Position numbers and translations under genes: made by a program
Notes under the pieces: generated by a model
Databases searched by the model: none
Seen by the model: the letters and a program-made list of their open reading frames with translations, nothing else
What the model was told of the DNA's origin: nothing
Shown here: positions 1-64,000 of the stretch, piece after piece
How positions within the stretch are numbered: position 1 is the first letter of the stretch
How the letters are laid out: each line of letters starts with the position of its first letter
Source of the DNA: Promethearchaeota archaeon
Lineage (GTDB): Archaea > Asgardarchaeota > Lokiarchaeia > Sigyniarchaeales > SOKP01
DNA: 64,000 nt
Direction of reading: 5' to 3'
Assembly: GCA_048939995.1 (NCBI GenBank)
Contig: JBHLOY010000005.1
Coordinates: 1 to 64,000, forward strand

Positions 1-2
1 TC

Positions 3-494
3 CTCTATTTTCTTTTTGGAAGGTTGAGGAATATTTTTCTTGGTGGTAATTTTACAATTAGGGTTGATATTAAAAGATAACAAAAGATAACTATTTGTTC
101 TCAAAGGATCAATAATTTCTAATAATTTTTCTTTTTTTATTCTCTCTTTAATATCTGACTTAAAATTTTTAGTTTTACCTGTTGACATTTTTAGATTCCA
201 ACTTAATCCTAATTGAGATAATTGTTCTTGAATATCGCTTCCAGTTATTAAATTGCCCTTTATTTCAAAAACTTCATCCGAATTTGGGATAGATCTTGTT
301 ACTAGCTCTAAAATTAAGTCTTCATATTCATGAGATCCTTTTAAAGTAATTTTTGCGCTTGTTTTTGAGATCTTTAACGCTGGACCTGTAAAATCACCTC
401 TAGAATATCTATAAAAGTGACGGTGAATAAACATTTGATTCTTTGCAGGATTTTCTAAAATTGGAGTTTCTATAATTTTTTTAATGAAATGCAT
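3..494 (-). CDS. hypothetical protein, runs off the left edge of the window
   Basis: Manual translation from ATG at 494: MHFIKKIIETPILENPAKNQMFIHRHFYRYSRGDFTGPALKISK..., open to the window edge; not in the ORF track. Confidence 0.75.
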   Translation of the reverse strand, partial: MHFIKKIIETPILENPAKNQMFIHRHFYRYSRGDFTGPALKISKTSAKITLKGSHEYEDLILELVTRSIPNSDEVFEIKGNLITGSDIQEQLSQLGLSWNLKMSTGKTKNFKSDIKERIKKEKLLEIIDPLRTNSYLLLSFNINPNCKITTKKNIPQPSKKKIE

Positions 495-677
495 TTTAAA
501 TTTCACAACAGTAATGACGATCTAATAATTTTATATAAAAAATCCATCTCTTTAAATTTTAACATTCAAATTTAAAACTTTAAAGCTTTAATTTGAAAAT
601 TTATTGATTTAAAAAAAATCTTGAAAAAATTAAAAAAAAATAAAAAATTTGATTTATATAACCTTTAAAAAAGTTAA

Positions 678-914
678 ATGATATCGATGCTGCTTAATAT
701 CTTCCAAGTTTCTCCATTTGAGGCTCCTTCCTTAACATTATGGATTTTAGCATGGCTTTTTTTAATCTTTGGATTAATTTCTATTATAATTTTAATCATA
801 TATACCAGATATGGCAGAGAAATATCTATTAGACTTTCCCTCCTCACGATTATCATGGCGTCAGTATTTTTAGGTTTCGCAATTCATTTCTTTCTTCTAA
901 ATTTTGGAGTATAA
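678..914 (+). CDS. small 2-TM protein, OST5/TMEM258-like (putative oligosaccharyltransferase subunit)
   Basis: 78 aa, two TM helices; C-terminal ASVFLGFAIHFFLLNFGV resembles the TMEM258 ending (ASLFMGFGVLFLLLWVGI, from memory). Confidence 0.65.
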   Translation: MISMLLNIFQVSPFEAPSLTLWILAWLFLIFGLISIIILIIYTRYGREISIRLSLLTIIMASVFLGFAIHFFLLNFGV

Positions 915-1022
915 AATCTTTACTTTATTTTCCCTACTTTGAATTTATATTGTTAATATTTAAAAAAGAAGAAATCTATTCTTCTTTTAATCTAAATAAA
1001 TATCATAAATGTGATAAAATAA

Positions 1023-1457
1023 ATGTTATTTCAATTTGATAATCCACTTTTTTGGCTAGGATTAATTTTAGGAACAATCGTAGTTGCTTTAATAATGTAT
1101 ATAGCGGTACTTGTCGTTGTTTCCAAAACTAAAGCCTCTGATAAAAAATTCTTGATACTACTTTTAGCATTTATTGGTGTTTTAGTTATTCCAATTGTTG
1201 TTAATGCCATAATGTATGTATTAAATATTATCGGAAATGGTATTGCGGCAATTAGAACTGCAATAGCGCCTTTTGGTGTAAACTATCTTCAAAACTTTGG
1301 ACCAATAATTTTCTTTTTACTACTATTAGTAATAACTAAATTTCTACTTGATGTTACATGGGAACATGCGCTATGGATTTCATTGCTTACTTTGTTTATA
1401 CTATATATCATTTATTCGTTAGTCCCTGAATTATATCAACTTGTTCAATTTGGGTAA
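1023..1457 (+). CDS. 4-TM membrane protein of unknown function
   Basis: 144 aa with four hydrophobic segments. Confidence 0.7.
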   Translation: MLFQFDNPLFWLGLILGTIVVALIMYIAVLVVVSKTKASDKKFLILLLAFIGVLVIPIVVNAIMYVLNIIGNGIAAIRTAIAPFGVNYLQNFGPIIFFLLLLVITKFLLDVTWEHALWISLLTLFILYIIYSLVPELYQLVQFG

Positions 1458-1506
1458 ATAGAAAATTAACTCTTTTTAATCCTTTTTTTTGAATGAAAAA
1501 AAGTAA

Positions 1507-4500
1507 TTATATTTTTTCTTTTAATTTAAGCCTAGGAGCTAGACCTAAACTCATCATTTCTTGTAATAGCAATTTAAATGCATAGGAACAAACAACTTTT
1601 GAAATAATGGTCCCTTCACCACAAACAGGACAATATCGTTTGTCTCTATTTCGATCATATGTTGCCAACAATCCACATTTTTCACAAACTAAAATTACTG
1701 TTTTATCGGATTCATCAAGCAATCTCTCTTTCAATAACAATGCGGATCCGTGACCAACTAAACAATCTCTTTCCATCTCTCCGAAACGTAGTCCACCCTC
1801 ACGTGCACGACCCTCTGTTGGTTGTCTTGTTAATATTTGAACAGGACCTCTAGCTCTAGCATGAAGCTTATCTGCGACAAGATGATATAATTTTTGGTAG
1901 TAGATAGGTGCGCAATAAATCCCTGCTTCATATTTTTCACCGGTAATTCCATTATACATTACTTCTCTTCCGTTGAATTCAAAACCAGCTTCAACTAATT
2001 GTTCTTGTAGTTTAGTAATATCTTTCCATTCAAACGCAGTTGCATCTCCAAGTTTTCCCGTGGTACTTGCTATCTTTCCGCTAATTCCTTCAAATAATTG
2101 TCCTAATGTCATTCTGGAGGGCATAGCATGAGGATTTACAATAATATCTGGAATAACTCCAGAGGAAGTGAAAGGCATATCTTCTTGAGGTTGGATTAGT
2201 CCAAGAACACCTTTTTGACCATGACGGGAAGAGAATTTATCACCTAATTCAGGAATTCTTAAATCTCTTACTTTAATTTTTACTAGCTTATTACCATCAA
2301 CAGTCTCTGAGATAATTACAGTATCTACTATTCCTTTTTCATTATGTCTCATATTTTTAGAAGTTTCTCTTCTGTTAGGTTGCATTAATTCAAATTCTTC
2401 GTATGATTTAATGAATCTTGGTGGAGAAGTACGACCAATTAGTACATCTCCTCCATTGACGGTAGTCTCGGGCTCTATTATTCCATCATCTTCTGATAAC
2501 AATCTATACGATTCTGCTGACTTAAAGCCTCTAACCCCTCTTTCTGGAATCTCAAATTTATCAACCTCTCCTCCGGGATATTTTCTTTCCTCAGCATCAT
2601 AGGTTCTAAAAAAATGACTTCTGGCTAATCCACGATTTATAGAAGCCTTGTTGATAATTATAGCATCTTCAATATTAAAACCCTCGTAACTCATCATTGC
2701 AATAATAAAATTTTGTCCAGCAGGTCTTTTATTTATTCCAATAATTTCCATTGGGCTTGTTTTAACTAAGGGTTGTTGAGGATAGTGAAGTGTATGTCCT
2801 CTTGTATCAAGTCTCAAATGCATATTAGCTGCAAATAAACCTAATGCCTGTTTAACCATTCCAGCCTCATAAGTATTCCTAGGAGATTGATTATGTTCAG
2901 GGAAAGGAATTATAGAAGCGCAGATTCCTAAAATTGCTGCTGGGGAAATTTCCATATGGGTGTGTTCTGTAGTTATATCTTCTTCAAACATGGCAATATA
3001 TGCATTTTCCTCTTCTTCAGCATCTAAATATTCAATTACACCTTTCTGGATTAAATCCGACCAAAGAAATTTACCTTGTATTAACTTCTCAATATCCTCT
3101 TTTGAAATTAACAGTTGTTTGTTTTTTATAACAAACAAAGGTCTAGTTGCTCTTCCAGCATCACAATTAATTTGTATCTCCCTTGAATCATGATAATATC
3201 CAATATTAACATGTTGACCTATTTCTCCCTTTCTTCGTTTTTCTCTAAGTTGATTAATAAATGGATTATGTTTTTGGTGGATGCCTACTAATTTTCCATT
3301 TAAAAATACTTTAACTTTTGAACCCTTAACATTTTTAACCTCATTTATAGGAATTACTCCCAAATCAATAAGTATGTTTTCAATGATTCTCTCATCAGCT
3401 CCAACCGAAATTATAGAAGCTAGACCTAAATTTTTCACCAATCCACAATTCGGACCTTCAGGTGTTTCAGCAGGGCAAATTTTTCCCCATTGGGTAGGGT
3501 GTAAATCCCTAGCTTCAAAGTGAGGTTGACTTCTACTTAATGGAGAAATTACTCTCCTTAAATGACTTAAAGTACCAACATGGTTAGTTCTATTTAATAG
3601 TTGGCTAACGCCCGCTTTTCCCCCTACCCAATTTCCAGTGGCTAAAGCATGTCTTATTCTTTCAGTAATAACGTCAGCTCTTACTGCTGTTTTTATATTA
3701 GGGGCTCTCCCTCTCACGGCAGTCCTTTCCAATTGATACTTAATGTCTTTTACAAGGTTTAAGAATGCAACTCTAAATAATGAGGTAAATAATTCTCCAG
3801 CTAATTTTAATCTTTTATTTGCATAATGATCTTTATCATCTGGCTCTCTAAGACCCAAAGCGAGTTCCATAACTTTTTGAGCCATCTGTCCCAAATAATA
3901 GGCCTTTTTTATTCGATCCTCTTCCGAATTACCAATATGAGGCAAAAGATACCTATCTAATACTTGAAGTGCTCGACGAATACGATAATCTTTAGTTTGT
4001 CCTATCGCAACTCTCTTTCCAATATAATCTAAAGCGTTTTGTTGAGATTTTTCAGCATCTTTTAATACTTGAATTTCAGAAGCAACGTCTATAACAGGAA
4101 TTAATTCTTTTTGAATTTCCTCATTTTCGGATATAGCTTCAAATATCTCTCTATCTGAGTGTAATCCTAAAGCCCGCATAAGAATTGCTAGCGGGATCTT
4201 ACCTGGAACAGAAGGGAATGATACTCTTAAATTACCATCCTTCTTCCTTTCAATAGTAACTGGTGCTCGGAAGCCGCTTCTTGTTGAAAATACCTTAGCT
4301 TGGTGAGTAGCGCTAGAACTCCTACTGGCTTCTTCAGCAAGTATCCTATTAGGAGCTAAATCTTCCTGAGTCACAAGAACGCGTTCAGTTCCATTTATTA
4401 TAAAGTATCCTCCCGGATCTAAGGGATCTTCTCCCCGATTTATGAGTTCTTGCTCTGAGAGACTTTCTAAAGGACATCGACAGCTTTTAAGCATTATAGG

Positions 4501-4878
4501 AATTTTTCCAATATAAATTTCTAATGTCTCTTCAGCTTCTTCTCTTTGAGTACGTTCATCAATAGTTATCGGTGTCATTTCCAGGGTTATATCAGCAGCG
4601 TAACTTAATTCTCTGATTCTAGCTTCAATTGGAGTTATTTCCATCGTGGCCCCATCAGCTTCTCTAACTTTAGGGACCCCCACTTTTATCTTGCCAAATT
4701 TTATTTTGAAACCTGGGATATCTGGAATAACTTCACCGGATTCATCAACTATCTCTTGCATTTCATACTCTACAAAATTGTTATATGAATCTAAATGTTG
4801 ACGAACTAATCCTTTTTCATCGAATAAGCTTTTTAATACAATCCATTTATCAGAATTAGATAAATACTCTGAAGTCAA
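1507..4878 (-). CDS. rpoB: DNA-directed RNA polymerase subunit Rpo2 (B, unsplit)
   Basis: Motifs GGYFIINGTERV, ETPEGPNCGLVKN, GDKFSSRHGQKG, GGLRFGEMERD; C-terminal Zn ribbon. Confidence 0.99.
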   Translation of the reverse strand: MTSEYLSNSDKWIVLKSLFDEKGLVRQHLDSYNNFVEYEMQEIVDESGEVIPDIPGFKIKFGKIKVGVPKVREADGATMEITPIEARIRELSYAADITLEMTPITIDERTQREEAEETLEIYIGKIPIMLKSCRCPLESLSEQELINRGEDPLDPGGYFIINGTERVLVTQEDLAPNRILAEEASRSSSATHQAKVFSTRSGFRAPVTIERKKDGNLRVSFPSVPGKIPLAILMRALGLHSDREIFEAISENEEIQKELIPVIDVASEIQVLKDAEKSQQNALDYIGKRVAIGQTKDYRIRRALQVLDRYLLPHIGNSEEDRIKKAYYLGQMAQKVMELALGLREPDDKDHYANKRLKLAGELFTSLFRVAFLNLVKDIKYQLERTAVRGRAPNIKTAVRADVITERIRHALATGNWVGGKAGVSQLLNRTNHVGTLSHLRRVISPLSRSQPHFEARDLHPTQWGKICPAETPEGPNCGLVKNLGLASIISVGADERIIENILIDLGVIPINEVKNVKGSKVKVFLNGKLVGIHQKHNPFINQLREKRRKGEIGQHVNIGYYHDSREIQINCDAGRATRPLFVIKNKQLLISKEDIEKLIQGKFLWSDLIQKGVIEYLDAEEEENAYIAMFEEDITTEHTHMEISPAAILGICASIIPFPEHNQSPRNTYEAGMVKQALGLFAANMHLRLDTRGHTLHYPQQPLVKTSPMEIIGINKRPAGQNFIIAMMSYEGFNIEDAIIINKASINRGLARSHFFRTYDAEERKYPGGEVDKFEIPERGVRGFKSAESYRLLSEDDGIIEPETTVNGGDVLIGRTSPPRFIKSYEEFELMQPNRRETSKNMRHNEKGIVDTVIISETVDGNKLVKIKVRDLRIPELGDKFSSRHGQKGVLGLIQPQEDMPFTSSGVIPDIIVNPHAMPSRMTLGQLFEGISGKIASTTGKLGDATAFEWKDITKLQEQLVEAGFEFNGREVMYNGITGEKYEAGIYCAPIYYQKLYHLVADKLHARARGPVQILTRQPTEGRAREGGLRFGEMERDCLVGHGSALLLKERLLDESDKTVILVCEKCGLLATYDRNRDKRYCPVCGEGTIISKVVCSYAFKLLLQEMMSLGLAPRLKLKEKI

Positions 4879-4922
4879 TTTTATTTAACTCCTTATTAAT
4901 TTTTCAAGTAGAATATTAGTTT

Positions 4923-5180
4923 CTAGACTTTTTCTTTGGTGACATATCTATAATAATTAATGACTTTCACAGTTGTATGAGAATCTCGTATAATTCTAAC
5001 TATATCCCCCTCCTTTGCTCCAATAGCAATAGCAACTGGATCCTTTTCAGACATTTGGGGTAAATCTATTACCCCAATTTGGTATTTTTCTAAGAGTTTC
5101 TGCGATTCTTCTTTAGTTAGAAGTTGGTGCTTAGGAACTAGCTCATGAAGTAAAACATCAATTTTACGTTTTTTTGTCAA
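4923..5180 (-). CDS. rpoH: RNA polymerase subunit Rpo5 (H)
   Basis: HELVPKH...LPQM..KDPV...GDIVRIIR...YYRYV; directly upstream of rpoB. Confidence 0.98.
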   Translation of the reverse strand: MTKKRKIDVLLHELVPKHQLLTKEESQKLLEKYQIGVIDLPQMSEKDPVAIAIGAKEGDIVRIIRDSHTTVKVINYYRYVTKEKV

Positions 5181-5255
5181 GAAAAAATCCTCTTATCTAA
5201 CAAATTAATAATAAAAGTGCGAGATTTCTAAAAAATTTTACTAATTTATATGGGA

Positions 5256-5909
5256 TCATTTATTAGTTGGTAATTTTAGTTTTTGTTGTCCAAACCTAAA
5301 GACCCAATATCCACTTTTTTTGCAGATAACTTCAACATTTTCCTCAGAAAATTGATCTTTTATATATTTTAAAATATAATCTGCTCCCATTTTTTTTCTT
5401 ACTACGAATTGAAAAGTACCTGTTGATTTCAAATAAAAAGATAAATCACTCAATAGATTTAATAATGACCTTCTTCCTTGCCTTAAAGCAGGATTCATAT
5501 AAATTCCATCAAACATTATCTTTTTATCTTTTAATGGCTCAAAATAACTTCCTTGCATAATAAAAAAGCGAGACTTGCTGGTAGGCATATTAATCTTTAC
5601 ATTTTCCTTAGTACACCAAATAGCTCGTTTATTAACATCAATTAAATAAATTTTACTTAAGGGGGATTCATGTGCTAAAACAATCCCAATAACACCGTAG
5701 CCACATCCTAAATCCATCAAATTACTGGGTTTTTGAGGAATGATCATATTTTCAACTAAAATCTTCGTGCCTAAATCTAATTTTTTATAAGAGAATACTC
5801 CAGAAATAGTTTTAAAAAGATATAAGTGTCGTCTTAAGGTCACCGAAATTGTATGAAATCTCACTTTTGAATCTGGAAAAGAACTGTAGTAATGATTCTC
5901 ACTATTCAT
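5256..5909 (-). CDS. class I SAM-dependent methyltransferase (RsmC/MTS-like)
   Basis: SGVFS..LDLGT, MDLGCGYGVIG motif I, MNP motif IV. Confidence 0.9.
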   Translation of the reverse strand: MNSENHYYSSFPDSKVRFHTISVTLRRHLYLFKTISGVFSYKKLDLGTKILVENMIIPQKPSNLMDLGCGYGVIGIVLAHESPLSKIYLIDVNKRAIWCTKENVKINMPTSKSRFFIMQGSYFEPLKDKKIMFDGIYMNPALRQGRRSLLNLLSDLSFYLKSTGTFQFVVRKKMGADYILKYIKDQFSEENVEVICKKSGYWVFRFGQQKLKLPTNK

Positions 5910-6931
5910 AATTGATCTCTTATCTTCTCCTTTGATTCACTCCAGTGAGGATAAGTTCCACGTTCCATAAATACTTTATTAGTTTTTATCACAATCCCTG
6001 ATTTTGCTTTATATATCTTCATTGCATTCATTTTAGCATTTCCAAACCCGATTAATTCCTTCTTAAGAGTCATTAAGGCTACCAGATCACCAGTACTTAA
6101 TCTAGCGTCGACATAACATACTCCTGCGGCAGCAAGATCAGCCCCATGGCATATAGCATCAACTGCAGTGTCTCTAATAAATATCTTTGGGAGATGAGAA
6201 ACCATTTTCTCCATTGGAAAGATAATCTTTCTAAGATAAAATTCATCACCCTCATTTTCATATATAGTTATTGCATCTTTAACATTTTGTAAAGTTACCA
6301 GGCTAAGATCCTCCTTAAAGTTGCCCACTCTGGTTCTTCTTAACTCAAGCATATGAGCTCCGGAACATAAAGCCTCACCCACATCAAAACATAATTTACG
6401 TATATATGTCCCTGCCTCGCATCCCACTTTAAAGAGAACAAGATTTTCATTTACATCAATATTATTATAATAATAAATTTCCCTAACTCTTAATCTTCTC
6501 ACAACTGAAGATTTTAAAGGGGGAGTTTGATAAATCTTTCCAGTAAAAATTCTAAAAATCTTTTCAATCTTTTGCTTTGGTTCAGGTTTGTGTAAATTCA
6601 TAATCCCAACATATTCTTTGCCTGAATCTAATAAAGCAGCTAGAGCACGAGTTGCTTTTCCAAGAGCACACGGAAGTATTCCTGTAACTTTAGGATCTAA
6701 AGTTCCACCATGACCTACGTTAGAAATACCTAAAATTTTACGAACCCAAGAGACTACTTCATGACTTGTTGGCCCCCTAGGTTTATCGAGGTTAATTACT
6801 CCGTATTTGAATAGATCCTTAATTTTCCGTTTTTCTGGATCACAACCATATTGATAATTTGTTGTATCTTGGGATTTTACTAATAATTGTTCAGGTTCAT
6901 CTGACGGTAATAAACCCTCGAAATTTTTCAT
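5906..6931 (-). CDS. cbf5: H/ACA RNA-guided pseudouridine synthase Cbf5 (TruB family, PUA domain)
   Basis: INLDKPRGPTSHEVV, GHGGTLDPKVTG, CEAGTYIRKLC, C-terminal PUA; uninterrupted. Confidence 0.97.
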   Translation of the reverse strand: MKNFEGLLPSDEPEQLLVKSQDTTNYQYGCDPEKRKIKDLFKYGVINLDKPRGPTSHEVVSWVRKILGISNVGHGGTLDPKVTGILPCALGKATRALAALLDSGKEYVGIMNLHKPEPKQKIEKIFRIFTGKIYQTPPLKSSVVRRLRVREIYYYNNIDVNENLVLFKVGCEAGTYIRKLCFDVGEALCSGAHMLELRRTRVGNFKEDLSLVTLQNVKDAITIYENEGDEFYLRKIIFPMEKMVSHLPKIFIRDTAVDAICHGADLAAAGVCYVDARLSTGDLVALMTLKKELIGFGNAKMNAMKIYKAKSGIVIKTNKVFMERGTYPHWSESKEKIRDQL

Positions 6932-7059
6932 ATTAAAATCATCAAAAATTAAACTTGGATAATTAAATTAGAATATTGTAAAATTTTATTTTTATCAATT
7001 TAATTAAGAATTATTAAGAAAAAAGCATAATTTTGGATTTATTCAAATATTAAAGTAAG

Positions 7060-7164
7060 CGGGCTATGGGGGAATTTCAGAGCCATCCGAGATGGAAAAG
7101 CTTGTTCGAACCCCCGACCTTCAGGTTAAAAGCCTGCTGCGCTACCTGTCTGCGCTAATAGCCC
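7060..7164 (-). tRNA. tRNA-Lys(UUU) with 31-nt BHB intron at position 59/60 (7074-7104)
   Basis: Minus strand GGGCTAT TA GCGC..GCGC A GCAGG CT-TTT-AA CCTGA AGGTC GGGGG TTCGAA [intron] T CCCCC ATAGCCC G; central helix TTCG/TGAA, bulges AAC and ATT. Confidence 0.93.
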
Positions 7165-7284
7165 TAACAAAATCTTTTTTAAAGATAAATTATAAAATTT
7201 TAACTATAATTACAATTTTACAAATCTATAATAATATAAAATTTTTTCCGTGAAGTTTTTCCAAGGGATATCTACTTCTCCAAC

Positions 7285-8298
7285 TTATACAAAATGCTCA
7301 AAACCGTGACTTTTTATTTCAATATAATTATTATTCTTTTTAAGAAATATTTTTTCGTCAGAAATTACATTTCCTATTTTTAATAATTGTCCTCCTCCTT
7401 CTCTAACCTTTTTTTGAGCCTTTTCAAAGTTATTAATACTAATGGTAAAGATTTGAATGAATTCCTCTCCTCCCTCAAAAATTAATCTTTCTAAAGGAAC
7501 ACTATACTCTTTTGAGTAATTAATTACCTCCCTATCGTACAAATTATCATCACATATAATTTCAAATCCGATTTGAGGGTTAGATTGCATCAAATCTCTT
7601 AAAGACTTAACTAATCCATCAGATGAATCTATACTTGAAGTTGCTAACCCGTTATCAGCCAAAATACATCCTTCGATGCCAGGATCTATTGGTTCTAAAA
7701 CACTTAGAATTGCTTTCTTATAGCTTGAATATTGCTCCAAAGGCCCTCCTAACTTTAAAAGAATATCAAAACCTACTGATGTTAGACCAAATTTACTATT
7801 AATTGCTAAAATATCTCCCCTTTGTATACCCTTCCTAAAAATTATTTCAGAAGCCTTTTTAAAGCCGAACACAGTAGGACTAATGATTAATTCTTTTGTT
7901 TTATTGATATCCCCTCCAATGTAGTCAAGATTCCACTTTTTACAATAGTCAATAATGCCCTCCATCAATTGATCGAAAAAATGTACACTCAAATCTTTTG
8001 GGATGCCTAAAGAAATGATGATCACCTTAGGTTTTACCCCCTTTGCCATTAAATCACTAATGTTCATTAGAACAGATTTGCGGCCCATTTGATAATAATT
8101 CATTTGTTCTGGTGCGTCAGTTGTGGATACAAACATATCAGAATTAATCACTAAATCATTAAGGAAATACTCCCTTTGAAGTTTAGAAAAGAAAATATCA
8201 TCGAAAATCAGCTGTTTATTTGTTTTTTTTAAAATTAGTTTTTCAATTTTTTCAATTATTTTTAATTCTCCGAGAGATCCAATAATTTTATTATTCAT
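7285..8298 (-). CDS. thiL: thiamine-monophosphate kinase
   Basis: GE..II, SDM, MNISDLMAKG, IGGD, SIDSSDGL, GGEEF motifs. Confidence 0.92.
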   Translation of the reverse strand: MNNKIIGSLGELKIIEKIEKLILKKTNKQLIFDDIFFSKLQREYFLNDLVINSDMFVSTTDAPEQMNYYQMGRKSVLMNISDLMAKGVKPKVIIISLGIPKDLSVHFFDQLMEGIIDYCKKWNLDYIGGDINKTKELIISPTVFGFKKASEIIFRKGIQRGDILAINSKFGLTSVGFDILLKLGGPLEQYSSYKKAILSVLEPIDPGIEGCILADNGLATSSIDSSDGLVKSLRDLMQSNPQIGFEIICDDNLYDREVINYSKEYSVPLERLIFEGGEEFIQIFTISINNFEKAQKKVREGGGQLLKIGNVISDEKIFLKKNNNYIEIKSHGFEHFV

Positions 8299-8349
8299 TA
8301 GAAAAATTTTATTTATTCTAAAATTTATATTTAATTAGTAAAATATTCA

Positions 8350-8481
8350 GCCTCTGTGGCTTAGTGGTAGAGCAACTGATTCGTAATCAGTCGAATTGGA
8401 AATAATCCTTTCGGGAGAATAGGTCGGGGGTTCAAGAGAGTAAATCCCTTTCGGATGGCTCTGAAATTCCCCCCAGAGGCT
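8350..8481 (+). tRNA. tRNA-Thr(CGU) with a 29-nt insertion at about 43/44 (8392-8420) and a 31-nt BHB intron at 59/60 (8437-8467)
   Basis: GCCTCTG/CAGAGGC acceptor stem, ACTGA-TTCGTAA-TCAGT anticodon arm; strict BHB GGGGG TTCA AGA GAG...CTC TGAA ATT CCCCC. Confidence 0.9.
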
Positions 8482-8485
8482 TTAA

Positions 8486-9496
8486 CTACACATCCTCAAC
8501 CGTTAAATATTTGTTTATTATTTGTAATGCTAGTGTTCGAAAAGCATCATTTATATTTTCCCCTGTTTTAGCGGAAGTTTCAATATAAGATAAATTAAGT
8601 TCTTTAGCGATTTTTTCGCCATCTTTAATTGATACTACTCTTTCATCTGTTAAGTCAATTTTATTTCCAACTAATATCAATGAAATACTTGGCGAGGCTT
8701 TTATTATTTCATCAAACCAACTTTCGAGATTTTCAAAGGATGTTTTATTTGTCACATCAAAAACTAAAATTCCTGCTTCAGCATTCGCTAAATAAGATAT
8801 TCTGACTCTTTTAAATTGAGCTTGGCCTGCTAAGTCCCATATTACAAAGCGTACAGTGCTCTGCAAACCCTCAAATTTGCATTCTTTTTTCATAATTGAA
8901 GTTCCAATAGTAGATTTATAATCTGAGGCAAAAGTATTCTCTACAAATCTGTGCACCATACTAGTTTTCCCTACATTCCCATCTCCTCCTAATATCAACT
9001 TGAATGCATACTCGCCAGACTTAATTTTAACTTTTTGGAATTTATCTAATTTTCTTTGAATATTTCTTGTACTTTCTTTTGTTATTAATTTTGGAATAAC
9101 AGGACTTACCGATCTACCATCAAAAATTCGAGCAATTTTTTCTGATGCTAGATAAGCATAAGGAAATATTGGATCAACTCCTGCAATTGCATCTAAAATT
9201 GTTACCAATACAGCCTCAGGTCCAGCTTCACAAAAAATCAATCTGTAATCCTCAGTATCGAAAGTTCCTGTTCCAAAAGAGCCAGAACTAAACTCTTCAG
9301 TGATTCTCGTCAATACAGGCTCAACTAATGCACTAACTCCTCCTAATATCTCTTCATCTAAACTTTTTTCTGAAGATTTTGTTAAAGCATCAATAACCAG
9401 TCCTTGTCTATTTACCACAAGAACCGCAATTAAATCATCAATACTTTGGGAATACCATTGCAATAACGCTTTCAATTTTTTCGTATCAATTGACAA
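8486..9496 (-). CDS. N-terminal roadblock/LC7 domain fused to a Rab-like small GTPase
   Basis: AVLVVNRQGLVI roadblock pattern; G1 GDGNVGKTS, G3 WDLAGQ, G4 NKID, G5 ETSAK. Confidence 0.92.
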   Translation of the reverse strand: MSIDTKKLKALLQWYSQSIDDLIAVLVVNRQGLVIDALTKSSEKSLDEEILGGVSALVEPVLTRITEEFSSGSFGTGTFDTEDYRLIFCEAGPEAVLVTILDAIAGVDPIFPYAYLASEKIARIFDGRSVSPVIPKLITKESTRNIQRKLDKFQKVKIKSGEYAFKLILGGDGNVGKTSMVHRFVENTFASDYKSTIGTSIMKKECKFEGLQSTVRFVIWDLAGQAQFKRVRISYLANAEAGILVFDVTNKTSFENLESWFDEIIKASPSISLILVGNKIDLTDERVVSIKDGEKIAKELNLSYIETSAKTGENINDAFRTLALQIINKYLTVEDV

Positions 9497-9701
9497 TATC
9501 TATAACACTTTATGCAATTAGAGAATGTTGAAAAAAGATTCTTATAAATTATATAACTAGTTAAATATATTCTAATAAAAATTTTTTTGAAAGTAAAAGA
9601 GAAAATAAATTTTTAAAATGTCCAATAATTTTATTTCATTAAGTTTTAATGAGAAATACTATTAATTTATCCCATTAATTTGATTTGAAAATTCAATCTT
9701 A

Positions 9702-9786
9702 GCAGGGGTAGCCAAGCCTGGTCAACGGTGCTAGACCGAGGCTCTAGTCTCATAGGAGTTCGAGGGTTCAAATCCCTCCCCCTGCA
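9702..9786 (+). tRNA. tRNA-Leu(GAG), intronless, long variable arm
   Basis: GCAGGGG/CCCCTGC-A acceptor, CTAGA-CCGAGGC-TCTAG anticodon arm, GAGGG-TTCAAAT-CCCTC T arm. Confidence 0.93.
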
Positions 9787-9879
9787 TTTTCATATAGACT
9801 TTTTTTTCCAAAAATTATATTTTGCTTATTAATAAAAACCATAACTTACATAAGTTTCCCAAAATGATCAGATTATGAT

Positions 9880-11079
9880 ATGACTATTATGGAAAGTAAA
9901 TTATATGAGGAAATAGCTTTACTTGATCATATATATGAACTCTCTTTTAGCCGAACAGCAACCACGAATGGGGAAACCAAAGCTCTCGTTTATATTGAAA
10001 ATGCTATACGTAATGAAAATCTTAAACCTACAATTGAATTTTTTGATTGGACAGGTCCAAAAAGAGCGTTAATGAGACTTTTTTATGTGATTTTTATAAT
10101 ATATTTTGTCTTACACATTCAAACTATTTTAATTTTAGTAATTTTTTTTGCGATAAAATATCTCTTTCCAAAACTTCGGAAATATTCACTAATACAAAAA
10201 GAGGAATCTAGAAATATTTATACTCAAATTTCTGCTCAAAATAAAAAAGATAAAGAAAAAAGACCGGTGATCTTTTTATGTGCTCATTATGACTCATTTT
10301 CAGCAGCAGCACCTTACAGATTACAGAATATCTTATTCTTTATATTCAGAATGATAATCATCCCCTACTTTACAATTTTAATATTTACATCTATATTAGT
10401 AATTGCTAATGTATTTTCTTTATACGTGTATGTTGAAGAATCACTTCAAACTTTCATCCTGCTTACAACCTTTATAGAATTTGGAATAATCATTTTAATT
10501 TTTCTTTTAATTTATGATAATAAGAAATCCAAAGGCTCAATAGATAATGCGTCTGGAGTTTCAATATTACTTGAATTAATGAAAATCTTGAAAAGAAATC
10601 CGCCTAAAAATTATGATGTAATATTTCTATGGAGTGGAGCTGAAGAATGGGGGTTAGTCGGAGCAAATAGATTTCTAAAAAAACATAGAGAGAGATTTGA
10701 AGAGATCTACGATCTTGACAAATCTTATGCCATAAATGTTGATATGGTTGGCTCCTACATTGGACTTCTTAACAAAACAGGGATTTTCAATAAAAAACTT
10801 AATAGAAATTTAAATGATATAATTATTGCTTCCGCACTTAAAAATAAAATTCCTATTGTTAGTTATAATAGATTAATTAGGCCAGGAACTGACCACATCT
10901 CTTTTAAGAAATTTGCTAAGAAAACAAAATCAAAATTACAAGTAGCTTGCTTTCATTCATCAAAAGATTCTAAATTTATTCATTCTTCAAAGGATACTCC
11001 TAAAAGAATTTATTTAAAAAATCTAAGTGGTTGTTTAGAGATATGCTATGATACTTTAAAAGCTATAGATTCAATTTAA
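9880..11079 (+). CDS. membrane-associated M28-family metallopeptidase
   Basis: CAHYDS, GSIDNASG, GAEEWG, NVDMVG, TDH, IHS motifs with inserted TM helices. Confidence 0.9.
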   Translation: MTIMESKLYEEIALLDHIYELSFSRTATTNGETKALVYIENAIRNENLKPTIEFFDWTGPKRALMRLFYVIFIIYFVLHIQTILILVIFFAIKYLFPKLRKYSLIQKEESRNIYTQISAQNKKDKEKRPVIFLCAHYDSFSAAAPYRLQNILFFIFRMIIIPYFTILIFTSILVIANVFSLYVYVEESLQTFILLTTFIEFGIIILIFLLIYDNKKSKGSIDNASGVSILLELMKILKRNPPKNYDVIFLWSGAEEWGLVGANRFLKKHRERFEEIYDLDKSYAINVDMVGSYIGLLNKTGIFNKKLNRNLNDIIIASALKNKIPIVSYNRLIRPGTDHISFKKFAKKTKSKLQVACFHSSKDSKFIHSSKDTPKRIYLKNLSGCLEICYDTLKAIDSI

Positions 11080-14000
11080 AAAAAATCAGAAAGCTTCTGT
11101 TGTTTAATTCTTGGATTGTTAGTTAGACTTTCGACATAGTCTTCAATTAGCTCCATTCGTTGAACAGTGTACTTATCTAATTTGAAATTTTTACATAACT
11201 TATTTGCACGAGGGATATATTTTTCAATTCCACCGCGGTTAACAGTTAATATAACCCTATTCCCACATTTAGTACAGTTTCCTGAATTTGAAAGAGGTGG
11301 TCTTCTGAATTTTTCATTACATTTCACACATCTAAATTCTTGTACAGAAAACTTCCTCAAATTTCCTAAAATATCTGGATTGAAGTGAGACATTAATATT
11401 TTCTTAGCAACTTTTTTAGCATTTACCGCCTTAATAATCTTTGCAAGATATAATTGAGCATCTATTTTACTATCCATAGATTCATAAGTTTTATAAGCTG
11501 TCATTGTGGGGCCTTCATTAATATTTTCAGTTGGAATATTGAATCCAATATTTTCATATTGTTCTGGACTACCTAATCGACTTTTTACAAGCTCCATTGA
11601 ATTTTCTATGTCTGAGGGGGAATTATATTTCTCAGTTGCTTCATAAAACTCTAAAGGATATTTGTATAAGGTATCTATATTATGTGCTTCGACATCTACT
11701 TCATTTGGATCAAGCAATGTTCCAATAACAAGTGTAGCATCCATTCTTCCTCCAATCTTACTTGGTAAATAATATCTAGAAAAATTTAATAAAGGATCTA
11801 CAAGTAACATGATACCATCTTCGTCTCCATCGCAATTCCTTCTCTTCGCGGCATGCCAATAAGGATGAGCATAAATAGCCCTTGCTGGAGTAAATCCAAC
11901 AATACGGCCAATAACTCCAGCACTAGTATGAGGCGCTAGTCCTACGATTAGATGACCAATTAACTCTTTTTTTTCAGAAATATTGTAAAATCTGTCCATT
12001 TTGTAAAAAAATTCTAGTTCATCATCCAAAAATGTTGAAACTTTAATTAAATATTTAGCACAATCATCTGATATTATTACATCTTGCACTTTTAATTCAA
12101 TAATCTGTTCTTCATTTATTAAAGAATCTCCCTTAAAATCAAGATTATATCCTAAACTTTTTAACTTCTCGATAGAAACACCTACTTCTTTAGCTTTAAA
12201 GTGGGTTAAAGGAATATCAGTAGCATCATATCTTATTTCAGCAGTTTTATAGACTAACACATCATTTTTAGCTCTTAAAATTCCCTTCTCTATAGGTTCT
12301 GGTACCTTAAAAGTGTTAGTTAAACCAAAAATACCTTTTATCTTTCTTGGAAAGGGTATCTGAAGGGAGTTTAATACTGAATCTAAATAAGATTTAATAT
12401 CAAATAAAGCCTCGCTTGAAGATCTCAATTCATCATTACATTTTGGGCATAAACGTTTTTCTTGAGGATCTGAAGCAGAATATAAACTCTTACATTTTAA
12501 ACAAATTGACTTTAAGTCAGTATGAGAATGACAATTGGGACATACATTAAAAATACTAATACTATTACAATTTGGGCATAATCTCCTACATACATCTATC
12601 TTTATCTTTTTTAAAGCCATCGCTTTTTCTACTAATCTTGAGTTTCCAACTTTATCACTCAATGGGAATAAAGTATGTATGCCCTTCATAGTTTTTCGCT
12701 CAGATTTTTCAGGCCGCCCCATACGAGTACCCATATAATAAGGAGCCTTATTCTTTAATTCTATAGAACATAATCTATAAAAGTAATTAAACACATTCTC
12801 TTCTTTACTTGGTTCTATTACTTCCTTTTCTCTAAGATTGAATAATACTTTGTACACATAATTCATTGCATTATTGAAAAAAATTTGATTATCTTTTACT
12901 TTATGAAGGATAAACGCTTTTTCTAAAACATTTTTGACTTGTCCTCTATTTTCCAAGATAATTTTTTCTTCTTTTTCTGAAAATCCCGATAACATGGCTT
13001 TTCTTAAGGTATATAATTCCTCTATTGTAATATTTCCCCAAAAGTCAGTATAGGAAGGATGTAGAGGAACATGATAAGTTAATGATAACTTTATAGCCTC
13101 TTCAGCAGAAGGTTTTGAATTAAATGGATTATTCGCATAATCTTTAATCTTTTGATCGATTTTCACAGAGCTTTTAATTGCTTTTTCTAAATCTAAAGCC
13201 CACCATTCCTCAACATAACCAGAAGGTACTAAAATATGATTGTTTTCTGCAAATTCTCCAAAACTAAAGAGAATATCTCCAAGAAATAATACTTTCTCAA
13301 CTTCTGGAAAAATATGAATTGCGGAATTATAGCTTCTTACTTTAACTACATTTCCATTCTTTAATTTTACAATCGGCGGTTCAATGGAACTTACAGGGCA
13401 GATACTTGCACTCTTACCAGGTCTTTCAGTTCTAAGTTGTGTTCCTATTGAGATAAAATTATCTAAAATCCCCATTGTAGCAGGATGAATGCCTGCTGCA
13501 GCCAAACCTGTATTTCTACATCTACCATACCTTATTCTGTGACCACCTACTTTTGATGGGTGGCTAAAAACTGGCCTTCCAGCAATAATATCAGCAACAA
13601 ACTTTGAGTTTGGAGGCACTTTAACATCAAATTTATCTATTTCCTTTTTCTTAGCTTTATTTTTAATTTCTCTCTTGCTACCAATTTTTTTAAGATCACC
13701 TAGCCAATCCCAACCCTTTAAGTTCATTGCATTTGCTATTTTTAATAACTTTAGTGCCTTTAAGAGAATACCATCATTTAACACTAAACATGCACCTCCA
13801 CGAATTTTATTTGTGCTAATCCTTGGTAAATTTCGAAATGCTGATATCTCTTCCTCTTCTGTGGAATCACCATTAATTTCAACTGGTAAATGTTTCACGG
13901 CAAATCTTATTTCATCATTAGAGGAGGGATATTGTAGGTGAACTCTCCGGTCATATAATTTAATTTCTTCTACATATCTCCCAACTTCAGCTTCTGTAGC

Positions 14001-14525
14001 CTCATATTTAGGTATATTTGTTTTTTCCCTAACATAATCAGCAATTAAAACAGATAATGCTGCAGTGGTTCCCCCAGCAGCCCTTATTGGTCCAGCAAAG
14101 AAAAGAGATAAGTATCTATTACCTTGTTTATCCTTTCGAATCAGTATCTTTGAAATTCCTTCTAAGGGAGCACTAACAACACCCATGGTCTTTATGGCTA
14201 GCCCTACTCTGATTGCTCTTTCCACTCTCTCCTCCAATAATTGAATTTTACCCACTTTTTGATCCAATATATCTGTAACTACTTGAAATACTATCTCATC
14301 GTCGCTCTTTCCTTTAGCTTTAAGCTCCCTAATGATTTCTGCAACACCTTCAGGTCCTACAAGTTTTTCAACTCTTCCAGCTAAATCTCTTGCTTGTGGA
14401 CACTCGACGAACATTTCTGGATCTAAACCCTTCTTCCGTGCTTTCTCTGCTATTTTGTAACACTCATCTACTTGATTCTGAATCACTGAAAAATAGTTCT
14501 CCATTTTATCACTCATCTCAACCAT
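11076..14525 (-). CDS. polC: DNA polymerase D large subunit DP2
   Basis: FAGPIRAAGGT, RYGRCRNTG, AAKRRNCDGDED catalytic motif, Zn fingers; no intein. Confidence 0.99.
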   Translation of the reverse strand: MVEMSDKMENYFSVIQNQVDECYKIAEKARKKGLDPEMFVECPQARDLAGRVEKLVGPEGVAEIIRELKAKGKSDDEIVFQVVTDILDQKVGKIQLLEERVERAIRVGLAIKTMGVVSAPLEGISKILIRKDKQGNRYLSLFFAGPIRAAGGTTAALSVLIADYVREKTNIPKYEATEAEVGRYVEEIKLYDRRVHLQYPSSNDEIRFAVKHLPVEINGDSTEEEEISAFRNLPRISTNKIRGGACLVLNDGILLKALKLLKIANAMNLKGWDWLGDLKKIGSKREIKNKAKKKEIDKFDVKVPPNSKFVADIIAGRPVFSHPSKVGGHRIRYGRCRNTGLAAAGIHPATMGILDNFISIGTQLRTERPGKSASICPVSSIEPPIVKLKNGNVVKVRSYNSAIHIFPEVEKVLFLGDILFSFGEFAENNHILVPSGYVEEWWALDLEKAIKSSVKIDQKIKDYANNPFNSKPSAEEAIKLSLTYHVPLHPSYTDFWGNITIEELYTLRKAMLSGFSEKEEKIILENRGQVKNVLEKAFILHKVKDNQIFFNNAMNYVYKVLFNLREKEVIEPSKEENVFNYFYRLCSIELKNKAPYYMGTRMGRPEKSERKTMKGIHTLFPLSDKVGNSRLVEKAMALKKIKIDVCRRLCPNCNSISIFNVCPNCHSHTDLKSICLKCKSLYSASDPQEKRLCPKCNDELRSSSEALFDIKSYLDSVLNSLQIPFPRKIKGIFGLTNTFKVPEPIEKGILRAKNDVLVYKTAEIRYDATDIPLTHFKAKEVGVSIEKLKSLGYNLDFKGDSLINEEQIIELKVQDVIISDDCAKYLIKVSTFLDDELEFFYKMDRFYNISEKKELIGHLIVGLAPHTSAGVIGRIVGFTPARAIYAHPYWHAAKRRNCDGDEDGIMLLVDPLLNFSRYYLPSKIGGRMDATLVIGTLLDPNEVDVEAHNIDTLYKYPLEFYEATEKYNSPSDIENSMELVKSRLGSPEQYENIGFNIPTENINEGPTMTAYKTYESMDSKIDAQLYLAKIIKAVNAKKVAKKILMSHFNPDILGNLRKFSVQEFRCVKCNEKFRRPPLSNSGNCTKCGNRVILTVNRGGIEKYIPRANKLCKNFKLDKYTVQRMELIEDYVESLTNNPRIKQQKLSDFF

Positions 14526-14793
14526 TTTGAATCAACTTTAAAAAGCAAAATATTAGAAAATTGATCTTCTAAATTATAATTAGCCAAATAAATTCTATTA
14601 TTAATAGGCTAGTTGATGCCTTGTATTTTAATGAATAGACAGACAGAGTTTTTAAGAAAATCTAAAACTTTGTGATTATGATATTTTAAACACTCCCTAT
14701 TTATAAAAAGGAAGGTTTTGTTTTTTCTTTAATAATAAACCATTAAATTTTGTCTCAATATTAATATTACATTGTAAATAGGAAGAGATATAA

Positions 14794-16494
14794 TTGCAAA
14801 GGGATTTAATAGAGCAAAAAAGGATCATAGTCAACAAATTAGTCAATTCAGGGATTAATATATCCCCTGAAAGCTTGGAATACATTCTAAATATGAAAAA
14901 TCCATTAAAAATTTTAAGCTCAATAATAAAAGAGCTAAGTTTTATTCCAGATTTTAACAGCCATATAACAAAAAATATTATATATCAGATTTCAAACGAA
15001 GAATTACAAAGAGTGCTAAAAAGAGTTATTGACAAAGAATCTAAACCAATAAAATTCAAGACTGAAGAGATGCAAGACTCTGCTGATATGATCAAAACCC
15101 AACCCATTGATTTGAATCCTCAATTAGAGAAAATATCTGCATCTCATTCAGAAAATATTGGTGAGTTAAAAATGGCTCAGTACGGAGTAACGAAATCTAC
15201 TATTCGATTTAATCCTATCGCTAGGGATTATGAAACAAAATTCGAAATACTAAAAGATCCGACAGGAAAGATATATACAAACGGAGAATATTCTGATTTT
15301 TATAAATTAACATTGAATAAGTTTGAAAAATTAGAAACTCTTATGAAAAAGAGATTTAATCTTCGTTCAACAATTAAAGCAATAAATCTATCTAAGTTTT
15401 CAAAAGAAAAAGAGCTGTCTCTTGTGGGTTTAGTTAAAGACATACGCCAAACTAAGAATGGAAATTATTTAATATCATTGGAAGATTTAACGGGTACAAT
15501 TAATGTACTTGTTAGAAAAGATTTGGAAGATCAAGATTCTCTCAAGACCACTAAAAAGATTATTTATGATCAAATGATATATGTTAAGGGATTATATAAT
15601 AGAAGTGATAAATTTAATAATGGGATTATTTTTGCGGATTATATCTCAAAAATAGATACACCCACAGATTTTCAGCCCAATAAATCTTTAGATCCTATTT
15701 CTATTGCTCTTATTTCTGACACTCATATAGGTAGCAAGGAGTTTGAAGAACCATTATTTAAAAGATTCATTAAATTTTTGAATGGAAGAATTGGTAATAA
15801 AAAATTAAGAGAAGTTGCTGGAAGAGTTAAATACCTTGTCATAAATGGAGATTTAGTTGATGGAATAGGCGTTTACCCTAATCAACAAAAAGATTTAATA
15901 ATTTCTGATATTTATGATCAATTCAAAAAAGCTTTAGAGTTTCTAACCGAAATTCCTAATTATATAAAAATTTTCTATATTTCTGGTAATCATGAACCTG
16001 TTAGAAATGCAATTCCTAGACCTGCAGTACCTAAAAAATATAGTCAGGACTTAATAGATCTAAATGTTTCTTGCTTAGGAAACCCGTCTTTTATCAAAAC
16101 CCATGATGTCAATACACTTATCTATCATGGTGAAAGTATTCATGATTTAAATTTATTAATTCATGAATTAGATATCAATAAACCCGTTGATGCTATGAAG
16201 GAACTTCTCATCTGTAGACATCTAGCACCAGTTTATGGCGAAAAGACACAGATAGCTCCTGTTGAAATGGATTGGCTTGTAGTCGATAGCATTCCAGATA
16301 TTTTTCATACTGGACATATTCATATTAACGGAATTGGAAGATACAATAACGTTACATTGCTTAATTCTGGATGTTTTCAAGCTCAAACAGATTTCATGAA
16401 AAGTTTTGGAATAAATCCAACACCAGGAATAGTACCAATTATTCAATTAGATGATTTAAAAGCATTTGAATTAGACTTAAAAAGTAATTATTAA
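14794..16494 (+). CDS. polB: DNA polymerase D small subunit DP1 (3'-5' exonuclease)
   Basis: OB fold then SDTHIGS, GDLVDGIG, GNHE, YHG, HTGHIH phosphoesterase motifs. Confidence 0.97.
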   Translation: MQRDLIEQKRIIVNKLVNSGINISPESLEYILNMKNPLKILSSIIKELSFIPDFNSHITKNIIYQISNEELQRVLKRVIDKESKPIKFKTEEMQDSADMIKTQPIDLNPQLEKISASHSENIGELKMAQYGVTKSTIRFNPIARDYETKFEILKDPTGKIYTNGEYSDFYKLTLNKFEKLETLMKKRFNLRSTIKAINLSKFSKEKELSLVGLVKDIRQTKNGNYLISLEDLTGTINVLVRKDLEDQDSLKTTKKIIYDQMIYVKGLYNRSDKFNNGIIFADYISKIDTPTDFQPNKSLDPISIALISDTHIGSKEFEEPLFKRFIKFLNGRIGNKKLREVAGRVKYLVINGDLVDGIGVYPNQQKDLIISDIYDQFKKALEFLTEIPNYIKIFYISGNHEPVRNAIPRPAVPKKYSQDLIDLNVSCLGNPSFIKTHDVNTLIYHGESIHDLNLLIHELDINKPVDAMKELLICRHLAPVYGEKTQIAPVEMDWLVVDSIPDIFHTGHIHINGIGRYNNVTLLNSGCFQAQTDFMKSFGINPTPGIVPIIQLDDLKAFELDLKSNY

Positions 16495-16505
16495 TTATTT
16501 TAATT

Positions 16506-17183
16506 ATGTCTTTTCGAATTCCTAGGCAAAAAATCTCAGAACTAGTACTTTATATATGGAAAATCTTAAATCTACCGCATATTTCACTTGATGATCTAAT
16601 CTATAAGATATCTTTTGAATTATTTCTTTATAATCCCAAAGAGGCAGAGGAATTTATCGCAAATGCTATAAAATCCAAATTCATTATTCAAAAAGATAAT
16701 ATGGATCTTATATTGTCTGAGAGTCTAAATTCAGAGCTTAAAAATTGGCAAAAGAACCGAAAATATGAGATTTTACAAAAAATAAAAAATCTTAAAAGAG
16801 AAATTGAGCTTAAGGATCAATTCCAACAAAATAACAAAAATGAATTTAATATTCTTTTAAAAGGATTATCAGATAAATCAACTCTAAATCGAGCTGTGAG
16901 TATTTCTGAATCAGCATTTAATCTAATAAATTTTAATAAGGTATTATTAGATGCAACTGTGAAAGGATCTAAAGAGCAGTCCTACATAATTAAAGTAGAC
17001 TTAATTAATAAGAGTTTAATACATAACTGTCATGATTTCCAAACAAGGAAATCAAACGAAAAAAGATTCTGCAAACACCTAATCAGAATATTTTTATTAT
17101 TGAAGGAAAAAGATGAAAAATTGTCAGTTTCATTTCTAAAAAGCATCTCTGACGAGATTGAACATTGGGACTTTTCAAGCTAA
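16506..17183 (+). CDS. DUF2240-N-like domain fused to a SWIM-type zinc finger
   Basis: N-terminal ISFEL..P.EAEEFI..A pattern; VKGS...Y then HNCHDF...FCKH SWIM-like motif. Confidence 0.65.
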   Translation: MSFRIPRQKISELVLYIWKILNLPHISLDDLIYKISFELFLYNPKEAEEFIANAIKSKFIIQKDNMDLILSESLNSELKNWQKNRKYEILQKIKNLKREIELKDQFQQNNKNEFNILLKGLSDKSTLNRAVSISESAFNLINFNKVLLDATVKGSKEQSYIIKVDLINKSLIHNCHDFQTRKSNEKRFCKHLIRIFLLLKEKDEKLSVSFLKSISDEIEHWDFSS

Positions 17184-18502
17184 ATTAGTTTTCGAAATAC
17201 GTTATTCTTGATCTTTACCTTGTCGCTTTGTAAAGCAATTGGTTTATAGTTTAAAATGCCACTTATTCTTAATTTTTTTACTTGTGACAAAGCTCGTTCA
17301 ATTATTTCTTTCTCAATATCAATTTCAATCAATTTTGTCCTACCATAATGTCCCATGGACTTAGTGATAGCACTTATTATTCCTGCTAAAGATAATTCGT
17401 TAATGTAGTCGCTTATCCTCCTCTGAGTTAGTTGTTTCACACCAGGTAACATTTTGGTTAATTCTGAGTGCGTTTCATATACTTCACCTGAGGTTGTGAT
17501 ATGTTCTTTTCCAAATTTTTTTAAAATATAGATTGCTGCTAGGGTTAATTGTGCTTGGAGTGGCATTGATAATATATATTCTACGATATGATCTTTTTCA
17601 AGATTTTTTTGGGCATTTGTAACATCTGATTCTGAGATTATTTTATGCTGCTTTCTCTCAGCTATCTCACCAGCTTTTCTTAATAATTGAAGAGCTTTTC
17701 TAGCATCTCCATGCTCTTTTGCGGCTAAACCAGCACATAACTTTATAACTCCTTGATCTAAAACATTTTCATTAAAAGCGATTCTTGAGCGTTGTTTAAG
17801 TATATCTGCTAATTCATTAGCATTATACGGATGGAAAACTATTGGTTCTTGTCCCGATAATGAGGAAGTGACTCTTGAATCTAAATACTCCATAAATCTT
17901 AATTTATTAGAAATACCTATTGAACAAGTTCTACATGAATCAAGATTTTCATTCAACCGAGTTAAATCATATAAAATTTCATTTCCCCCTCTCCGTTCAA
18001 TAAGAACATCGATTTCATCTAAAACAATAAAACATACACCATCTTTGATTTTTAAGTCTAAAATACCCAATAATTTTTTAAAGATAATATCTTTTGGTAA
18101 TCCCGTGGGAGGAATTCTTTCTTTTCCTACTATCGTATTATAAATATGAGCTAGAATACGATAGGGTGTGGAGATTATATTACAATTTATGTAAATCCAC
18201 CATGGAGGGTTTTTCTCACAGTGTTGAGCTAATTTTTGACTAATATATCTTATTGTTGCGGTTTTTCCAGTACCTGTCATTCCATAACATAAAAAATTAG
18301 GTGGCACATCTCCATTTAATGCACATGCAGTAATTCTTGCAATTTTCTTTATCTCATTATCTCGATGTGGTAATTCATCAGGAATGTATGAGGGCTCTAA
18401 AGCTTCACGCATCTTAAAAATTTTTGGTCCCTTTAAATAATTCTTATAAAATCTGTCAATATTAAAGGAGTAATTATTATCATCTTTTGAATTCGTCAAC
18501 AA
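17180..18502 (-). CDS. cdc6: Orc1/Cdc6 replication initiator
   Basis: YIPDELPHRD, GMTGTGKT, VLDEID, HGDARKAL, C-terminal winged helix. Confidence 0.97.
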   Translation of the reverse strand: MLTNSKDDNNYSFNIDRFYKNYLKGPKIFKMREALEPSYIPDELPHRDNEIKKIARITACALNGDVPPNFLCYGMTGTGKTATIRYISQKLAQHCEKNPPWWIYINCNIISTPYRILAHIYNTIVGKERIPPTGLPKDIIFKKLLGILDLKIKDGVCFIVLDEIDVLIERRGGNEILYDLTRLNENLDSCRTCSIGISNKLRFMEYLDSRVTSSLSGQEPIVFHPYNANELADILKQRSRIAFNENVLDQGVIKLCAGLAAKEHGDARKALQLLRKAGEIAERKQHKIISESDVTNAQKNLEKDHIVEYILSMPLQAQLTLAAIYILKKFGKEHITTSGEVYETHSELTKMLPGVKQLTQRRISDYINELSLAGIISAITKSMGHYGRTKLIEIDIEKEIIERALSQVKKLRISGILNYKPIALQSDKVKIKNNVFRKLI

Positions 18503-18765
18503 ACAATAACACCTACGCTATCTTTATTATTAGCTAATATTTAAAAACTATTTGTTAACCGACAAATTAATCGAGAGCTGTTAAATCATTAATATAATCT
18601 GACATACATTTTCTATATTTTTTACAATCAAAGTTTCTCTTTTAAAAGATCATTATTTATACGACAATATTATTAATGATTTATTACTTTACTTCATTTT
18701 TACTAACATTTAACTTTAATAAATAATTATTTTATCTAAGTTTTCTCACAGATTACTACGAAAAA

Positions 18766-19539
18766 ATGTCTCAAAATGATATTGCTGAATCTTTTAAAAA
18801 GAGAAATACTAAAATTGCTAAGATTTTAGCTCTTAGCTTTACTTGCTTACTCATAATGAACTTTTTAATTGTCTCATTTATATATGTATGGACGGATTGG
18901 GTTGCACTTCTCATTTTCAGTCTTTTATTTATAACGCCTGGTTATATCTCAAATGCGGGAATGGTGATTGTTGGTAGAGGTAAACCGATAGATCGAGGAA
19001 AGATCATGAAAGATGGGAGGAGAATATTTGGGGAGCATAAAACTTGGAGGGGATTTATCTTTGGTCCACTTTACATAGGTATCCCTATTTCTTTTGGAAT
19101 TTATCTTTTGTTTTTAGCATTATGGCCAGCTATTGAAGTCATCCCTCTTTCTGGAATAACACAAGGAATATACAAGCTCTATTCAGACTTGATTTATTAT
19201 CAATATTATTTCATTGGAGGGCCACTCCCAGTAGGATTACTAATAATAATATTAAGAATAATTCTATGTTCCTATGGGGCTGCTTTTGGGGATTTAATCG
19301 GCTCATTTTTTAAAAGAAGACTAAATATCCAGAGTGGTGCTCCCTTTTGGATAATAGATCAATTAGATTTTGTATTTTTCGCAATTCTTTTTGCAAGTTT
19401 TCCCGCTATAATATTCCCCGGACTTTATCTTGCTCCAGATATATTAATTATCACTTTTTTATTGATCCTAACACCCTCAGTAAGTATAATAGCAAATACG
19501 GTAGCCTATTTAACTGGCTTAAAAAATGTACCTTGGTAA
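18766..19539 (+). CDS. carS: CDP-archaeol synthase
   Basis: PGYISN, PIDRG...DGRRIFGEHKTWRG, GDLIGSFFKRR, IDQLDF. Confidence 0.93.
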   Translation: MSQNDIAESFKKRNTKIAKILALSFTCLLIMNFLIVSFIYVWTDWVALLIFSLLFITPGYISNAGMVIVGRGKPIDRGKIMKDGRRIFGEHKTWRGFIFGPLYIGIPISFGIYLLFLALWPAIEVIPLSGITQGIYKLYSDLIYYQYYFIGGPLPVGLLIIILRIILCSYGAAFGDLIGSFFKRRLNIQSGAPFWIIDQLDFVFFAILFASFPAIIFPGLYLAPDILIITFLLILTPSVSIIANTVAYLTGLKNVPW

Positions 19540-19540
19540 A

Positions 19541-20095
19541 TCAATAACTTAGCTTTGTGACTTTACAAGATATTTTTACTGGATTTCCAAATTTTTGAAA
19601 TTCAATATATCTATCAAGTAATTCATTAATAGCTTTTATATAATCTCCATTTTTTCCTACTGCTATACCTCTCTCCTCAAAAGTAAGAAAATTAACAGTT
19701 ATTTCTCGTTTACGTGAATATATATTATACTCAATTCTTATATCATGAATATAGATATCAGGAAAAAAACTATGTACTAAATTGATTAGTGTATTTTCTG
19801 AACGAATTAATGCTACTTTTCGGCATAATTTTAACCTTAGAGAACTCAAATATGATTTTGCTTCAAAATAATCTTCATTATTAACAAAAAAGAATACAAT
19901 CTGCTTGATGACTATAATATTCTTAGGATAAATTTTTGTTTTATTATAAAAATAATCGAATAACTTAAGTTCGAAATTAGTATATTTTCTAATAAATTTT
20001 AAAGACTGATAAAAGATTAAATCATCAAGGATCGTATAAAGCATACAAAAGAATCTTTTTAATAAGAGATTTAAAGTCCTAAAAAAAATTAACAT
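19541..20095 (-). CDS. NusA-like KH-domain protein (true start probably the internal Met)
   Basis: C-terminal ERGIAVGKNGDYIKAINELL KH GxxG motif. Confidence 0.7.
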   Translation of the reverse strand: MLIFFRTLNLLLKRFFCMLYTILDDLIFYQSLKFIRKYTNFELKLFDYFYNKTKIYPKNIIVIKQIVFFFVNNEDYFEAKSYLSSLRLKLCRKVALIRSENTLINLVHSFFPDIYIHDIRIEYNIYSRKREITVNFLTFEERGIAVGKNGDYIKAINELLDRYIEFQKFGNPVKISCKVTKLSY

Positions 20096-20133
20096 GTAAC
20101 AAAAATTTAAAAAATTCCAATTATCTTTTAGAA

Positions 20134-20583
20134 TTGTTTATAATAATGAAAGAAGCAGGATTTGAATTTAAAGGACATACCGCGGATATAAAAGTGAGAA
20201 GTTGGGGTAGAACTTTAGAAGAAGCATTTGCACAAACTGCCTTGGGTTTAATGGCCATAATGAGTCCAGATTTAAAAAGGATCTCATCTACCATTCAAAA
20301 GAGTATTGAAATAACTTCAGAAGACATCTATGCTTTATTATTTGACTTTCTCTCTGAGTTTTTATATTTATTTGATGTAGACGGATTAATTTTTGGTGAT
20401 ATTATCGTTAATATAATGAAAAAAGAGCATAATGAATATTATTTACAAGCAATTATTAAAGGAGAGAAATTTGATCGCCACAAACATAAAATTGGGACTG
20501 AGGTTAAAGCAGTAACTTATTCATTTATGAATATAAAAGAAAAAAAAAATGAAGTTGAAATTGATATCATTTTTGATATCTAA
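20134..20583 (+). CDS. archease
   Basis: HTADI, G.TLEEAF, LLFDFLSEFL, EVKAVTY, terminal IFDI. Confidence 0.96.
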   Translation: MFIIMKEAGFEFKGHTADIKVRSWGRTLEEAFAQTALGLMAIMSPDLKRISSTIQKSIEITSEDIYALLFDFLSEFLYLFDVDGLIFGDIIVNIMKKEHNEYYLQAIIKGEKFDRHKHKIGTEVKAVTYSFMNIKEKKNEVEIDIIFDI

Positions 20584-20590
20584 ATGTGAA

Positions 20591-22063
20591 TTAGCCCTTT
20601 ACAACTCCTATTGGAACTAATCTTACTACTTTTTCAACAATATCTAAATCATGACTTACTTGAACAACTTGGTCAATGTCTTTATAGGCACCTGGAGCTT
20701 CTTCGGCAATAACTTTCATTGATGCGGCCTTAACTAAAATTCCTCGATTATAAAGATCTTCTCGTACAATGGAACCTCGGTATTTTGATATTGCTTTAGA
20801 TCTAGACATAACTCTTCCTGATCCATGAGCTGTGGACCCAAAAGAGAGTTCCATTGATTTAGGCTTTCCTACACATAGATATGATGCGCTTCCCATTGTG
20901 CCAGGAATCAATACTGGTTGTCCTAACTCTCTATAGTCTTGAGGAAGTACTGGATGTCCTGGTGGAAAAGCTCGAGTTGCACCCTTACGATGTACATTCA
21001 ATTTCACCTTTTTCCCATTTATTTCATGCTCTTCAATCTTTAGAATATTGTGACAAACTCCATATATTAAATGTAAATCTAAATCATTAAAACTCTTATT
21101 GAAATGTAGTTGGAACGCTTCTCGTAACCAATGAGTTATCAACTGACGATTAGCAAATCCAAAATTTGCGGCACAAGCCATTTGGCTAAGGTAATTTTGG
21201 GCTTCAGGAGTGTTTGCAGGAACGGAAGCTAATTCACGATCTGGAACCTTTATATTGTATTTCTTCATTGCCCGTTCTACATTACGTAATGAATCTGTGC
21301 ATACTTGATGCCCAAGAGCTCGAGATCCAGTATGGACCATGATCGTAATTTGATCCTTTTGGTGTATACCTAACTTTTTTGCTTTAGATTCATCAAAAAT
21401 TTCATCAACTTTCTGTATCTCAAGAAAATGATTACCACTCCCCAATGATCCAAGTTGTTTGAACCCTCTTTCCTTAGCTTTTTGAGAGACCAAGTTTGCA
21501 TTAGCATCTTTCAAACACCCCTTCTCTTCACAATGCTTAAGATCTTCTTCGATTGCATAGTTATTCTCTAATGTCCAATTCATTCCAGTATTTAACACAT
21601 TATCCAAATCTGAAAATTTAATATTTAGCTTCCCCTTAGAACCCAAACCCGACGGTATATTTTTGAAAATAGTATTTAATAAATGGGGTAAAGTGGTATT
21701 TATATCTTGAAGCATCAAATTTGTCCTTAATAACCTTACTCCACAATTAATATCATAACCAACACCCCCCGGTGATATCATCCCTGTTTCTGCATCTGTC
21801 CCAGCTACCCCTCCAATACAAAATCCATATCCTTGATGAGCATCTGAGAGTGCAATAACATGTTTTTCAACCCCGGTTAAACAAGCTACATTAGCAATTT
21901 GATCAAGAGTTCTATCCAATTTGATTTTCTCAAGAATGTATTCATTAGCATAAACATGCACTGGTACTTTCATTTGAAATTTCTCAATTCTTCCTTCCAC
22001 TCGAGCCATTAACGTTGTAGGTGGTATTTCGTATATATTGTCATCAATTTTATTCACATTCAT
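20591..22063 (-). CDS. rtcB: RNA-splicing ligase RtcB
   Basis: DAHQGYG, GYDINCG, GSGNHF, HNI, HRKGAT, AHGSGR, YKDI. Confidence 0.98.
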   Translation of the reverse strand: MNVNKIDDNIYEIPPTTLMARVEGRIEKFQMKVPVHVYANEYILEKIKLDRTLDQIANVACLTGVEKHVIALSDAHQGYGFCIGGVAGTDAETGMISPGGVGYDINCGVRLLRTNLMLQDINTTLPHLLNTIFKNIPSGLGSKGKLNIKFSDLDNVLNTGMNWTLENNYAIEEDLKHCEEKGCLKDANANLVSQKAKERGFKQLGSLGSGNHFLEIQKVDEIFDESKAKKLGIHQKDQITIMVHTGSRALGHQVCTDSLRNVERAMKKYNIKVPDRELASVPANTPEAQNYLSQMACAANFGFANRQLITHWLREAFQLHFNKSFNDLDLHLIYGVCHNILKIEEHEINGKKVKLNVHRKGATRAFPPGHPVLPQDYRELGQPVLIPGTMGSASYLCVGKPKSMELSFGSTAHGSGRVMSRSKAISKYRGSIVREDLYNRGILVKAASMKVIAEEAPGAYKDIDQVVQVSHDLDIVEKVVRLVPIGVVKG

Positions 22064-22202
22064 AATATATTAATAAGTAGATGGATTTTCATAAATTTTT
22101 TCATTTTAATTAGGAAGAAAACTAGCAAAAGGAGCTAAATTTATTAATATAGAACTATTATTAATCAGTATTTTAAAATTTTAATTAAATAGGAATAATA
22201 AA

Positions 22203-22958
22203 TTATTTTAGCTCGATAAATTTTAAAAGACCTAAATCATCTAAATCATCTATCATAACTTGAATCTCGCTTTCAGGTTTGCCACTTTCCTCAGCAATAT
22301 CGGAAATTGTATGAAAACCATCCGCTAAATGTGCTATTTTATACATTTCTTCATCCAAAAAACCTTGAGTTATTACCTGCGTTGGCAATCTTTTTGAAGT
22401 CCACTCGGGTTTCTGATTTTGAGATTGACGTAAATCTTCTTCAGAAATTATCAATCCTTTTTTCGTAATTTGCTTACGGGATTTAAGGAAATCCTTTTCA
22501 TAAATCTTTAAAATAGGTAACTTCATTTGAATTTCTGCTATCTTTCCATTCTGCAAAACTTCATCTATAATAGGCTCAAAATCTCTAAAAAGGCGAACAT
22601 CACCTCCCCAATTTTTAATAGTTTCGCCATGTACATTAATAAATTTATCAATAATATCGCTTAAGGCCTTATGAGTAATTTTAGCGTCGTCATTTTTATC
22701 AGCTGCAGCTGTACATAGTACACCCTCCTTAAAGACTAACAACAGATAAAAAATCTGCATATCTTTATTTATGAATAGATTCTATCCATAATCTATAATT
22801 TTGAGTTCCCCACTACCTTTTGAGAACTCAACACTAAAGTCTTTAAGGGCAGTTAAAAATCCCGAAACTAAATCTTGATTAAATTCAATACTTCCATATT
22901 TCCTATGAATTAAACAAATTCCCGTAAATTGGTCAATAAGGTAAAAATTGTGTAAAAT
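22203..22958 (-). CDS. longin-domain plus C-terminal winged-helix protein (about 241 aa after splicing); exon 1 22958-22793, exon 2 22762-22203; probable ATT start
   Basis: The frame of the 185-aa track ORF continues upstream as ILHNFYLIDQFTGICLIHRKYGSIEFNQDLVSGFLTALKDFSVEFSKGSGELKIID (longin-like), separated only by a 30-nt insert containing TAG. Confidence 0.85.
22763..22792 (-). other. putative 30-nt BHB-type intron in a protein-coding gene
   Basis: A-TTAT-AG^A-TTATGGATAG-AAT-CTATTCATAA-ATAA-AG^A-T: 4-bp helix, two AGA bulges, 10-bp inner stem; removal restores ATA GAT ATG. Confidence 0.82.
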
Positions 22959-23102
22959 AGCGTTTACTCAACTCCAGTTAAAAACATTATTAGTTGTATA
23001 TTAAATAAAATAATTCTAATATAAATTTCTTTATAACTTTAATCTTTATTCTTAAATCGCTTTTAATCATTTTTAAGTAAGAAATTAAATAAGATTTTAG
23101 TT

Positions 23103-23291
23103 CTAAATTTGGAAAGAATCATATATACTTTTAACATCAACAGCAAGCTCTTTACAAATCATATATAATGCATTACGTTTAGAGATTTCATTGAGTTCTT
23201 CTTTCTTTTTAACTACTAGGATCTCAATTTCTTTACGTGACAAACCCGTCTGCTTACTTATATTTTTAATATATTGATCTTTAAGTTCCAT
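23103..23291 (-). CDS. small protein resembling the DUF2240 C-terminal / archaeal RPA N-terminal helical domain
   Basis: ISKQTGLSRKEIE...KKEEL..IS..NALYMICKELAVDV pattern. Confidence 0.6.
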   Translation of the reverse strand: MELKDQYIKNISKQTGLSRKEIEILVVKKKEELNEISKRNALYMICKELAVDVKSIYDSFQI

Positions 23292-23351
23292 TATCCTTTT
23301 ATTTATCAGAATTTGTTTATTTAATCTAGAATAGTATACAAATGATACGTC

Positions 23352-23645
23352 TTATACAAAAGTATCTTTTAAAAGCCTTTTCAATTCATTTTTCTCTTTT
23401 AGAGATAGATATTTTAAATCTTTTCCTCTTTTTTCAAACCTGTCTAAAGGAAGATCTTCTATAAGGTTGAGTAATAGAATTAAACTATTCCTTACTAATA
23501 TAGTATCTTGAGTTGTATTTAAAAGGAACATGAGCTTTTTGAGTATCTTAGATATCCATAACATTTCATAACTATTATTTCGTGCCTTAGCATGCTCTCT
23601 AATGATCTTATTGTACCACCAGTCTTCATAATTACTATTCATCAA
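23352..23645 (-). CDS. hypothetical protein
   Basis: 97-aa ORF filling the gap between neighbours. Confidence 0.55.
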   Translation of the reverse strand: MMNSNYEDWWYNKIIREHAKARNNSYEMLWISKILKKLMFLLNTTQDTILVRNSLILLLNLIEDLPLDRFEKRGKDLKYLSLKEKNELKRLLKDTFV

Positions 23646-23765
23646 CTATTTTTTAAATTTAATTTATTATTTTACACTAATTTTTTGGATGTTCAAGATA
23701 TAATAAATCTTAAATCATTTGTAGATTAGTATTATACTAAAACGGAATTAAAGCAATTAATTAAA

Positions 23766-24080
23766 ATGAGAACTTATATCTTTTTTGTTACTGTTCCTAA
23801 TCTTGAAGAAGGCAAAGAATTAGCAAAGATATTGGTAGAAAGTAGAATTGCGGCTTGCGTGAACATAATTCAAAACATTTTCTCTATTTATAGATGGAAA
23901 GGAAAAATAGAAGAAAACAATGAGCATTTACTTTTGATTAAAACAAATGAAATAAATTCTAAACAATTAATTGAGAAAGTAAATGATATCCATAGTTATG
24001 ACACACCAGAATGCATAGGAATCAAAATAGATGAAGGAACTGAAAAATATTTAAATTGGATAAATGAAAGTATAAAATAA
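23766..24080 (+). CDS. cutA: divalent cation tolerance protein CutA
   Basis: AACVNI...SIYRWKG, IKT, HSYDTPE. Confidence 0.95.
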   Translation: MRTYIFFVTVPNLEEGKELAKILVESRIAACVNIIQNIFSIYRWKGKIEENNEHLLLIKTNEINSKQLIEKVNDIHSYDTPECIGIKIDEGTEKYLNWINESIK

Positions 24081-24101
24081 GTAAATGTTTAATGACCCTT
24101 A

Positions 24102-24908
24102 ATGGCTTTTGATATATTTCGTGTAAATTGGATCTTAGTAGATATTATTATAATTACTTTCTTAATTCTACTACTGATCTTTGTTAAAATTTTTAAATAT
24201 CTTAACAGATGGAGAACATTACTGTCTAATGAAAAATTATTAAGGATTATCTTTGAAGGATCTGCTCTGAAAACTGAAAATAAAAATTATTCTATTAAGA
24301 AATTTGAATTAATAAAAGATTTAGATGAAGATAACCCTTTAAAAACTCTAATTTTGATTTTTAAGACGTCGAAAAAAAGAAAATTTATTAATGCTTTAGC
24401 TGAAGCTATAAGCAGTTATGGTGCTGATGTTATTATATTAGATTGCAAAATCCTTAGAAAACCAGCTAAAGAAAATATTAAGATAGAAAGTCAAAAAGAA
24501 ATCATGAAATTAATCTATTCAATTTATAAGTTTTTTGATCAAAATAGAATTCATATAAATAAAAATTATTATGTGGTAAATTTTATCCCTAACAATCTTA
24601 TGTTTAAAGCATTTATCAATGATATTAATAATGAAAAATTGATTTTAATCAATCCAAAATTAAATAAATTTAATAAAAACCTCTTAACCCCCATTTTTAA
24701 ATCAAATGATTTAAAAGCGAGGTTATCTATAATCTTTAGTGGTAAGATAAATCGAATTCTAAAAAAAATCTCTTTAAAAAGATTTATTGAAGGTCTTAAT
24801 GGTAGTTTTAAAGATGAAATTTATGCTTTTGAAAAAGCTTCCAATTCTTTCAAATATTATGAGACTTTTCTACTCGTTTCTATAATAAAAATCATAGAAA
24901 ATAATTAA
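24102..24908 (+). CDS. membrane-anchored hypothetical protein, possibly a degenerate alpha/beta-hydrolase fold
   Basis: N-terminal TM; LAEAISSYGADVIILD and LILINP patterns but no GxSxG. Confidence 0.55.
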   Translation: MAFDIFRVNWILVDIIIITFLILLLIFVKIFKYLNRWRTLLSNEKLLRIIFEGSALKTENKNYSIKKFELIKDLDEDNPLKTLILIFKTSKKRKFINALAEAISSYGADVIILDCKILRKPAKENIKIESQKEIMKLIYSIYKFFDQNRIHINKNYYVVNFIPNNLMFKAFINDINNEKLILINPKLNKFNKNLLTPIFKSNDLKARLSIIFSGKINRILKKISLKRFIEGLNGSFKDEIYAFEKASNSFKYYETFLLVSIIKIIENN

Positions 24909-24912
24909 ATTT

Positions 24913-25620
24913 ATGACAAACGAAAGAATTTTAAGAGAACATTATCACTTACGTGTGTATACCGAAAAAGAATGGGATCTTCTTAAATTAAAAAGGAATA
25001 GAGCAGTTAACCTATTAGAAGTATTTGTTAAAGCGGGATTTAATCCTTACATTTATGGAAGTCTAGCTCGGGGGGATGTTCATGAAGATAGCGATTTAGA
25101 CATTATTTTTCTGGAACTAATTTCCCCATTTCACATTGAATATATTTTAAATGAAAATGGGTTTAGCAACTATTTTCGAGAAATAATAATGGCAACTCCA
25201 AATGATTCGCTAAAATTATATATATATTTAAGTGAACTAGAAAGTATAACTATTCCCCTGTCAAAAATGGATACCAGTTCTCTAGAATTTTATGATTTTG
25301 GAGGTAAAGTAAACCTTAATGACCTAAAGCGTCACCATAGAGTACCTGGAATTGATAAACGATTAGTAATGATTAAACCTAATCATGAAGGGCATGAGGA
25401 ATACTCTATTATAGGAAATGAGCTCAAAGTAGCAAAACAGTTAAATATACGTTTGAATACTATAAATGAAAGAATAGGAGTTCTAGTAAAAAGAGAAAAA
25501 TATGGAAAAACGGGAGTATTTTTAAAAAAAGCAATAGCTCTTCAAGAAAGCACAGAAGACGCATTAAGAAAGCTCTCAAATCGAAAATCTATTGTAAGAA
25601 AAAAGCTCTATAAAAAATGA
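24913..25620 (+). CDS. nucleotidyltransferase domain protein (COG2413-like)
   Basis: YGSLARGDVHEDSDLDI; RVPGIDKRL; GKTGVF. Confidence 0.9.
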   Translation: MTNERILREHYHLRVYTEKEWDLLKLKRNRAVNLLEVFVKAGFNPYIYGSLARGDVHEDSDLDIIFLELISPFHIEYILNENGFSNYFREIIMATPNDSLKLYIYLSELESITIPLSKMDTSSLEFYDFGGKVNLNDLKRHHRVPGIDKRLVMIKPNHEGHEEYSIIGNELKVAKQLNIRLNTINERIGVLVKREKYGKTGVFLKKAIALQESTEDALRKLSNRKSIVRKKLYKK

Positions 25621-26768
25621 AAAAAAAGATATTAAAGTCGAATGCACAAACTTACTTTATCAGAGGTAGAGGCATTCCAAAAGGATGTCAATTGTGTTTA
25701 AAAGGGGAAAAAACAGTTTTATTTCTGAATGGTATTTGCCAAAATCCAGCACATTGCTATTGGTATTGCCCAATTTCAACTGAAAGAAAAGGAAAGGAAT
25801 TTAGTTTTGCAAATGAAATTAAGATAAAAACTAATAAAGAATTACTTGATGAGATTAATAAAACTAAGGCAAAGGGAATGAGTATAACAGGTGGAGAACC
25901 TCTTAGTGAAATAAATTTTCAAAAAACGATTGATTTAATAAAGTATGTCAAGGAAAAAAAGGGGAACAAATTTCACATTCATCTATACACTAATGGAATA
26001 AGCTTTAGTGAAGAAAAAGCTAATAAACTAGCTCAAGTAGGCTTAGATGAATTAAGATTTAATCCTCCTGAAGAAAAATGGAATTTAATATCATTTGCGT
26101 TAAATATAGGAATTAAAGTCGGAGCTGAGGTACCAATGATTCCAAACGAGGAATATGTAATGCAACTCAAAAAATTTATTTTATATCTAGATAAAATTGG
26201 TGCTCATTTTATAAATATAAATGAATTTGAATTTTCTTTTCCTAATAGCAAATATTTAATTGAAAGAGGCTTTAAATTAAAAAGAGGTTCAATTGCTGCT
26301 GTAGAAAATAGTAAAGAAATAGCTCTTACTTTGCTGAAAGAAATTTACCCTAAAGTATCTTTAAAAATTCATTTTTGCACTACAAGGGCTAAAGATTATT
26401 GGCAATTAAAGGAACGATATTTAAGACGTGCAAAATCGATAAGAAAACCTTTTGAAGAAATTACTGAGGATGGATTACTAGTTTATGCTCAAGTTGAAGG
26501 AAGTAAGGATAATTTAAACAAACTTAATGAATTATTGTTGAATAAGATAAAAATGCCACAGAAATATATTTTTTATGATGAACAAAAGATAAGAATACCA
26601 ATAACTTTCGCTCTAGAAGAAAAGTTCATAGATTTACTAGATAATTATAAATTACAAGGATTTATAGTTGAAACAACTCCCTTTAGAGAGGAACAATACA
26701 CTCAAATAACAGAAAAAACTCCAATAAAGGTGTTTAAAGAAGAGATCGAATGTGATGGAAATAAATAA
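25617..26768 (+). CDS. radical SAM protein (COG2108-like)
   Basis: PKGCQLC.KGEK, CQNPAHCYWYC, ITGGEP, HIHLYT, GLDELRF. Confidence 0.88.
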   Translation: MKKKILKSNAQTYFIRGRGIPKGCQLCLKGEKTVLFLNGICQNPAHCYWYCPISTERKGKEFSFANEIKIKTNKELLDEINKTKAKGMSITGGEPLSEINFQKTIDLIKYVKEKKGNKFHIHLYTNGISFSEEKANKLAQVGLDELRFNPPEEKWNLISFALNIGIKVGAEVPMIPNEEYVMQLKKFILYLDKIGAHFININEFEFSFPNSKYLIERGFKLKRGSIAAVENSKEIALTLLKEIYPKVSLKIHFCTTRAKDYWQLKERYLRRAKSIRKPFEEITEDGLLVYAQVEGSKDNLNKLNELLLNKIKMPQKYIFYDEQKIRIPITFALEEKFIDLLDNYKLQGFIVETTPFREEQYTQITEKTPIKVFKEEIECDGNK

Positions 26769-27201
26769 AGTCAATTTGGAAGATTTAGAAGAAATTATGA
26801 GGATAGAGAACCAAATATTTAAACAGGATTCCTTTTCGAGACAAATGATGAAGAAATTGATTTTGCGAAATTCTTTATTTTTAAAACTAATAAAAAGACA
26901 AAAAGATCCAAAAATAATAGGCTATATAACTCTTATCCGAAGTAATAGAAATACCATTTGTATAATAAATTTTTCAATAAAAAAAGAATGTCAAAATAAA
27001 GGTCATGGTTCTTATTTACTACAAAATACACTAGAACTAATAAAAAAGTTTCAAGATATAAAGAAAATTATACTAAATGTTAATATAAAGAATGAAATCG
27101 CAATAAAGGTGTATAAAAAATTTGAATTCCAGATAGTTAAAGAAATTGAAAATTATTATAGTAATCATGAAACTGCTTATTTGATGGAAAAAATTCTTTG
27201 A
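26752..27201 (+). CDS. GNAT N-acetyltransferase (RimI/Ard1-like)
   Basis: QNKGHGSYLL, LNV...NEIAIKVYKKFEF, NYY...E.AYLM. Confidence 0.9.
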   Translation: MMEINKVNLEDLEEIMRIENQIFKQDSFSRQMMKKLILRNSLFLKLIKRQKDPKIIGYITLIRSNRNTICIINFSIKKECQNKGHGSYLLQNTLELIKKFQDIKKIILNVNIKNEIAIKVYKKFEFQIVKEIENYYSNHETAYLMEKIL

Positions 27202-27326
27202 TTTTCGTTCATTTTTAATGTTTTTCTATAAACTAAAACTTATAAATAAAAATTTTTATAATATCTGTAAAATCAAGATTATAATTTCCTCTCAGAAATT
27301 ATTAATTCAAAAGGAGTTGTGGATAA

Positions 27327-27479
27327 ATGCCAATTGATAAAGAGTTACAAAATGAGATTAAGAAGGGAATCACTCTCCAAAAGGTTAGTGAGGATGAACT
27401 GAGAAAAAGGGAAGAAGAAAAGAAGAAGAGAATGGAAGAACTTGAAAAAATTAAAGAAGCCTTAGGAGAAAAACAATAA
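27327..27479 (+). CDS. 50-aa microprotein with a WH2-like actin-binding motif and charged helical tail
   Basis: MPIDKELQNEIKKGITLQKVSEDELRKREEEKKKRMEELEKIKEALGEKQ; AAGGAG SD-like sequence at 27311-27316; T-rich tract after the stop; below the ORF-track size cutoff. Confidence 0.8.
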   Translation: MPIDKELQNEIKKGITLQKVSEDELRKREEEKKKRMEELEKIKEALGEKQ

Positions 27480-27611
27480 ATCTGTGTATTTTTGATTCAT
27501 TTTCCTTTTTTTATTTATGTTTTATAAATGAGCTTTAAAAACGTAAGCTTTTCTAATATTTATTCTTTAATTAAATTAGCAATATTCAATTTAAGGAAGT
27601 CGAATTGATTT

Positions 27612-28685
27612 TTGAAGATTCTTGAAATAGATAATAAAAATCAAGAAGTCATTGTTAAAATTGAAACATTAAATGATTTATGGACCCTTTATAATATCAT
27701 TTCTAGAGATGATTATGTTTCTACGCGAACATCCAGAAGAGTTGTATTAAGAGAAGGCACTAAAGGAGAGAGAAAAAATATGTGGATAAAATTAAAGGTG
27801 GAATCTATTTCCTTTCATGAATTTTCAAATAGATTAAGAATTAAAGGTACAATTAGTGAAGGTCCTGAAGATTTTGTAAGTTTTGGAACATACCATACTT
27901 TCAATGTCGAAGTAGGTAATACATTAAATATTATAAAGGATAAGTGGCTTAGAAGTGAGATAAAAAGGCTGAAAGAGTCTTCTAAATTTGAAGCAAATTT
28001 TCTCATTATTATAACTGCTATCGAAACCGGATTAGCAAATTTAGCACTTATTACTAATTTTAGTCATACAAAGATAGCAACAATTAAAAGAACAATACCG
28101 GGAAAAAGATATGAACAAATCCATCGAAATAAAGCTTACGAAGATTTTTTTAATGATATTTATAATGTATTAGAAGAGAATATTAAAAATATGAATATAA
28201 ATCTAATTATCTTCTGCGGTCCCGGAAATAGTAAAGACAGGTTTTTAAATTACCTCAAAGAAAAGAAACAGCCAAATTTTCTCTCTAAAATCAGTATTAT
28301 TCATGCTAGTTCAGGAACCGAAAGTGCGATATTTGAGATATTAAAATCACCCCAATTAAAAGAATTAAAAGAAAAAGTAAAGATACTTCAAGAAACAGAG
28401 AAGATTGAGAACATTTTTAACATTTTAGCAACTAATCCAGATTTAATTGCTATTGGAATTAAAGAAATCGCTACATTATCTAAAAGTGGAATAATAGATG
28501 AATTATTTGTTGCAGATATTTTATTGAGAGGTACCTCAAAAGAAAAAAAAAATGAACTTGAAGGGGTTTTAACAGATGTGGAAAATTCCGGGGGAAAGTA
28601 TTACATTCTAAGTAGTGAACAACCTACTGGTCAGCAAATTATTGATTTAGGAGATATAGTAGCTATTTTGAGATATAAACCTTAA
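27612..28685 (+). CDS. pelA: mRNA surveillance protein Pelota (Dom34)
   Basis: DLWTLYNII, FHEFSNRLRIKG, GTYHT, PGKRY, GPG, AILRY. Confidence 0.96.
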   Translation: MKILEIDNKNQEVIVKIETLNDLWTLYNIISRDDYVSTRTSRRVVLREGTKGERKNMWIKLKVESISFHEFSNRLRIKGTISEGPEDFVSFGTYHTFNVEVGNTLNIIKDKWLRSEIKRLKESSKFEANFLIIITAIETGLANLALITNFSHTKIATIKRTIPGKRYEQIHRNKAYEDFFNDIYNVLEENIKNMNINLIIFCGPGNSKDRFLNYLKEKKQPNFLSKISIIHASSGTESAIFEILKSPQLKELKEKVKILQETEKIENIFNILATNPDLIAIGIKEIATLSKSGIIDELFVADILLRGTSKEKKNELEGVLTDVENSGGKYYILSSEQPTGQQIIDLGDIVAILRYKP

Positions 28686-28714
28686 ATATATAATGAATTT
28701 AAGAGATTTGATTA

Positions 28715-29752
28715 ATGACTAATGATATTATATATGTTGATAAAAAGTCAAAAATTCCCTTAATGGGGGTTGACTTTATTGGTATAGTAGATCGCAGTAC
28801 AAATGTGATTGAACTAAAGCCCGTGACTTTATGTAATTTGAAATGCAAATATTGCTTCGTAAATGCAGGAGATTATAGTACAAATTTTATAGTGAATTCT
28901 GCTTACTTAATTGAAGAAGTGAAAAAAGCTATTAATATTAAAGGAAGTTACAATATTGAAATTCATTTAGCCCCCTATGGTGAAATTCTATTATACCCAG
29001 AACTATATAAATTATTAAGCCAACTTTGGGAGCTTGAAGGTGTAAAAATTATATCAATGCAGAGTAATGGTTTATTATTATCAAAAGAAATTATTAAAAA
29101 GTTAAGTAAATTTAATCTTACACGTATTAACATTAGTTTAAACACGCTAAATGAAAAAAAGGCCAGCTATTTATGTGATTGTAAACAATATAATCTTGAA
29201 AATCTTATCGAAAACATTCATCTATTACTTGATTCTAGTATAGATGTGTTAATAGCTCCAGTATGGTTTCCAAATCAAAATGATGAAGATATTGAAGATA
29301 TTATAAAATTTATTATTGAATTAAGAAGTAAAGGGTATTCTAAGCAAAAAATCCAAATCGGTATTCAGAAATACCTTATATATAAAACAGGGAGAAAATT
29401 AAAAAAAATTCATCCAAAATCATGGGACTTTTTTTATAAACAACTTACTGATTTAGAGAAGAAATATAATATCAAATTAAAGCTTGGCCCAATTGATTTT
29501 GGAATTCATAAGCGTTCACCCATTTCGTATAATTTTAATTTAAAAAAAAATGATATAATTGAACTAGAAATAGTATCAAGAGGACGCTGGAATCATGAGT
29601 GTATTGGAAAAATTAATGAAGATTATGGAATAAAAGTTTTACTGAAAAAGCCTTTAGTATTCTCCAAAGAAATTTTAAATAAAAAAATTAGAGCAGAAAT
29701 TATAAAGATAAACTATAAAGATAATATATTAACAGCTTTATTTCCAGCATGA
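28715..29752 (+). CDS. radical SAM protein (COG2100-like)
   Basis: IPLMG..FIGIVDRSTN, CNLKCKYC, MQSNG. Confidence 0.88.
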   Translation: MTNDIIYVDKKSKIPLMGVDFIGIVDRSTNVIELKPVTLCNLKCKYCFVNAGDYSTNFIVNSAYLIEEVKKAINIKGSYNIEIHLAPYGEILLYPELYKLLSQLWELEGVKIISMQSNGLLLSKEIIKKLSKFNLTRINISLNTLNEKKASYLCDCKQYNLENLIENIHLLLDSSIDVLIAPVWFPNQNDEDIEDIIKFIIELRSKGYSKQKIQIGIQKYLIYKTGRKLKKIHPKSWDFFYKQLTDLEKKYNIKLKLGPIDFGIHKRSPISYNFNLKKNDIIELEIVSRGRWNHECIGKINEDYGIKVLLKKPLVFSKEILNKKIRAEIIKINYKDNILTALFPA

Positions 29753-29851
29753 TTTTAAATAAACTTAAAAAACTAAAATATATAACTATGTATTAGCATA
29801 AAAAACATACTACAAATAAATATAATTAATTTTTAATAAAAACTGATTAAA

Positions 29852-30475
29852 ATGAGCCCTATTATTACACATGAGGATGAACTTGAATTAGCAAGAACAG
29901 AAAAAGAGTTGGTTAATCAAATAAAAAAACTAGCAAAAATTCAAAGTGATCTTATTAACTCTCAAAAAAAATATGCAGAAAATCTTACTAAAGCAAACCT
30001 AGCCCGAGAAATACTTAATCGAACTTTTAGAGATGTAATTAAACAAATGCAGACTTTAGTTAGAGAGAAAAAATCAAATATTCAAGAAGAAGAGATAAGA
30101 TTATATCAAGATATTATTCATAATAATAATGAATACATTGAATCTAACAATAAATATATAGATGCAATTAAAAATCTGACTCTAAAGAAAGAATATTTTA
30201 TTGAAAAAAAAAATGAATTTGCAGATTCTTTAAATGAGGTTGCTAGTAGAAGAAGTGCGGTGATTAAAAAGGCTCTAAATGTTGAAAAAATGAAAAATAA
30301 ATTAATCGAAGGCGAAAAACTTAAAATCTTAGATGCAGAATTCGAAGATTATCAAAGAGATTTCGATATAGCCAGAGATGTATTAATAAAAAAAATCCAT
30401 CAATTTTTAGAAGTGAGAAAAGAACTTGACGAATTATGGATAGTATTAAAAAATTCAATTTCTAAATCTAGTTAA
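29852..30475 (+). CDS. all-helical coiled-coil protein, BAR-domain-like
   Basis: 207 aa of continuous heptad-rich helices with a basic turn (EKMKNKLIEGEKL). Confidence 0.6.
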   Translation: MSPIITHEDELELARTEKELVNQIKKLAKIQSDLINSQKKYAENLTKANLAREILNRTFRDVIKQMQTLVREKKSNIQEEEIRLYQDIIHNNNEYIESNNKYIDAIKNLTLKKEYFIEKKNEFADSLNEVASRRSAVIKKALNVEKMKNKLIEGEKLKILDAEFEDYQRDFDIARDVLIKKIHQFLEVRKELDELWIVLKNSISKSS

Positions 30476-30613
30476 TTATTTTTAAAATTTTTTTTATACC
30501 TTTACTTAAAATAGTTTTAAATCTTACGGACTTAAATTTATTAAATAATTCAGATATATAATTATTAGAAAAAATATTGGATAATTCTTTAATAATAAAA
30601 ATTGAGATAAAAA

Positions 30614-31078
30614 ATGGCAGAAGAATTCGCAAATTTCATGCAAGAAACTAGAAAGGCTCCTCTCGAAGAAAAGTTGAACGCTTTTGGAGATATCGTTGAA
30701 AGGATGATGTCAATGATTCTTAGAATTCCTGACTTGTTAGATCAATCATTATCAACTATTAATCAGAAATTATCAACCCTAGAAACGCGAGTTAATACGT
30801 TAAATAGTGATATAGCTGCATATAAATCTACAGGAAGTGGTATATCACCAATTGTATCTGCGCCAAAAGCTCCTAACAGTGCTCCTCCTCCTCCTGGAGT
30901 TCCACCTAGTACGATGTCTGGAGCGGGAGCGCGCCCTCCCCTTGGAGGTCCACCACCACCACCCGGAGGTCCACCAGGAGGTCCAGGACCCGCTCGACCT
31001 GCTAGTCCAATAAGCTTAAGAGGTGCTATCATGAGTGAACTTAAACAACTGTTTGATAAACGAAAAACACAAAGTTAA
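30614..31078 (+). CDS. coiled coil, polyproline and C-terminal WH2/FAB-like helix protein
   Basis: N-terminal heptads; APPPPG and GPPPPPG; ends LRGAIMSELKQLFDKRK. Confidence 0.8.
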   Translation: MAEEFANFMQETRKAPLEEKLNAFGDIVERMMSMILRIPDLLDQSLSTINQKLSTLETRVNTLNSDIAAYKSTGSGISPIVSAPKAPNSAPPPPGVPPSTMSGAGARPPLGGPPPPPGGPPGGPGPARPASPISLRGAIMSELKQLFDKRKTQS

Positions 31079-31199
31079 TTTTATTTACATTAAAACTATA
31101 TATTTGTATTTAGTTTAATTTTATTTCCTGATTCCAATTTTAATTAAATAATTATATAGTATATTAAGAAAAAATAATAGTTTTCAATGGTCAAGTTAA

Positions 31200-32879
31200 T
31201 TGGAGCAATCTAATAATGAAATTACCGGAGAATCTAATGTTAAAGTTATCCATGATCTTAAAAGACAGATTTTAGAGATTCCTTCATTAATAAGGGTGAT
31301 GAATCGTTATTATAGAGAAAAACTATGGCCAAAAAATCAAATTAAACCATATCTTCTAAAAAATAGCCCTGATTGGTTACCTCTAACTAGCGATTTAACT
31401 TACAGAAAAGATTCGTCTAAATTTCCAAACAGTATCATTTTATTCGAAGCATGGATGAATCTGGGTTTTGATGCGCTATATCCTAAATTTGCCTTGCATT
31501 ATAAATTTCCAGGAATTTTAAAAGGAGAGAAAGTTAGACATCTTTTTCAATTTACATTTGCAACCTCTCGTGGATTTGGATTTCCAATATATTTTGGTCC
31601 AGAATTTTATGGATATATATTAACTTATGGTAAAATATTGGAACCAATCTTAAAATGGAGCCATACTGTATGCCACAGGGCAAATCAAGCAATCTTTCTA
31701 ATCGCAAAACGTTATAATCTTAAACAGCATCATCCTGGGGAGTTTGAGTCAATAATTATTTCTGAATATAAAAATAATACCTATAAAGGTGTTGATACTC
31801 TTTTACACGGATACTTTACTAAAGATCCTAAAGATCTCGGAAGTTTTAAGTCTTTAAATGAAGCCCTTCGAGATATATACTTTTCCTATTCCATAGGAGA
31901 TCATTCTATGAGTATTGAATTAAGCCCCCCTAAATCTTCTTTACATGTTTCCTTAATTCCTTACCATAAAGTGAAAGAGAATTATAACATTAATTTTTAC
32001 ATTTATATAAAAAAACTCATCTCATTTAGAAAAACATTGATCCATAAAATTTTAACTTGTAAAACTGAAAAAAAAATCCTAAAGAGTAGATTAAGTCGAA
32101 TAAAGAAGTTAAAGTTGTATTTTAATCGATCAAAAAAGTTTAAAAGCTCCATACTTGAATCTTCTAAAAATATTTTTGAAATCGAGAAATTTAATCTTTA
32201 TATTCATGTTATTGAAAAAATTTTAGAATTATTATGGACAACTCCTCTATACACTCACACACAACATATTTTAACAACGGAAGAGATGAAGTTTTTTATT
32301 CAAGAGAATAATCTTGAAAAGGATTTTAAAAAGAAATCAACAAATTCTATTTTCTTGCTATGTCTAAGATATTATGAAAAGAAGTACAGATTTGATTTTG
32401 AAGAAGAAGAAATTATTAATAAAATAAATGAATTAGAGAATTTTATGGGGAAAATGTGGTTTGATTTCAAAGATAACCATTTCGATTTAGCATTGAAAGA
32501 ACTAAATCAACTCTTTAGTTGTTCTATTGATGATCAAAATTATAATATGAAAGTCAGTAAAGTTATAGATGAGCTTATACCAATCTTTTCAATCTATGAA
32601 ATATTCAATAGACCTCTGTCTGAAACAGTTTATCCCGAGTCAATTCCGCGTACGAAAAGACCTGGCGCATACATTGCTAGCTTTTTAACTTCAAAATATA
32701 ACCCATTTGGCGTAAATCTAATGCACCTCTTCAATAAATTAGCATTTTACAATTGGGGATATTTTATTTTACACAATAAACTAAATAGAAAAAATTTCTA
32801 TGAATTCATTTTAAAACTCCCTATCTGGAAATATATTCCTCAGAATATAAAATTAAAAATCTTAAAGCAATCGATTTAA
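31200..32879 (+). CDS. hypothetical protein (559 aa)
   Basis: Long ORF with no recognised motif. Confidence 0.75.
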   Translation: MEQSNNEITGESNVKVIHDLKRQILEIPSLIRVMNRYYREKLWPKNQIKPYLLKNSPDWLPLTSDLTYRKDSSKFPNSIILFEAWMNLGFDALYPKFALHYKFPGILKGEKVRHLFQFTFATSRGFGFPIYFGPEFYGYILTYGKILEPILKWSHTVCHRANQAIFLIAKRYNLKQHHPGEFESIIISEYKNNTYKGVDTLLHGYFTKDPKDLGSFKSLNEALRDIYFSYSIGDHSMSIELSPPKSSLHVSLIPYHKVKENYNINFYIYIKKLISFRKTLIHKILTCKTEKKILKSRLSRIKKLKLYFNRSKKFKSSILESSKNIFEIEKFNLYIHVIEKILELLWTTPLYTHTQHILTTEEMKFFIQENNLEKDFKKKSTNSIFLLCLRYYEKKYRFDFEEEEIINKINELENFMGKMWFDFKDNHFDLALKELNQLFSCSIDDQNYNMKVSKVIDELIPIFSIYEIFNRPLSETVYPESIPRTKRPGAYIASFLTSKYNPFGVNLMHLFNKLAFYNWGYFILHNKLNRKNFYEFILKLPIWKYIPQNIKLKILKQSI

Positions 32880-33457
32880 AATTCCAAAAATCCGGGATCG
32901 TCAAATATATCTTCAATTTTTTTTTCCTTTTTTATACTACTCTCATCATGCTCAGAAAATAAGGATTCTTCATCAGTTTTTATCCCTTTCTCCATTTCAT
33001 GGAGGTCCAGTTGATGGAGCGCATCTTTTTCTTTTTTCTTAAATTCCTCTGATTTCAATTTCCAACTGTTAACTTCTTCTAAATTCGCGTTCTCCTCCTC
33101 ATCTAATAATTCTGCGGCTTTTACTTTGCAAAGATCAGATAAAATCGAATAACAAAGAGCTAATTCCCCCCACTCATTTTCTTCTTTCAGTTTTTCAACT
33201 CTTCTTTCTAATCGTTGCATTTCTTGATCAGCATAATAGATATCAATAAAATCGCCAAAAGCATCAACAGGCTCTGAGATGGAATTTACTAATACCTCTT
33301 TTGTTAGACCACAATAACCACATTTAACAGTTGCGATTATTCCTTTTCTAAGCCCTTCAACTTTCACAGACTTCTCTCCACATGAAGGACAGGTGAATAT
33401 TTTTGGTACTTTCTTAACTCTTTTATATGTCTGTTGCTTTCTTTTTCTTCTTCCCAT
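32876..33457 (-). CDS. elf1: transcription elongation factor Elf1 with C-terminal extension
   Basis: MGRRKRK...FTCPSC...CGYC...EPVDAFGDFID. Confidence 0.9.
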   Translation of the reverse strand: MGRRKRKQQTYKRVKKVPKIFTCPSCGEKSVKVEGLRKGIIATVKCGYCGLTKEVLVNSISEPVDAFGDFIDIYYADQEMQRLERRVEKLKEENEWGELALCYSILSDLCKVKAAELLDEEENANLEEVNSWKLKSEEFKKKEKDALHQLDLHEMEKGIKTDEESLFSEHDESSIKKEKKIEDIFDDPGFLEF

Positions 33458-33649
33458 ATGAAATCAAGTTAATTTTATTTTTCTTAATCTAATTCACTAT
33501 TTAGTTAGAATTCAAATCTAAAAAATTTTCGTATTTTAAATTACAAGTTAGAGGAAATCGTAAGACTTTTTAGGAATGTTTTATTATATTACTTACTCCT
33601 TTTAACCGAATGAAATTTGATAACTTTATAAAACTAGTGGATTTTAGGT

Positions 33650-34750
33650 ATGGAACATAGAAATTTGTCATTGGATTATGATAAGAATTTAATTGATAAA
33701 ATCCTTGATGATATCGATATGAGATATATCATACTATTTCTTTACATTATTAGGAATGATTTATTTAAAGATTTAGGTGATAAAAGCCTTGTAGAATATT
33801 ATGAGAGAGTCTTAATTTTAGATGATATTTATAAGAGCAATATTCTGAAATTTTGGCCGAAAGATTTTACTGAAATTGCTATCGACTTGGGATTATTCAA
33901 AAATATCCGAACTTTAAGAGAATTTGACCAAAATGAAGAAGATTTTATTATAAAATTAGGAGAACAAACTATAACCTTAGAAAATAATGTGATATCAGTA
34001 CCAGATGATACTCTCTTTTTAATATTAAATAAAAAATTTAAATCTGTATCTAGGAGAAATTTCAATTCAGCGCTCATAAAATTAAAAGCTGTGAGGTGTG
34101 AATCCACTAATGCCATTCATTCTTTAATATATGAAATTAGTGATCATGATTATGCTTTATCTGATGATCTATACTACATCTTAGATCAATACGGTAATAT
34201 TTATCAAGCTATCAAAATAGAAATTACGATAGAGGGTTTTTTCCAAAGATTTAAAGAAATTCAAGATAATATCACTAAACTAATAAACATATTTGAACCA
34301 AAATTAAATAAAAAACCTGTTATATCAAAAATCCATAAAGCAATAGAAGATAGTAAGGATATCTTTGACTATCTCAAAGAAAACAATATTGAGCTACCTG
34401 AAAAATTTAATTTTGAAAAGATAGATACGAAAAATGAAACTTTTCAACAGTGGAAGTCAACTTTACTCGATTTGCTTGAAATAAGCTTTAATTTAAATAG
34501 TATTGAGAAGAATCTATTAGTTAATAAAAAATTATATTCTGGTAAGGGCAAAAAGTATAGTTATCTCACATTTATTGAAAAAGTTTCATATAATGAGGGA
34601 AACATTGTTAATGAGATTCAAGATTCTTTATTAAATCTAAGAGAAGAATTGGTCAGAATTAATAAAAGAATTTCCAAATTATCTAAAAAAGAAGTAAAGC
34701 TATTAAATTTGGATTATGAGAGAGCTATAATAATGAGTAGTGATGAATAA
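33650..34750 (+). CDS. hypothetical protein: winged-helix-like region plus coiled coil
   Basis: First gene of a co-oriented cluster; RRNFNSALIKLK..LIYEI..YALS wHTH-like segment, heptads C-terminally. Confidence 0.75.
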   Translation: MEHRNLSLDYDKNLIDKILDDIDMRYIILFLYIIRNDLFKDLGDKSLVEYYERVLILDDIYKSNILKFWPKDFTEIAIDLGLFKNIRTLREFDQNEEDFIIKLGEQTITLENNVISVPDDTLFLILNKKFKSVSRRNFNSALIKLKAVRCESTNAIHSLIYEISDHDYALSDDLYYILDQYGNIYQAIKIEITIEGFFQRFKEIQDNITKLINIFEPKLNKKPVISKIHKAIEDSKDIFDYLKENNIELPEKFNFEKIDTKNETFQQWKSTLLDLLEISFNLNSIEKNLLVNKKLYSGKGKKYSYLTFIEKVSYNEGNIVNEIQDSLLNLREELVRINKRISKLSKKEVKLLNLDYERAIIMSSDE

Positions 34751-34752
34751 GT

Positions 34753-35712
34753 TTGAAATGTCCATCTTGTAATATTGAAATGGAGCCTTTAGTTGCTGGT
34801 ATATTTCAATGTCCACAATGCAGAAAAATTCTAAAACAAACTGAAGAAAAAGTTGAAAAGGAACTAAAAAAAATTATTGAGGAGGGTGAATTTCAAGATG
34901 GAGAATATTTTCATAAAAATCTTAGCTTGAATAAGAGCTACGAAGTTTGTGAAAAAGGAATTGTGGTATATAAATCTTCTAATTACCTTATGGCAGTTTT
35001 AATCTGTAAAAGCTCCTATAAAGAAAGATATATAAGACTATCATGGTGGAAAAACTCTCAACATGCAGGATTATTTAAAATCTATGATAAGGAAGTTCTT
35101 AAAAACACTATTAAAGTTTTAGAAAAAATTGATGAATCATTCGATGAATTTTGGAATTGGAAAGGAAAATATGGCAGATCTGAACAAAAGACAGAAGAGG
35201 AATTAAGTAAAGAAAAAAAAATGGAAATAATTAAAGCTCGAATTATTGAGAACCGAACTTGTCCAAATTGTCAAAATAAAATGGAGAAGAACAAGTCTCA
35301 TTATATATGTCAACATTGTTCTGAAATTGTAATATTAGAAGGATATAATCAACCGGTTTTTAGCATATCCCCCTCGGATCTTGACTTAACTTTCCATAGT
35401 AATTTCCCAATTAATTATTACATGCCTGTAAGCGGTATAACAGTAAAATGGTTAGTGGGTGAATGGAAAGCAATCGTAATAATCTATTCTAAAGATAATC
35501 CAAATAAAAAATGGGTAAGGTTCTATTGGTGGGTTCGAGATTTAACTAATTTTATTAAATTCGGTAAAAGAGAAATAGGAAATGGTGTTCAAATGGGATG
35601 GAAAGCGCAGAAAGGTATAGCATCTCCTAATATTTTTGATAAGAAGTTAATAAAACCTCTAATAATTGCGCTAAAAAATATATCTATAGAAATGGAATGG
35701 GATATTGATTAA
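34753..35712 (+). CDS. tandem (Zn-ribbon plus PC4-like) repeat protein
   Basis: CPSC/CPQC..YIRLSWW..IYDK and CPNC/CQHC..WVRFYWW..IFDK. Confidence 0.75.
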   Translation: MKCPSCNIEMEPLVAGIFQCPQCRKILKQTEEKVEKELKKIIEEGEFQDGEYFHKNLSLNKSYEVCEKGIVVYKSSNYLMAVLICKSSYKERYIRLSWWKNSQHAGLFKIYDKEVLKNTIKVLEKIDESFDEFWNWKGKYGRSEQKTEEELSKEKKMEIIKARIIENRTCPNCQNKMEKNKSHYICQHCSEIVILEGYNQPVFSISPSDLDLTFHSNFPINYYMPVSGITVKWLVGEWKAIVIIYSKDNPNKKWVRFYWWVRDLTNFIKFGKREIGNGVQMGWKAQKGIASPNIFDKKLIKPLIIALKNISIEMEWDID

Positions 35713-35735
35713 AAATAAAAAATACAACAATAAAA

Positions 35736-36875
35736 ATGACTGAAATTTCAGATTCAAATTGGAATGAGCTACTCCAAGACTTCGAAAAGGGTTTAGAGAA
35801 TGCTATAGAACGCCTTGAAAACAGAGACATTGAGAACATTCCCGGTGCTAAACAAGCTTTAATACAGCGACTAAATGATATGAAACTTATTTTTCCAAAA
35901 AATAATGGTGATATTTTTATAAAATCTATTAATGACAAAATACAAAATAGCTTTTTTCCAAACACTACCAATTTTTCAGAAGCTTTTGAGAAGATTTTAA
36001 AATCACGAACTCACGAACAAGACTTTATAATTAATGAACTATTAAACGGTTTTGTTACTTCTAAAGCAAGAGCACTCGCGACTGGAACTCAAGGGCCAGT
36101 TATTGATAGAATGGTTGAAGCGTTTAGTAAGAGAAATGACTTTCACATTGTGGATCATCAATTTTTTGCGATGTTTGGGGATCCAAATAAACCTAAAAAT
36201 TATGTGAAAAAGCAACTTGAACAACTTATAAATATGTTTGGATTAATATCAAAAGAACTTATCGTAGAGAAAGATGTTAGAACTGGTCGCCAAAAAAAAT
36301 ATACCTTTTATACTTTTCCAGAAGATATCATTAAAATCCTTGAAAAAAAATATTTGATAATAGATGATAAATTAGGATATGCTTATGTCTCTGAAGAATT
36401 TGATCGAAACGTATTTATTTGTATGTTCTTAGCAAATATTGCCATTAGTAGGGATAATTTAGAAAAAATAGGAGGAACTTATACTGTTAATGGAATTTCA
36501 GCAATATTTGCAGTAATATTACTGTTGAGTTTTTTACCAAAAATTTCTGTTGATGAAACAAATCCCATCTTAAATGATCCTAATTATGATGATGCAAATA
36601 TGAGCATTGTTCCAAAATCTTGGATGATGAGACAGGTACTGGAAAACTTATTCGAACCTCTTATAAAAATCGTAGCATATAGGTTAGGAGGTGGCTTGTG
36701 GATATCTAAGGTAATAGATTCTGAAGTTAATAAAAGAATTGTAAACCAAATACGATTTTTAATCAAGGATGTTAATAAATGGATCTTAGGTCAGTTAGTT
36801 AGAGTAGAAATCCCAATCTTCATTAGTATAGGAAATATTTTAACTGAAGTTCTAGTAGGATATAGAGAAGAGTAG
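35736..36875 (+). CDS. hypothetical protein with a possible winged helix
   Basis: YVKKQLEQLINMFGLISKE...GRQKKYTFY. Confidence 0.75.
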   Translation: MTEISDSNWNELLQDFEKGLENAIERLENRDIENIPGAKQALIQRLNDMKLIFPKNNGDIFIKSINDKIQNSFFPNTTNFSEAFEKILKSRTHEQDFIINELLNGFVTSKARALATGTQGPVIDRMVEAFSKRNDFHIVDHQFFAMFGDPNKPKNYVKKQLEQLINMFGLISKELIVEKDVRTGRQKKYTFYTFPEDIIKILEKKYLIIDDKLGYAYVSEEFDRNVFICMFLANIAISRDNLEKIGGTYTVNGISAIFAVILLLSFLPKISVDETNPILNDPNYDDANMSIVPKSWMMRQVLENLFEPLIKIVAYRLGGGLWISKVIDSEVNKRIVNQIRFLIKDVNKWILGQLVRVEIPIFISIGNILTEVLVGYREE

Positions 36876-36919
36876 GTTAACAGGTGATTTAGATAAGCTA
36901 TAAAAAAAAATCAACAAGA

Positions 36920-38200
36920 ATGGTTAAACCGGGAAGAAAAAGAGAAAAATGGACAGATATATTTCCTAGATATTTAACATTTATTAGCCATATGAGACCA
37001 ATTCTTAGAGAAACACGAAGAATTGTTATCGATTTAGACGCCGATCTTTTATTAGATACAGAAATTTTAGATAAAATCCGAGAAGAGGAAGAAAAAAGAA
37101 ATATTCGAAAGGTAAGAGCATTATCGGAGTTCTCAGCAATGTATCGATCAAATATCTATGAAATTATTAAGGATTTTATTATTAAATATAGAGAAAAAAT
37201 TCCTATGATTGATATTAAAGATTATATTGTAGAGTTTCTTCATGAATCCGTAGATGCTTTAAACATATTAAGGCATATCACTAATCCAGATGAATCTAAT
37301 CTAGAAGATACGTATCTCTATAATTTAGTAAAATTTATCGAGGAAATATTATTTCCCAGAGGAGCAAATTTGAAATTCATCTATGAAAAACTATTAAAAC
37401 ATACTCAAAATTTTTATGAATGTCAACGCCATATGTTGCAATCCCATACTTTTTATCGTGAGAAAATAGAAACTAGTGATGTTTTTGAAATCCCCGTTTT
37501 ATCCCCTAAAGTATTTCAGCTTATCAACAATATAACATCACTTTATAATCTTGATCCGAATTTTGGAAAGTATCCTGAAGATGAGAGATACGAAATTCCA
37601 ATGATATTAAAAAATGATGTTTTTCTACCATATATCGACTCAATAGCTAACACTGAGGAAGAAGCTATACAAAGTATTGCTGAGAGAGTAGGTCTTCGTC
37701 TAATAGATAATATATTTTTGGCACCTCGCGAAGATTTTGTCAACATATTAATAGATAATAATTTTCTGCGTGAAAACAAACAATCAGATGGTATTATAAG
37801 ATTGTATCCTCAGTTTAATAACGAAACTTTACTCCTCTACTACTTAGCTTTTGCTTCTCAGAGACGTGGGTTTTTATCAAAAGAGCTTATTAATTGGATA
37901 TCAATGAATTTTGCTTTTCTAATTTATATGGGTATTTTGAAATGGAAGTTGTCTGATGAAAATATTTTTTATCCTATTTTCAAAGATTTACAAACAAATG
38001 AGAAGGTACTTCCCTATTTGATGAAATTAATTTGCTTCCCAAATTATTTAGGATTGGATAAAATGAAAATAAGAGACTCACCCCAATATAGAAAAGAAAT
38101 TTTTAACTTTATGGGAGCTGAAATAGATAACCTGAAAATCCTTATTTCTGAGATTGCAGAATTTTGTGAAAAATTTGAAAAAGAAAGAAAAAATAATTAA
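36920..38200 (+). CDS. hypothetical helical protein
   Basis: 426-aa ORF within the operon. Confidence 0.8.
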   Translation: MVKPGRKREKWTDIFPRYLTFISHMRPILRETRRIVIDLDADLLLDTEILDKIREEEEKRNIRKVRALSEFSAMYRSNIYEIIKDFIIKYREKIPMIDIKDYIVEFLHESVDALNILRHITNPDESNLEDTYLYNLVKFIEEILFPRGANLKFIYEKLLKHTQNFYECQRHMLQSHTFYREKIETSDVFEIPVLSPKVFQLINNITSLYNLDPNFGKYPEDERYEIPMILKNDVFLPYIDSIANTEEEAIQSIAERVGLRLIDNIFLAPREDFVNILIDNNFLRENKQSDGIIRLYPQFNNETLLLYYLAFASQRRGFLSKELINWISMNFAFLIYMGILKWKLSDENIFYPIFKDLQTNEKVLPYLMKLICFPNYLGLDKMKIRDSPQYRKEIFNFMGAEIDNLKILISEIAEFCEKFEKERKNN

Positions 38201-38216
38201 ATTACATAAAAAAGAG

Positions 38217-39323
38217 ATGAGATTTATTAGTAATAAAGATAGTGAAAAAAAGATGATATACACTGATGATGTCATCAAAGATAGAATGGGGAAATATGGA
38301 GCAGTATACTTTCCTTATGATATAAAAGAAACCGTTGAGGATATTTTAGGGAATGAAGTTAAAAAAGAAATTTTAAACGACTTTTTTAATGCCTTAAAAA
38401 AATATGACGAATTTACTGAACAGCTGAAAGAAACTAAATTAAACCCGAGTTTAACTGTTCTACTATATGGCCCACCAGGCACGGGTAAAACTTCATTAAC
38501 GAGGGGATTTGCGAAGAAATATGAAATCCCAATATGCGTGGTAGAAACTGATAGATTAGTTTCACCTCTATTAGGAGATACTATTAAACATATAAGACGT
38601 GTAGTAGATTTAGCTGCTGAAATTGCTCGGGAAAGATCTGCTTTTATTTTATTTTTTGATGAAATAGATGCTATTGGATCTGAAAGGTCAAATATCCATG
38701 AAGTAGGAGAAATAAAAAGAGCTGTAATATCCTTTTTACAAGTTATAGATAGAATTAACTATGAAGGTGTTCCATTAGCCATATTTGGAGCAACAAATCA
38801 TCAAAATCAATTAGATTCCGCTATTTGGAGGAGATTCACCTTTCATCTTCAATTTGATTTTCCTGACTTTCATTTAAGAAGGCAAATAATTGATTCATTT
38901 TTACAAAAGATAAAAAATGCAAAAATAGGAGTTGATGAATCTATTTTTGTGAATTTAGAAAAAGAATATAATGAATTTCAGAGTTTAGAAAAAGATTTGA
39001 AACGTAAAGTTGGTCAACAAGCTTCGGAGTTCAAAAATAGTACACTATGGAAAGATATCGAAAAAAAAAGTAAAATAGATGGAATTTTAAAGTTAACTCA
39101 TGGATATTCAGGTTCCGATATCGAACGTGGTACTAAAGTGGCATTGTTAAAAGCTATGAATAGAGAGATTTTGACTTATGATATGTTCTATCAAGCTTTA
39201 AAGTTAGTTGGTGGAACAGCTATTCATGTAGAACGCCAAGATATATTAAGTGACATTAAACAAATTTCAGAAAATGCAAATACAAATAAGTCGGGTAAAA
39301 TAGTAGGCCCTCCTGAAATTTAA
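38217..39323 (+). CDS. AAA+ ATPase (single classical AAA module); start probably ATG 38217 or 38253
   Basis: GPPGTGKT, LFFDEID, ATNH..LDSAIWRRF, GYSGSDIE. Confidence 0.93.
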   Translation: MRFISNKDSEKKMIYTDDVIKDRMGKYGAVYFPYDIKETVEDILGNEVKKEILNDFFNALKKYDEFTEQLKETKLNPSLTVLLYGPPGTGKTSLTRGFAKKYEIPICVVETDRLVSPLLGDTIKHIRRVVDLAAEIARERSAFILFFDEIDAIGSERSNIHEVGEIKRAVISFLQVIDRINYEGVPLAIFGATNHQNQLDSAIWRRFTFHLQFDFPDFHLRRQIIDSFLQKIKNAKIGVDESIFVNLEKEYNEFQSLEKDLKRKVGQQASEFKNSTLWKDIEKKSKIDGILKLTHGYSGSDIERGTKVALLKAMNREILTYDMFYQALKLVGGTAIHVERQDILSDIKQISENANTNKSGKIVGPPEI

Positions 39324-39362
39324 TCAATTATAGTAAATTAAAATTACCTTTTAATTAAAATT

Positions 39363-40400
39363 ATGAGTTTTTCATTATTTAACCTAGAAAAAATTAAAGA
39401 GTTAAAATCTCCTATTAATGATCTTCAAATTCAACTTAATAAATTGAATGAAATTAAGAAGAAAGTGATTGAAAAGAAGAAATTTCTTAATGAGATCTTT
39501 TCTAAGGATGCTATAATTGATCAATATGAAGATTTAATAGGCATTATTAACCATATAGACAATAAATTGCTTGAGATTTTGAAAATAAACGTGAATCTAT
39601 CTCACTTTTACAATGATAATCTAATAGAGAAATATAAAGAAAATATCAAACAAAAATTAAAACTGGTAAAAATTGATGAGAACCTAACAAAAAAAATCGG
39701 AATAAATTTAATAGAAAATAAGAAAGTCTCCAAGATTATTAATAAAGTAACATATATTTCTTCCATTACTTTAAACCAATGGGTAGATATTATTGATTCA
39801 CTTAAACAGTATTCAATATTCTTGAAAACTATTAATAAAGTTTCCAAATTTTACAATCTCTTGATTCAAGAGAAACTCGATAAGAATTTAACTGAAATTC
39901 CTCAAGGTACGGATGAAAATTTGATACAAGATTATAAACAAAAATTTCTAGAAGATCCGAACATAACTTTTTTTCAATTTATTCAGAATATAGAACGCAG
40001 ACTTTCTACTCAAGATTTGACAATAACAAGGGAGTTTATTAAGAAAAATAAGGAAAAGGAAGAAATTGAAAAATTAAAGAAAAAGCAACAAGAACAACAA
40101 GAGGCATATGAAAATTATTTAATCCTATCCAACGGTGAATTCGAAAGATTAAGACGTAAAAAAAAAAGGCAAAAATTAAAAGATGTCTCTATTAAACAAA
40201 TAAGTGAAGATAAAATTGAAATTCCTGAAGATGTTTCGAAAAAAATAGAGGAATTTAAGTCCCAATTCGAAAGCTCTTTCAAACATAAAAAATTTGTTGA
40301 AGAAAATGAAAATAAAGATCCTTTAGAGTTAATTCGTGAAAGAAAGAATAAGAAAGAAAAAGAATATAAGAAATTCAAAAAGCATATTGAAAATACGTGA
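39363..40400 (+). CDS. coiled-coil protein
   Basis: K/E-rich heptads. Confidence 0.75.
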   Translation: MSFSLFNLEKIKELKSPINDLQIQLNKLNEIKKKVIEKKKFLNEIFSKDAIIDQYEDLIGIINHIDNKLLEILKINVNLSHFYNDNLIEKYKENIKQKLKLVKIDENLTKKIGINLIENKKVSKIINKVTYISSITLNQWVDIIDSLKQYSIFLKTINKVSKFYNLLIQEKLDKNLTEIPQGTDENLIQDYKQKFLEDPNITFFQFIQNIERRLSTQDLTITREFIKKNKEKEEIEKLKKKQQEQQEAYENYLILSNGEFERLRRKKKRQKLKDVSIKQISEDKIEIPEDVSKKIEEFKSQFESSFKHKKFVEENENKDPLELIRERKNKKEKEYKKFKKHIENT

Positions 40401-42009
40401 TTCTGAAATTCAGAAAAATGATTTTGTGATTAGTATAGGTTCCAAAGAAATAATTTTAACAGATAAGTTCAGTTTAATTAAGGGTAAATTCAAAATCAAC
40501 ATGATATGTCAACATAAACTCAAAAATTTCATAGAATTAGGAGCTAATTTGGATTTAATTCCGCTAGAAAAATTCCTAAATACTTTATATGGTGCTAAAA
40601 AGAAAAAAGAATTAAACAAAATTTCGGGGCTTTTGGAATTTATAAATAATCAAAGTAAAACTATTAGAGAAAATTTGAATTTTGTTTCTGAATATATTAA
40701 CATTTTAAAATTAATACTTTTGACTACAGAGATAAATTCATTAAAAAAAAAGAAAGAAACTTTAGAAAAAGAGTCTGAAATTGCCAAAACTTATAAAGAT
40801 TCAAGAGATTTGAACGCAATTTCAGATTTATTAACGAAGATAAAGAAATCAATAGAAGATAATAAAAAAAGAGCTTCATATTTAGAGGAAGACTATTCTT
40901 TGCAGAGAAATCAAATTGAACAAATTGAGAAAAATATTAGTAATTACGATTTAGAAATCGATAAATTAAATTCTCAGATGAAAATGTGCTTTACTCAAAT
41001 TAATCAAATCTCCCGTTTAACTGAAATATCATCAGAAGACAATAAAAATGAAGCTCTAAAAAGTTTAGGAATTAAAATTGATCTCTCTAATTCAGAGAAG
41101 ATTCGTATGCTACAGTTAAAAGCAAAAGAAATCTCCTACAATATTAAGCAAGCGAAGTCTATAAAAGAAGATCTAGTATTGAAGCTTAATAGATTATATC
41201 CAAAATATGAAATCTATAAGAAGGATTACGATAAGCTTATATCTATAATTGAAAGAGATAATGGAAAGATCAATGAGTTAGAAAATGAATTGAAAAAGAA
41301 ATTAAGAGAAAAGAGTGGAAATTTGACTGAAGAAATCAGTGATCTGAATACTTTAAGACCATTAAATCAAATCGACGAGGATATTAAGGAAGTGGATAAA
41401 AAATTAAATGAAATAATACAATCAAATAAATTAGTAGGAATTAAAGATTGGCAGGATCTATTATCTATAAAAGAAAAACTAGGTAATTTTTCCAATCAAA
41501 TCTCAAAAAAAGCTAATGAATTAACTATAAACGATAATAAGTCTATATTTTTGGAAGCACTCCATAGTTATAGAAAATTTGAACTAATCCTAAATGAAAT
41601 TGAAAAAACAATTAATTATTTTTTGTTGGAGATCAAAATTTTGAGTCAATTTAAAATTGTAACTAATGAAACTAATACTAGCTTTCTTATCAAGACTTTA
41701 CTTAAAAAAAATAATAATAAAGAAATAACATTGATGGAGTTGACAACTCCAGAAAAAGTGTTCTTCACTGTAGCTTTATACTTATCACTATGTATTGTTT
41801 TGAACCAGAAATACATAATATTTTCAAATTTATTCATTCCAAATGACTATAATAAGAGCGGTTCTATTTTAAGAGCATTTAGAAAAATTCTACCAATATT
41901 TAAAAAAATTGACATGTTAAGTAATTTTAATTTAATTCTAATACTTTCAAATATAGAAATTAAAAAACAAATTGAAGATATAAAAATTATAGAAATTAAG
42001 GAAAATTGA
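40387..42009 (+). CDS. long coiled-coil protein with degenerate SMC/ABC-like C-terminal head (start probably TTG 40387)
   Basis: About 350 aa of coiled coil then LMELTTPEKVFFTVALYLSL...YIIFSN...LILILSN. Confidence 0.7.
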   Translation: MKIRDSEIQKNDFVISIGSKEIILTDKFSLIKGKFKINMICQHKLKNFIELGANLDLIPLEKFLNTLYGAKKKKELNKISGLLEFINNQSKTIRENLNFVSEYINILKLILLTTEINSLKKKKETLEKESEIAKTYKDSRDLNAISDLLTKIKKSIEDNKKRASYLEEDYSLQRNQIEQIEKNISNYDLEIDKLNSQMKMCFTQINQISRLTEISSEDNKNEALKSLGIKIDLSNSEKIRMLQLKAKEISYNIKQAKSIKEDLVLKLNRLYPKYEIYKKDYDKLISIIERDNGKINELENELKKKLREKSGNLTEEISDLNTLRPLNQIDEDIKEVDKKLNEIIQSNKLVGIKDWQDLLSIKEKLGNFSNQISKKANELTINDNKSIFLEALHSYRKFELILNEIEKTINYFLLEIKILSQFKIVTNETNTSFLIKTLLKKNNNKEITLMELTTPEKVFFTVALYLSLCIVLNQKYIIFSNLFIPNDYNKSGSILRAFRKILPIFKKIDMLSNFNLILILSNIEIKKQIEDIKIIEIKEN

Positions 42010-42018
42010 TTTATTATC

Positions 42019-42492
42019 ATGGAAGAGCTAGTTAAATTAATAACGAACACGATCTTGACGCAACCTCAGAAAATGATTAGAGAGGAAGATCTCAAGAATT
42101 TATGCAAAAATTATGATTTTGATAAAATTATAAGTGAAGTCTATCTCAATCTAAAGAATGTAGGCTTTGAATTTATTAAATCGAAATTTCTCAATGAAAC
42201 ATTCTATATTCTAACTTCTGAAGGAAAAGATGATACAATTTCAGCATCACAATATGGTACATTGGCGTTAATTCTTGCTATCAGCAAAGAGATTGATGAT
42301 AAATTGAAATTTGAAGATCTAAAAGAGATTTTTTCTGAAGTGTGGGAATCTGACATAGAATTTTTAATTAGAAAGGATTATTTAAGAAAAATAGAAGATT
42401 CAAATATTTTGTCAGTAACTCCTCAAGGAAAAGCATTAATGAAAAATATTATTCAAAACTTAAATTTAAAGAATTTATTAGATCTTTTTTAA
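42019..42492 (+). CDS. tandem winged-helix protein (ScpB/kite-like)
   Basis: 157 aa; ISASQYGTLALILA..LKFEDLKEIF..IEFLIRKDYLRK..VTPQGK. Confidence 0.65.
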   Translation: MEELVKLITNTILTQPQKMIREEDLKNLCKNYDFDKIISEVYLNLKNVGFEFIKSKFLNETFYILTSEGKDDTISASQYGTLALILAISKEIDDKLKFEDLKEIFSEVWESDIEFLIRKDYLRKIEDSNILSVTPQGKALMKNIIQNLNLKNLLDLF

Positions 42493-42506
42493 AAAGTTAA
42501 ACAAAC

Positions 42507-42935
42507 TCATTCTTTTGAAGGATTTTCGATATCTAATTTAAATTGATCATATATTTTTTTTACTCGTTCCGCAGATGGACCTGTACCGCGTACACCATTT
42601 TCATCGACTATAATTTTACCATTTAATATTGAAATTATATTCTGATCTGTAATATAATTTACATGACCTTTTGAGAAGATAGTAGCGATTCGATCTGCCA
42701 GAGCCTGCATAGGAAAGGGTTCTTCTTCCACAGTAACATAAAAGTAAAAAGTACTTCTTATCAAAACCTTTGGAAACTCTTTATTCTTTTCATTTTTTGC
42801 ATTTTCAAGGATTAAATTAGAATCTTCACTCACTCCCTTCAATAATCCCACAAAAAATTTATCCTTGTCAAGATAGACCTTTACAATTTTGTCTATTAAT
42901 GTTTGCAGTTCTGTATTATATTGTCTTAAGGACAT
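42507..42935 (-). CDS. Sm/Lsm family RNA-binding protein with C-terminal domain (SmAP3-like)
   Basis: Sm fold (V.V.L..F.G.L.G....NLILENA..VLIR) plus PFPMQALADRI..F..IIVDENGV.GTGPSAERV. Confidence 0.85.
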   Translation of the reverse strand: MSLRQYNTELQTLIDKIVKVYLDKDKFFVGLLKGVSEDSNLILENAKNEKNKEFPKVLIRSTFYFYVTVEEEPFPMQALADRIATIFSKGHVNYITDQNIISILNGKIIVDENGVRGTGPSAERVKKIYDQFKLDIENPSKE

Positions 42936-43004
42936 TGTAGTTCAGTATTTTTATTATTATTATTATTAATATTGTTTTACATTTATTCTTAATTTAAAAT
43001 TAAA

Positions 43005-43664
43005 CTACTTTTTAAATAAAGTCTCTATCAATTCTGGTATACCCTCCCCTGTTATTGCGCTAGATTTTATGAGTTTAATGTGAGGATTTATTCCCATAGC
43101 ATCATTTATCATTTTATCTATATTAACTTCAACTACATCTAATAAATCGATTTTATTTATTACAGCCAAATCAGACATCTTAAAAAGCATAGGATGTTTT
43201 TCTATAACCCACTCACCTTCAGTAATAGATACGACACATACTCTTTTTTCAGCGCCTAAAATAAAATCTGATGGACAAATGAGATTTCCGACATTTTCAA
43301 TGAAAATTACATTATATCTACTGATGTCATGATTTTTAACTACTTGGGAGATATGATATGAGTTTAAAGCGCATTCTTTACCAGTGTTAATTTGAATTGT
43401 TTTAACACCATGTTTTTCAATGCGATTTGCATCCACACGAGTTGTAACATCACCATTAATTACTAGAATTTGCTTTTCGTTGGAAATTTTTTTGACTATT
43501 ACTTCAATTAGGGCAGTTTTGCCAGCACCAATCGCTCCAACAATTTCAAAACAACGAACTTTATTCCTTTTAAATTTTCTTGAGTTCTGCTGGGCTAACT
43601 CTTCATTATTTTTTATTAAATCTTCATTTAATTCAATGATTTTCGAAAATTCTTCTTTTGGCAT
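43005..43664 (-). CDS. hypB: hydrogenase nickel incorporation GTPase HypB
   Basis: GAIGAGKT, QINTG..C, IENVGNLICP, SITEGE, NKID. Confidence 0.92.
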   Translation of the reverse strand: MPKEEFSKIIELNEDLIKNNEELAQQNSRKFKRNKVRCFEIVGAIGAGKTALIEVIVKKISNEKQILVINGDVTTRVDANRIEKHGVKTIQINTGKECALNSYHISQVVKNHDISRYNVIFIENVGNLICPSDFILGAEKRVCVVSITEGEWVIEKHPMLFKMSDLAVINKIDLLDVVEVNIDKMINDAMGINPHIKLIKSSAITGEGIPELIETLFKK

Positions 43665-43738
43665 GAGATATAACTAATTATAATTAAAGTTAAAAGAATA
43701 AATTAAAAATCATTGATATTTTTTTTTATTTCTCTATC

Positions 43739-44677
43739 TTAAGATAGATTCCAATCAAATTTATAAACTAAATAAGAAAATAATATCCCTCCAAGTTCTG
43801 GAATATAATATAATATATAATATGGAGCTATAAATCCATAAAATAGTACTGGCAATAAACGGATTACGACTATTATTATGAGAAACGTTCTACCCTTTAA
43901 TCTGATGGGGAAAAAATAGAAAAAAGCAGTTATTTCTCTATTAGCATTCGGAAGTATCATGTAGGATAATAATCCATAAATTCCTCCCCAAGCAAAACCT
44001 GCATAGAAGATTGACCATTCTAATGGATATAAATTAATTAAAGCTAATCTTAGTAATATAAATATTAACATAGAAGTTATAGAACTAAGTAAGAAAAGCT
44101 TAATTAAAAAGGATGTCCCATAATTTAACTCAATACTTCGAGAGATAAAAAATAAAAAAAATATCATTATAATAAAGAAAAAAAATCCAAAAAGATCAAA
44201 AACGTTGTATATAAAAAGACTGGTAAGAATAGTATGGAATAAATAATCAAAGATCAAGAAATTTAAGTCAAAAAAAATATATTTTCCAAAACCATAAGAT
44301 AAAAGAATGAAACCTAAGATCGAAAATCCCAGGATTAAACCCATTAGAATTTTTGTGCCTTTAATTCGTGACCTTCCCCAAATAGAAGGCTGGGATCGTT
44401 TTTTTAATAATTTTACTTCTCTTTCTTGACGTTTTAAATATTTTTTCAATGCTTTTGGTGCTTTAAATGAGCCTTCTTGTACAGTTACTTTAGATTCTTT
44501 ATTAGTATACGTAGGAATCTCCTTGACATCAACTGGGACTAATGGTACATGTTTCAATTCAAACGTACATTGATGATTTTCAGGTAATCTATGTTTTTTA
44601 CAGAACGTTCCCCCACAATATTTACATTTGAAGGGTAAATAACCAATTTTTTCTCCACAATGTTCACAAAAAGCCAA
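43739..44677 (-). CDS. AN1 zinc finger fused to a rhomboid-like membrane domain lacking catalytic residues
   Basis: [28 protein letters not shown]; TILTSLF, SIELNYG..F; GFAWGG in place of GxSG; PELGG in place of HLGG. Confidence 0.75.
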
Positions 44678-44775
44678 TCCTACTCACTTTTAAAGATTAA
44701 TAAAAATTAATATAGTTTATTAAAAAACTTTTTACTTCATAATTCTTTTGATTGTTTTTTAATATTACTTTTTGA

Positions 44776-45738
44776 TTAGTGTGGGATATATGGATTGATA
44801 TCAAATGGAGCAAAAATACTCCAAAGAGTAATAATCAAGAGAATAAGCAGTGGTACCATTAAAAAAATATAAATCTTCTTATTCCATTTCCAAATGTTCT
44901 GACCGTCTAAAATTCCAAATGGTAGCATGTTAAACGCACCTAACATAAAATTAAAATAAGCAGCGTAACCAATAAAGCTATTTAGAGGATATGAACCTTT
45001 TGGAATTAGAAAAGATATAAGGAGAAGTATTGAGCCATAAATTAAATTGATAAAAGGTCCTGCTGCTTTGCATAAGCCAGTTTTTCTACTGACTTTATCT
45101 AAACCCAAAACTACAACCGCTCCAGGTAGTGCGAGCATGGGTAATCCTGGTGATGATGTGAATAATCCATACAATCCAATTATAATGCTAAAACCAGTTA
45201 ATAACATTCCAAATGTGAGTAGTCTAAATTTGGTTTGAAGTCCAAAATGAATTGCAACTTGACGATGCCCTAATTCATGAAAAAGGAAAGTAGTCATATA
45301 AAAAGTAGCTAACATAAATAAAGCCCATGTATAATTAAGATAAATGAGTTCGAAGAACGAAATAAATCCTATAATGAATATTAGGGCAGTACCAATTAAG
45401 AAATGTAGAAGCTCTGACTTATGTGCTAATAAAATTCCCTTAAATTCAATTCCAGATTCTGGATCAAATGCATCATCAGGTATGGATTTTTCTTGGCGAT
45501 ACCAAGTATATGTTCCATCTGTTGTGCCTCGAATGGGAACATCTGAGGATATGAACTGTTGAGTGGGTGGGGTTGTTACAAAATGAGTAGAAGGTGCTTG
45601 ATATGATTTTAAATTTGCTATTACAATATCACATTCATGATCAAGTGGATCTTTATGAAAGCTACAGTAGTTTTGCTGACATTTACTGCAATGATATAGA
45701 TTGTTTGTTTCTCTTCCACAATGATAACATAACGGCAT
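44776..45738 (-). CDS. AN1-like zinc finger fused to an M50 site-2 protease
   Basis: CYHC..CSKC..YC..H..H.C; HELGH, AAGP..N, FNMLPFGILDG. Confidence 0.9.
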   Translation of the reverse strand: MPLCYHCGRETNNLYHCSKCQQNYCSFHKDPLDHECDIVIANLKSYQAPSTHFVTTPPTQQFISSDVPIRGTTDGTYTWYRQEKSIPDDAFDPESGIEFKGILLAHKSELLHFLIGTALIFIIGFISFFELIYLNYTWALFMLATFYMTTFLFHELGHRQVAIHFGLQTKFRLLTFGMLLTGFSIIIGLYGLFTSSPGLPMLALPGAVVVLGLDKVSRKTGLCKAAGPFINLIYGSILLLISFLIPKGSYPLNSFIGYAAYFNFMLGAFNMLPFGILDGQNIWKWNKKIYIFLMVPLLILLIITLWSIFAPFDINPYIPH

Positions 45739-45907
45739 TTATCGCTTACCCTTATTTTTTATATAATTACTATAAGAATTTACTATTGATATAAAATTTA
45801 ATATTAATAATTTTAAGCCTAAATTTAAATCAAGGTTTTGATATCTAATTATTTAAATAAGATATTAAATCTATAACAGATAGTAATTTCTTTAAAAAAT
45901 TGAAACC

Positions 45908-46033
45908 ATGAACGAAGAAGAACTTAATGATCAAGAAGACATAGAAGATGAAAGGGAAAAATTGAAGACCTTGGGAGTAAAAAGTACATGGAATATACTA
46001 ACTGATTTAACAAAAAAGAAAAAAGAAAATTAG
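45908..46033 (+). CDS. 41-aa small protein
   Basis: MNEEELNDQEDIEDEREKLKTLGVKSTWNILTDLTKKKKEN; purine-rich ORF in an intergenic gap. Confidence 0.5.
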   Translation: MNEEELNDQEDIEDEREKLKTLGVKSTWNILTDLTKKKKEN

Positions 46034-46169
46034 AGCTGGATTGTTATATTATATATTAAATTATAACTTATTTTTTAATAATACGGGGGCCTTATTTTCA
46101 TAAATTAAATTAATAATTAATCATTACATTTATTTATAGACTTAGAAGAGTATAAAGAAGTGAGGCCAA

Positions 46170-46400
46170 ACGGGTAAAAACGTATATTGCCCTATATGTG
46201 AACGGGAAGTACAATTAAGAAGGAAAAATTTTAATCATTTATATCATGAAGTTTTATTCTTTATGGTTATTCTTACCTTTGGACTAGGTTTCTTCGTCTA
46301 CCTTTTATTAAAATATTTGAAGAAAAAAGATAGATGCCCTAACTGTGAAACACGATTCGATATTGAAACTCTTAAACCTATCGATGTAGAAAAAAAGTAG
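46170..46400 (+). CDS. LITAF-like zinc-ribbon membrane protein (76 aa), probable ACG start
   Basis: (M)GKNVYCPICEREV...HEVLFFMVILTFGLGFFVYLLL...DRCPNCETRF; in-frame TGA at 46161 and no ATG/GTG/TTG before the first CxxC. Confidence 0.75.
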   Translation, partial: TGKNVYCPICEREVQLRRKNFNHLYHEVLFFMVILTFGLGFFVYLLLKYLKKKDRCPNCETRFDIETLKPIDVEKK

Positions 46401-46404
46401 ATCT

Positions 46405-46683
46405 TCATTTAATTTTCATTATACTCTTACATCTAGGACAAATTTTATCTTTATCTATCAAATTTTTCTTAATAATTGTTTTTTTATATTTGCATGTACT
46501 TTTAGGACATTCCAACTTAAATTTACTTAAACTTATAATTGGAGAGTCAACTAGCTCTAAGTTTCCTTTTGGCTCTGCACCGCTATTAAAATTATTTTTT
46601 CCTTTTTTCTGTTCAGTCTTAAATTGTTTAGCTTCACTTCTCTCATCTTTTTTTTCTGGTTTTAACCATTTTTCTAAGCTCAA
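46405..46683 (-). CDS. small C-terminal zinc-ribbon protein
   Basis: CPKSTC...CPRC. Confidence 0.75.
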   Translation of the reverse strand: MSLEKWLKPEKKDERSEAKQFKTEQKKGKNNFNSGAEPKGNLELVDSPIISLSKFKLECPKSTCKYKKTIIKKNLIDKDKICPRCKSIMKIK

Positions 46684-46755
46684 GGAACTCTCACATTTTG
46701 AGTTTTATAATAAATAAAAAGAATAAATAATAATATATTTAATCACGATAGAGTT

Positions 46756-48021
46756 TTAAAAAACTTGTTCTTCCCCAGCAATCAACCGTTTTCTTAATAA
46801 AATTAGTGAATCCTTCGATAATAGTTCTTCTGATACTTCTTTTGCTACTTTCTCAATACTTGAAAAGCTTACATTATTTGCTGGAATTAATGTTATGGAA
46901 TTCACCCAAGGATCAGTTATAGGTCTTCCTATTTGTGATAAAAGTTTAACATGGCATTCAATTATATCTCCCTCGCCTCTTTTGTAAATTTCTCGAGCGA
47001 TATTGGTAGCTGCGATATTGTATATTTTTCCCACATGGTTTATTGGATTTTTACCACAAACAGCTTCTAAACTCATTGGTCTACATGGAGTGATCAATCC
47101 ATTTGAACGATTGCCTCTTCCTACTTCTCCATCATCTCCGGATTCTGCTGATGTCCCTGTTATTGTAAGATATATTAAATTTTTTTCTAATATATCAGCA
47201 ACATTTATTTGACACGATACTTCTCTCTCTGGAATAGTTTTAGCAGCTAAATCTAATACAGCATCTTTAATTTGATTAACATTATTAATATATTCGTCAA
47301 TATCACTGACATATTTACTTATCATCGCAGCAGCTACAGTAATACCAACCTTATTTCCAACTCTCTCTGTCATTACTTTGACATCTTCTCCAGATGCTTT
47401 ACATTTATCTTTAAATTTGTTTGAATTGATCAACTTTTCGACTTCAAGAGTTATTCTCTCAGCATCTGAATAAGGAGCATAACCAACTCCAAAACTTGTG
47501 TCATTGGCAAGCGGTACATCTTCTGAATGGTGAGATTCATCAAAAACGCCTGTTAAGTCTGTTGAACCAGGTCTTACAGCATAATCAAACTGAATATCTT
47601 TATCCAAATTAAGATTTCTAAAAATATTTCCCATAACCTGACGTGAAGTATCAAGACAAATGGGAGCAACTGGAATATAATCTAATCTATTCTGATTTGG
47701 AGCACATTCTGTAAGAATTTGATTAATAGCTCTACCGACAATTAAAAAATATTGTGGTTGAATTATTTGTCCTCCATTAAACTCTGGTTTAGCCACACCG
47801 CCAACCAACGCAGCTTTATCAACATTGTGATGGTAAACACGTCCAAATTTATTTAAGTAATACAAGCATAACGCTCTTGAACAAGCGTCGGCAATTGCAT
47901 CACATACGCTATCTGGATGCCCAACTCCCTTCCTTTCGCAAATTTCTGGAAAATCAGAATGTTCAACAGCAAATTTAAGGTCAAGCTGATTAACTTTCAA
48001 CATATTACATAACCAAGTCAA
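46756..48021 (-). CDS. mat: archaeal-type methionine adenosyltransferase
   Basis: ERKGVGHPD, HHNVDK, ANDTSFGVG, GEDVKVM, GRGNR, GKNP.NHVGKIYN. Confidence 0.97.
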   Translation of the reverse strand: MTWLCNMLKVNQLDLKFAVEHSDFPEICERKGVGHPDSVCDAIADACSRALCLYYLNKFGRVYHHNVDKAALVGGVAKPEFNGGQIIQPQYFLIVGRAINQILTECAPNQNRLDYIPVAPICLDTSRQVMGNIFRNLNLDKDIQFDYAVRPGSTDLTGVFDESHHSEDVPLANDTSFGVGYAPYSDAERITLEVEKLINSNKFKDKCKASGEDVKVMTERVGNKVGITVAAAMISKYVSDIDEYINNVNQIKDAVLDLAAKTIPEREVSCQINVADILEKNLIYLTITGTSAESGDDGEVGRGNRSNGLITPCRPMSLEAVCGKNPINHVGKIYNIAATNIAREIYKRGEGDIIECHVKLLSQIGRPITDPWVNSITLIPANNVSFSSIEKVAKEVSEELLSKDSLILLRKRLIAGEEQVF

Positions 48022-48158
48022 ATTTGTTAAAACAATTATTATAGTATAAATTTAAATTCATAATCAAATATAATAATTATTAAAAAAAAAATGCATCTAA
48101 AGCATTTATTATGCTTTAAAATTATAGTAAAAAAACTTTATGCATAAGGTAGAGAACA

Positions 48159-48719
48159 ATTTTACCAGATTATAATAATATTAAACATTTGCGAAAAAGC
48201 CTAAATTTCAGTCAAAAAGAATTAGGAGAAAGATTAGGCATTCCACAATCAACAATTTCGAGAATAGAAAATGGGACAATAGATCCTCCCTATTCGAAAT
48301 TCAAAGTGATCTTTGAATTTTTAGAAAACGAAACCATGAAAAAATCAAAAGCAGAAATGGTTGCAAAAGATATTATGACAAGGAATATAATATCAATAAA
48401 GCCAAAATCCTCAATTAAAGAAGCTATAGAATTAATGTACGAAAATAGTATATCCCAACTACCAATAATAGATAATGGACAGAATCTTGGTAGCATAACC
48501 TCTAAAAAGATACAAAAAGAGATCACTGATAAACCGGAAATATTAAATATGGATATATCACTTCTAAAAGAACTACCCTTTCCGGAAGTTGAACTCAATT
48601 GGAATGCAAAGGATATTTCAAATTTACTAGGTAATTATCCTGCTATTCTTGTAAAAAAAAGTGATAATTATGTGGGAATAATAACAGATTCAGATTTTCT
48701 TAAGCTTATAACTAAATAA
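48159..48719 (+). CDS. XRE-HTH plus CBS-pair transcriptional regulator (probable ATT start at 48159)
   Basis: SQKELG...QSTISRIENGTIDPPYS and CBS ISQLPII; frame extends to ILPDYNNIKHLRK. Confidence 0.9.
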   Translation: MLPDYNNIKHLRKSLNFSQKELGERLGIPQSTISRIENGTIDPPYSKFKVIFEFLENETMKKSKAEMVAKDIMTRNIISIKPKSSIKEAIELMYENSISQLPIIDNGQNLGSITSKKIQKEITDKPEILNMDISLLKELPFPEVELNWNAKDISNLLGNYPAILVKKSDNYVGIITDSDFLKLITK

Positions 48720-48826
48720 AAGTCGTAGACAACATTGTTGTGTTTTAGAATTAAATTAATTAATATCAAATACATAATAATAATAAAGATTTTTATAGCC
48801 GCTAAATTTTTTATTAATGGGATTTA

Positions 48827-49831
48827 ATGACTGAAACGATACTAAATAAGATAAATGAAATTTTGAAAAAATCTGATTTTGAAACATTATTTTTAGATGA
48901 GTATTCTAATAAAAAAAGCAAGTTCTGTTTTGATTTATTAGTAAAAAAAGAAGATTCAATTTTTAGCGTAAAATTAATTTCAAATATTGATAATATTAGC
49001 CCAGAAATTATTAATGATATAAAATCTCTTTCTTTATTATTGAAATCTAAACCTTTATTAATAGGTATTAGAAATAGATACCAAAAATTAGAAGATAATA
49101 CTATTTATATTAGAGAAGGGTTGCCTTTTATAACCTTGAATACATTAGAAAATATTTTAAACAGAAATGTATATCCCTATATTTTAGCTAAACGTGGTGG
49201 AGGAGTTGTTTTTCTAAATGGTATCCTGATGAAAGAATTTAGAGAACAACATCTCATAAGTAGAAAGGAATTATCTGAGAAGCTTGGAATAGCTAAGAGG
49301 ACTGTTTATTCCTATGAGAATGAAAGTTTACGTCCTTCAGAAAAAATTGCTGAAAAAATATCTGATATTTTAGAAAGCAATGATATCTTTAAAAGAATAA
49401 ACGTTTTTGATTGGCCTATTAAATATGATTTAGATAAAAGAGAAAATTCTGAAGAAAGTGATCTTTCGCCCTTCGAGTCTCATATACAAGAAATTATTAA
49501 TGATATTGGTATTTGTACATATTGGTATAAAAAAGGACCTATTCCTTTTCAATTATCCATATATTCACAAATTTCTAAGAGTATTCAAGAATCCAATTTT
49601 TATCCCATATTTTCAGGTATTACTGAAGATCAAAAAAAGATAAATGAATCTATTGTTAAATGCCTAAGATCATTTACAAAATTATTTCATAAAAACGCTC
49701 TTTTCATCATTAATGACAATATAAAAATAACTGATACTTTAATGAAAGAAAAAATACCATTTGTCAAGGTGAAAGATTTAGAAGAGATTGACGATGAAGA
49801 GGAATTCATTGAACTTATCCAAGAATTATGA
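48827..49831 (+). CDS. archaeal HTH transcriptional regulator (COG1395-like)
   Basis: CFDLL..K, YIREG, RGG, central HTH SRKELSEKLGIAKRTVYSYE. Confidence 0.85.
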   Translation: MTETILNKINEILKKSDFETLFLDEYSNKKSKFCFDLLVKKEDSIFSVKLISNIDNISPEIINDIKSLSLLLKSKPLLIGIRNRYQKLEDNTIYIREGLPFITLNTLENILNRNVYPYILAKRGGGVVFLNGILMKEFREQHLISRKELSEKLGIAKRTVYSYENESLRPSEKIAEKISDILESNDIFKRINVFDWPIKYDLDKRENSEESDLSPFESHIQEIINDIGICTYWYKKGPIPFQLSIYSQISKSIQESNFYPIFSGITEDQKKINESIVKCLRSFTKLFHKNALFIINDNIKITDTLMKEKIPFVKVKDLEEIDDEEEFIELIQEL

Positions 49832-50495
49832 ACTAATTTGTGGAATTGATGAGGCTGGTAGAGGGCCAGTTCTGGGGCCTATGGTGATATGTGGTGTATG
49901 TTTTCCATCAAATAATTTACGGTTTCTTAATGAGATTGGAGTAAAAGATTCTAAGAAGCTTACAAGCTCAAGGAGAATTGAATTAGCACAAATTATCAAA
50001 AGAGAATGTCATTCTCTAAAAGTTAAGATTATTAGTGCTAAAGAGATAGATAATAGGGTAAAAAGGAATTTAACAATGAATCGCCTTGAATTACTTAAAT
50101 ATATTGAGATAATTAATGAATTAAAACCGAATATAATAATAGTAGATGCTGTTGATGTAAATGAAGAAAGATTTGGAGATTCAATAAAAAGATTATTAGA
50201 TTTTAAACCTAAAGAAATTATCTCAAAACACAAAGCAGACGATATTTATCCTATTGTATCAGCTAGTTCTATAATTGCTAAAGAGATAAGAGATAACTTT
50301 ATTGAGACTTTAAGAAAAAAGTATGGAGATTTTGGCTCAGGATATCCCTCTGACGTTAAAACTATTAACTTTTTAAGAGATTGGATAATTAAAAATAAAA
50401 AACCCCCTTCTATTGCTCGTAAAACATGGGACACTACTAAAAAAATATTAAATGATACACTTTATAGTAAAAATATTAGGGAATATCTAATATAA
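49788..50495 (+). CDS. rnhB: ribonuclease HII (exact start uncertain)
   Basis: GIDEAGRGP.LGP, DSKKL, HKAD, SASSIIAK, GSGYPSD. Confidence 0.97.
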   Translation: MTMKRNSLNLSKNYELICGIDEAGRGPVLGPMVICGVCFPSNNLRFLNEIGVKDSKKLTSSRRIELAQIIKRECHSLKVKIISAKEIDNRVKRNLTMNRLELLKYIEIINELKPNIIIVDAVDVNEERFGDSIKRLLDFKPKEIISKHKADDIYPIVSASSIIAKEIRDNFIETLRKKYGDFGSGYPSDVKTINFLRDWIIKNKKPPSIARKTWDTTKKILNDTLYSKNIREYLI

Positions 50496-51183
50496 TCTGC
50501 TTTACAATCAAGATGATATGATTGGCAGCATACTTGTGAATATTAATATTCCTAATTATCTCATAACCTGCCTTCTTAAATATCTCTTTTTCTCTTTCAT
50601 ATATTTTTTCTGATTTTTGAATGCTATTTATTGATTGGGATTTTATTGCTATTATTAAAAATCCTCCCTTTCTTAAATAATATCTACTGTTCAAAATCGC
50701 TATTTCAGCCTGATTGGGTTGAGCCACATCTTGATATATTATATCAATTTCAGTAAAAATAGATTTTGCATACTTTTCTGGAAAGTTTGCGTCTCCCATA
50801 ATTGGAACTATATTTTTTCTATCCGAAATATTTTGGATAAGTTGTCTCATACTTCTAGGTGCTACTTCTACGCCAAAGATAATACCTTCATATAAAATAT
50901 CCGATAGGTGAGATATTGTGGTTCCCGATGAAGCTCCTAAATACAAGCATTTTAAATTATGTTTAAATAGATCAATACTAGGATTTTCCAGTAATAAAGC
51001 TGCCAACTTGCTTCTAAAAGGATCCCATTCTCTATATTCAATACCTTTATATTTTATTAGTTTCTCTCCGTAAACTCTATTACCGGGAACTAAATTTTTA
51101 GTATATAATTTCAAGTTGTTAGGTTGACCAGAAATATATATATTAGAGAACTTTGGATGAGTTCTGATTTCGATATTGCTCAA
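50476..51183 (-). CDS. flpA: fibrillarin-like C/D box methyltransferase
   Basis: YREWDPFRSKLAA, YLGASSGTTISH, DVAQPNQ. Confidence 0.97.
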   Translation of the reverse strand: MSNIEIRTHPKFSNIYISGQPNNLKLYTKNLVPGNRVYGEKLIKYKGIEYREWDPFRSKLAALLLENPSIDLFKHNLKCLYLGASSGTTISHLSDILYEGIIFGVEVAPRSMRQLIQNISDRKNIVPIMGDANFPEKYAKSIFTEIDIIYQDVAQPNQAEIAILNSRYYLRKGGFLIIAIKSQSINSIQKSEKIYEREKEIFKKAGYEIIRNINIHKYAANHIILIVKQIILDIP

Positions 51184-51195
51184 TTGATAAAATCC

Positions 51196-52392
51196 TCAAA
51201 CTTTCTTTCTTTTTTTAACTTTTATTGCTTTTCTCTTAGTTTCAGGTTTTTTAGGATATTTTTTTTCGATTTCCTTTACTTTTTCATCGACTTCTTGTGC
51301 TAATTCTTCTCCTATAAACTTTCCACCAAAAAAGTCTACTTTACTAGCAATGCCAATTTTTCCAGCAATTAATCTTGATATTTTTCCTCGATGATGTTGT
51401 TTACTACCTCTAATTACATTCCACTGATATATTAACCCGTGTTTTGGTCTTTTTTCACCAGACTTTAAAAATCGATATAGTGCTTTTTCTGCTCCTAAAA
51501 TTTGTATTCTAGATGCTGGCATAAATGCTAATTTCTTTAAGCTTCCAGCTTTCGCTATTAATTTAGCTCCAACTAAACTTCCTACTAAAGCATTAAGATT
51601 AGGAACTGTAGATTGCATTATATTCTCTAAATATACTTCTAGTTGTTCTCTAAAATGATCGAGCTGTATAATCTGGTCAGCAAAATTTTGCACCATATCC
51701 AATTCAATAGTAGAACCCATTGATTTTGAAGCCAAATCTTCTAACATCTTTATATGCTCATCCTTGAATTCAAAACTACTCCTTATTTTTTCAAATGAAA
51801 AGTTCCTTCTATCTCCCAAAATACAAACTAATTTAGCGATAATTATATTATCTTCGATTAATTTATCAGTTAATTCTGGAAAATGTAATCCATACCATTC
51901 TCTAAGTCGGCTGGAATACAAACTAATAGATTTTTTAATAGTATCTATTGTATCAATAGTTCGTATTATAATGATATCATTTTGAGCTCCTAAAATGCTC
52001 ACTTTACTTTTAATTAACTGTTCTTCAATGTTCTTTATGCTTTTGAGGACTTCCATTTCAGAAATATGAATTCCAATTTCATTTAAATTTTTACTTAAGT
52101 TAAAGCGAAAATTTCTAAACTCAAGAGCCTCAGTATCCAGTAGGGTTTGATTATCAGGATATTGAGCTACTAAATATTCCAATTTTGCATTATCAAATAC
52201 AAAGTAATTAAATCCAGAGGTTTTTAATTCCGTTATAAACTTTTTAAAAGCATTAGAAATAGTCTTTTCTTCAAGTAATTGATAAAATTCAATAATTTGG
52301 TCCTCATTATTAACATTAATGTAATTTAAGATAGTACCGGCTTCATCGACAGCAAATATTCCAATAAACGTATCTATTATAAAACATTTCAT
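51196..52392 (-). CDS. nop5: C/D box RNP subunit Nop5 (Nop56/58)
   Basis: REWYGLHFPEL, IQILGAEKAL, PKHGLIY. Confidence 0.96.
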   Translation of the reverse strand: MKCFIIDTFIGIFAVDEAGTILNYINVNNEDQIIEFYQLLEEKTISNAFKKFITELKTSGFNYFVFDNAKLEYLVAQYPDNQTLLDTEALEFRNFRFNLSKNLNEIGIHISEMEVLKSIKNIEEQLIKSKVSILGAQNDIIIIRTIDTIDTIKKSISLYSSRLREWYGLHFPELTDKLIEDNIIIAKLVCILGDRRNFSFEKIRSSFEFKDEHIKMLEDLASKSMGSTIELDMVQNFADQIIQLDHFREQLEVYLENIMQSTVPNLNALVGSLVGAKLIAKAGSLKKLAFMPASRIQILGAEKALYRFLKSGEKRPKHGLIYQWNVIRGSKQHHRGKISRLIAGKIGIASKVDFFGGKFIGEELAQEVDEKVKEIEKKYPKKPETKRKAIKVKKRKKV

Positions 52393-52456
52393 TTTTAAGA
52401 TTGTCTGCTACAAATTTTCTTAAATAATAATAATAATATTTCCTTAGGTTATAATA

Positions 52457-53386
52457 GTGATGCTTGAAGTTAATATTTCTGGAATAAAATTAAAAACTCC
52501 TATTATCTTGGCTTCTGGTATTTTAGGAGTTTCATACTCTACTATGAAAAGAGTAATTAATGCTGGAGCAGGAGCAGTAACAACTAAATCCATTGGCCCA
52601 AGAGCTAGAAAGGGCTATAAAAATCCTTCAATTATTGAGATATTCTCTGGAACATTTTTAAATAGTGTTGGTTTAGCGAATCCCGGAATAGATAACTTCA
52701 TTAATGAGATCAAAGAACTTAAGTTACTTGGTATTCCTTTAATTGTTAGCATATTTGGAGAAAACCTTGAATCTTATTTAGAAGTTGCTTTAAAAGCTGA
52801 AAAAGCTGGAGCAGATGCTATAGAACTGAATATCTCTTGTCCACATGCTGAGGTTTCGGCTATTGGAATTGATAAAAACTTAACCTACTCATTAATTACT
52901 GAGTTAAAGGAGAAGATCGATATACCCTTATTTGTAAAATTGACTCCAAACGTTACCGATATTTGTGAAATCGCACTAGCTGCTGAAAAAGCTGGAGCTG
53001 ATGCAGTAGTAGCAATTAATACAATAAACGCTATGGCAATTGATATTAATGTAAAAAGACCTGTTCTCTCACATGGAAGTGGAGGGATGTCAGGAAGAGC
53101 CATCCACCCAATTGCCATAAGAGTAGTTTATGATCTTTATAAAGTATTGAAGATTCCAATTATTGGATGTGGTGGAATCTTTGATTGGAAGGATGCTATT
53201 GAATTTTTCTTAGCTGGAGCGTCTGCGCTTCAAATTGGAACAGCGTTTTATCAAGGCTTTAACCTTATTTCACAGATAAATAAAGATCTTATTAAATACC
53301 TAGAGCATGAAAAATTGAATGCTATAAGCGATTTAATTGGTTTAGCTCATCAATGGAAAGTTCAGGAGGTACCTGATTTTGAATGA
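52457..53386 (+). CDS. pyrD: dihydroorotate dehydrogenase 1B catalytic subunit
   Basis: TKS, NSVGL.NPG, ELNISCP, VKLTPN, GGMSG. Confidence 0.96.
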   Translation: MMLEVNISGIKLKTPIILASGILGVSYSTMKRVINAGAGAVTTKSIGPRARKGYKNPSIIEIFSGTFLNSVGLANPGIDNFINEIKELKLLGIPLIVSIFGENLESYLEVALKAEKAGADAIELNISCPHAEVSAIGIDKNLTYSLITELKEKIDIPLFVKLTPNVTDICEIALAAEKAGADAVVAINTINAMAIDINVKRPVLSHGSGGMSGRAIHPIAIRVVYDLYKVLKIPIIGCGGIFDWKDAIEFFLAGASALQIGTAFYQGFNLISQINKDLIKYLEHEKLNAISDLIGLAHQWKVQEVPDFE

Positions 53387-54230
53387 AAACATAATAGAGA
53401 CAGTTAAAATTAAAAGAATCACTACTCATTGTATAGGTATTAAGACCTTAGAATTCAATTTAAAAGAACTCAATCCCTCGAATTATGTCGCCCCTCAACC
53501 TGGTCAATTTGTAATGATATGGGTTCCTGGAGTTGATGAGGTTCCAATGTCTCTATCTGGATCTGATGAGAATGGAAATTGGGCCATAACTGTAAAAAAT
53601 GTTGGAGAATGCACTAGTGCTATTCATAATTTAAAGAAAGGTGATTTTATTGGAGTGAGAGGACCCTTAGGTAACTCTTTCCAATTACCAAAAGAAAGAT
53701 CTACTATCTCTTTTCTAATAGGAGGAGGTTTTGGTATTGCCCCCCTAAAGTATCTTGCTTCTGAATTATCAAAAAAGAAATTTAAAACTATAATTATTGA
53801 AGGTGCTAAGATTGGTGAAGAAATAATATTCATCGACGATTTTAATACCTTAGATAATGATTATTCTGAAATCTTTTATTGCACTGATGATGGAAGTTAT
53901 GGATTAGAAGGAATGGCCTCTGAGACATTTAAAAATTTAATTAAGAAACGTTTAAAATCTGATCTAGCAAATCTAAAAGTATATACTTGCGGTCCCGAAT
54001 TAATGTTATTTGAGATCTTTCAAATCTGTGAGAAATATAATATTGAATTAGAGGCTAGTTTAGAACGAATTATGAGATGTGGTTGCGGTTTATGTGGATT
54101 GTGTGCCATTGATCCACTAGGATTATTAGTTTGTAAAGATGGACCAATCTTCAATTCGAAAATTTTAAGAGAAATGGATGATTTTGGTAAATATAAAAGA
54201 GATTTCACCGGAAAAAAAATTAATATCTAA
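53379..54230 (+). CDS. pyrK: dihydroorotate dehydrogenase electron transfer subunit
   Basis: PGQFVM, RGPLG, GGGFGIAP, CGP, CGCGLCGLC...C. Confidence 0.94.
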   Translation: MNENIIETVKIKRITTHCIGIKTLEFNLKELNPSNYVAPQPGQFVMIWVPGVDEVPMSLSGSDENGNWAITVKNVGECTSAIHNLKKGDFIGVRGPLGNSFQLPKERSTISFLIGGGFGIAPLKYLASELSKKKFKTIIIEGAKIGEEIIFIDDFNTLDNDYSEIFYCTDDGSYGLEGMASETFKNLIKKRLKSDLANLKVYTCGPELMLFEIFQICEKYNIELEASLERIMRCGCGLCGLCAIDPLGLLVCKDGPIFNSKILREMDDFGKYKRDFTGKKINI

Positions 54231-54267
54231 TAGGGTGTAAATTTTCTTATAAACGCATCTGATTTTA

Positions 54268-55890
54268 ATGGAAGTATCTGAAATAGAAAAAGTAAAAAAG
54301 ATAGCACGAGCAACTATAGATTATATTCTTCAGCATCCAAATACTCCTAAAGAAAAAATAACAAATATAAAGGGAAGATTTGCAAAAGAATTTCAATATA
54401 ATGGAGTTGTTAAAAATGCCACAATTCTTGACTATTCAACGGAAGAAGAAAAGAAAATTATAACTAAGCTCTTAAGAAGAAGAACGACACGAACTTTATC
54501 TGGTGTATCTGTTATTGCTATAATGACAAAACCGCTTCCTTGTCCCGGTGCATGTATATATTGTCCAGGTCAAGATTCACAGCCTGGGCAAAAAGTTGCA
54601 CAATCATATACAGGACAAGAGCCTGCTGCTATGAGATCAATTAATAATAATTATGATCCATTTAAGCAAGTTCAAAGCAGAATTACAGATTTAGAAGCAA
54701 TTGGTCATGAGGTCGATAAAATTGAATTAGTTATCATGGGAGGAACATTTTTATCTACAAATGTTAATTATCAAGAAGAATTTATCAAGGGCGCTTATGA
54801 GGGTGTAATTAACAAAAAAACTAATTCCTTAAACCAAGCGAAAAAATTTGCAGAAAGATCTAAGAGAAGATTAATAGGATTAACCATCGAGACTAGACCT
54901 GATTTTTGTAAAGAAATTGATGTTGATCGAATGTTGAATTATGGTACAACAAGAGTAGAAATTGGAGTGCAGACCGTTTATAATGAAATTTATACGCTCA
55001 TCAATAGAGGTCATACAATTAGAGATACCATTGATAGTATTAGGATTGCGAAAGATGCTGGTTTAAAAGTAAATGCTCATATGATGCCAAACTTGATTGG
55101 ATCAAATAGATCAAAGGATATTCAAGCATTTGAAGTTTTATTCTCCGAGCCTGATTTTCGACCTGACATGTTGAAAATTTATCCGTGTTTAGTTATTAAA
55201 GGAACCGAATTATATAATTTATGGAAAAAAGGTTTATATCAACCATATTCCGATAAAGAGTTAGTTGATTTAATTGCTAATATTAAAAAAGATATTCCTC
55301 CTTATGTTCGTATCCAAAGAATTATGAGAGATATACCTGCCCAACTAATAGAAGCAGGCTGTAAAAAGAGTAATCTAAGACAATTGGTACAAAAAAGAAT
55401 GAATGAGTTGAATATTAAGTGTTCATGCATAAGATGTCGGGAATTTGGAATTAAAAAAAGAAAAGAATTCATCGATGAAGAATCTTATGATAAGGTAAAA
55501 TTTTATAAATATCATTATGAGGCTTCGCAAGGAGAAGAGATGTTTTTATCATATGAGAATAAGGACGAAAATTATTTGATGGGATATCTAAGATTGAGAA
55601 AACCTTCAAATTTTGCTCACCGAGCGGAAATAAATGATGAAAAAACTATGCTCGTTAGGGAAATTAGAGTCGTTGGAGAATTAGTTCCAAAAGATATAAA
55701 ACCTACTAGAGGTACTCAAATTCAACATCGTGGCTTTGGAAAATCATTAATGTTGCAGGCTGAAAAAGAATCTCTTGAGAAATATGATGCCAAAAAATTA
55801 ACAGTTATTAGTGGTATTGGAGCAAGAGATTGGTTCTATGATTTAGGATATAAGAAAGATGGTCCCTATGTTTCGAAACTTTTAGTATGA
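54268..55890 (+). CDS. elp3: tRNA U34 carboxymethyltransferase Elp3 (radical SAM plus KAT)
   Basis: RTLSGV, CPGACIYCPG, MGGTF, ETRPD, QHRGFGK. Confidence 0.97.
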   Translation: MEVSEIEKVKKIARATIDYILQHPNTPKEKITNIKGRFAKEFQYNGVVKNATILDYSTEEEKKIITKLLRRRTTRTLSGVSVIAIMTKPLPCPGACIYCPGQDSQPGQKVAQSYTGQEPAAMRSINNNYDPFKQVQSRITDLEAIGHEVDKIELVIMGGTFLSTNVNYQEEFIKGAYEGVINKKTNSLNQAKKFAERSKRRLIGLTIETRPDFCKEIDVDRMLNYGTTRVEIGVQTVYNEIYTLINRGHTIRDTIDSIRIAKDAGLKVNAHMMPNLIGSNRSKDIQAFEVLFSEPDFRPDMLKIYPCLVIKGTELYNLWKKGLYQPYSDKELVDLIANIKKDIPPYVRIQRIMRDIPAQLIEAGCKKSNLRQLVQKRMNELNIKCSCIRCREFGIKKRKEFIDEESYDKVKFYKYHYEASQGEEMFLSYENKDENYLMGYLRLRKPSNFAHRAEINDEKTMLVREIRVVGELVPKDIKPTRGTQIQHRGFGKSLMLQAEKESLEKYDAKKLTVISGIGARDWFYDLGYKKDGPYVSKLLV

Positions 55891-56321
55891 AAAAGATTGA
55901 ATTATAGGATTTTTGGTTTTCGCCCTTAAACATTGCTTTTAGACTTATAGCAGGAGTCTCCTATTAAGAAAATTCCTTGACAATAGATTATTATTTTAAT
56001 TCAATATTTAAATTGATATGTTAGATGATAAATCAAAAAATGAAGGTCAGATTATTAAATAAGTCAAAAATTAAGAGAAACTAATATTTTTAAGGATACA
56101 TTTCTGCTTAAAATGAAAACCAATTTAAAATGATTTTGAAAAAGTTCATATTGGTGAGGAACTCAGATATCTAAAGCATTTTTAAAGTAATAATACTGTA
56201 ATCAAACTGATTATTTACTTTTGAATGAATTGTATTTTCAAATATTATAATTATCATTTATCTTAGACATAGATTTAATACTAATCTACTTTTTTATAAA
56301 TTTAAATATATTAGATATAAT

Positions 56322-57383
56322 TTGTTAGTAATGTCAAGAATAAAACAAACCATTTCTATTTCAGATAATCTTAAGAAAAAAATTGACGAATACGTAGGTG
56401 AAAATCACAAAAAATTCCCTAAAGATGAAAGATTTAAGAGTACTTCCGCTTTTTATGATTTTGTTATGAGAAAAACACTTAAATGTTTTGAAAAGGGAAA
56501 ATCCTTAGATGATTTTGAAAAATTTGCCGATAGCGAACTTGTAGACTTATTCGATAAATTTTCTTTTAGACAATTTATACCTATTTTTGAACCTTCATTA
56601 GAAATGAATCGATACACAGAGTTAGATATAAATATGACCATTCGGTTCTTATTCTCATTAAAACGATTGGCATATCAGAGTGGATATAATCCAAATGACA
56701 CTAACACACTAGCAGTATTTATTGAAAGAATGGGTAATTATATCTTTTCTAATAGATTGACTAAAGATTTTAAATTTGATATAATCATAGATGAAAAGAC
56801 AAAAAAACTTAAGAAACTAATAATTGAACTAGCGGGGATTTATAGAAATATAACATTCGAAAATTTTAAGCTTCTGACTGCTGAATGTGCTATTTTTGGA
56901 ACAAAAATCATTAACCTATTTCATTCCCCAGATGAAAATTATTGTAGATTAGAATTAGAACCAACATCTTTATATTTTCAGCAAGCTATTGATAAAAAAA
57001 AAACTTTAGAGTTAATTAAGCAGAATTTAACCTATCTCCTTAATTATAGCAAAATAGTAAATGATAAACCCTATTATTTATGGATAAAAATGGCAAATGA
57101 CAAGGATATAACCCTTTTATTTACCAATGAAAAAAGTAGAGAAAATTGGATTAATTCAGTCGTAGATGAAATCAATAAATTTAGTGAGAAGGAAAGATTA
57201 CTAATAAATATATTAAAATTGTTTGAAGCATTACATTGGATTGATATTGAAGACCTTGAACTGAGGAATTTCCGATTCAGACTATCTAAAGAAAAATATA
57301 AAGAAGAAATCGATTTTCTTCTAAATTACCTATCAAATTATGGAGAAATAAGGACTATAAATGATATTTATTATCTAGATTAA
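56322..57383 (+). CDS. RHH-like N-terminal domain protein, paralog 1
   Basis: QTISIS..LK..I...P.D.RFKS.S.FY shared with the next gene. Confidence 0.75.
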   Translation: MLVMSRIKQTISISDNLKKKIDEYVGENHKKFPKDERFKSTSAFYDFVMRKTLKCFEKGKSLDDFEKFADSELVDLFDKFSFRQFIPIFEPSLEMNRYTELDINMTIRFLFSLKRLAYQSGYNPNDTNTLAVFIERMGNYIFSNRLTKDFKFDIIIDEKTKKLKKLIIELAGIYRNITFENFKLLTAECAIFGTKIINLFHSPDENYCRLELEPTSLYFQQAIDKKKTLELIKQNLTYLLNYSKIVNDKPYYLWIKMANDKDITLLFTNEKSRENWINSVVDEINKFSEKERLLINILKLFEALHWIDIEDLELRNFRFRLSKEKYKEEIDFLLNYLSNYGEIRTINDIYYLD

Positions 57384-57399
57384 GAACTGAGCGATTTTT

Positions 57400-58473
57400 A
57401 TGACTTCAAAAAAATTTTTATCTAATAAAAAAACTGCAAACCAGACAATATCGATTTCTCCAGCTTTAAAAGATTGGATTGAACGCTTTGTAAATGTTGA
57501 GAGAAAGAAACATCCTAATGATACCAGATTTAAAAGTATATCTTCCTTTTACACATACATCATGGAGAAAAGTATGGAAATCCTCGAAAGAGGGAAATCT
57601 CTTGAAGATTTTGAGAGATTTGTAGATGGCAATACTGAAAATTTTTTCGATTCTATGACATTTAAAGCATTAATTCCTTTTCATGAAGAAGTGGCTAGGA
57701 CACATAGGTATACTGACATTACTTTTAAACAGTTAACAAGATTCCTTTTTGCTATAAGAAAGTTATATCTGGATGGAATAGAACCTTATGATTACAATAC
57801 GCTTTTAGATAGATTTGAAGTTTTTAGAAAATTCTATTTGGAAAATAAAATTGCAAAGGAAATGAGGCTAGAACTGTTTACTAATGGGAATGTTAGATAT
57901 CCTAAAGCAATTTTTGAGTTTGTTGGGAATTATCAAAATTTATTCTGGGAGAATTGCAAACTAAATGCTGCTGTTCTTGGAATAGTAGGAACTCGAATAA
58001 CGGATGTTATATATTCTGTTAAAGATTTATATTGCAGGTTTAATATAAGCGCCACTGATTTAATATTTAGAAATGATATACCTAAGAAAGATCGAATTAA
58101 ACTAGTGCAGGATAATGTAAATACTTTAATTAATCTAAAGTATGTAATAAATGATGAGGATTTCTACTTATGGATGAAATTGGCTAAGGACAGGGGCCTA
58201 ATAATAAATTTTAATAATGAGAAAGTCAAAAATCGATGGATAGAACTAATAGTTAACGAAATTAAGAAATTTGGTGATAAAGATCAATTTAAATTGGATT
58301 TCCTCAAATTTTTCGAGAAATTGCATTGGATTGAAATAGAAAGTGAAGATCAATTAAGATTCAAAATACGATTATCAGAAGAACAATATAAAAATGAAAT
58401 AAATTGGTTATTAGATCTAGCCTCGAAATATTCAAAAGTGAATCAATCAAATGGTAAATATTATCTAGAATAA
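57400..58473 (+). CDS. RHH-like N-terminal domain protein, paralog 2
   Basis: Shares GKSL.DFE.F.D, YLW.K.A.D and FE.LHWI.IE with the upstream gene. Confidence 0.75.
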   Translation: MTSKKFLSNKKTANQTISISPALKDWIERFVNVERKKHPNDTRFKSISSFYTYIMEKSMEILERGKSLEDFERFVDGNTENFFDSMTFKALIPFHEEVARTHRYTDITFKQLTRFLFAIRKLYLDGIEPYDYNTLLDRFEVFRKFYLENKIAKEMRLELFTNGNVRYPKAIFEFVGNYQNLFWENCKLNAAVLGIVGTRITDVIYSVKDLYCRFNISATDLIFRNDIPKKDRIKLVQDNVNTLINLKYVINDEDFYLWMKLAKDRGLIINFNNEKVKNRWIELIVNEIKKFGDKDQFKLDFLKFFEKLHWIEIESEDQLRFKIRLSEEQYKNEINWLLDLASKYSKVNQSNGKYYLE

Positions 58474-58659
58474 TAATTTCCAAACTTCCAGATTCATTGA
58501 ATCACTGTTTTAAATTAAGATAAAATACTCTATAAAAATAAACAAGGATTAAAAAAATATAATCGATTTAATTAGATATTTTATCCACATTGCATTATAG
58601 TTAAATTAAATAACTCTATTTTCAAAATTGATTACGATCTAAAAAAATAGTGATTCTAA

Positions 58660-60576
58660 ATGGAATTCGATTATAAAGAGCTCGGACTGAAGTGTGGCTT
58701 AGAAATTCATCAACAATTAGATACTGAGACAAAGTTATTTTGTCGATGTCCTACTATACTCCAAGGAACAAGAGAGCCAGATTTTACAGTCAAAAGGTAT
58801 ATGAGACCCGTACTGGGAGAGATGGGAACATTTGACAAAGCTATGCTCACAGAATATGAAAAAGGTATGGACATTATTTACGAGGGTTATAATGATGTTA
58901 TTTGCACCTATGAATTAGATGATACCCCTCCTTTTTCATGTAATAATGAAGCTCGAAGGATTGCTCTGCAAATCGCCCTACTATTGAATGCTAACATTAT
59001 TGAAGAAATGCATGTATGTAGGAAAAATTATTTAGATGGAAGCGTTCCGAGTGGCTTTCAGCGGACCATGATTCTTGGAACTGATGGATATATAACATTA
59101 GAAAATGGAAAAAATATTAGAATAGATATATTAAGTCTGGAAGAAGAAGCTGCGAGAAAAATAAAAACTGAAAATAAAACCAACTACTTTCGTTTAGATC
59201 GGTTAGGAATTCCATTGGTTGAAGTAACTACTAAACCAGATATTAGCACTCCTGATGAATGCAAGGAATGTGCGGAACGTATAGGATTATTATTCTGGTC
59301 AACTAATGTTAAAAAGGTTATCGGTTCTATACGTCAAGATGTTAATGTTAGTATTAAATCAGGCACAAGGATAGAAATTAAAGGAGTTCAAAAATTAAGC
59401 TGGATTATCCCTTTAATTAATAATGAAGTTTCTCGTCAGATTAATTTAATTGAAATTAAAAATGAATTAACTAATAGAAAAGTAAATCCTAGTGATATTT
59501 CTAAAGACTTCGTTGATATATCAGAAAAAATGATAAGTATAAAATCTAAGTTTATTCAGAGGGGTTTTAAATCAGCAGAAAGGTTATACGGGATTAATTT
59601 CAAGAATTTTAAGGGAATTTTTGGAAAAGAATTAATGAAAGATTATCGATTTGGAACAGAAGTTAGTAGTAAGGTAAAAGCTATTGCTGGACTTAAAGGG
59701 ATCATTCATTCTGATGAAAATCTCCAAAATTATGGCATTACAGATGATAATGTTGAATTAATTAGAACTTTACTAAATTCAAAAGAAAACGACAGCTTTA
59801 TTTTGTTACTTGGGATTGAGAAAGAAGTGATTAAAGCGCTGGAAGTAATAATTAATCGCATAAAATTCGCTTTTATGGGAGTCCCTCCTGAAACAAGAAG
59901 AGCCTTAGAAGATGGTAAAACCGAATTTCTAAGAGAGCTACATGGTGGAGCAAGGTTATACCCTGATACAGATTCCAAGGCAATAATTAATACATCTCAA
60001 GAAGTCAAAACAATAAAGAAAAATTTACCAGAATACCCTTGGGAAACAATTAAAGAATATTCAACAAACTATAATACAGAAGAACGTATGATAAAAGAAT
60101 TAATTTTTAATGATAAACTAAAGCTGTTTGAAAAATTAATAAAAATCTATCCTGAAAATCCTACAATTTTATTTACAACTCTCTTAGAAACTACTACAGC
60201 TTTAAGAAGAGATGGAAAGAATATAGATTTAATTTTAGACGAAGATTATATCAAAATATTTCAAGAATTAAAAAGTAAGAGTATAGGGAAAGAAGCCATT
60301 GAAGAAATTATGATCACTAAAACAGAAAATCCTAACTTAACCATAAATCAAATTAAAGAAAAGTTAAAAATTGAGAGTATTTCAATTGAAGAATTAAACA
60401 AGATAATACTTAAAATAATTAAAAAGAACATTCAAGTTATAAAAGAAAAGGAAATGAGAGCAATAGGACCCTTAATGGGAGAAATTATGAAGGAAGTTAG
60501 AGGCAAAATCGATGGAGCTATAGTTTCAAAAGAATTAAAAAATCAACTACAAAAAAAGTTAAAGGAGTTGAAATAA
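58660..60576 (+). CDS. gatE: Glu-tRNA(Gln) amidotransferase subunit GatE
   Basis: GLKCGLEIHQQL, DGS.PSGFQRT, LDRLGIPLVE, RQDVNVSI. Confidence 0.97.
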   Translation: MEFDYKELGLKCGLEIHQQLDTETKLFCRCPTILQGTREPDFTVKRYMRPVLGEMGTFDKAMLTEYEKGMDIIYEGYNDVICTYELDDTPPFSCNNEARRIALQIALLLNANIIEEMHVCRKNYLDGSVPSGFQRTMILGTDGYITLENGKNIRIDILSLEEEAARKIKTENKTNYFRLDRLGIPLVEVTTKPDISTPDECKECAERIGLLFWSTNVKKVIGSIRQDVNVSIKSGTRIEIKGVQKLSWIIPLINNEVSRQINLIEIKNELTNRKVNPSDISKDFVDISEKMISIKSKFIQRGFKSAERLYGINFKNFKGIFGKELMKDYRFGTEVSSKVKAIAGLKGIIHSDENLQNYGITDDNVELIRTLLNSKENDSFILLLGIEKEVIKALEVIINRIKFAFMGVPPETRRALEDGKTEFLRELHGGARLYPDTDSKAIINTSQEVKTIKKNLPEYPWETIKEYSTNYNTEERMIKELIFNDKLKLFEKLIKIYPENPTILFTTLLETTTALRRDGKNIDLILDEDYIKIFQELKSKSIGKEAIEEIMITKTENPNLTINQIKEKLKIESISIEELNKIILKIIKKNIQVIKEKEMRAIGPLMGEIMKEVRGKIDGAIVSKELKNQLQKKLKELK

Positions 60577-61944
60577 ATGGAAGATAACTTAAAGGGTTAT
60601 AAAGGAAAAGCTAAAGAATTTCTAAAAAGAAATAAATTAAATATTTGGGATATAGTAAGCTTAAAAACCGAAAAAACTCAATTAGAAGGAATATTGTTAC
60701 CTCGATATGAGCATTCTGCTCCAAATCTAATTGAACTTAAGCTTGAAAATAACTATAATATTGGGATAAATATTAACGAGATCACAGAAATAAGGAAAAT
60801 TGGGAAAAAAGAAGCCCATTATAAAATCCCAGAAAAAAAATTTCCTCATAATAATAAACTACCTAATATTAAAATGTTAGGAACCGGTGGAACTGTGGCA
60901 TCTCGATTAGATTATACCACAGGTGCCGTAATTCCTTCTTTCACACCAGGTGAATTGTTCAGTTCTGTCCCAGAATTAGCAGAAATTTGTAATCTTGAAT
61001 GTGAATCCGTGTTTGAAATATTATCTGAAAATATGAAACCTGAGGATTGGCAAAAATTAGCAGAAAAAATTAAAGAAGCAGCAAATTCAGGCATTGAAGG
61101 AATTATCATCGGTCATGGGACTGATACCATGAGTTTCACAAGTGCAGCATTATCTTTTATGCTAAAAAACTTATCTATTCCAGTAGTCTTAACAGGCAGT
61201 CAAAGAAGCTCAGATCGTCCATCATCTGATGCTGCTTTAAACTTAATTAATGCTGCTACCGTTGCCACATCTGATATTGCAGAAGTGGTTGTTGTAATGT
61301 TGGGTTCACCATCTCACAATTACGGGTTAATTCATAGAGGAACCCTTGTTAGAAAAATGCATTCTTCAGTTAGAGACACTTTTAGAACTATAGATGATAT
61401 TCCTCTAGGGATGGTAAGGAATCGAATTGTGAATATGTTTAAACAAAACTATAATAAGAGAAAAAAGCAAGAAGTCATTGCCCTTACTAAATTTGAAAAG
61501 AAGGTAGCCCTAATTTATTCATATCCAAGCTTAGAACGTGAAGTAATTGATTTCTATATTGATAAAAAATATAAAGGAATTGTATTAGCAGGCACAGGAT
61601 TAGGTCATGTAAGTAATACTCTCTATAAGGCTATTGAAAGAGCCACTCAAGAGGGAATTACGATCTTAATGACAACACAAACCTTACATGGGTTCACTGG
61701 AATGAATGTTTATTCAACAGGTCGAGAATTGCTTCACATAGGTGTAATTCCAGGACGGAATCTTTTACCAGAAACTGGGTATGTAAAACTTGGATGGGTT
61801 TTAGGGCAAACAAGCGAACCAAACGAGATTAAAGAATTATTATTAAAAAATATTGCGGGAGAATTCATAGATAGAGAAATTCCAATCGCCTTTAATTATA
61901 ATATCGACCAACTATTAAAAGATAAAAAACTCTTGCTTCAATAA
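60577..61944 (+). CDS. gatD: Glu-tRNA(Gln) amidotransferase subunit GatD
   Basis: TGGTVASRLDY, HGTDTM, GSQRSSDRPSSD. Confidence 0.97.
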   Translation: MEDNLKGYKGKAKEFLKRNKLNIWDIVSLKTEKTQLEGILLPRYEHSAPNLIELKLENNYNIGININEITEIRKIGKKEAHYKIPEKKFPHNNKLPNIKMLGTGGTVASRLDYTTGAVIPSFTPGELFSSVPELAEICNLECESVFEILSENMKPEDWQKLAEKIKEAANSGIEGIIIGHGTDTMSFTSAALSFMLKNLSIPVVLTGSQRSSDRPSSDAALNLINAATVATSDIAEVVVVMLGSPSHNYGLIHRGTLVRKMHSSVRDTFRTIDDIPLGMVRNRIVNMFKQNYNKRKKQEVIALTKFEKKVALIYSYPSLEREVIDFYIDKKYKGIVLAGTGLGHVSNTLYKAIERATQEGITILMTTQTLHGFTGMNVYSTGRELLHIGVIPGRNLLPETGYVKLGWVLGQTSEPNEIKELLLKNIAGEFIDREIPIAFNYNIDQLLKDKKLLLQ

Positions 61945-62030
61945 ACCTTAATTTTAAAAGTATTGCACAATAAAAAATTTAAGTTAGAAGTATCTTTTTT
62001 TTCTTAATAAATATTTGAGTAGAAAATTCA

Positions 62031-62534
62031 ATGACAGAGCAAGATTTAAGTAAAATGTTCAGTTGTCCTCGCTGTGGAACCATGGGAGCTATTTATGTTT
62101 TAAAAATTGCGGGAGGCAGAATGGTTATTAAACAAAGATGTCCAATTCATGGAGGTCGAAGCTATAACGTTCCTTTAATGCAGAAAGATCTTTTTCTTCC
62201 TTATATTAAAGACGCGGTCTTTCGCTGTTTTAAGTGTGGTCAAGAGGCTAAAGTAGATTACTTAAAAATAAAAGGCCCTTGGACTCTAATTAGATCAAAT
62301 TGTCCGACACACGGAAAAAAATTACCTATCCAGAAAATATGGACTTCTGTCTATAATGAACTTTCAGCTGTAGCTGATCAAAAAATGCCTCCAGATATGG
62401 AACAAAAAGAAATTCCATTAGAAGAAGAAACAACTCCAAGTGAGGAAAAAAAATTCTGTCCCAATTGTGGAGCGCCAATAACTGGAGAAGAGAATTTTTG
62501 TGGCGCCTGTGGTTCAAAATTAGAAAATTTGTAA
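62031..62534 (+). CDS. multi-zinc-finger protein (two CxxC..CPxH units plus a C-terminal zinc ribbon)
   Basis: CPRC..CPIHG; CFKC..CPTHG; FCPNCG..FCGACG. Confidence 0.85.
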   Translation: MTEQDLSKMFSCPRCGTMGAIYVLKIAGGRMVIKQRCPIHGGRSYNVPLMQKDLFLPYIKDAVFRCFKCGQEAKVDYLKIKGPWTLIRSNCPTHGKKLPIQKIWTSVYNELSAVADQKMPPDMEQKEIPLEEETTPSEEKKFCPNCGAPITGEENFCGACGSKLENL

Positions 62535-62661
62535 TTCAATCTAATTTTTTTTTTTCCTAATCGTATCTAAAGATTTAATCCCTTAAAAATCTCTAAAAAT
62601 GAAAAAAAATTTAAACTTTCTTTAATTACAAAAGATTAATTCAATCATATCAGTGATCCTT

Positions 62662-63390
62662 ATGGGGAAACGTATATTAGTGCAAAGAAAAGGACACGGA
62701 AATCTATGGGCACGATCTCCAAGTCACCGACATATTGGTAATGTGAAATACCGCCCATTCAAAGAGAAAGAAAAACTTCGTAAATTTAAAGTGTTAGAAT
62801 TTATTCATTCACCTGGAAGAGGTGCTCCAGTAGCGAAAATTCAATACGACGATGGCCAAAAAGGATTTTGGTTACCTCCTGAAGGAATTTATGAAGGAGA
62901 GGAATTTTTTCAATCAAAAACGGGATATGGTCAAGATGTAAATATAGGAAATATCCTCCCTCTTAAAAAGATTCCACTCGGAACTCTTGTTTTTAATGTT
63001 GAGGGGACTCCAATGGATGGCGGTAAGTTTGCTCGCGCATCGGGCGTTGCGGCTATTGTACAGAACAAATCAAAAAGTAAAGTTCAGCTACTATTCCGTT
63101 CCAAGAAAAGCAAATGGTTTAATGAAAATTGTTATTGTACAGTCGGAGTTGTTGCTGGCGGTGGAAGAACTGATAAACCATTCCTGAAAGCAGGAAATAA
63201 ATTTCACTCCTTAAAGTCTAAAGCAGCTAAATGGCCTGTAGTTCGCGGTTCTGCCATGAACGCTAGCGATCATCCTTTTGGCGGCGGACGTCATAAACAT
63301 CCTCACATTTCTACGACCACTTCTCGAAATGCTCCACCCGGAAGGAAAGTTGGATTAATTGCAGCTCGACGTACCGGATATAGAAAATAA
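62662..63390 (+). CDS. rpl2: 50S ribosomal protein uL2
   Basis: MGKRILVQRKG, PGRGAP, GGKFARASG, WPVVRG.AMN..DHPFGGG. Confidence 0.98.
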   Translation: MGKRILVQRKGHGNLWARSPSHRHIGNVKYRPFKEKEKLRKFKVLEFIHSPGRGAPVAKIQYDDGQKGFWLPPEGIYEGEEFFQSKTGYGQDVNIGNILPLKKIPLGTLVFNVEGTPMDGGKFARASGVAAIVQNKSKSKVQLLFRSKKSKWFNENCYCTVGVVAGGGRTDKPFLKAGNKFHSLKSKAAKWPVVRGSAMNASDHPFGGGRHKHPHISTTTSRNAPPGRKVGLIAARRTGYRK

Positions 63391-63397
63391 TAATTAT

Positions 63398-64000
63398 TTA
63401 TTTTTGTAAATTTAACTTCATAGACTTATTTTCTAGTATCCATTTAAGAATTATCCCAAAAATTAATGATTCTTGACCTTCCATACTATGACCGCAATTT
63501 CGTAATAAGATAGCATGTTCATCTGGGATTCCCGATTGGATCTTATTTAATTGAAATGTTAGTGAAGGTGGAAAAATGTTATCGTCTTCACCATGAATAA
63601 GATAAACACGATCCTTATTAAATTCGGGATCATTTTTCAAGTAATAGTGTGCACACAATTTTAATGCTTTTTCATCTTTCACCTTCGACATTACACGCCT
63701 CACGAACCATCCGGAGGAGAGAAACGGAAATTTTCCCCCAACTAGAATTTCAACGTCATGTAAAGCACTAATCCCAATAACCATCGCAACACGTTCATCT
63801 TGATAGCATTTTGTTAATACAGAAGTCCCTCCCATTGACTTTCCTATACAACATAAAGATCCTTTCCTAACATCTTCAAAAGAGCAGACTAAATTTATAA
63901 TAATATCAACATCAGTATACAATTTATACCACTCTGATTTATTTCCACCAGCTTCTCCATGCCCTCTTTGATCAAAAGCAATAGTAACATAACCCATATG
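63398..64000 (-). CDS. alpha/beta hydrolase, 5' part beyond the window
   Basis: DQRGHG, GKSMGG nucleophile, IHGEDD, CGH. Confidence 0.9.
   Translation of the reverse strand, partial: HMGYVTIAFDQRGHGEAGGNKSEWYKLYTDVDIIINLVCSFEDVRKGSLCCIGKSMGGTSVLTKCYQDERVAMVIGISALHDVEILVGGKFPFLSSGWFVRRVMSKVKDEKALKLCAHYYLKNDPEFNKDRVYLIHGEDDNIFPPSLTFQLNKIQSGIPDEHAILLRNCGHSMEGQESLIFGIILKWILENKSMKLNLQK

Follow-up and report, generated by a model that had tools for sequence, protein, structure and literature searches.

The window, the whole 64,000 nt stretch of Lokiarchaeial DNA analysed here, contains a longin/winged-helix gene interrupted by a 30 nt insert directly upstream of rtcB and archease. In the IRE1/XBP1 (HAC1) system, a short mRNA intron is cut by a non-spliceosomal nuclease and RtcB joins the ends, which yields a longer protein. 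This locus raises the question of whether the insert is spliced from the mRNA, whether its position beside the ligase genes marks a comparable regulatory circuit, as the earlier note proposed, and how such an intron could otherwise have come to this gene.

Recomputed coordinates bear out the layout given in that note: the interrupted gene is co-oriented with rtcB across a gap of 139 nt, and archease converges on rtcB with a gap of 7 nt (Table 1). On translation, the unspliced frame does end at a TAG after 58 codons, and taking out the insert gives a protein of 241 aa, the same length as in intron-less orthologues. The Shine–Dalgarno-like motif ahead of the gene is found at comparable spacing in most orthologues. 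An extra intron at the ATT start was considered and dropped, since non-AUG starts are the rule in the orthologues and are present in other genes too. At E≤1e-25, the search recovered no orthologue from the four single-contig genomes that represent other families (G044, G045, G050, G055).

Table 1. Features of the rtcB locus (positions of the window)
Feature	Position	Strand	Basis
Archease	20134..20583	plus	PF01951, E 1e-42
rtcB, 490 aa, uninterrupted in this genome	20591..22063	minus	PF01139, E 1e-167
TATA-like element ATTTATGAAAA, -33..-23 of rtcB ATG	22086..22096	minus	92-100% column conservation, 26 loci
Longin/winged-helix gene, interrupted	22203-22958	minus	coordinates recomputed
Exon 2, 560 nt including stop; remaining longin domain, linker, winged helix	22203..22762	minus	
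BHB motif, relaxed HBh' type	22762..22798	minus	
Predicted BHB intron, 30 nt, phase 1 in Asp56	22763..22792	minus	motif and orthologue comparison
In-frame TAG inside intron	22782-22784	minus	
Exon 1, 166 nt	22793..22958	minus	alignment of 32 orthologues
Second BHB intron site, empty here	22918..22919	minus	28-37 nt in G010, G018, G026, metagenome loci L240, L241
Start codon ATT, non-canonical	22956-22958	minus	
Upstream region, variable; two small ORFs in this genome	22959..23765	.	comparison with relatives
Shine–Dalgarno-like motif UGGAGUUGA, 9 nt ahead of ATT start	22968..22976	minus	

In the BHB motif, exon UUAU (22795–22798) pairs with intron AUAA (22765–22768) as the central helix, and two 3 nt bulges, both AGA (22792–22794 and 22762–22764), lie on opposite strands; with cleavage placed after base two of each bulge, the joined exons match the orthologue sequence exactly. 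The inner stem of the intron has 10 bp and a 3 nt loop, with compensatory changes among variants, and the outer exon helix is just 1 bp, A–U or G–C in six of seven variants. A 4 bp central helix with an inner stem of at least 8 bp was obtained in only 7 of 400,000 random 30 nt placements in this genome; thus the insert exceeds chance. The central helix is fully (100 %) paired in seven variants, among which six pairs are altered on both sides, and the covariation of 0.451 in these seven compares with 0.24 when shuffled and at most 0.16 in slid registers. An origin as a transposon footprint, suggested by a 4 nt AGAT repeat, was dropped because other variants lose the repeat yet keep the pairing.

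Both exons are under purifying selection (dN/dS 0.025–0.07), with 0.03–0.04 for exon 2 between intron-bearing alleles; taken with the disrupting inserts in 14 of 101 orthologues of the family, this makes splicing very likely. Two EndA paralogues (PF01974, 208 aa) are encoded on other contigs, RtcB and archease are intact, and two-subunit EndA is known from the literature to have broad specificity. Removal of the insert by EndA and sealing by RtcB/archease is predicted with high confidence, which would make the yield of longin/winged-helix protein dependent on splicing. The two nearest database proteins derive from diverged intron-less alleles and are not spliced copies, and the searches turned up no spliced RNA.

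The inserts in the 14 orthologues occupy the same site and carry stops or shift the frame, while 87 orthologues are without an insert. Five of the 14 were read as sequence, and nine, those of G065 and of eight genomes of other genera, were deduced from length and stops. The exact site of the present intron is empty in 27 of the 32 orthologues read, the others having 29–31 nt variants. The stops may be TAA, TAG or TGA, and variants of 29, 31, 34, 35 and 37 nt shift the frame; stop read-through or recoding was dropped on both counts. Several orthologues have a second insert, giving seven double-intron and seven single-intron alleles. Intron bearers require five changes, scattered, on a tree of the 3′ part of the gene and two on a tree of the 5′ part. 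Additionally, a 29 nt BHB intron is present in rtcB codon 103 of G001 and G016 (~21756/21757 here), and rtcB of G076 and G100 is split at this place, judging by length and stops. A metagenome scan gave 80 intron-less loci, a count biased by search patterns that span the exon junction.

Such inserts are not confined to this locus. At least 10 genes of this genome have them, including those for EF-1alpha, MetRS and DnaG. In a homology-free genome-wide BHB scan, operon junctions dominated the 964 candidates, so a homology census was adopted, covering 1,033 of ~3,260 ORFs. Seven disrupting BHB or BHB-like inserts were found among the covered ORFs and three more were verified by motif, while none of 99 frame-preserving indels in the same census had a BHB. 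The insert in the EF-1alpha gene interrupts the P-loop, and the intron-bearing gene at C17:23476 encodes an acyl-CoA dehydrogenase, not a glutaminase. Since EF-1alpha, MetRS and DnaG are among the genes that require the same splicing, it presumably runs constitutively.

The explanation favoured here, with moderate confidence, is that of an ORF-less BHB intron, spliced by the host and spread and maintained by DNA-level gene conversion that a free-standing nuclease drives (collaborative homing). The pre-mRNA would fold into a 4 bp helix with two 3 nt bulges, two-subunit EndA would cut in each bulge, and RtcB/archease would rejoin the exons to give the 241 aa longin/winged-helix protein. Splicing of this kind would be routine housekeeping, common to at least nine other mRNAs, and for that reason the intron would be near-neutral. 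A free-standing putative nuclease gene would repeatedly occupy the slot directly upstream and drive conversion: the nuclease would cleave intron-less alleles close to their start, its gene would be copied along with the promoter and the initial ~180 nt, and any intron within the copied stretch would either protect the target or be carried along. The present genome, which lacks both the nuclease and the proximal intron at this locus, would then represent a state in which only the distal intron is left.

The upstream slot holds an intact or decayed repeat-plus-putative-nuclease gene in 14 of 101 relatives; no relic of such a gene was detected in the variable upstream region of this genome. Of the double-intron alleles, 4/7 have the repeat-plus-nuclease-like ORF immediately upstream, versus 10/94 others (p 0.007, kin not being independent) and 0/7 single-intron alleles, the class of the allele described here. 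When any intron is counted, the figures are 4/14 and 10/87 (p 0.10). Four relatives (G005, G009, G064, G023) have an intact nuclease-like ORF and no intron, and G005 and G009 match their ORF-less kin at both intron sites. The ORF has no match in Pfam, NCBIfam, PHROG or PDB. It is tentatively PD-(D/E)xK-like by motif pattern and by Atlas leads below threshold (0.89; TM 0.36–0.51), and a nuclease activity with the proposed target seems moderately probable. The nuclease-like domain also terminates four large, non-mobile-looking proteins in this genome.

The sole free-standing member of this family in the present genome abuts the intron-bearing acyl-CoA dehydrogenase gene. Likewise, two LAGLIDADG-like relic loci, the only ones found here by homology, adjoin the genes for EF-1alpha and fwdA, both of which bear introns. 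Nothing in this genome matched the LAGLIDADG or HNH models of Pfam, and the relics surfaced only via a homologue in G008. The intron-less G008 is without the nuclease-like loci on the EF-1alpha and dehydrogenase sides. Each of the three nuclease-like loci detected in this genome thus adjoins an intron gene (rough chance 1e-5), and 7 of the 10 intron genes are now without a nuclease-like neighbour. A displaced intein of the RtcB type, carrying an HNH-like motif, is located directly upstream of rtcB in G016, and that rtcB is itself interrupted four codons from the catalytic Cys.

Exchange of the gene start is also evident. G018 and G029 differ by 31 % in nt 1–180 and by 5 % beyond (p 1e-17), and in several sister pairs the 5′ ~180 nt and promoter are discordant with the 3′ part, the sister 5′ segments differing by 21–31 %. 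The gene of the present genome is a mosaic, G019-like at 11 of 12 informative sites in nt 1–51 and G010-like at 19 of 23 in nt 108–225. From these alignments, the intron-bearing 5′ segment is one that has been swapped between lineages.

A history without a nuclease appears unlikely. The spliced BHB intron would in that case be gained neutrally by RNA or DNA copying and lost or exchanged through ordinary recombination or by cDNA replacement, and the ORF upstream would simply occupy an insertion-prone slot between genes. Both flanks of the gene do gather unrelated accessory genes, and the empty slot of the single-intron alleles and the overall co-occurrence are in keeping with such a history. 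cDNA replacement was proposed as a loss route for cbf5 (PMC2738675), and a study of Asgard tRNA introns found no general arrival route (10.64898/2026.10.13.758758). However, replacement by a cDNA of the cell's own mRNA would leave near-identical exons, not sister 5′ segments as divergent as those observed, promoter included, and chance placement does not readily give three nuclease-like loci out of three beside intron genes.

A wider scheme, distinctly unlikely in its full form, would have Lokiarchaeia routinely use their tRNA machinery to splice many mRNAs, and free-standing homing nucleases spread the micro-introns as passengers that shield the target. The rtcB locus would be a hotspot invaded time and again, with three or four intron sites in ~1.2 kb, one in rtcB, and co-option in some lineages would let ligase capacity gate its own synthesis and that of the NPRL2-like longin.

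The synteny of the interrupted gene with rtcB, whose conservation the earlier note had named as a check, proved to be order-wide and is kept in most intron-less orthologues, whereas the intron is neither general nor confined to one branch of the gene tree. rtcB is located within 500 nt in 3/5 intron-bearing and 25/30 intron-less genomes (p 0.26), and the gene with two interruptions in G018 and G065 lies 3.5–3.8 kb away from rtcB. Given the 87 orthologues without an insert, adjacency to rtcB is, on this comparison, older than the intron and shows no correlation with it; the neighbourhood is an old synteny unrelated to the intron. No Shine–Dalgarno motif was seen ahead of rtcB in the 26 loci compared, and the conserved TATA-like element is probably rtcB's own leaderless promoter, so rtcB need not be co-transcribed with the longin gene.

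The predicted protein also bears on the question. Its N-terminal longin fold matches Sec22b/VAMP7 (Z 14.6), while the second and third best fold matches of the C-terminal domain are SEA and GATOR1 subunits (Z 6.4–6.5, rmsd 2.2–2.3 Å). The winged helix is strongly acidic, with 4 K/R against 14 D/E; this and the GATOR1/SEA matches make a DNA-binding, XBP1-like output doubtful. The product shares its longin plus winged-helix architecture with NPRL2/Npr2 (GATOR1/SEA), but has 241 aa, one winged helix and middling Z scores. Unlike the GAP-type longins (NPRL2/FLCN/SMCR8; compare PMC12290439), its first loop reads xTGI and has no GP motif, and no conserved Arg occurs at the finger position, both judged by eye from the orthologue alignment.

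Retention of the intron as a regulatory device, with longin/winged-helix output reporting or controlling RtcB/archease/EndA capacity in the manner of XBP1, is therefore very unlikely. The gene does stay beside rtcB and archease across four families and in three relative orientations, and introns have entered it at two or three sites; the chance of an intron in the gene directly upstream of rtcB is ~0.3–0.7 %, and in any neighbour of splicing genes 2–5 %. The absence of a long U-tract after the stop in this genome would permit read-through into rtcB, the relaxed BHB motif may be spliced slowly, and the cbf5 intron has been suggested to act as a negative regulator (PMC2738675). Yet 86 % of orthologues keep the synteny without any intron, the intron is unlinked to rtcB distance, its history is scattered and recombined, the promoter-like element belongs to rtcB itself, essential mRNAs require the same splicing, and the winged helix is acidic. 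Thus, of the idea in the earlier note, cutting by EndA and ligation by RtcB/archease very likely stands, but a dedicated circuit is unsupported.

As in IRE1/XBP1, removal of a short mRNA intron by a non-spliceosomal nuclease and RtcB would restore a longer protein. No inducible, stress-activated IRE1-like nuclease is involved here, however; the motif is a BHB of the constitutive EndA type in place of IRE1 stem loops, the intron is not a constant feature of the orthologues, there is no clear sign that the product is a transcription factor, and many housekeeping mRNAs use the same route.

That the insert stays unspliced, leaving a pseudogene, two peptides (58 aa, and 185 aa from Met57) or TAG read-through, is highly improbable: an in-frame ATG does lie in exon 2 three bases past the junction and the outer helix is minimal, but stop identity and frame vary among the inserts, dN/dS is <0.08 on both exons, Met57 is invariant in intron-less orthologues also and has no Shine–Dalgarno motif ahead of it, the split would sever the longin sheet between strands 3 and 4, and the same kind of insert breaks the EF-1alpha P-loop.

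The closest known intron is that of the cbf5 pre-mRNA in Desulfurococcales and Sulfolobales, which is short, ORF-less and of BHB type, with patchy gain and loss (Yokobori 2009, PMC2738675). Both are ORF-less BHB introns in a conserved coding stretch, often with a relaxed motif, and both go with two-subunit EndA. The present intron differs in phylum and gene, in having at least 10 counterparts in the genome counting itself, in its two or three sites across relatives and in the exchange of the 5′ segment between lineages; its splicing is predicted from sequence. In the literature searched, cbf5 is the one case reported of EndA-type splicing within an archaeal coding sequence; the BHB of Haloferax HVO_1309, an mRNA that is an EndA substrate (PMC7714728), is in the 5′ UTR, outside the coding sequence, whereas the insert here is within it.

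Collaborative homing is described in phages for F-CphI with the psbA group I intron and for T3/T7-like phages (PMC10448857). The resemblance would lie in a free-standing nuclease-like gene beside the intron gene, an ORF-less intron in a co-inherited segment, decayed nuclease relics and local gene conversion. The present case differs in its cellular chromosome, its 30 nt host-spliced BHB in place of a self-splicing ribozyme, and a nuclease family that is putative and absent from the locus of this genome.

The XBP1-like reading of the rtcB adjacency, though tempting, is probably a coincidence of old synteny. At least 10 genes of one Asgard genome, some of them essential, are broken by BHB introns and are consequently truncated by gene callers; among close relatives of eukaryotes, mRNA splicing appears to be routine. 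From the comparisons emerges a concrete candidate route for the arrival of Asgard BHB introns, namely nuclease-linked gene conversion.

The longin/winged-helix gene (minus strand) begins at an ATT codon (22956–22958) with an SD-like motif ahead of it. Its unspliced frame ends at a TAG after 58 codons (about 58 in the earlier note), and removal of the insert gives a product of 241 aa, as long as the intron-less orthologues. The insert folds as a BHB (bulge-helix-bulge) motif with central helix UUAU/AUAA, two AGA bulges, a 10 bp inner stem and a 1 bp outer helix; if each bulge is cut behind its second base, the orthologue sequence is regained exactly. The central helix is paired in all 7 variants, with covariation in the form of 6 pairs altered on both sides, and this BHB quality was matched by 7 of 400,000 random placements. 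Two EndA paralogues are encoded on other contigs of this genome (G000). Judging by motif and enzymes, the insert would very probably be cut from the pre-mRNA by EndA and the exons ligated by RtcB. Spliced RNA was not found, the two nearest database proteins coming from diverged intron-less alleles.

Most orthologues start at ATT, ATC, ATA or GTT, and 7 of 80 metagenome loci at ATG. Because several other G000 genes also have ATA or ATT where the related genome G008 has ATG, AUH initiation seems common in the genus.

Thirty-two same-genus orthologues were read as sequence. An insert of 29–30 nt occupies the identical site in five (G000, G010, G018, G026 and G003) and is absent in 27. A second, proximal BHB insert (28–37 nt, after base 40) is found in G010, G018, G026 and two metagenome loci. 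Family-wide, stop-bearing or frameshifting inserts occur in 14 of 101 full-length orthologues, 9 of the 14 inferred from length and stops only. At locus L241 (550–580) a 31 nt BHB insert sits downstream of the usual site by two bases and would be either an independent gain or a case of intron sliding. At the usual position, a homologue of just 44 % identity (L157) carries the same 30 nt intron.

The promoter and the first ~180 nt differ in history from the rest of the gene. Two-intron G018 and intron-less G029 are 31 % different up to base 180 and 5 % different in the remainder (p 1e-17); in control pairs the 5′ part is less different than the 3′ part. G000 is mosaic: its start, without the proximal intron, is G019-like, and the stretch around its own intron is G010-like. 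Intron bearers take 5 changes on the 3′ tree versus 2 on the 5′ tree. The 5′ segment has been exchanged between lineages.

Other genes are likewise interrupted (see table). Of the disrupting inserts in the 1,033 G000 ORFs with coverage from a relative, 7 were BHB-like, versus 0 of 99 frame-preserving indels, which extrapolates to ~10–22 BHB-like inserts per genome. The EF-1alpha and purA inserts are also patchy across the genus. G008 has its own, different inserts in rps3, an alpha/beta hydrolase gene and probably elf1 (L100:18148, L060:5878 and L058:9786); a nuclease-like ORF in its ribosomal-protein operon (L100:12965–14977), 3.2 kb from the rps3 intron, is absent in G000. A 21 nt in-frame, stop-free insertion in the window (1227–1247, plus strand; C19:1247), with a 4 bp helix and 3 bp stem, is probably not an intron; its placement is ambiguous (17 ties).

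In G001 and G016, in each of which one rtcB was found and the longin gene is intron-less, a perfect 29 nt BHB intron interrupts rtcB four codons ahead of the catalytic Cys; thus the ligase mRNA would require the ligase. The intron recurs at loci L202, L225 and L226, and, judged by length and stops, rtcB is split in G076 and G100. Directly upstream of the interrupted rtcB of G016 is a displaced RtcB-type intein. Such intein-like ORFs match NF052663 (E 4e-16), carry an HNH-like motif and C2H2 fingers, and lie directly upstream of rtcB. Duplicated rtcB 5′ fragments are seen in L219, L228 and L236.

Features and their locations (C, contigs of G000; L, loci from other genomes or metagenomes)
Feature	Location	Genome	Remark
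Longin/winged-helix gene	window 22203–22958 (−)	G000	insert 22763–22792
EF-1alpha	C11:167345	G000	BHB(-like) insert, stop-bearing or frameshifting; verified
purA	C7:109926	G000	same; verified
fwdA	C17:377452	G000	same; verified
Acyl-CoA dehydrogenase	C17:23476	G000	same; newly found
dnaG	C11:487250	G000	same; verified
CaiB	C38:64707	G000	same; verified
PurM-like	C23:175447	G000	same; verified
metG	C6:82172	G000	BHB(-like) insert, inner stem imperfect; verified
LMW-PTP/ArsC-like	C17:37247	G000	BHB(-like) insert, inner stem imperfect; newly found
rtcB intron	L016 ~1063–1092	G001	frameshifting, in GVGY/DINC by catalytic Asp/Cys
rtcB intron	L140 ~7136–7165	G016	same
RtcB-intein-like ORF	L140:7646–9790	G016	free-standing
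RtcB-intein-like ORF	L141:6283–7680	G005	free-standing
RtcB-intein-like relics	L202, L236		
LAGLIDADG-like relic	C11:167553–169090	G000	broken; adjoins EF-1alpha
LAGLIDADG-like relic	C17:375409–375702 + 376542–376781	G000	broken; adjoins fwdA
Repeat-plus-nuclease-like gene	C17:23989–25719	G000	intact
Large proteins with nuclease-like domain	C6:26179–30630; two on C31; one on C38	G000	C31, 2373 and 2438 aa; C38, 1171 aa

Directly upstream of the longin/winged-helix gene, the doubly interrupted G010, G018 and G065 have an intact ORF of 760–850 aa. It consists of repeats plus a C-terminal domain whose PD-(D/E)xK-like pattern is a lead to a putative nuclease. In close relatives that bear a single intron or none, the site holds relics of it or nothing. 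The ORF follows the proximal intron better than the intron found in G000, as it accompanies 4 of 7 double-intron alleles versus 10 of 94 others (p 0.007), whereas for intron-bearing against intron-less alleles the counts are 4 of 14 and 10 of 87 (p 0.10), with kin not being independent in either comparison. It is intact without any intron in four genomes. The only free-standing member of its family in G000 lies tail to tail with the interrupted dehydrogenase gene, and the only two LAGLIDADG-like relic loci found there adjoin the interrupted EF-1alpha and fwdA; those beside EF-1alpha and the dehydrogenase gene are missing from intron-less G008. These neighbours, and the displaced intein upstream of rtcB in G016, are independent support for the proposed homing. 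Collaborative homing is known from phages (PMC10448857), and it may rather plausibly have spread the intron, the putative nuclease being lost afterwards. The nuclease-like domain of the upstream ORF is also found at the end of four very large G000 proteins. In G000, the variable stretch upstream of the longin/winged-helix gene contains a 62 aa ORF (window 23103–23291, minus strand) that matches DUF2240 weakly (E 9e-4).

The earlier note proposed that output of the protein might reflect ligase capacity, as an archaeal counterpart of XBP1-type mRNA splicing. The arrangement it described is present: rtcB is co-oriented 139 nt beyond the gene, and archease is convergent with a 7 nt gap. In favour of the note, the chance of an intron in the gene just upstream of rtcB is only 0.3–0.7 %, or 2–5 % if every gene next to a splicing gene is counted, and this gene attracted introns more than once. 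However, the adjacency to rtcB and archease is old, being found in four families, and does not follow the intron: rtcB is <500 nt away in 25 of 30 genomes without the intron and in 3 of 5 with it (p 0.26). Two doubly interrupted copies lie 3.5–3.8 kb from rtcB, and the two genes are co-oriented in most of the G000 family, while other families show a divergent arrangement. Across 26 compared loci, rtcB is preceded by a TATA-like element (−33 to −23) and by no SD, which indicates a leaderless transcript of its own. In 24 of 30 orthologues the longin-gene stop is followed by a T-run (a count without a null), which is absent in G000. Moreover, the intron is not unique to this gene, with seven others verified and two more found in G000; since essential mRNAs need the same splicing, EndA-type mRNA splicing there must be constitutive. 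A dedicated XBP1-like circuit is therefore quite unlikely.

A pseudogene or stop read-through is unlikely because in-frame stops of the inserts vary (TAA, TAG, TGA), several variants shift frame, and dN/dS of 0.025–0.07 places both exons under selection.

Database homologues of the protein are annotated as Promethearchaeota/Lokiarchaeia hypothetical proteins. In a structure model (pLDDT 78), a predicted longin domain matches Sec22b and VAMP7 (Z 14.6), and among the best matches of the predicted C-terminal winged helix are subunits of SEA and GATOR1, with a middling Z of 6.4–6.5. The winged helix has 4 basic versus 14 acidic residues, a composition that would speak against DNA binding. Neither the GP motif nor the arginine finger of GAP longins was seen by eye in the alignment. 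From the fold, a role in protein interactions close to small GTPases is possible.

Of known cases, the crenarchaeal cbf5 intron (PMC2738675) comes closest; it was later named the sole earlier mRNA example when a 5′ UTR motif was added (PMC7714728). A 2026 preprint reports heavy tRNA interruption in Asgard archaea; mRNAs are outside its scope, and it leaves the question of how the introns arrive unsettled. Literature searches, which largely did not reach subscription papers, gave no account of BHB introns within coding sequences of Asgard archaea. The BHB intron of this G000 gene is real and, as a variant, apparently unpublished.

What the first reader, a model, noticed from the sequence alone, without database searches (positions are those of the whole stretch)
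22763..22792. tRNA-type (BHB) intron inside a protein-coding gene of an Asgard archaeon
Seen: on the minus strand the frame reads ...GELKIID-YG*NLFINKD-MQIFYLLLV. The 30 nt ATTATGGATAGAATCTATTCATAAATAAAG fold with their flanks into a bulge-helix-bulge: central helix UUAU/AUAA, two 3-nt AGA bulges, inner 10-bp stem UUAUGGAUAG/CUAUUCAUAA with an AAU loop; the outer helix is weak (1 bp). Cutting after the second nucleotide of each bulge (the EndA rule) removes exactly the stop-containing insert and restores ATA GAT ATG, rejoining a longin domain. Known: BHB introns in archaeal mRNA are documented mainly for crenarchaeal cbf5, which is intronless here. Inference: this lineage splices mRNA of a eukaryotic-signature gene, and other apparently split Asgard genes may hide such introns.
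Basis: partly seen in the sequence, partly recalled or inferred. Interest (0 to 1): 0.95.

Follow-up and report, generated by a model that had tools for sequence, protein, structure and literature searches.

The report
tRNA-type intron in Asgard longin gene
A protein gene of an Asgard archaeon is broken by a 30-base insert shaped like the introns archaea cut out of tRNAs, and related genomes show it is almost certainly cut out of the messenger RNA, which the papers searched report inside a coding sequence for only one other archaeal gene (cbf5).

Summary
Confirmed. The 30-nt insert at 22792-22763 (-) carries an in-frame TAG and forms a canonical bulge-helix-bulge (BHB). Removing it by the EndA rule restores a 241-aa longin + winged-helix protein. 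Three independent assemblies carry it. Most orthologues read ELK[IV]IDMQ unbroken. Seventeen distinct 29-30-nt inserts at exactly this site pair in 192 of 204 BHB cells, with 18 two-sided changes. The same gene has a second BHB insert site upstream (28-37 nt, mostly frameshifting) and one site shifted by 2 nt. Exons of interrupted copies stay under strong purifying selection (pN/pS 0-0.06 upstream of the insert). In about 1.8 Mb aligned to a sister genome, all 4 ORF-breaking inserts of this genome are BHBs (EF-1alpha, fwdA, acyl-CoA dehydrogenase, this gene); five more were read by eye. An (alpha-beta)2-type EndA and RtcB/archease are encoded. No spliced RNA was found, so splicing is inferred (~0.93). 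It works like the crenarchaeal cbf5 mRNA intron, in a new phylum and many genes. This scan has noted the same phenomenon in other Asgard genomes, apparently including this gene (e1-5504701). I found no paper reporting it.

The parts
22968..22975 (-). Shine-Dalgarno-like GGAGTTGA
   Evidence: Sequence. Orthologues carry GGAGGTG-like motifs 5-11 nt before the codon aligned to the start. Function is inferred.
22956..22958 (-). Probable near-cognate start codon ATT
   Evidence: No ATG/GTG/TTG in frame after the upstream stop. At this codon 147 distinct orthologue sequences show ATC 38, ATT 37, TTG 34, ATG 13, GTT 6, GTG 5, ACG 4, TTT 4, ATA 3. Inferred.
22793..22958 (-). Exon 1 (codons 1-55 plus the first base of Asp56): longin beta1-beta2-alpha1-beta3
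   Evidence: 95% identical to the intronless G019 orthologue over the domain; pN/pS 0-0.06 among interrupted copies; secondary structure
22918..22919 (-). Second intron site of this gene (TG|ICL). Empty in this genome, filled by 28-37-nt BHB inserts in relatives
   Evidence: L003, L004, L015, L117/L178, L147, L304, L327, L328
22802..22830 (-). Exonic 9-bp hairpin (22830-22822 / 22810-22802) just 5' of the BHB
   Evidence: Fold. Synonymous codons here are shared among intron-bearing copies (GAG 11/11, AGT 11/11, CTC 9/11; intronless GAG 43/89, AGT 12/89, CTC 5/89). Role unknown.
22792..22798 (-). 5' strand of the BHB central helix (UUAU) and 5' bulge AG|A; cut between 22793 and 22792
   Evidence: Exon side reads TTATAG in 14/14 intron-bearing loci versus 3/93 intronless; L097 has TCAT with compensatory GTGA.
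22763..22792 (-). 30-nt BHB intron: 10-bp hairpin with AAU loop, in-frame TAG at 22784-22782
22762..22768 (-). 3' strand of the central helix (AUAA) and 3' bulge AG|A; cut between 22763 and 22762
22203..22762 (-). Exon 2: rest of the longin domain, helical linker and C-terminal winged helix. Gene callers annotate it alone as a 185-aa protein from the internal ATG at 22760
20591..22063 (-). rtcB, tRNA-splicing ligase, 140 nt downstream on the same strand
   Evidence: Pfam PF01139, E 1.2e-167
20134..20583 (+). Archease (RtcB cofactor), convergent to rtcB
   Evidence: Pfam PF01951, E 1.4e-42

Best explanation
The 30-nt insert is an EndA-type intron in a pre-mRNA. In the transcript, the last exon-1 bases (UUAU-AG) pair with the intron end (AUAA) to form a bulge-helix-bulge. 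The cell's heterotetrameric (alpha-beta)2 splicing endonuclease cuts after the second base of each bulge, and RtcB/archease joins the exons. The joined message encodes a 241-aa longin + winged-helix protein; unspliced message stops at TAG three codons into the insert. Shown here: the insert, the BHB, its covariation, restoration of the frame, purifying selection on both exons, and the presence of the enzymes. Inferred: cleavage, ligation and translation. The intron is most likely a tolerated passenger, one of at least nine in this genome, gained or lost repeatedly in the family, rather than a dedicated switch.
For: (1) Most orthologues are uninterrupted at this site: 24 of 29 in the genus sample, 93 of 107 distinct loci. 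(2) Seventeen distinct 29-30-nt inserts at the identical register pair in 192/204 cells over 12 BHB pairs, with 18 two-sided changes. Column shuffles give a mean of 174 cells and 4.5 changes, 0/5000 reach the observed values, and slid registers give 82-96/204 (sequences are related, so not independent). (3) The exon side of the helix is constrained only where the intron is present (TTATAG 14/14 vs 3/93), with a compensatory U-A to C-G change in L097. (4) A second site in the same gene holds 28-37-nt inserts, central helix 26/28 paired, 6 of the 7 frameshifting. The exon between the two sites still has pN/pS 0-0.03, and it could not be translated without splicing. (5) Versus sister genome G019 (~1.8 Mb aligned), 4/4 clean ORF-breaking inserts in this genome and 3/3 in G019 have a 4/4 central helix. 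Only 1 of 13 frame-preserving indels meets helix plus first inner pair. One interrupted gene is EF-1alpha, broken in its P-loop. (6) The EndA alpha subunit is closest to Aeropyrum pernix alpha (E 5e-37) and keeps the Tyr/His/Lys residues and the KPR loop; a second paralogue lacks the His, as a structural beta subunit would. RtcB and archease lie next door. (7) EndA splices cbf5 pre-mRNA (PMC2738675) and the HVO_1309 5' UTR (PMC7714728).
Against: No spliced transcript or junction-spanning protein of any intron-bearing lineage was found: best full-length identity 96%. The outer helix is 1 bp and the central helix is poorly populated in the energy model. An ATG follows the 3' splice site directly, so a 185-aa C-terminal product could be made without splicing.
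Confidence: 0.93

Rival explanations
1. Split gene without splicing. Exon 1 is made as a ~58-residue peptide, translation restarts at the ATG right after the insert, and the two halves reassemble or the C-terminal part works alone.
For: An ATG lies 2 nt after the 3' splice site; databases hold many 185-aa products.
Against: No ribosome-binding site precedes that ATG. The break falls between beta3 and beta4 of the longin sheet. The upstream site has no following start codon, yet the exon behind it is conserved. The reading does not explain BHB covariation or the same shape in EF-1alpha, MetRS and other genes.
Confidence: 0.03
2. Inert hairpin insertion or mini mobile element that has pseudogenised the gene, or a sequencing error.
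For: A 4-nt direct repeat (AGAT) flanks the insert in this genome, like a target-site duplication; distribution is patchy.
Against: The repeat is absent from most other inserts. There is no second copy in the genome. Three independent assemblies carry the insert. pN/pS is 0-0.06 upstream and 0.06-0.2 downstream between interrupted copies. About 19 genomes in five genera are interrupted.
Confidence: 0.02
3. Translational recoding: stop read-through, frameshifting or ribosome hopping over the hairpin.
For: The 30-nt insert keeps the frame and a stable hairpin could promote recoding.
Against: Inserts at the same site are 29, 30 or 31 nt and hold TAG, TAA or TGA. The inserted residues are not conserved. 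The pairing that is conserved spans exon and intron exactly as EndA needs.
Confidence: 0.02
4. Add-on to the best explanation: the intron is a regulatory switch that ties expression of this longin/winged-helix regulator to EndA/RtcB activity, loosely like RtcB-dependent XBP1 splicing in animals (from my own knowledge).
For: The gene sits directly upstream of rtcB, has attracted introns at two or three positions, and every in-frame insert seen keeps a stop codon. It also seems to use a near-cognate start codon.
Against: About 85% of orthologues have no intron. rtcB linkage is at least as common in intronless copies (67/76) as in interrupted ones (7/12). Similar introns sit in unrelated housekeeping genes.
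Confidence: 0.12

Closest known systems
BHB intron in cbf5 pre-mRNA of Crenarchaeota (Desulfurococcales, Sulfolobales; Yokobori et al. 2009, PMC2738675)
   Same: Short intron inside a coding sequence; BHB at the exon-intron border with cuts between bulge positions 2 and 3; heteromeric EndA; patchy gain and loss among relatives.
   Different: Different phylum (Promethearchaeota/Lokiarchaeia) and host gene. Two or three intron positions in one gene, with up to two introns per message. At least nine interrupted genes per genome rather than one. cbf5 itself is intact here. Splicing is shown by cDNA for cbf5 but only inferred here.
BHB intron in the 5' UTR of HVO_1309, Haloferax volcanii (Schwarz et al. 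2020, PMC7714728)
   Same: EndA substrate in an mRNA; short (46 nt) hairpin intron.
   Different: That intron is untranslated and does not restore a reading frame; this one must be removed to make the protein.
Non-canonical tRNA introns of Asgard archaea (bioRxiv 10.64898/2026.10.13.758758)
   Same: Same lineage, size range, BHB boundaries, repeated gains and (alpha-beta)2 EndA. This genome's tRNAs are heavily interrupted too.
   Different: That preprint covers tRNA only; the word mRNA does not occur in it.
Host protein: longin-domain proteins (AP sigma/mu, TRAPP, Sec22b, Mon1) and NPRL2/Npr2 of GATOR1/SEA
   Same: N-terminal longin fold followed by a winged helix; Npr2/NPRL2-containing complexes are the top, weak hits for the full-length model (E 1.5e-3 to 1e-2).
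   Different: Only 241 aa with one winged helix; sequence identity 9-21%; Pfam Longin below cut-off; roadblock folds score similarly. Orthology to NPRL2 is not shown.

Membership tests
EndA-spliced (BHB) archaeal intron | [quoted passage not shown] | tested here: met
   UUAU/AUAA with AGA/AGA bulges; central helix paired 68/68 in 17 variants
EndA-spliced (BHB) archaeal intron | Intron-side helix flanking the motif | tested here: met
   10-bp stem, pair probability 0.73-1.0; covariation
EndA-spliced (BHB) archaeal intron | Exon-side (outer) helix | tested here: inconclusive
   Only 1 bp here; first outer pair formed in 11/12 site-2 variants and 2/5 site-1 variants. This is a relaxed form; PMC2738675 describes most cbf5 BHBs as unconventional too.
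EndA-spliced (BHB) archaeal intron | Cuts after the second base of each bulge restore the functional sequence | tested here: met
   Restores IIDMQ as in intronless orthologues, for all 18 site-2 and 7 site-1 variants
EndA-spliced (BHB) archaeal intron | Genome encodes EndA and an RNA ligase | tested here: met
   Two EndA paralogues, alpha with Tyr/His/Lys; rtcB and archease
EndA-spliced (BHB) archaeal intron | Spliced RNA or excised circle detected; cleavage by EndA | not testable with these tools
   No reads available; no junction-spanning near-identical contig or protein in the collections
cbf5 mRNA intron | Located in the catalytic Asp codon of cbf5 | tested here: not met
   Host is a longin/wHTH gene; cbf5 in the window is intact
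Homing-endonuclease-carrying archaeal intron / group I or II intron | Encodes an ORF or a ribozyme core (hundreds of nt) | tested here: not met
   All inserts seen are 28-37 nt; no Rfam hit here
MITE / palindromic mobile element | Multiple dispersed copies with conserved target-site duplication | tested here: not met
   Single copy in the genome; the repeat is not conserved
Longin domain | beta-beta-alpha-beta-beta-beta-alpha-alpha fold | tested here: met
   Model pLDDT 90.9 with that order; TM 0.6-0.75 to Sec22b, TRAPP, AP sigma, Mon1
Longin domain | Pfam PF13774 above gathering score | tested here: not met
   16.9 bits versus cut-off 26.2

The most novel reading that the evidence does not exclude
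Lokiarchaeia routinely splice multi-exon mRNAs with the tRNA machinery, and this longin/winged-helix gene next to rtcB is not just a passenger but a splicing-gated regulator (near-cognate start, repeated intron gain, retained stop), an archaeal counterpart of RtcB-dependent XBP1/HAC1-type regulated splicing. The routine-splicing half is likely (~0.9); the regulatory half is what sets the low probability.
Probability: 0.12. Interest if true: 0.93.

Novelty: new variant of a known kind. Interest (0 to 1): 0.8.

Why it matters
In the papers I could search, EndA splicing inside an archaeal coding sequence is confirmed for one gene, cbf5. Here the closest archaeal relatives of eukaryotes appear to need it for many genes, including EF-1alpha and MetRS, and some relatives carry two introns in this one message. 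That would make mRNA introns a normal feature of this lineage before spliceosomal introns existed, and gives a tractable system for watching intron gain, loss and sliding. It also means Asgard annotations truncate such genes: this protein is stored as a 185-aa fragment lacking half its longin domain in many records, so inventories of eukaryotic signature proteins can undercount. The claim is directly testable by RT-PCR or in vitro EndA assays.

Tried and rejected
(1) A strict intrinsic BHB + ORF-restoration scan ranked this site first of 74 and suggested it was the only mRNA intron. That was wrong: the filters missed introns with bulged inner stems or other bulge letters. (2) Plain blastn/tblastn gap lists were too noisy. 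The mismatch column was mis-computed and was replaced. (3) Searches for RNA-derived spliced copies found nothing above 96% identity; this is absence of data, not evidence against. (4) No further mRNA intron was found in the 64-kb window; the candidate at ~38150 (+) is an ordinary junction of two overlapping genes. (5) The full-length AlphaFold model was low-confidence (pLDDT 60); only the domain model is relied on. (6) A link to rtcB adjacency was not supported. (8) Eight literature searches found no report of mRNA BHB introns in Asgard archaea; the library lacks most subscription journals.

Full report
Observation. On the minus strand the frame runs …GELKIID-YG*NLFINKD-MQIFYLLLV…, and deleting 22792-22763 gives one open frame from about 22958 to the stop at 22203. 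The insert and flanks form a canonical bulge-helix-bulge (BHB): UUAU/AUAA, two AGA bulges, a 10-bp inner stem with an AAU loop, and a single outer pair. The hairpin is stable (z -3.6), but the central helix is weak in the energy model (probability 0.01-0.14; BHB fold 0.9-4 kcal/mol above the MFE). BHB shapes are common by chance in this 30% GC genome (about 1,700 with an inner stem of 10 bp or more), so the shape alone proves nothing. Three independent assemblies of near-identical strains carry the insert, differing only at an unpaired bulge base, which excludes an assembly error.

Organism and distribution. The closest relatives are Promethearchaeota (Lokiarchaeia) MAGs. Of 29 orthologues from the genus, 24 read ELK[IV]IDM[QR] without a break and 5 carry an insert at exactly this point. 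Across the family, 19 of roughly 125 genomes with an orthologue show stops or a split in this domain, in five genera; I read the DNA for two genera and several metagenome contigs. On the gene tree the five interrupted copies are scattered, and starred branches force at least three gains or losses.

The inserts behave like selected RNA structures. Seventeen distinct 29-30-nt inserts at this site pair in 192 of 204 cells over the 4 central and 8 inner pairs, with 18 two-sided changes. Column shuffles give 174 and 4.5 (0 of 5000 reach the observed values) and slid registers give 82-96 (the sequences are related, so this overstates). The exon side is constrained only where an intron is present: TTATAG in 14 of 14 interrupted loci against 3 of 93 intronless ones. 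One copy has the compensated helix TCAT/GTGA. One contig has a 31-nt BHB insert cut 2 nt further on (L327). The same gene has a second site, 126 nt upstream in the spliced frame, with seven listed inserts of 28-37 nt (central helix 26 of 28 paired) and an eighth in L304. Several genomes carry both, giving three exons. Every in-frame insert contains a stop, and the others shift the frame.

The gene is alive. Between interrupted copies, pN/pS is 0-0.06 for the part upstream of the intron and 0.06-0.2 downstream; the exon trapped between two introns has 0-0.03. The break lies between strands 3 and 4 of a confidently modelled longin domain (pLDDT 90.9; hits to AP sigma/mu, TRAPP, Mon1, Sec22b and roadblock proteins). 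The 185-aa product from the internal ATG, which is what databases hold, would therefore lack half the fold. The C-terminus is a winged helix. The full-length model weakly recalls Npr2/NPRL2; I treat that as a lead only.

It is not alone in the genome. Comparing about 1.8 Mb with sister genome G019 gave four clean ORF-breaking inserts in this genome (this gene, EF-1alpha in its P-loop, fwdA, an acyl-CoA dehydrogenase) and three in G019 (two small-GTPase-like genes and one other). All seven are 29-33 nt with a full 4-bp central helix, while only 1 of 13 frame-preserving indels meets helix plus first inner pair. Five more in this genome lie outside the compared part: MetRS (found) and MoxR, PAC2, uL11 and dnaG (leads from earlier notes). 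I read their BHBs and restored motifs directly but without an orthologue test. So this genome has at least nine, probably more. The machinery is present: an EndA alpha subunit closest to Aeropyrum pernix, with Tyr/His/Lys and the KPR loop, a second paralogue lacking the His, and rtcB plus archease directly downstream of this gene. Many tRNAs of the genome also carry introns.

Mechanism. Most likely (0.93) EndA cuts the precursor after the second base of each bulge, RtcB joins the exons, and a 241-aa protein is translated, probably from an ATT codon behind GGAGTTGA. Cleavage, ligation and translation are inferred: no spliced contig or junction-spanning protein from an intron-bearing lineage exists in the collections I could query. 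Re-initiation, recoding and pseudogene readings fail on the frameshifting variants, the second site, the covariation and the selection on exons. How the intron spreads is open. Synonymous identity among interrupted copies is raised for about 120 nt around the site (0.62-0.76 versus 0.44-0.56 in divergence-matched intronless pairs), which fits either lateral transfer of the patch or selection on an exonic hairpin next to the BHB. A regulatory role is possible but unsupported, since rtcB linkage is as common without the intron.

Comparison with what is known. It works like the cbf5 pre-mRNA intron of Crenarchaeota (PMC2738675, which says introns in other protein genes had only been predicted) and the HVO_1309 5' UTR intron (PMC7714728, which calls cbf5 the only other example). 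It meets every sequence-testable feature of an EndA intron except a strong outer helix. A 2026 preprint on Asgard introns covers tRNA only. I found no paper on mRNA BHB introns in Asgard archaea, within a library that lacks most subscription journals. This scan has noted the phenomenon many times on other DNA, including a two-intron longin gene beside rtcB that appears to be this gene; one note reports RNA evidence for another gene, which I did not check.

Verdict. This is a new variant of a known kind; interest 0.8.

Noticed in passing
G000 C11 (-) 167345-167313: EF-1alpha is broken by a 33-nt stop-containing BHB insert inside the GHIDHGKST P-loop; absent in G019.
   Followed up: partly
G000 C6(+) 82172-82203; C7(+) 20329-20358 and 27864-27892; C23(-) 129234-129198 and 175447-175418; C17(+) 23476-23508; C11(-) about 487250-487217: Further 29-37-nt BHB inserts breaking MetRS (HIGH-motif region), a MoxR ATPase, PAC2, uL11, fwdA, an acyl-CoA dehydrogenase and dnaG.
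   Followed up: partly
G019 C7(-) 54413, C27(-) 15318, C28(-) 21577: The sister genome has its own BHB inserts, in two small-GTPase-like genes and a third gene, absent from G000.
   Followed up: partly
window 22956-22958 (-): The gene seems to start at ATT; across 147 orthologue sequences this codon is mostly ATC, ATT, TTG, ATG, GTG, ACG or ATA, pointing to conserved near-cognate initiation.
   Followed up: partly
window about 7061-7165 (-) and 8351-8480 (+): A tRNA with UUU anticodon and one with CGU anticodon, both missed by ARAGORN, carry T-loop inserts that end in the same 14 bases (CGGATGGCTCTGAA), suggesting copying between tRNA genes; the second tRNA also has an insert after the anticodon arm.
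   Followed up: no
window 20134-22063: rtcB and archease are adjacent and convergent, 7 nt apart, directly downstream of the intron-bearing gene.
   Followed up: partly
L327:540-600: A 31-nt BHB insert whose cut lies 2 nt downstream of the common site: intron sliding or an independent gain.
   Followed up: partly
P0270 (ENA ERZ23498365; DNA not held): A distant homologue (47% identity) also ends right after SGDLKVI, with the next gene called 27 nt later: possibly an intron at the homologous position.
   Followed up: no
window 22802-22830 (-): An exonic hairpin next to the BHB; its synonymous codons are shared among intron-bearing copies.
   Followed up: partly

Follow-up and report, generated by a model that had tools for sequence, protein, structure and literature searches.

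What does the short open reading frame between a GNAT acetyltransferase gene and the pelota gene encode in the 64,000-nt stretch of a Promethearchaeota archaeon genome analyzed here (the window)? A sequence-only reading had proposed a free-standing WH2-motif peptide that binds actin monomers. A stand-alone 50-residue frame with a Shine-Dalgarno (SD)-like site and a downstream T-tract was indeed found in the window, with residues 5−20 exactly as that reading had quoted them, in the following arrangement:

26752–27201, GNAT acetyltransferase gene, upstream neighbor
27311–27316, + strand, SD-like aaggag 10 nt before the ATG; read from the sequence, function putative
27327–27479, + strand, gene of a 50-aa microprotein consisting of one WH2-like unit of ~45 residues; from the sequence, its orthologues and an expressed L. 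ossiferum orthologue
27489–27517, + strand, T-rich tract, candidate archaeal oligo-T terminator; read from the sequence
27612–28685, pelota gene, downstream neighbor

Spacers of 125 nt on the GNAT side and 132 nt on the pelota side flank the frame. Purine-rich GG(T/A)G-type words similar to the SD-like site were found upstream of the orthologues at the loci inspected, and T-tracts followed the stop codon in most of the orthologues inspected, while a promoter and terminator scan with bacterial patterns gave no + strand match in this archaeal host. The host is a Loki-type Asgard archaeon, whose relatives are labelled Promethearchaeota/Lokiarchaeota, and it shares its order with Promethearchaeum syntrophicum and Ca. 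Lokiarchaeum ossiferum. The gene had been presented as unannotated; because the exact 50-aa protein is already present in NCBI and its relatives are annotated as 'hypothetical protein', it is better described as uncharacterized.

The frame is a real gene and not a chance occurrence. The single 50-aa sequence matched 136 of the 151 genomes of the class at E ≤ 1, and a family profile built from 32 sequences (A2) matched, at E ≤ 0.01, 143 of the order's 153 other genomes, with a few weak matches among them; the same profile gave 0/7 in genomes from other orders of the class, a count that holds for these profiles only, and weak matches elsewhere in the phylum. Orthologous open frames of 48−60 codons occur in >100 genomes. 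Identity to same-family orthologues was mostly 65−90%, compared with 57−83% for pelota and 40−67% for the GNAT at the same loci, and at the closest 29 loci the peptide (79−90% identical) was better kept than either neighbor. Strong purifying selection acts on the gene: synonymous sites were saturated in most orthologue pairs (pS 0.5−1.0) at a pN of ~0.1, and the dN/dS was 0.05−0.14 where computable, apart from one near-identical pair with 0.54. The sequence-only reading had staked its proposal on the frame being conserved and expressed, and both were observed, the former across the order and the latter in L. ossiferum, whose orthologue was detected in 16/16 proteomes. Conservation, dN/dS and proteomics led us to reject a spurious frame, or the shadow of a gene on the opposite strand.

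The order GNAT−ORF−pelota was retained in most loci examined, while in P. syntrophicum (DSAG12_00453 / QEE14640.1) and L. ossiferum (WP_371806818.1 / GNAMCCOK_02436) the orthologue is placed before ZPR1 and por genes. Since the gene sits elsewhere in both cultured species, its tie to pelota is not obligatory, and a functional link to pelota, which we considered, is not required. The retained position beside a RimI-like GNAT and pelota nevertheless favors an explanation in which the peptide is not an actin binder but a small helical module for some other partner, such as a translation or ribosome-rescue factor near pelota, or a protein-binding tag common to LRR/RHH regulators, with a WH2 likeness that is accidental, the sequence being short and of low complexity; the altered neighborhood in the cultured species and the gene's own SD-like site and T-tract speak against it. 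In an RNA table of P. syntrophicum, which was not used as evidence, DSAG12_00453 has a value of 347, similar to the 271−333 of its neighbors.

The AlphaFold2 model of the 50-aa protein comprises a helix at residues 5−13, an extended stretch at 14−21 and a second helix at 22−49 (mean pLDDT 90.7; ~90 for helix 5−13), which correspond to three segments:

27339–27365, + strand, residues 5−13, short amphipathic helix, L7 and I11 conserved, then G14; from AlphaFold2, column conservation and alignment with the N-WASP WH2 helix
27375–27386, + strand, residues 17−20, L-Q-K-V, an LKKV-like extended motif; from column conservation, non-helical in the model
27390–27473, + strand, residues 22−49, long charged helix in which R35 and E38 are invariant and L39 is conserved; from the model and conservation

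Among the 32 diverse orthologues, L7 was conserved in 27, I11 in 28 (I or L in 32/32), G14 in 30, L17 in 31, K19 in 26 and V20 in 27, whereas position 18, a Q in the 50-aa protein, was basic in 2/32, and some of them have LSPV, LEKP or LQSL in place of the motif. Thus, the conservation expected of the motif residues held for most of them and failed at position 18; likewise, the WH2 spacing claimed for residues 5−20 is identical, while the motif itself reads L-Q-K-V rather than L-K/R-K-T/V. Residues 5−13 are a putative WH2-type cleft-binding helix. A strict WH2-spaced pattern, written with the 50-aa ORF in view, had a single match in 2.9 M six-frame genome residues, namely this ORF; because shuffles of 1.2 M residues gave 0−1 matches, the pattern alone is modest evidence. 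In the cultured species the G-x-x linker is replaced by HDKSK/HDKSA, and the stretch reads EIEEHDKSKMAKV in P. syntrophicum and EIEQHDKSAMKHV in L. ossiferum, which we take, as a lead, to resemble the beta-thymosin F-D-K-S-K-L-K-K.

The E/K/R-rich helix that had been noted behind the motif is present, but it is not a mere tail. R35 and E38, both invariant, lie in it, and when 78 units of stand-alone, tandem and fused proteins are compared, just two columns, L17 and R35, reach ≥90%; the C-terminal helix belongs to the repeating unit and is not a dispensable appendage. Such invariant residues outside the WH2 part are also a point for a partner other than actin. Because E/K/R dominate this single-helix-like segment and apolar residues are few, it has no clear coiled-coil core, and nothing in its composition suggests oligomerization. 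With the 50-residue model, Foldseek returned no match and VIA-align returned only generic helices at Z ≤ 4.

Membership in the WH2 and thymosin families was evaluated at several levels. The Pfam models WH2 (PF02205, cut-off 23.1 bits) and Thymosin (PF01290, 24.8 bits) gave no match at the 50-aa locus in protein and genome searches, so the outcome of the PF02205 search that the sequence-only reading had suggested went against it, and an NCBIfam search returned nothing meaningful. The protein is not a formal member of either family, which again could be counted for a non-actin module. The Pfam WH2 model scored the tandem protein described below at 11.3 bits, below its cut-off, and matched 3/78 units (best E 0.007). 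Measured against published WH2 definitions (PMC10907219, PMC13481308, PMC9433394), the family has the short helix with two conserved Leu/Ile that is part of the definition (PMC10907219), and it lacks the motif with two basic residues, although L17, K19 and V20 are largely kept. The missing basic residue lowers membership rather than likeness, because known actin-binding variants deviate as well (Loki gelsolin LVDV). The thymosin comparison was similarly divided. Thymosins combine LKKTET with an extended PLP linker and a short pointed-end-capping helix; the 50-aa protein is a free-standing helix-motif-helix peptide within the ~40−55-residue thymosin range, but it has no PLP, and a 28-residue helix starts at residue 22. 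A gelsolin or profilin fold is not present in the same chain, which has 50 aa, two helices and no such Pfam match.

Profile searches retrieved WH2 proteins repeatedly. The top PDB match of A2 was a tandem N-WASP WH2 construct (E 2.4e-4), and N-WASP, Spire and MIM also appeared within the first 12 of 21 matches; these scores are sums over repeats, with a single-domain E of ~8, and designed TIM-barrel repeats score like the WH2 constructs. Of the seven PDB matches to a broader 78-unit profile, four were N-WASP or Spire. In a search of 1.84 billion proteins, A2 had 82 matches, and three of the four long out-of-family matches inspected were WH2-repeat proteins, whose matched short repeats scored 80.8, 40.8 and 18.1 bits with Pfam WH2 (two above 23.1). 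In the ESM Atlas, the nearest named clusters for both the 50-aa protein and its L. ossiferum orthologue were Thymosin PF01290 (0.87, lead level). From the PDB, a profile restricted to the N-terminal half retrieved no WH2 protein, and one of the thymosin-like subgroup retrieved nothing significant, with a thymosin-Cobl hybrid at E 3.2. The WH2 and thymosin signals are therefore consistent with each other and individually weak.

The same unit was also found in other Asgard proteins. Proteins of 250−390 residues carry it in one to four copies, C-terminal to an Asgard profilin domain, and the profilin domain of these fusions matches the Asgard profilin structures 5zza (E 5.9e-10), 5zzb, 5yed and 7pbh. 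The full architecture, a profilin domain with one to four units and a small C-terminal domain, was not found described. Besides, the unit follows LRR domains and stands beside RHH-like or zinc-ribbon domains, without known tie to actin; these LRR-unit-RHH/zinc-ribbon proteins might link actin to DNA-binding regulators or reflect other partners of the unit. For the non-actin explanation the two kinds of fusion point in opposite directions, those with LRR/RHH proteins supporting it and those with profilin, together with the retrieval of WH2 proteins, pointing to actin.

In L. ossiferum, P. syntrophicum and their kin, ~10 units with a 45−46-residue period make up a tandem protein of 480−500 residues, which in L. 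ossiferum is located as follows:

L. ossiferum genome 4726360–4727826, − strand, tandem protein of 488 aa, GNAMCCOK_04085

A profile of the tandem repeat unit scored the 50-aa ORF at 43.6 bits, compared with 13.3 for the best of 1000 shuffles, and on the host genome the ORF was its only significant match (E 5.9e-11), with no tandem protein there by this search. Since the repeat-unit boundaries were cut with A2, the match confirms homology while not being fully independent. Because AlphaFold modelled the tandem protein with a pTM of 0.16, its secondary structure alone was used: helices of ~37 residues alternate with 8−9-residue linkers that bear L-x-x-I/V. As a matter of speculation from this model, a 37-residue helix of ~5.5 nm would come close to the distance between actin subunits within one strand.

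We then turned to the L. ossiferum proteomes and Lokiactin co-immunoprecipitation (co-IP) in Supplementary Table 2 of bioRxiv 10.1101/2025.11.30.690169, which lists internal tags with masses; tags were mapped by monoisotopic mass and gene order, with matching anchors at 04068 (270.50), 04077 (12.98), 04082 (47.31), 04132 (7.37), 04136 (36.60) and 02589 (29.89). The tandem protein was identified as GNAMCCOK_04085 because it is the third gene after 04082 and has the exact monoisotopic mass of 56.41 kDa. It ranked fourth among the non-contaminants in the Lokiactin co-IP (log2 4.53, adjusted p 0.002; 44 peptides, 366 spectra, 70.5% coverage), where actin itself reached log2 4.44 and the best gelsolin 3.97. 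It is not named among the hits discussed in the preprint (10.1101/2025.11.30.690169) or its Nature version (PMC13716822). The stand-alone orthologue GNAMCCOK_02436, called with 69 residues from an upstream start (8.24 kDa) and placed four genes before PorA 02440 (47.57), had a mean log2 abundance of 18.4 in the proteomes, where actin stood at 21.7, the profilins at 19.5 and 17.4 and the tandem protein at 19.2. Its co-IP enrichment, quantified in three actin and one IgG samples, was not significant (log2 0.57, p 0.042, adjusted p 0.105). Profilin 2 and profilin 1 reached log2 1.07 and 0.31 in the same experiment, which indicates that monomer binders enrich poorly in it. The co-IP was formaldehyde cross-linked (bioRxiv 10.1101/2025.11.30.690169), and its top ranks by mass matching include alcohol dehydrogenase, lysyl-tRNA synthetase, GTP cyclohydrolase I, a histone and uL1; given the cross-linking and these noisy top ranks, it supports, but does not prove, an actin association of the unit. 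A 57-aa zinc-ribbon-like protein (L. ossiferum 4512123-4512293, + strand) has a mass of 6.54 kDa that, by mass alone, fits GNAMCCOK_03900, with a co-IP log2 of 2.5.

These data bear on two of the alternatives. The insignificant enrichment of the stand-alone orthologue and the noise of the co-IP favor a non-actin partner, whereas the strong enrichment of the tandem paralogue opposes it, and with all of the above evidence considered, we regard this explanation as fairly unlikely. The peptide might also bind a divergent Asgard actin-related protein instead of the conserved Lokiactin. The host genome has four actin-family genes, and the orthologue was only weakly enriched with the Lokiactin antibody; against this, the same antibody strongly enriched the tandem paralogue, and the slow evolution of the peptide fits a conserved partner such as Lokiactin, which is 78−100% identical across the class. 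We consider a divergent target very improbable.

The best explanation is that the 50-aa protein is a Lokiactin-binding WH2-like peptide. That the protein binds actin in some way appears quite probable, as the WH2/beta-thymosin likeness is joined by the presence of a tandem paralogue in the Lokiactin pull-down, while for its mechanism we lean modestly towards monomer buffering of the WH2/beta-thymosin kind. Helix 5−13 would occupy the actin cleft, and L-Q-K-V would lie beside the acidic pair of Lokiactin (E28/D29 in the Lokiactin of the host genome). More tentatively, the 28-residue C-terminal helix (~4 nm) might reach towards the pointed-end face, where R35, E38 and L39 might make a second actin contact, such that one peptide would cover a monomer at both its ends. 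Because each chain has one unit, a buffering or sequestering role is favored; the peptide would hold G-Lokiactin beside profilin, and the tandem paralogue would gather or align several actin subunits. At ~1/10 of the actin abundance, the stand-alone peptide cannot buffer the whole L. ossiferum actin pool.

This sub-stoichiometry also counts for a peptide that binds actin in the WH2 mode and promotes assembly or acts on filaments, as a ciboulot/actobindin-type carrier feeding barbed ends, as a binder of filament ends or sides through its long helix, or as a nucleator whose long helix oligomerizes or docks on a scaffold. In the model, the C-terminal helix begins two residues past the motif, and its thymosin counterpart is much shorter; the tandem helices, by the estimate above, may match the subunit spacing. 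Tandem WH2 arrays are, moreover, typical of nucleators (PMC13481308). However, the peptide has one unit per chain, its E/K/R tail is without a clear coiled-coil core, and the tandem protein is missing from the host genome, so that we judge an assembly-promoting role to be unlikely and retain monomer buffering as the preferred mechanism.

Compared with known systems, the 50-aa protein shares with the WH2 of N-WASP, WAVE, Spire and MIM the short helix with L7/I11, the G and the L-x-K-V at identical spacing, and the Asgard unit likewise occurs as a single copy, in tandem and next to a profilin module. It differs in scoring below the Pfam cut-off, in having Glu for the first Leu of the WH2 'LL', in the variable first basic residue of LKKV, in the 28-residue helix with invariant R and E, and in being free-standing and archaeal. 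Like the beta-thymosins (thymosin beta4, ciboulot, actobindin) it is a free-standing helix-motif-helix of 50−55 residues, but without the ten-residue extended PLP linker and with a far longer second helix. Asgard two-domain gelsolins carry WH2-like LRRV, LKHV and LVDV near actin Asp25 and tolerate the loss of basic residues (PMC9433394); an Asgard L-x-x-V motif is common to both, which in gelsolin is an inter-domain linker, while the 50-aa protein has no gelsolin domain and has its own N-terminal helix. An archaeal functional precedent for actin sequestration is arcadin-2 of Pyrobaculum (203 residues), whose C-terminal helix sequesters crenactin by lying in the actin hydrophobic groove in reverse orientation (PMC5173319); arcadin-2 has no sequence likeness to WH2 or thymosin, unlike the 50-aa peptide with its WH2 order and spacing. 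On present evidence, the peptide would thus work in a WH2/beta-thymosin-like way, yet with a long conserved second helix unlike both.

Asgard actin regulation has seemed to depend chiefly on gelsolins and profilins (bioRxiv 10.1101/2025.11.30.690169; PMC13716822), and the words 'WH2' and 'thymosin' are absent from the main text of PMC13716822. In the openly accessible literature, the only Asgard WH2-like motifs found were gelsolin-internal linkers, and no free-standing WH2/thymosin-like Asgard protein was found there, in agreement with what had been assumed at the outset. If the preferred reading is true, the peptide, which occurs almost throughout its order, would together with the ten-unit array add a third class to the regulators of archaeal actin, and would bear on how Asgard archaea control the monomer pool for protrusion growth and crawling. 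Another question it would touch is whether WH2, around which eukaryotic nucleation factors are built, arose before the eukaryotes. An older WH2 toolkit would follow from the single peptide, the tandem array, the fusion to profilin and the look-alikes from two or more other Asgard classes; that the free-standing peptide is homologous to eukaryotic WH2 and thymosin, and that the toolkit predates eukaryotes, we put forward tentatively, at slightly less than an even chance.

One look-alike is a stand-alone protein of 56−60 aa (ELKREIKKGAKLxH ... LEKLRAEGK) present in 19/19 genomes of another Asgard class. Its N-terminal part aligned with A2 at an HHalign probability of 89% (E 2.2e-6), its end resembles the L. 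ossiferum orthologue, and its linker is longer and more actobindin/thymosin-like. A helical protein of ~315 aa, found in 17/18 sampled genomes from one family of another Asgard class, presumably Thorarchaeia, has an internal canonical ELKA..LGG.SLKK[AV] motif and no PDB or NCBIfam match. Such look-alikes may reflect ancestry shared with eukaryotic WH2 or convergence.

Two further genes of the window lie downstream of pelota:

29852–30475, + strand, 207-aa all-helical protein with no Pfam match above cut-off
30614–31078, + strand, 154-aa protein with an N-terminal helical/coiled-coil part, polyproline runs and a C-terminal SLRG(A/S)IMxELKxLF amphipathic helix

The 207-aa protein follows pelota and a radical SAM gene in several loci. 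The 154-aa protein resembles, as far as its sequence suggests, a WASP/VASP-type combination of polyproline with an actin-cleft helix. Its SLRG(A/S)IMxELKxLF helix was conserved in 5/5 genomes checked, both cultured species included, and in the LRR fusions the same SLRxxIMxELK helix stands ahead of the WH2-like unit.
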